DNA from: Nitrososphaerales archaeon | GTDB taxonomy: Archaea; Thermoproteota; Nitrososphaeria; Nitrososphaerales; UBA213 | Length of the DNA: 7,867 nt | NCBI GenBank assembly: GCA_038868975.1 | Contig: JAWCSA010000085.1 | Coordinates: forward strand, 1 to 7,867 | Direction: 5' to 3' | In this document: one piece after another, positions 1-7,867 of the stretch | Position numbering within the stretch: position 1 is the first letter of the stretch | Layout: every line of letters begins with the position of its first letter | Notes under the pieces: generated by a model | Database searches by the model: none | What the model was told of the DNA's origin: nothing | Seen by the model: the letters and a program-made list of their open reading frames with translations, nothing else | Made by a program: the position numbers and the translations under genes

Positions 1-2
1 TA

Positions 3-414
3 GCAGATGCTGCATATGACAGCAATATTACAAGGCTGATGATAGTGAAGAAGTTAAAGATCATACCATTCATACCATTGAATGCAAGGAACTGCAAGGG
101 TAGGAATGAAGAGGAGAAAAGGGCGCAGAGAAAGAAGCTGTGTCTGAAGTTCTATGCAAAGAAATATATCAAGAATTATTGGATAGACCCTGACTCAGCA
201 ATTCGATAAGGAATATGATGCAAGGACATTGTCAGAGCAGGGCTTTTCGATAGGAAAGGGCTCGTTGAATCTCGATTCGTTGAAGCATAGAGGGATAGAA
301 TGGGCAACGTTACATTCTACATGCATATGCATAGTTATGTTATTGGTAGCAAAGACAGCAGTAGAAATAGGAAGACCGGACCTTATGCGGTGCGTGAAAT
401 GCTTCCAAGGATAA
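3..414 (+). pseudogene. C-terminal part of a DDE transposase (IS4/IS5-superfamily, DDE_Tnp_1-like), cut by the window edge and interrupted by a frameshift near 187-209
   Basis: The frame starting at nt 3 reads ADAAYDSNITRLMIVKKLKIIPFIPLNARN...KKYIKNYWIDPDSAIR* (stop 207-209). The frame containing nt 196 is open from 187 and reads QQFDKEYDARTLSEQGFSIGKGSLNLDSLKHRGIEW...VAKTAVEIGRPDLMRCVKCFQG* (stop 412-414). The D-x-A-Y-D-S block (second catalytic D) and the Y-x2-R-x3-E-x2-F-x3-K block (catalytic E) are typical of DDE transposases. Here they sit in different frames. Confidence 0.6.
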
Positions 415-444
415 TTATTCACAGCCCTCTAGATGTGAAAAATC

Positions 445-526
445 CTAGAGAGCACGAGCTAACAATACTCTTCTACGGTATCTGTTTGCATGCACCCTAT
501 CCGCCCATTGTGGGCACTATGCGTGC
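445..526 (-). pseudogene. Possible decayed 5' end of a second IS110-family transposase gene (relic)
   Basis: The minus strand reads cacgcata-gtgcccacaatgggc-ggatagggtgcatgcaaa...agtattgtt. The intact gene start reads cacgcata-ttgtagct-ggactggatgtacacaag...agtatagtt. Matches are an exact 9-mer (518-526 = 1594-1602), 11/18 over the G-L-D-V-H-K codons, and 8/9 at 461-469 vs 1523-1531. All are collinear but carry indels and stops. This feature overlaps module B of the candidate RNA, so the two interpretations compete. Confidence 0.3.
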
Positions 527-585
527 GCTACGAGGCAGCTCCAATCATGGGATCGCGTATACTGACGCATCGAGATCACGGAGCT
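492..585. ncRNA. Candidate structured (bridge-RNA-like) non-coding RNA 3' of the IS110 recombinase. Strand unresolved.
   Basis: Module A: outer stem AGCTCC 537-542 / GGAGCT 580-585; 8+8-nt internal loop (543-550 aatcatgg; 572-579 gagatcac); inner hairpin GAT(c)GCGT 551-558 / ACGCATC 565-571 with a 6-nt loop.
Module B: outer stem GCAC 492-495 / GTGC 523-526; 7+7-nt internal loop (496-502 cctatcc; 516-522 actatgc); inner hairpin GCCCA 503-507 / TGGGC 511-515.
This stretch is locally much more GC-rich than its surroundings. All pairs are Watson-Crick, so the transcribed strand cannot be inferred. Confidence 0.3.
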
Positions 586-634
586 ATTAAATGCCTGATC
601 ATGATTTGTAATTCCCGCATGGGTCATAGTATGG

Positions 635-1606
635 CTATCTGTTCTTCAATACGGAATAGCAACACATCCAGAGCCTTCTAGCTGCAGCTACTTTTGCGAT
701 CTTCTTTCCTTTGCTCTGTGCTATTCTATGATACGCTCTTGTTATCGATGTATCATACTTCAGATGCGTGGTCACACATTCTACAGTTATCCACTTAAGC
801 CATCTAGATCCTTCCTTTGTTATGTTGCCGTATCTCTTCCTCGTACCGCTTGAATTCACAGATGGAACAAGCCCTGCATAAGAGCACAGATGCTCTCCGT
901 CGAAGAATCTCTTTATTTCTCCGATCTCAGATTTTATCAGTAACGCAGTGTAGTAACCTATACCCGGTATAGTCATGAGCAGTTTAGAATCATCATCTTC
1001 TGGAGCCATCCTCGTCAGTTCCAAAGATATCTTTGCTATTTGTTTATCAAGTGCTGCTATCACTGGTAGATAGCTTTCAACAGCATCCATTCTAACAGAG
1101 TGCAGCCATTTGATTCCCTCTGCTGTGAACAATCCGTACGCAGGTTCTTCTACACCATTGTAGAGCAGGCATGCTTTTATCTTAGCCTTGAACTTTGTTC
1201 TCGTCCTTACAAGGAATGCTCTCCTCCTAACTTTCTCCCTTAACTCAGCAACAGTTTCGTCAGGCATGTATGATAACGGCAGCGCATTAAGCCTAGTTAA
1301 CTCCGCAAGTATGGTGCTATCAACCTTATCTGTCTTTATCATGTTTTTGGATATCATCTTTGTCTCCTTTGGGTGTGATACCAGCACGTCACAGCCTTTA
1401 TGCTTCAGTTTCCTGTATATTGGTACAATTGATGTCGAAGCTTCCATCGCTACTCTTTCTATCTTATCTGCATATTCATCAAGAAATATCAGCAATTCCT
1501 TGTTAGGTATTCTCCTTCTGGCAACTATACTCCCATCAGAGCTCATCAAGGTAGCATATGTGTTGTCCTTGTGTACATCCAGTCCAGCTACAATATGCGT
1601 GCTCAC
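635..1606 (-). CDS. IS110-family DEDD transposase/recombinase, apparently intact (323 aa, GTG start)
   Basis: The N-terminus is MSTHIVAGLDVHKDNTYATL (G-x-D-V-H-K, first D of the RuvC-like DEDD domain), followed by VAMEASTS and KTDKVDS acidic blocks. The C-terminal Transposase_20-type block is IPGIGYYTALLIKSEIGEIKRFFDGEHLCSYAGLVPSVNSSGTRKRYGNITKEGSRWLKW, which contains the conserved S-G serine region. There are no internal stops. The only in-frame start near the conserved N-terminus is GTG at 1606-1604. Confidence 0.9.
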   Translation of the reverse strand: MSTHIVAGLDVHKDNTYATLMSSDGSIVARRRIPNKELLIFLDEYADKIERVAMEASTSIVPIYRKLKHKGCDVLVSHPKETKMISKNMIKTDKVDSTILAELTRLNALPLSYMPDETVAELREKVRRRAFLVRTRTKFKAKIKACLLYNGVEEPAYGLFTAEGIKWLHSVRMDAVESYLPVIAALDKQIAKISLELTRMAPEDDDSKLLMTIPGIGYYTALLIKSEIGEIKRFFDGEHLCSYAGLVPSVNSSGTRKRYGNITKEGSRWLKWITVECVTTHLKYDTSITRAYHRIAQSKGKKIAKVAAARRLWMCCYSVLKNR

Positions 1607-1624
1607 AGTATGTCGTGAGCACGC
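1597..1624 (-). promoter_or_regulatory. Perfect 10-bp stem / 8-nt loop hairpin that contains the transposase GTG start codon
   Basis: On the plus strand, GCGTGCTCAC (1597-1606) and GTGAGCACGC (1615-1624) are exact reverse complements separated by agtatgtc. In mRNA sense this is 5'-GCGUGCUCAC-GACAUACU-GUGAGCACGC-3'. The 3' arm begins with the GUG start and covers codons 1-3. The structure is a sequence fact; a regulatory role is inferred. Confidence 0.5.
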
Positions 1625-1656
1625 TGTTCTTATTTTCTTCTCATCGCATCATGGGA

Positions 1657-1677
1657 GATCTAATAACATTTAGTATC
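1657..1677. other. Bulged 7-bp hairpin in the region upstream of the IS110 CDS; structural counterpart of the hairpin at 551-571
   Basis: GAT-CTAA (1657-1663) / TTAG-(t)-ATC (1670-1677) with 6-nt loop taacat. The counterpart at 551-571 is GAT-(c)-GCGT / ACGC-ATC with 6-nt loop atactg. Both sit between the shared blocks atcatggga and tcgaga..tcacg. Confidence 0.5.
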
Positions 1678-1754
1678 GGATTCGAGATTCTATCACGTTA
1701 TTCTTGAACGGACTTTATCAAAGGTTTTCATTTATAACTCTATAAATTCATGCC

Positions 1755-1770
1755 AATGATAATTATCATT
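1755..1770. repeat. Perfect 16-bp palindrome AATGATAATTATCATT
   Basis: AATGATAA is the exact reverse complement of TTATCATT. The palindrome is flanked by TATA-like tracts (tttataa 1731-1737, tataaat 1741-1747). The positional counterpart in the other flank is the 8-bp palindrome ATCATGAT at 598-605. Both lie next to the shared atgcc block. Confidence 0.9.
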
Positions 1771-1775
1771 AATGT

Positions 1776-1826
1776 GGCTGCATATCTGTCAAGGGGGTTA
1801 CGATATTGCTTACTCTTCTATTGCAC
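1776..1826 (-). pseudogene. Possible decayed 3' end of another IS110-family transposase gene (relic)
   Basis: Collinear matches to the 3' end of the intact gene (633-680):
- ggct+atctgt: 1776-1779 and 1784-1789 vs 633-642, with a 4-nt insertion.
- tacgatattgc at 1799-1809 vs tacggaatagc at 650-660 (8/11).
- cttcta at 1815-1820 vs 675-680, with a 9-nt deletion.
The reading frame is broken by stops. Confidence 0.4.
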
Positions 1827-1833
1827 AACCGTA

Positions 1834-2688
1834 TTAACGAAACCTCCTACCTAGTATATGAGGCATACTGTATGCCTCATAAATGGTGGTGATTTCGAAC
1901 CCATTTTCCTTCAGCATGTTTGTAACAAACTTGTAATTTTCATCTGAATGAGCTTCTACTATTATTTTATCTGTAATAGAAAGTGCTATTGGAGCCGCGG
2001 TTAACACCTTATCCTCTGCTCCTTCCACATCTATTAATAACCAATCTATCTTGTTGAGAACAAGTGCCTTTACTAGTGAGTCTAGAGTTGTAATTTTCAC
2101 CTGTATGTATTTTTCTGTTCTGCCCTGAGATAAGAGACTATTTCTACCGGAACCGTTGGCACTTATGTAAAGCTTATCAAATCCCTCGCGATCACTTACA
2201 GCAACGTTAATACATTCAACATTTAACTCGTTAAGGCTTACATTTTCAACTAACACTTTAAAAGTTTCAGGATGCGGTTCAACAGCTATAATTCGACCTT
2301 TGTCAATGTATTTACTTGCAAGTAAAACATACTTCCCAACATTAGCCCCTATATTCACAAAATTATCATCTCTCTTTAATTGCTCCTGCAACAGCTTCAC
2401 TATTTCAGGCTCATGATAAGGGCTTAAGAACCCTAGATCTTCAGCACCGGGTCTTAAGTGAACCAAAAATCCATAATACTTCACTCTCGCACCACAAGGC
2501 ATAAAACTTCCAAATGTTAGATTTTTCCTAACAAAATAATCATTTCTTCTTCGTTTTCCTAAAAATAACCTAAGAAATAACCTTAGGGAAAGAAAAGCAA
2601 GCTTCGCATAAAAAATTGAAACTTTATCCTTTACTGTTAAACCTTCCGGTCTAGAAAGCCATTCTAATAGACTTTTAAAACCAACCAT
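1834..2688 (-). CDS. FkbM-family SAM-dependent methyltransferase (Methyltransf_21-like), 284 aa
   Basis: FVNIGANVGKYVLLAS is a glycine-rich SAM loop. IIAVEPHPETFKVLVENV and IDWLLIDVEGAEDKVL (the hallmark D-V-E-G-A-E block of FkbM-family enzymes) are also present. The ATG at 2688-2686 lies 1 nt after the stop of the upstream glycosyltransferase gene (2692-2690). Confidence 0.85.
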   Translation of the reverse strand: MVGFKSLLEWLSRPEGLTVKDKVSIFYAKLAFLSLRLFLRLFLGKRRRNDYFVRKNLTFGSFMPCGARVKYYGFLVHLRPGAEDLGFLSPYHEPEIVKLLQEQLKRDDNFVNIGANVGKYVLLASKYIDKGRIIAVEPHPETFKVLVENVSLNELNVECINVAVSDREGFDKLYISANGSGRNSLLSQGRTEKYIQVKITTLDSLVKALVLNKIDWLLIDVEGAEDKVLTAAPIALSITDKIIVEAHSDENYKFVTNMLKENGFEITTIYEAYSMPHILGRRFR

Positions 2689-2689
2689 T

Positions 2690-3844
2690 TCAGTCGACCT
2701 TGTTTGATTTTACGCCATAAAGTACATCGGTTATCAATTTTTTCATACTTTCTTTAAAAGTAGATTCGGAAAATTTATTTGCAATTTTGTTAAGGGCATT
2801 CCTTTCATACTGGTTGGAATTCATTACCTGCAAGATTATCTGTGACGCATGTTCCAAGTTTCTATAATGATAAATACTAGGGACAAATTCTGTCTGTCCT
2901 CCGTGATTTGGCACAACAGGAATCAATCCAGCAGCCATGGCTTCGACTATTGATATGCCAAAATGTTCGCCTACCATTGTGTGAAGATACGCCTTACTTG
3001 TTGCCATTGCTCCCAACAACGTTTCGAAGCTTGCATTTATCAGCATTGATACGCGTCCGCGCACCTCCTCTTCATTTGCAATTTTCAATAACTTCTGATA
3101 ATAAGGATAATTCGCCGGTATCAAACTTCCTATAATCTGCAGCTTTATGTTACGGGGTAGCATTTTTATGATCTTAATAGTGTTCTCAAGTTTCTTTTCG
3201 GGTGTATACCTCGATACGACTAGTATTTTATCCACCCTATTATTTGAGTTAAGGACCTGCGAAAATCTTTCCACATCAACAGGAGGGTATATTATGATTG
3301 GCTCAATATCAGGATAAATCTTCTTTATTGCCTCCTTGCTGAAATTGGAGTTGGTTAAAATCGTACCTCTCTTCATACCATAGTCCATCAATGTTTCCGT
3401 AAGATACTTGTATGGTTTGAAGTACGCCTTCCAAAAGAGTGAGTTCTGATACTTGCTTGGATATTCTTTCAACATTAATGCCAAGACAGGAAAATGCAGG
3501 TAGGCAATGTATGGAACACCAGCAGGTAAATAGTATGGAAGGACATCTCCATGCGTGTTGATCACTATATCAGCGTCTCTAACTCTTAGAGCTGGAATTA
3601 TTGTAAACAATCGCTGGTATATCCCAAAGTATTTGAATTTGAATGGAAAGAGTGCTATGACTCTGTCAACCTCAATCTTACGGCCGTACGCCTTTTCTAT
3701 CGCTTCAAATTCTGGTTTTTGAGAAGTTACAAGTTCAACTGTGAAGCCCATATCCTTCAGTAATTCTATCGTATTAACGGCGACTCTTTCCCCTCCACCC
3801 CTACTGTTAAGGTTATGATGAATTACAGCAGCTTTCAATTGCAT
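2690..3844 (-). CDS. GT4-family (GT-B fold, Glycos_transf_1) glycosyltransferase with ALG11-like N-terminus, 384 aa
   Basis: The C-terminal block is EHFGISIVEAMAAGLIPVVPNHGGQTEF (E-x7-E retaining-GT4 signature). The N-terminal HHNLNSRGGGERVAVNT and AYLHFP resemble the ALG11 / alpha-1,2-mannosyltransferase N-domain. ATG start at 3844. Confidence 0.9.
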   Translation of the reverse strand: MQLKAAVIHHNLNSRGGGERVAVNTIELLKDMGFTVELVTSQKPEFEAIEKAYGRKIEVDRVIALFPFKFKYFGIYQRLFTIIPALRVRDADIVINTHGDVLPYYLPAGVPYIAYLHFPVLALMLKEYPSKYQNSLFWKAYFKPYKYLTETLMDYGMKRGTILTNSNFSKEAIKKIYPDIEPIIIYPPVDVERFSQVLNSNNRVDKILVVSRYTPEKKLENTIKIIKMLPRNIKLQIIGSLIPANYPYYQKLLKIANEEEVRGRVSMLINASFETLLGAMATSKAYLHTMVGEHFGISIVEAMAAGLIPVVPNHGGQTEFVPSIYHYRNLEHASQIILQVMNSNQYERNALNKIANKFSESTFKESMKKLITDVLYGVKSNKVD

Positions 3845-3921
3845 ATCAATTATTCCATTCCAACCTTAAAGGGCTCCCCGAAGATAAACTATACCGCATG
3901 TCCTAAATTCGTGAGCTAACA

Positions 3922-3962
3922 TTACAGAAGAATTGTAGCCATTAGTGGAATATTTTCTGTAA
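3922..3962. repeat. 8-bp inverted repeat TTACAGAA / TTCTGTAA with 25-nt spacer in the divergent intergenic region
   Basis: 3922-3929 ttacagaa and 3955-3962 ttctgtaa are exact reverse complements. The repeat lies between the divergently transcribed glycosyltransferase and dehydrogenase operons. Confidence 0.8.
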
Positions 3963-3983
3963 CAAGAGGAATATAATTGAGCC

Positions 3984-4139
3984 ATGTTCTACATATTGAA
4001 CCTATCCCTCTACTTGCTTTCATGCGTATGCGTTCTAATTTCTTTATGTACGAACCCCATGCCTTCTTACAGGTATGTTCCTTTGTCTAACCAAGTTATG
4101 AGGCTCTTTAATATGTTTAGGAAGGGAGTTAACAGATAA
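3984..4139 (+). CDS. Hypothetical 51-aa hydrophobic small protein (below the ORF-track length cut-off)
   Basis: ATG 3984 to TAA 4137-4139 encodes MFYILNLSLYLLSCVCVLISLCTNPMPSYRYVPLSNQVMRLFNMFRKGVNR. It has one predicted transmembrane-like N-terminal stretch and a basic tail. A TATA-like aatatttt sits about 30 nt upstream. I recognise no homology, and it could be a chance ORF in an AT-rich spacer. Confidence 0.2.
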   Translation: MFYILNLSLYLLSCVCVLISLCTNPMPSYRYVPLSNQVMRLFNMFRKGVNR

Positions 4140-4210
4140 GGAGCTAGTCAAATGACTATATTGTAGACGCTATGCATATTAACCAATATATCTGCCCAAA
4201 GGTTTGAAGT

Positions 4211-5584
4211 GTGTTGGCGTTACCAAAATCAGGCATATTCCAGTTAAGCAAAAAGCAACGCGCAATATACGTTCAAAAGAGAAAACCTAGAGTTTGTGTT
4301 ATAGGTCTAGGGAGGGTTGGTCTTCCAGCTGCTGTGGCGTTTGCCATTAAGGGATTCTATACCATAGGTGTTGATATCAACCGCTCATTGGTATACCATG
4401 TGAACACAGGCAAGTTGAACTTTATAGATGAACCGGGGTTGGGAAAGTTGCTTAAGCGTGTCAAAAAGGGATTTCTGAATGCTACCACTAATATAAGAAG
4501 CGCAATAGCTGAAAGCGAAATTATTCTTCTTTGTCTACCAACTCCATTAAATATTGAAACAAAGGAAGCAGATTATTCACATTTAGAATCTGCTTGTAAG
4601 GAATTTAGCTCTCTAAATAAAGGATCTATGATCTGTGTAGAAAGCACCGTCTCTCCTGGTATTGTAGAAAATCTAGTTATACCATTAATAGAAAAAGTAT
4701 CTGGTTTGAGGGCTGGTATAGACTTTGGTATAGCAAGTTGTCCCGAAAGAGTAAACCCTTCATCCATCGCAAGGGATCTCTATAACGTCCCACGAGTAAT
4801 AGGTGGCATGAACGATAAGAGTACAGATTTGGCTGCTTTCATTTACGAAAAAGTTTTCGGAGTGGAGATAACTAGGGTTAGAAACTGCATGACTGCCAAT
4901 GCTTCAAAACTTGCAGAAAACGTTTTCAGATATGTTAACATTGCATATGTTACAGAACTAGCATTGCTGTTCGAAAGAATGGGAATAGACGTTCGTGAGG
5001 TTGTTAAAGCATGTGCAACAAAATACAACTTTGTTCCACATTACCCCGGTGTTGGCGTTGGTGGTTCCTGCCTGCCTGTTAATACATACCAGCTATTGCA
5101 TACTGCAGCTATGAGCAAGGCCGATCTGCACTTGCTAGACGTAGCGAGGAGAATTAATGAGAATATGCCATTGCGTATAGTTCAGCATGTTGAGCAATTG
5201 CTGAGTCGTGTAGGTAAATCACTAACCAATTCAACAGTAACAGTCCTTGGTGTAACCTACAAACCAAATGTAACAGATACGAGAATAAGTCCTGTCGAGG
5301 TGATAATACGGGAATTGAAGGACAGAGGTGCAAAGGTTAAGGTTTATGACCCATTTGTAGAAGGCGAAATATTTTCATGCAGAGTTGAGAAAGATTATGC
5401 AGAAGCGGTCGATGGATCCGATGTAATCGTCATAGGAACTCCTCATGACAAATTCAGAAACATGAACTTCAAGGTAGTAATAGAAAGAATGAACTCTCCA
5501 GTAATATTTGATCCAACGGGTTTCTTAGCAAAGAAATTGAGAAAGTACAAGGTAACATATGACAGTATAGGTGAAGATCCGTAG
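4211..5584 (+). CDS. Nucleotide-sugar 6-dehydrogenase of the UDP-glucose/GDP-mannose dehydrogenase family, WecC/WbpA-like (UDP-N-acetyl-hexosamine dehydrogenase clade), 457 aa
   Basis: N-terminal Rossmann motif VCVIGLGRVGLPAAVAFAIKGFYTIGVDIN; catalytic cysteine block GVGVGGSCLPVN; C-terminal UDP-binding block VTVLGVTYKPNVTDTRISP. The only in-frame starts before the Rossmann motif are GTG 4211 and TTG 4214. Confidence 0.9.
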   Translation: MLALPKSGIFQLSKKQRAIYVQKRKPRVCVIGLGRVGLPAAVAFAIKGFYTIGVDINRSLVYHVNTGKLNFIDEPGLGKLLKRVKKGFLNATTNIRSAIAESEIILLCLPTPLNIETKEADYSHLESACKEFSSLNKGSMICVESTVSPGIVENLVIPLIEKVSGLRAGIDFGIASCPERVNPSSIARDLYNVPRVIGGMNDKSTDLAAFIYEKVFGVEITRVRNCMTANASKLAENVFRYVNIAYVTELALLFERMGIDVREVVKACATKYNFVPHYPGVGVGGSCLPVNTYQLLHTAAMSKADLHLLDVARRINENMPLRIVQHVEQLLSRVGKSLTNSTVTVLGVTYKPNVTDTRISPVEVIIRELKDRGAKVKVYDPFVEGEIFSCRVEKDYAEAVDGSDVIVIGTPHDKFRNMNFKVVIERMNSPVIFDPTGFLAKKLRKYKVTYDSIGEDP

Positions 5585-5597
5585 GTTAGTGCTTGCA

Positions 5598-6650
5598 ATG
5601 AAGTTCTGGTTTGACATTCTCACACCCAAACAGGTGAACTTTTTCAAGCCTGTAGTAGATGAGCTGAAGAAGAAGCATGATGTTTTATGTACAACACGTA
5701 GTTACAGGGAAGTTAAGGAACTTGCGCGGATAAAGAATTTTGATCTGCTTTCAGTGGGAAAACACGGCGGTGAATCATTACTTACCAAGTTACGCACTAG
5801 TGCTAATAGAGTGGTGAGGTTAATAGAAATAATTGATGAATTCAAACCAGACGCACTGGTCAGCTTAGCCTCACCAGAGGCATCTAGAGTGGCATTCGGT
5901 TTGGGCATAAAACACATAGGATTTTGCGATGCTCCACATGCAGAAGCTGTGTGTAGGCTATCGATCCCCCTTATGAGCTTGCTCATGCATCCAGCAATAA
6001 TTCCCAGGAGGGAGTTTATGAAATACGGTATTGAACGAAAACGGCTGGTTCGCTACAGAGCAATAGACCCCGCAATGTGGTTGCGTGATGGCGTGAAACA
6101 GATCTACAGACACGGTGATCTAGGACTGGATCCCTCAAGAAAGGTAATAACATTCAGATTTGAAGAATCACAGGCGGCCTATCTACGAGCTGTTGATAAA
6201 TCTATTTCCTTCAAAATGCTAAAATCTTTGGTCAATACATTTGATCATAATATTGTTATTCTAAGCCGTTATGCTGATCAGATAGAGGTATTGAAGCGCG
6301 AGTTTGCAAGTAAAGCAACAGTTATGGAAAGAGTTATTGATGGCACATCCTTACTAATGCTGTCTGACGTTTTCATTGGTTCAGGAGGCACTATGAACTG
6401 GGAATGTGCTCTGATGGGTATACCGAATGTATCTTACACCCAAATGAAATACCATGTAAACGAGTACCTGATAAAGAAAGGGTTGATAGTTAGGTGCAGG
6501 GATGCGTCGCTATTAATCAAACTTGTGAAAAAGATGCTTTTCGATGACTCTTATAGAGATAATTTAAAACAAAAAAGCAAAAATGAACTCGCGGGAATGG
6601 AGGATATTAAGAAAAAGACCATTGATATCTTGGAATATAAAGTAAACTAA
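5598..6650 (+). CDS. DUF354-family protein (predicted GT-B fold, epimerase/glycosyltransferase-like), about 350 aa
   Basis: MKFWFDILTPKQVNFFKPVVDELKKKHDVLCTTRSYREV...SVGKHGG matches my recollection of the conserved DUF354 N-terminus (M-K-I-W-x-D-I-x-x-P-x-x-V-x-F-F-K-P). The C-terminal FIGSGGTMNWECALMGIPNV resembles the G-G-x-x-x-E-x-x-x-x-G-x-P block of WecB/MurG-type GT-B proteins. The ORF track begins at GTG 5571, overlapping the upstream gene. ATG 5598, 13 nt after the dehydrogenase stop, fits the family N-terminus better. Confidence 0.7.
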   Translation: MKFWFDILTPKQVNFFKPVVDELKKKHDVLCTTRSYREVKELARIKNFDLLSVGKHGGESLLTKLRTSANRVVRLIEIIDEFKPDALVSLASPEASRVAFGLGIKHIGFCDAPHAEAVCRLSIPLMSLLMHPAIIPRREFMKYGIERKRLVRYRAIDPAMWLRDGVKQIYRHGDLGLDPSRKVITFRFEESQAAYLRAVDKSISFKMLKSLVNTFDHNIVILSRYADQIEVLKREFASKATVMERVIDGTSLLMLSDVFIGSGGTMNWECALMGIPNVSYTQMKYHVNEYLIKKGLIVRCRDASLLIKLVKKMLFDDSYRDNLKQKSKNELAGMEDIKKKTIDILEYKVN

Positions 6651-6658
6651 TTATACAT

Positions 6659-6679
6659 ATGACAGTTGAGTTCTGTCAT
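6659..6679 (+). promoter_or_regulatory. 7-bp hairpin ATGACAG / CTGTCAT (7-nt loop) overlapping the mtnA start codon
   Basis: 6659-6665 atgacag and 6673-6679 ctgtcat are exact reverse complements. The 3' arm includes the A and T of the ATG at 6678-6680. The hairpin fills most of the 27-nt spacer after the DUF354 gene. Any function (terminator remnant or translational control) is inferred only. Confidence 0.3.
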
Positions 6680-7721
6680 GCGTTCAACCGCGCTTTTGAC
6701 AGTTAATTGGAAGGATGGTTCAGTTTTAATTATTGATCAAACCAAGTTACCTAATAAACTTGAATATGTTAAATGTACCTCATATGAACAGGTTGCAGAT
6801 TGCATCAAAAACATGGTAATAAGGGGTGCACCTGCCATAGGTGTTGCTGCTGCATTCGGTCTTGCACTTACGGCGGTAAAAAGTAAGGCAGAAAAACCAA
6901 ATGAACTTTTGCACGAGCTTGATACAGCTTTCAAGGTTCTAAGGAATACAAGACCTACTGCTGTAAACCTATTCTGGGCTCTTGAACGCGTCATGAGTAA
7001 GGCAAGAGAGCAAGCTAGCGTCAAGGCAATCAAGGATGTGGTTTTAAGGGAAGCGTTGAAGATGGCAGAAGAGGACATCAGCACAAATAAGCAGATGGGC
7101 GCATTTGGCGCTTCTTTGATAGAAGATGGCGATTCCGTTTTAACGCATTGCAATGCAGGCGCATTGGCAACAGTAGCATATGGCACAGCGTTGGGTGTAT
7201 TGAGAGCAGCGCAGGAGCAGGGTAAGCGCATAAGTGTAATTGCAACAGAAACAAGGCCAGTGCTTCAGGGAGCGAGGCTGACAGCGTTCGAGCTTAAACA
7301 CGATGGGATAGATGTCAGTGTTGCACCTGATACGGCTATAGGTGCACTCATGGCGAGAGGAATTATAAAGAAAGTCATTGTTGGGGCTGACCGTGTGTTG
7401 AGAACAGGGCATGTGTTTAACAAGATTGGAACTTACCAAGTGGCAATACTTGCAAACAAGCATAACATACCTTTCTACGCAGCTGCACCATTATCAAGCT
7501 TTGATATGAAGAGCGATCCTGATCAGGTTACTATTGAAGAGCGGTCATTCGATGAAGTCACTAGTTTGGGAGGAAAGAGAATAGTGCCAAAGGGTGTGAG
7601 GGTGTTCAACCCAGCCTTCGATGTAACACCTCCAGAACTCATAACGGGCATCATAACAGAGAGAGGCGTTTTAAGACCACCCTATGAAACGTCGATAAGA
7701 ACTGTATTAGAACAACATTGA
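6678..7721 (+). CDS. mtnA: S-methyl-5-thioribose-1-phosphate isomerase (eIF-2B alpha/beta/delta-like family, MtnA / aIF-2BI type)
   Basis: Family-typical blocks: WKDGSVLIIDQTKLP, IRGAPAIGVAAAFGLAL, TRPTAVNLFWAL, THCNAGALATVAYGTALGVLR, ETRPVLQGARLTAFEL, VGADRV...NKIGTYQVAILA, FYAAAP, NPAFDVTPPELITGIITERGV. The ORF track starts at TTG 6666; ATG 6678 (MRSTALLTVNW...) is the more likely start. Confidence 0.88.
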   Translation: MRSTALLTVNWKDGSVLIIDQTKLPNKLEYVKCTSYEQVADCIKNMVIRGAPAIGVAAAFGLALTAVKSKAEKPNELLHELDTAFKVLRNTRPTAVNLFWALERVMSKAREQASVKAIKDVVLREALKMAEEDISTNKQMGAFGASLIEDGDSVLTHCNAGALATVAYGTALGVLRAAQEQGKRISVIATETRPVLQGARLTAFELKHDGIDVSVAPDTAIGALMARGIIKKVIVGADRVLRTGHVFNKIGTYQVAILANKHNIPFYAAAPLSSFDMKSDPDQVTIEERSFDEVTSLGGKRIVPKGVRVFNPAFDVTPPELITGIITERGVLRPPYETSIRTVLEQH

Positions 7722-7867
7722 AACATTTGTTCCGCTTATCAAATATAGAAAGCACGATTATGATCCTCTTCGAGTGCGGACATGATTATATGGAATACGC
7801 GGCAAGGATCACAGGTACGGCACATATAGAAACCTTGGTAAGTGCGGTGCATAAGAAGATGATATGA

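What the first reader, a model, noticed from the sequence alone, without database searches (positions are those of the whole stretch)
492..585. Two tandem stem / symmetric-internal-loop / hairpin modules beside an IS110-family recombinase: candidate bridge-RNA-like guide RNA
Established knowledge: IS110-family DEDD recombinases (for example IS621) are directed by an element-encoded bridge RNA. Its two internal loops each carry a left and a right guide, for target and donor DNA. The RNA lies in the long non-coding end, 5' of the CDS in the IS110 group and 3' of it in the IS1111 group.

Seen in the sequence, 50-143 nt beyond the transposase stop:
- Module A (537-585): 6-bp outer stem, 8+8-nt internal loop, 7-bp bulged inner hairpin.
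- Module B (492-526): 4-bp outer stem, 7+7-nt internal loop, 5-bp inner hairpin.
- A 10-nt linker joins them, and the segment is conspicuously GC-rich within AT-rich surroundings.
- Within each loop the two strands share a tetramer on the same strand: TGAT in module A, CTAT in module B.

Inference: this could be a compact guide RNA for a small (about 1.15 kb) archaeal IS110 element.

Caveats:
- The modules are shorter than characterised bridge-RNA loops.
- The strand is unresolved.
- Module B overlaps a possible relic of a transposase 5' end.
- I could not find convincing guide-to-flank complementarity by eye.
Basis: partly seen in the sequence, partly recalled or inferred. Interest (0 to 1): 0.75.

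Follow-up and report, generated by a model that had tools for sequence, protein, structure and literature searches.

The report
Archaeal IS1111-type bridge (seek) RNA
The two hairpin modules are real and are the guide ("bridge" or "seek") RNA gene of an archaeal IS110/IS1111-family insertion sequence, a known kind of system, and this particular copy of the element looks damaged.

Summary

Window 480-592 (minus strand, same sense as the transposase gene) encodes a ~95-114-nt RNA with two stem / internal-loop / hairpin modules. Its folding energy alone is no better than chance (z = -0.8). A covariance model built from relatives, however, finds the same RNA beside the recombinase gene in 124 of 160 related archaeal loci. 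Three of its four helices are about 99% paired, with many compensatory changes.

- **Module A** is a target-binding loop. Its 3' strand equals left flank + core dinucleotide + the first 2 nt of the element. Its 5' strand is complementary to the right flank. Across 42 guide classes, 213/252 and 181/252 positions match, and 0 of 20,000 permutations do as well.
- **Module B** is a donor-binding loop. Its 3' strand AUAGG+core equals the right-end terminus. Its 5' strand NCAU is complementary to left-end nt 1-4.
- **Core.** The core (TG or CG) co-varies in both loops and at both junctions.
- **Family type.** Subterminal inverted repeats, RNA position and guide order are all IS1111-type.

The window copy matches its left flank over 9 nt. 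It also has a premature stop in the transposase gene, and its right-end terminus is interrupted by an IS4/IS5-like element. It is therefore probably immobile.

This is a new member of a known kind, of moderate interest.

The parts
480..592 (-). Bridge/seek RNA gene (covariance-model extent). The structured core is about 586-488.
   Evidence: Model R1 scores 101.9 bits, E about 1e-25, on the minus strand only. nhmmer finds the block conserved in about 30 loci whose transposase is only 60-66% identical.
538..584 (-). Module A, the target-binding loop: outer stem GCUCCG/UGGAGC, internal loop, hairpin UGCGU-CAGUAU-ACGCG.
   Evidence: Outer and inner helices are 99.4% paired over 70 distinct sequences. 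Six pairs show compensatory changes in 25-28 sequences each, and 0 of 500 shuffles reach this. An independent RNAalifold run keeps both helices.
570..578 (-). [quoted passage not shown] This copy lacks the family's C that faces the core G.
   Evidence: In the family, the reverse complement of this strand matches the right flank at 181/252 positions, against a permuted mean of 89 (0 of 20,000 permutations). It is not testable in the window because the right flank is missing.
544..553 (-). 3' loop strand AUCCCAUGAU, the left-target guide: left flank (UCCCA) + core (UG) + the first 2 nt of the element (AU).
   Evidence: It matches the window's left junction TCCCA|TG|AT (window 1656-1648) over 9 consecutive nt. 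Family statistic: 213/252 against a permuted mean of 98 (0 of 20,000).
529..537 (-). Linker U-GCCUCGUA. The family consensus is GCCUGGUU or GCCUGGAU, nearly invariant; the window has G>C at a conserved position.
   Evidence: Alignments A2 and A4.
488..528 (-). Module B, the donor-binding loop: closure GCG/UGC (or GCAC/GUGC in this copy), internal loop, hairpin UGCCC-ACAAU-GGGCG.
   Evidence: The inner hairpin is 99.7% paired, with two pairs showing compensatory changes. The outer closure is conserved but does not co-vary and is only 67-73% paired in longer registers.
519..523 (-). Right-donor guide CGCAU, complementary to left-end nt 1-5 (ATGCG).
   Evidence: RNA GCAU / CCAU / UCAU co-varies with left ends starting ATGC / ATGG / ATGA across clades.
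493..501 (-). Left-donor guide GAUAGGG-UG: same sense as the right-end terminus (ATAGG) plus the core.
   Evidence: In the family, AUAGG(G)+UG goes with right end CATAGG|TG, and AUAGG+CG with CATAGG|CG. The core is identical in the left-target guide and at the left and right junctions in 63/67 sites.
599..1606 (-). IS110-family DEDD recombinase gene. GTG start at 1606, premature TAG at 635-637, ancestral stop TGA at 599-601.
   Evidence: PF01548 2.1e-22 and PF02371 5.3e-21. NF033542 'IS110 family RNA-guided transposase' scores 212 bits against a cut-off of 140. Read-through gives NR*PYYDPCGNYKS*, which matches the relatives' NRxPYxDP tail.
1607..1649 (-). Short left end: ATGCG + subterminal inverted repeat ATGAGAAG (1644-1637) + a hairpin that sequesters the start codon.
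   Evidence: Left-end alignment of 26 elements. The hairpin GCGUGCUCAC...GUGAGCACGC has z = -3.6.
1650..1658 (-). Left junction: core TG (1651-1650) and left target flank TCTCCCA (1658-1652).
   Evidence: Similarity among relatives stops exactly here. The flank matches the left-target guide.
430..479 (-). Remainder of the right end, with the right subterminal repeat TTCACAT (439-433). It is cut 3 nt after the repeat, so the terminal ~AGGG + core + right flank are absent.
   Evidence: The family right end is (C/T)TTC(A/T)CAT-AGG-core. The window reads TTCACAT-CTA|GAGGGCTG....
1..429 (+). 3' part of a decayed IS4/IS5-like DDE element. Its terminal repeat ...AATTATTCACAGCCCTC ends at 429 and abuts the IS110-type right end.
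   Evidence: Weak DDE_Tnp_1 matches. Homologues are listed. Other copies end at the same ...GCCCTC terminus, and L167 shows both terminal repeats with a 6-bp duplication.

Best explanation
Window 480-592 (minus strand) is the guide-RNA gene (bridge RNA / seekRNA) of a ~1.2-kb archaeal insertion sequence of the IS110 family, with IS1111-type architecture.

**Element layout**
- Left target flank, then the core dinucleotide.
- A 43-nt left end carrying a subterminal repeat.
- The DEDD recombinase gene.
- The RNA gene, the right subterminal repeat, AGG, and the core again.

**How the RNA would work**
- It is read in the same sense as the recombinase gene, probably as its 3' UTR or a processed piece of it.
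- It folds into two stem / internal-loop / hairpin modules.
[quoted passage not shown] - Bound to the recombinase, the RNA would bring the circularised right-end/core/left-end junction and the target together. Strands would be exchanged at the shared YG core.

**Shown here**
- Conservation of the RNA and helix covariation.
- The strand.
- Guide/flank and guide/end complementarity, and core co-variation.

**Inferred from IS621, ISEc11 and similar elements**
- Transcription, RNP formation, a circular intermediate, and the chemistry.

**This particular copy**
It is probably no longer mobile:
- Premature stop codon in the recombinase gene.
- Right-end terminus interrupted by another IS.
- The C that faces the core is missing from the right-target guide.
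- A substitution in the invariant linker.
- The same single insertion recurs in all assemblies that carry it.
For: **The gene next door**
- An IS110-family DEDD recombinase lies beside the RNA.
- It is a distant homologue of the structurally solved bridge recombinases ISCro4 and IS621.

**Conservation of the RNA**
- The window's 3' flank is conserved at the DNA level in about 30 elements whose protein is only 60-66% identical. An nhmmer search with the window's 5' flank finds only the window's own locus.
- Model R1 finds the RNA in 124 of 160 related loci. In 113 of them it starts within -48 to +13 nt of the recombinase stop, on the coding strand.

**Structure**
- Three helices are 99.4-99.7% paired. 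There are 167 cells with changes on both sides, against 62 expected.
- Sliding one strand by 1-3 columns collapses pairing to 30-53%.
- Invariant or near-invariant G-U pairs fix the strand.

**Guides against flanks**
- The test used 67 distinct insertion sites in 42 guide classes.
- Left: 213/252 positions identical (permuted mean 98, maximum 134).
- Right: 181/252 (permuted mean 89, maximum 122).
- 0 of 20,000 permutations reach either value.
- The core is identical in the left-target guide and at both junctions in 63/67 sites. The donor guide carries the same core.
- The right-donor guide co-varies with left-end position 4.

**This window**
- The left-target guide matches the left junction over 9 nt.
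- CGCAU is complementary to the left-end sequence ATGCG.

**Agreement with the literature**
- RNA 3' of the gene, subterminal repeats, and the guide complementary to the top strand lying 5' of the one complementary to the bottom strand all fit the published IS1111 description (PMC11187229; PMC11208160).
Against: - There is no direct evidence of a transcript or of RNA-protein binding.
- No Rfam 15 family matches, and the published bridge-RNA covariance models were not available.
- Single-sequence folding energy is not better than shuffles.
- The outer stem of module B is conserved but lacks covariation.
- In the window the right-target guide and the left-donor guide cannot be verified, because the right-end terminus and right flank are replaced by another IS.
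- The window's right-target guide ends in A where nearly all relatives have the C that faces the core G.
- Pairing of the right-donor guide covers only 4-5 nt and is not contiguous with the core.
Confidence: 0.88

Rival explanations
1. The RNA gene in this window is still functional. It would guide an active recombinase, either this copy read through or truncated, or one supplied in trans.
For: - The RNA still scores 101.9 bits against the family model, with all conserved helices intact.
- The DEDD residues and the GL-P----SG motif of the protein are intact up to residue 323.
Against: - A premature TAG removes the conserved PYxD tail.
- The right-end terminus needed as donor is interrupted at window 429/430.
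- The exact protein is found only at this one insertion site, in 3 MAGs and 2 read-set assemblies.
- There are deviations at the core-facing position of the right-target guide and in the invariant linker.
Confidence: 0.12
2. The conserved block acts at the DNA level. It would be recombinase-binding sites or a single-stranded DNA hairpin in the right end, not a transcribed guide.
For: - It lies inside the right end, where transposases often bind.
- No transcript data exist.
Against: - Strand-specific wobble pairs (G-U / U-G in 68-70 of 70 sequences) sit next to Watson-Crick covariation.
- The loop strands track the flanking host DNA, which a protein-binding site would not do.
- In sister clades the block sits in the left end instead, with the same internal logic.
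- Characterised relatives use an RNA.
Confidence: 0.05
3. The hairpins are chance products of a GC-rich patch, or belong to one of the plus-strand ORFs (300-590 or 490-681).
For: - Folding z-scores are near zero.
- One assembly calls a 96-aa gene on the opposite strand (L002 6017-6307).
Against: - The ORFs have no Pfam match.
- Hairpin-loop lengths vary by non-multiples of 3 and substitutions are compensatory.
- There are 124 independent covariance-model hits at a fixed position relative to the recombinase gene.
Confidence: 0.01

Closest known systems
seekRNA of IS1111-family elements (ISEc11, ISPa11, ISKpn4, ISPst6; Siddiquee et al. 2024, PMC11187229)
   Same: - Encoded in the non-coding region downstream of the DEDD transposase gene.
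- Size about 82-96 nt.
[quoted passage not shown]
- The element has subterminal inverted repeats with short terminal extensions.
- The recombinase carries the GL-P----SG motif and is about 334 aa when intact.
   Different: - The hosts are archaeal: Nitrososphaerales here, and mostly Bathyarchaeia, Hadarchaeota and Thermoplasmata among relatives.
- The protein has no close similarity to the characterised bacterial members. The best hit in the plasmid collection, which holds mostly cultured organisms, is haloarchaeal IS110-family elements including ISHvo10, at about 35-37% identity.
- Nothing here is experimentally tested.
IS621 bridge RNA (IS110 group; Durrant et al. 2024, PMC11208160; Hiraizumi et al. 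2024, PMC11208158)
   Same: - Two internal loops: a variable target-binding loop followed by a conserved donor-binding loop.
- Each loop carries a left guide (pairs with the bottom strand) and a right guide (pairs with the top strand).
- A 2-nt core is shared by target and donor and covered by the guides.
- The right-donor guide pairs discontiguously.
   Different: - The RNA lies 3' of the gene rather than 5'.
- The left/right guide order within the loop is reversed.
- The core is YG (TG or CG), not CT.
- The RNA is shorter and has no 5' stem-loop.
- The subterminal repeat is 8 bp rather than 2-3 bp.
- The window protein aligns to IS621 only at E = 5e-8, over the C-terminal half.
IS1111-family exceptions with an upstream non-coding region (ISMtsp17; ISHvo10 with long non-coding regions on both sides; PMC11187229)
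   Same: A sister clade found here (L081, L083-L085) and haloarchaeal relatives carry the homologous RNA 5' of the gene, while keeping the IS1111-type guide order and subterminal repeats.
   Different: The window's own clade has the canonical downstream position. The hits to the ISHvo10-like loci are weak (8.8-16 bits).

Membership tests
Bridge RNA / seekRNA of IS110-family elements | Encoded in the long non-coding end, next to a DEDD (PF01548 + PF02371) recombinase gene, on the same strand | tested here: met
   The hit starts 6 nt after the ancestral stop. 113 relatives have it within -48 to +13 nt of the stop.
Bridge RNA / seekRNA of IS110-family elements | Conserved secondary structure with two internal loops, supported by covariation | tested here: met
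   three helices are 99+% paired with compensatory changes. The outer closure of module B is conserved only, without covariation.
Bridge RNA / seekRNA of IS110-family elements | One loop's two strands are complementary to opposite strands of the target, on either side of the insertion point, and vary with the target | tested here: met
   213/252 and 181/252 positions match across 42 guide classes, and 0 of 20,000 permutations reach this. In the window only the left guide could be checked (a 9-nt match); the right flank is missing.
Bridge RNA / seekRNA of IS110-family elements | The other loop's strands are complementary to the element's own ends (the donor) | tested here: met
   AUAGG+core equals the right-end terminus, and NCAU co-varies with left ends starting ATGN. 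In the window CGCAU faces ATGCG. The left-donor guide cannot be checked because the right-end terminus is interrupted.
Bridge RNA / seekRNA of IS110-family elements | The same core dinucleotide in the target guide, the donor guide, and both junctions | tested here: met
   identical in 63/67 sites. TG and CG classes switch together in both loops.
Bridge RNA / seekRNA of IS110-family elements | The RNA is expressed, binds the recombinase and is required for recombination | not testable with these tools
   There are no transcriptome or biochemical data.
Bridge RNA / seekRNA of IS110-family elements | Match to the published IS110/IS1111 bridge-RNA covariance models | not testable with these tools
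   Those models are not available here. Rfam 15 gives no relevant match.
IS1111 group (as opposed to the IS110 group) | Subterminal inverted repeats of 7-17 bp with short terminal extensions | tested here: met
   Relatives have ATGAGAAA / TTTCTCAT or ATGGGAAG / CTTCACAT. The window has ATGAGAA against TTCACAT (6/7).
IS1111 group (as opposed to the IS110 group) | Short left end, long right end, RNA downstream of the gene; the top-strand-complementary guide lies 5' of the bottom-strand-complementary guide | tested here: met
   compared with PMC11187229.
IS1111 group (as opposed to the IS110 group) | Recombinase of 330-350 aa with a GL-P----S/TG motif | tested here: met
   GLVPSVNSSG. Relatives are 329-335 aa. 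The window is 323 aa, or 334 aa if the TAG is read through.
IS1111 group (as opposed to the IS110 group) | Phylogenetic placement of the recombinase inside the IS1111 clade of ISfinder | not tested
   No ISfinder reference set was available. The nearest named element is ISHvo10 at about 35% identity.

The most novel reading that the evidence does not exclude
The window belongs to a large, so far undescribed archaeal lineage of compact IS1111-like bridge systems. The recombinase is about 330 aa and the RNA about 95-114 nt.

- Both target and donor guides sit in simple internal loops.
- The core dinucleotide varies naturally (TG, CG, occasionally AG) and is co-programmed in both loops.
- The same RNA gene has moved between the right and left ends in sister clades.

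Intact members could be a source of small, possibly thermotolerant, programmable recombinases. They could also give archaeal comparison points for the proposed IS110-to-Nop5/C-D-box link.
Probability: 0.55. Interest if true: 0.45.

Novelty: new member of a known kind. Interest (0 to 1): 0.38.

Why it matters
**What it shows**
- RNA-guided recombination by IS110/IS1111 elements extends, with the same rules, into uncultured archaeal lineages. These rules are a target loop, a donor loop and a shared core.
- The lineages are Nitrososphaerales, Bathyarchaeia, Hadarchaeota and Thermoplasmata.

**What it provides**
- More than 100 natural guide/target pairs, from which the pairing register of this subfamily can be read directly.
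- The register is: left-target guide = left flank + YG + 2 nt of the element; right-target guide = core G + 5-8 nt.

**Practical consequences**
- For annotation, this 'intergenic' GC-rich patch, and the spurious ORFs called on it, should be labelled as a bridge-RNA gene.
- For tool mining, the family is compact and simple.

It does not reveal a new mechanism.

Tried and rejected
- **Rfam 15, permissive search of the whole window.** Only chance-level hits elsewhere; nothing at 480-592.
- **Single-sequence folding significance.** Uninformative.
- **Other copies of the exact element.** None. The identical protein occurs only at this same locus. A single-protein scan of the genome collection found nothing, so relatives had to be reached with an alignment.
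- **nhmmer with the window's 5' flank.** It found only the window's own locus. The short left end was recognised only after anchoring an alignment on the start codon.
- **RNAalifold's 8-bp register for the module B outer stem.** Only 73% paired in the wider family. The alternative 6-bp register is 67% paired. Only GCG/UGC is general.
- **The window's right flank, three readings that did not hold.**
  - The right end finishing at ...TCTCTAGG.
  - A 4-bp CTAG insertion or an IS5-type YTAR duplication.
  - An AT core.
  - All three were rejected once other copies of the neighbouring DDE element showed that its terminus is ...CAGCCCTC, at window 429.
- **A 7-nt same-sense match to the right-target guide in the left flank** (TCGAGAT, window 1682-1688). 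Considered and dismissed as chance.
- **The tRNA-like motif beside clade-1 targets.** It is not a tRNA gene (ARAGORN finds none in 14 loci).
- **A K-turn / C-D-box reading of ...UGAUU.** No conserved GA lies opposite it.

Full report
**1. What is in the window**

The window comes from a Nitrososphaerales MAG contig (source names). On the minus strand, 635-1606 encodes a 323-aa protein. It has both IS110-family domains: PF01548 at 2.1e-22 and PF02371 at 5.3e-21. NCBIfam NF033542, 'IS110 family RNA-guided transposase', scores 212 bits against a cut-off of 140.

Relatives are 329-335 aa and end in ...NRxPYxDP... The window has a TAG in place of x. Reading through gives PYYDPCGNYKS and then TGA at 599-601. 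The ORF therefore carries a premature stop, and the finding (492-585) begins only 14 nt past the ancestral stop.

**2. The observation**

The energy is not distinguishable from shuffles: z = -0.83, and -0.29 for 480-640. The patch has GC 0.58 in surroundings of about 0.40. Rfam 15 has nothing there. On its own, the sequence could not settle the question.

**3. Comparative evidence for an RNA**

- **Relatives.** The recombinase has 1,495 database relatives at E <= 1e-10, the closest only 66% identical. I fetched 160 related loci from genomes and metagenomes.
- **DNA conservation.** An nhmmer search with the window's 3' flank finds a conserved block of about 110 nt (window 592-479) in about 30 loci. 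The 5' flank finds only the window's own locus.
- **First alignment.** A MAFFT alignment of 25 of these sequences gives an RNAalifold consensus with the same two modules. L113 and L130 show compensatory changes.
- **Covariance model.** A model built from that alignment hits 124 of the 160 loci, and the window on its minus strand only (101.9 bits). In 113 loci the hit starts within -48 to +13 nt of the recombinase stop, on the coding strand.
- **Pairing statistics.** These are over 70 distinct sequences.
  - The module A outer stem, the module A hairpin and the module B hairpin are 99.4-99.7% paired.
  - Several pairs switch between two Watson-Crick types in 25-28 sequences.
  - 0 of 500 shuffles reach the observed covariation.
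  - Sliding one strand by 1-3 columns drops pairing to 30-53%.
  - RNAalifold run afresh on that alignment keeps these helices.
- **Strand.** Three invariant or near-invariant G-U / U-G pairs would be A-C mismatches on the other strand, so the RNA is gene-sense.
- **Weak point.** The module B outer stem is poorly supported. Only a GCG/UGC closure is general, and it never varies.

**4. Element ends**

Anchoring alignments on the start codon and on the RNA shows where similarity between independent insertions stops.

- The left end is short. It reads core-ATGCG (or ATGGT), then the subterminal repeat ATGAGAAA (or ATGGGAAG), then a hairpin that buries the start codon.
- The right end carries the RNA, a spacer, the repeat TTTCTCAT (or CTTCACAT), then AGG, then the core.
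- The dinucleotide just outside each end is the same on both sides. It is TG in the window's clade and mostly CG in the next clade.

This is the IS1111-type layout: subterminal repeats, short left end, long right end, and RNA downstream (PMC11187229; PMC11208160).

**5. The loops are guides**

For every locus I extracted the loop strands from the model alignment and the flanks from the mapped junctions.

- **Module A, 3' strand.** It reads left flank + core + AU. The AU is the first two bases of the element. In a sister clade whose left end starts with AA, the guide reads AA instead.
- **Module A, 5' strand.** It is the reverse complement of the core G plus the right flank.
- **Statistics.** The test used 67 distinct insertion sites in 42 guide classes, scoring six non-core positions per side.
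  - 213/252 positions match on the left (permuted mean 98, maximum 134).
  - 181/252 positions match on the right (permuted mean 89, maximum 122).
  - 0 of 20,000 permutations do as well.
- **Examples.**
  - UCAGACUGAU with UUUUUCACAC sits at CAGACTG | TGTGTGAAAA.
  - UUCACCCGAU with UGGAUUUGC sits at TCACCCG | CGCAAATCC.
  - UGUUGUUGAU with UGAAGAAC sits at TGTTGTTG | TGTTCTTC.
- **Module B loops are conserved.** This is expected for guides that read the element's own ends.
  - The 3' strand AUAGG(G)+UG or AUAGG+CG equals the right-end terminus CATAGG plus the core.
  - The 5' strand GCAU, CCAU or UCAU is complementary to left ends beginning ATGC, ATGG or ATGA.
- **Core.** It is the same in the left-target guide, the left junction and the right junction in 63/67 sites. 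The donor guide carries the same core.

The guide complementary to the top strand lies 5' of the one complementary to the bottom strand. This is the order reported for IS1111 seekRNAs, and the reverse of IS621. Published seekRNAs are 82-96 nt, so the size is normal.

**6. The window's own copy**

- **Left junction.** Window 1658-1648, read on the minus strand, is TCTCCCA|TG|ATGCG... The module A 3' strand AUCCCAUGAU matches TCCCATGAT over 9 nt, of which 5 are flank-specific.
- **Donor guide for the left end.** CGCAU in module B is complementary to ATGCG.
- **Right side.**
  - After the right repeat TTCACAT (439-433) the sequence reads CTA and then GAGGGCTGTGAATAATTATCC.
  - That second stretch is the terminal repeat of a decayed IS4/IS5-like DDE element filling window 1-429.
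  - Other copies of that element end at the same ...CAGCCCTC terminus in unrelated contexts. One copy (L167) shows both terminal repeats and a 6-bp duplication.
  - The last nucleotides of the IS110-type right end, which the donor guide GAUAGGG-UG predicts as about TAGGG+TG, are therefore missing. So are the core and the right flank. They presumably lie beyond the window's start.
  - The right-target guide (reverse complement TCGAGATCA) cannot be tested.
- **Signs that this copy is a relic.**
  - The premature stop in the recombinase gene.
  - An A where the family has the C that faces the core G.
  - A G>C change in the near-invariant linker.
  - The identical protein occurs only at this one site, in three MAGs and two read-set assemblies.

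**7. Comparison with known systems and verdict**

Every testable defining feature of an IS1111-type bridge/seek RNA is met at the family level. For this copy, every feature that the surviving sequence allows to be tested is also met. Expression, protein binding and requirement for recombination are untested.

Archaeal IS110-family recombinases are known: 662 homologues in one survey, thought to have been acquired by repeated transfer. Bridge RNAs were predicted for 93% of IS1111-group elements in ISfinder. This is therefore a new member of a known kind, not a new mechanism.

The nearest named element is haloarchaeal ISHvo10, at about 35% identity. There and in a Halanaeroarchaeum relative, the model gives only weak hits upstream of the gene.

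I rate interest at about 0.38. The identification is correct and well supported, and the family is useful. A specialist would not find it surprising.

Noticed in passing
window 599-637 (minus strand): The recombinase ORF ends at a premature TAG (635-637). Read-through restores the family's conserved PYxDP tail and reaches the ancestral TGA at 599-601.
   Followed up: yes
window 1-429 (plus strand); L166, L167, L170, L171: A decayed IS4/IS5-like DDE transposase remnant with frameshifts. Its terminal repeat ...AATTATTCACAGCCCTC ends at 429 and cuts the IS110-type right end 3 nt after its subterminal repeat. Another copy (L166) is followed by TAGATATGAAACC, oddly similar to the window's TAGATGTGAAAAATCC. 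This could reflect a target preference or a second right-end relic.
   Followed up: partly
window 1596-1624 (minus strand); the same position in relatives: A strong hairpin in the left end pairs the start codon and the first codons with upstream sequence (GCGUGCUCAC...GUGAGCACGC, z = -3.6). Relatives keep it through compensatory changes (GAGCUCA/UGAGCUC, GCGCUCA/UGAGCGC). It is probably a translational control that sequesters the start codon.
   Followed up: partly
L081, L083, L084, L085 at 2843-2961; L174 at 1046-1161; L173 at 1013-1082: In a sister clade (recombinase 32-33% identical, 356 aa) the same two-module RNA lies 36 nt upstream of the gene, in a ~200-nt left end. The right end is only ~57 nt, and both guides still match the flanks. 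Haloarchaeal relatives, including an ISHvo10 copy, give weak upstream hits. The RNA gene has evidently moved between element ends.
   Followed up: partly
flanks of L089, L093, L097, L102, L104, L106, L109, L006, L083-L085: Many insertions of the window's clade sit in (TG)n tracts next to a repeated motif TGGTGCGGGCGTC..GATTTGAACC. This looks like the reverse complement of a tRNA 3' half with CCA, sometimes on both sides. ARAGORN finds no tRNA gene in these loci, so it may be a repeat family or an att-site remnant.
   Followed up: partly
L144 (RNA at 3175-3291): Its left flank (CCAGACTG) fits the guide class UCAGACUGAU of other elements, not its own RNA (UUCACCCGAU). Its right flank roughly fits its own right-target guide. 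This may be a chimera from recombination between two element copies.
   Followed up: no
L014, L045, L141: Two model hits per locus, meaning tandem, nested or solo RNA-bearing right ends.
   Followed up: no
right ends of clade-2 loci (e.g. L132, L139, L156), about 17-22 nt before the right-end terminus: A conserved TAAATA / TAATTA box lies near the right-end terminus. After circularisation it would sit about 25-30 nt upstream of the start of the left end. It could be a junction-formed archaeal TATA promoter for the recombinase gene. The window's right end has no clear equivalent.
   Followed up: no
window 300-590 (plus strand); L002 6017-6307: A 96-aa ORF antisense to the RNA gene is called as a gene in one public assembly. 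It has no family match and is almost certainly spurious.
   Followed up: yes

Follow-up and report, generated by a model that had tools for sequence, protein, structure and literature searches.

A probable IS1111-type bridge RNA downstream of an archaeal IS110-family transposase

Introduction

Bridge RNA–recombinase systems have been described for IS621 and ISCro4 (Durrant et al. 2024, PMC11208160; Hiraizumi et al. 2024, PMC11208158; PDB 8wt6 and 9t56). SeekRNAs are known from the IS1111-family elements ISEc11, ISKpn4, ISPa11 and ISPst6, where the RNA region follows the transposase gene and the top-strand guide comes before the bottom-strand one (Siddiquee et al. 2024, PMC11187229). The subterminal repeats of IS1111 elements are set in from the left end by 7 bp and from the right end by 3 bp, and the guides are naturally reprogrammed among relatives (PMC11187229); a short left end, a long right end and this guide order are published for IS1111 seekRNAs (PMC11187229; PMC11208160). 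Some elements are aimed at other mobile DNA: the targets are IS3-family transposase genes in the case of ISEc21 (PMC11187229) and the terminal repeats of Tn21 in that of IS4321/IS5075 (Partridge and Hall 2003).

Here we analyze a window of 7,867 nucleotides from a Nitrososphaerales archaeon, in which the first-pass annotation had described two hairpins, D (551–571) and U (1657–1677), on either side of an IS110-family transposase gene. We conclude that the inner stem of D very probably belongs to an IS1111-type bridge RNA, or seekRNA (~487–590, minus strand), encoded downstream of the transposase, in which it forms the stem-loop that caps the target-binding loop, and that U is an unrelated chance fold.

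The locus resembles IS621 (PMC11208158) in having two predicted loops, each made up of a stem, a guide, a stem-loop and a second guide, and it resembles both IS621 and ISCro4 in its 2-nt core, its handshake-type bases and its DEDD plus catalytic serine residues. However, the IS621 RNA is located upstream, with its guides in the reverse order, whereas that of the archaeal element lies downstream; the archaeal core is TG or CG, unlike that of IS621/ISCro4, and the protein similarity is remote (E 9e-10 and 5e-8). With ISEc11, ISKpn4, ISPa11 and ISPst6 the locus has in common the position of the RNA, the guide order, natural guide reprogramming and, in its homologues and at its own left end, the 7 bp/3 bp placement of the repeats. 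It differs from these seekRNA elements in its archaeal, amoA-bearing host and in relatives that are mostly from Bathyarchaeia, and from IS1111 elements in general in that its family has repeats of ~8–9 bp rather than the usual 11–13 bp, with the present copy having no intact right terminus.

Results

The transposase gene (635–1606, minus strand) encodes a 323-aa IS110-family DEDD transposase, or bridge recombinase (Pfam PF01548 and PF02371), that is 66% identical to the protein P0004. The DEDD RuvC-like domain and the Tnp20 domain with its catalytic serine, which together define the IS110/IS1111 family, are both present, and residues D10, E55, D93, D96 and S249 are invariant in 36 homologues. 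An alignment-based scan recovered 64 loci, mostly from Bathyarchaeia and mostly 45–67% identical, and separate searches added two closer contigs; single-protein scans of genome and metagenome contigs returned 0 and 1 locus, and viral contigs held no related locus. The host genome encodes archaeal AmoA, its DNA is found in hot-spring metagenome runs, with no RNA run listed among those that contain it, and the element is single-copy in the genome, with no second copy or empty site. Contigs from four DNA runs, possibly the source samples, yielded no joints or variants, a result that is not evidence of absence. Rfam returned nothing relevant in the window.

Homologues share sequence inwards from a TG or CG located ~45 bp before the start codon and diverge outside it, while each of their right ends closes with the inverted repeat and, after a further three bases, that core again (39/39). 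Their subterminal repeats lie 7 bp (left) and 3 bp (right) inside the ends and are 8–9 bp long with 0–1 mismatch. The left end of the present copy (1637–1651, minus strand) agrees with this arrangement, comprising the core TG (1650–1651), five donor bases (1645–1649) and an 8-bp subterminal inverted repeat (1637–1644). With 45 bp between the left end and the start codon, a right end of about 200 bp, and a top-strand guide that precedes the bottom-strand guide, the element has the short left end, long downstream non-coding region and guide order of IS1111. In the closest subfamily (L036, L037, L038, L088 and L091), the elements insert beside a common sequence resembling the complement of a tRNA 3' end.

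The present copy looks damaged because it combines a premature stop, an altered guide base and the lack of an intact right end, and it is probably immobile or impaired. A TAG at 635–637 interrupts the transposase frame, which on read-through runs 11 more codons to 599; the transposases of relatives are mostly 334–335 aa, and the premature TAG removes a nearly invariant motif. The core-pairing base of the RNA at 570, next to the 5' guide, is A in the present copy and C in nearly all homologues. What is left of the right end (430–486, minus strand) contains a possible degenerate subterminal repeat (433–441), with no canonical three-base spacer and core terminus and no right flank. It is abutted or interrupted by a frameshifted DDE-transposase insertion sequence (1–429, plus strand; terminal repeat at 414–429), inferred from motif and terminal inverted repeat to be IS5-like, which has many copies in the genome and matches DDE_Tnp_1 below the cut-off (E 6e-4, extended contig). 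Together with about 30 other places in this genome, 1–429 belongs to a family of DDE elements and MITE-like ends that have a 16-bp terminal repeat in common, and most of these are near contig ends. Further into the window, positions 1834–6650 hold a surface-glycan cluster (FkbM methyltransferase, GT4 glycosyltransferase, UDP-sugar dehydrogenase and DUF354), with the pile of insertion sequences at its edge.

To resolve the region that follows the transposase stop codon we aligned it across 45 sequences, in which it separates into two loop modules. The layout is that of a bridge RNA: one internal loop has guides matching the target, the other has guides matching the donor, and an inner stem covaries in each. 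The putative target-binding loop (537–585, minus strand; aligned with 44 homologous right ends) is closed by an outer stem pairing 580–585 with 537–542, and has a fold z of about −2.3 to −2.6. Inside it lies the part of D that is real, an inner stem-loop (554–569, minus strand) that RNAalifold predicts as a consensus helix, pairing 565–568 with 555–558 around a loop at 559–564. In the 45 aligned relatives this inner stem is paired in 98.7% of cells and shows 29 double changes, counts that treat related sequences as independent, and its values were reached by 0 of 500 shuffles; one position shows four different Watson-Crick pairs across homologues, and control helices slid along the same region were paired in only 21–58% of cells. 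The stem is extended by an invariant U.G pair (569.554), so that the C at 554 drawn as a bulge in the first-pass annotation is one of its partners. The suggestion that the hairpins might belong to a guide RNA scaffold thus holds for the inner four base pairs of D, which covary in homologues, and fails for U. It does not extend to the three closing pairs of D (GAT/ATC), said to be identical in the two flanks, which are only 37% paired in homologues because guide bases make up two of the 3' partners and one of the 5' partners.

The guides lie on either side of the inner stem. The 5' target guide (571–578, minus strand) is the complement of the right flank; the other side (544–553, minus strand) consists of the 3' target guide (548–553), the core TG (546–547) and two handshake-type bases (544–545), and is the source of a 9-mer shared with the upstream flank. 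In 37 homologues, the last 6 bases of the 5' guide agree with the complementary right-flank sequence at 4.76 of 6 positions, compared with 2.24 in permutations; for the present copy, whose own right flank is out of sight, this guide was checked through homologues only. The 3' guide matches the left flank at 5.18 of 6 positions, compared with 2.31 in permutations, across 34 loci, a set that omits L066, whose two ends apparently derive from different elements, and L036, which has a small left-end deletion. The observed matches for both guides were reached by 0 of 20000 permutations, a count that overstates independence given that the homologues are related. Identity between RNA and flank in the 34 loci is 0.91–1.0 at positions −1 to −5, falls to 0.44 at −6 and is 0.09–0.47 beyond. 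The core, TG or CG, covaries in both loops and both ends, with RNA and ends agreeing in 34/34 left and 39/39 right cases. Among the homologues there are 11 different natural guide/target classes. Two individual loci depart from the rest: in L066 the left flank and the guide belong to different target classes, which suggests a recombinant or misassembled element, and the frameshifted relative L086 (G013:C13) has a 4-nt duplication within its 3' target guide.

The second module is the putative donor-binding loop (487–530, minus strand), with a 5' guide (519–522), an inner stem pairing 512–516 with 502–506 and a 3' guide (493–501); its helices are recovered in the consensus fold. Its 5' guide is the complement of the left-end bases in 26/34 loci, and in 37/38 the nucleotide that follows the core is the same as the first one of the right flank. 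On this comparison, the second loop appears to read the element's own ends. The predicted RNA secondary structure, the guide–target and guide–donor covariation and the element boundaries are therefore established at the level of aligned sequences.

By analogy with published systems, the bridge RNA would be transcribed and bound by the transposase, and a circular form of the element would serve as donor. As in the work on IS621 and ISEc11, the RNA–transposase complex would pair the donor circle with the target and recombine both at the core. The covariation of the inner stem shows that it keeps the two single-stranded target guides apart, and the second loop would read the joined ends of the element.

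On the upstream side, the conserved hairpin is one in the left end that spans the transposase start codon (1597–1624, minus strand; start codon 1604–1606) and has 10 pairs here. Its 5-bp core is paired in all 27 distinct left ends from homologues and includes one full compensatory change; a sixth pair is T-A, A-T or C-G by lineage. This hairpin probably damps translation. A literature search found nothing specific on it, though it may still be described.

U lies elsewhere, in flanking DNA at −6 to −26 from the core (1657–1677, plus strand), and starts where guide matching stops. In 33 homologous flanks the register of U retains a mean of 2.1 of 7 pairs, and the best hairpin found near the core has on average 4.35 pairs, compared with 4.39 after shuffling. 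Hairpins of at least 7 pairs occur in 3/33 of these flanks against the 4% expected, a small and non-significant excess; such hairpins are found in 4.0% of random genomic 35-mers. As plus-strand DNA, U is predicted to be unfolded, and it is absent from the predicted fold of 1640–1695 on the transposase strand. We conclude that U is a chance fold. A role for U as a terminator was considered and rejected.

How, then, did the two hairpins come to look alike? The letters and coordinates given for D and U are correct, and each can be drawn as a stem of 7 Watson-Crick pairs with a single bulge and a loop of 6 nt. Taken singly, neither is above chance: the fold energy of D (−4.9 kcal/mol) was equalled in 25/200 shuffles and that of U (−2.2 kcal/mol) in 16/200. 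The first-pass annotation read the pair as diverged paralogous copies of a selected hairpin, kept by four compensatory changes, and the common architecture, together with two short blocks in the same order in both flanks, speaks for that reading. The blocks, however, do not place the hairpins in the same register. D starts at position 8 of the first shared block and U at position 10, so that they are 2 nt out of register; D ends within the second block and U ends 4 nt before it, a displacement of 6 nt; the spacing between the blocks is 17 nt in D and 25 nt in U; and the bulge is in the 5' arm of D (554) and in the 3' arm of U (1674). Because of the shifted register, the unequal spacing and the bulges on opposite arms, the supposedly compensatory pairs are not homologous columns, and the four changes are an artefact of the comparison. 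No helix was kept between the flanks, since the segments are not homologous and do not pair in the same columns, and the core at 1650–1651 leaves U outside the element altogether, the circumstance that the annotation itself had named as telling against its proposal. Nor do the blocks need common descent. Read from the alignment, the first is the 3' guide spelling flank, core and two donor bases, and this 9-mer occurs in both flanks because the guide sequence copies that of the insertion site. The second is most likely chance, because in homologues the 5' guide does not reappear on the upstream side (best match 4.06, compared with 4.06 in permutations) and matches of at least 7 bases between the D and U regions are not clearly in excess (5, guide block included, against 2.5 in shuffles; P about 0.10). 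With U unconserved and the closing pairs of D mostly unpaired in homologues as well, we consider descent from a common hairpin almost certainly incorrect.

A different role for U would follow if the transposase needed a DNA hairpin beside its target, recognizing sequence plus structure as suggested for ISPpu10-type elements. U does directly adjoin the guide-matched bases, the second shared block (1682–1688) and the predicted right flank would together make an inverted repeat, and 4/28 reconstituted empty sites fold at z below −2. The median fold z of the reconstituted sites is nevertheless +0.07, and both the predicted unfolded state of U as DNA and the absence of the 5' guide upstream in homologues count against such a requirement, which we regard as very unlikely.

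The bridge-RNA reading can be extended to the identity of the target. The target of the guides may be the subterminal repeat at the right end of another IS1111-type element of this genome, here called B, with the present copy inserted into a B end; we judge the chances of this to be about even, and it would add to the bridge-RNA explanation and is no alternative to it. The left target flank read by the 3' guide (1652–1657, minus strand; 1652–1656 exact), taken with the core, is identical to the last 8 bases of B in opposite orientation; on this reading 1650–1657 would be the end of B itself, and the DNA past it, U included, would be that of the host. Guides and terminal repeat of B agree at 14/15 bases. 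A 15-mer query that joins the left flank as observed, the core, and the right flank as predicted from the guide matches, at no more than 1 mismatch in the whole genome, solely six B right ends (G000 C9:498–512, C27:162–176, C39:15416–15430, C102, C104 and C117), and shuffled or random 15-mers landed in any repeat end in 0.13–0.39% of trials. The observed flank agrees with 5/6 B copies for 4 bases past the guide, the B terminus is conserved up to exactly the same base in a second genome (G004 C22:1131–1145), and the handshake base of the donor loop independently predicts C as the first right-flank base. Against this stand the post hoc nature of the reading and its reliance on a single insertion, the one guide position that mismatches B, the fact that all six B ends are seen unoccupied, and the single flank shared by four of the five matching copies. 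In addition, the far side, where the body of B is expected, is unassembled, and the far side of the DDE element is not reached. Two exact pattern matches in other genomes (G082 and G086) are not at IS110 ends.

In B itself only ~60 nt follow the stop codon and the left end appears to be short, which leaves no room for an obvious two-loop guide RNA, and no guide RNA of B was identified. The right flank is identical in 4/6 B copies, and the G004 copy is apparently internally deleted.

Discussion

The covariation between flanks from which this analysis set out is an artefact and carries no significance itself. The mechanism proposed for the element is a known one, and comparison of homologues gives good support for a putative archaeal family of IS1111-type bridge RNAs. 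This family has at least 11 natural guide/target pairs, two core types and hosts that include hot-spring archaea, and may be a usable source of recombinases and of guide-length rules.

ISEc21 and IS4321/IS5075, as IS110/IS1111 elements aimed at other mobile elements, provide precedent for an insertion into B. Unlike in those cases, the putative target here would be the donor end of another IS110-family element. If this is true, one RNA-guided element inserts into, and probably immobilizes, the donor end of a relative, and the locus would represent a case of RNA-guided competition between bridge-RNA elements.
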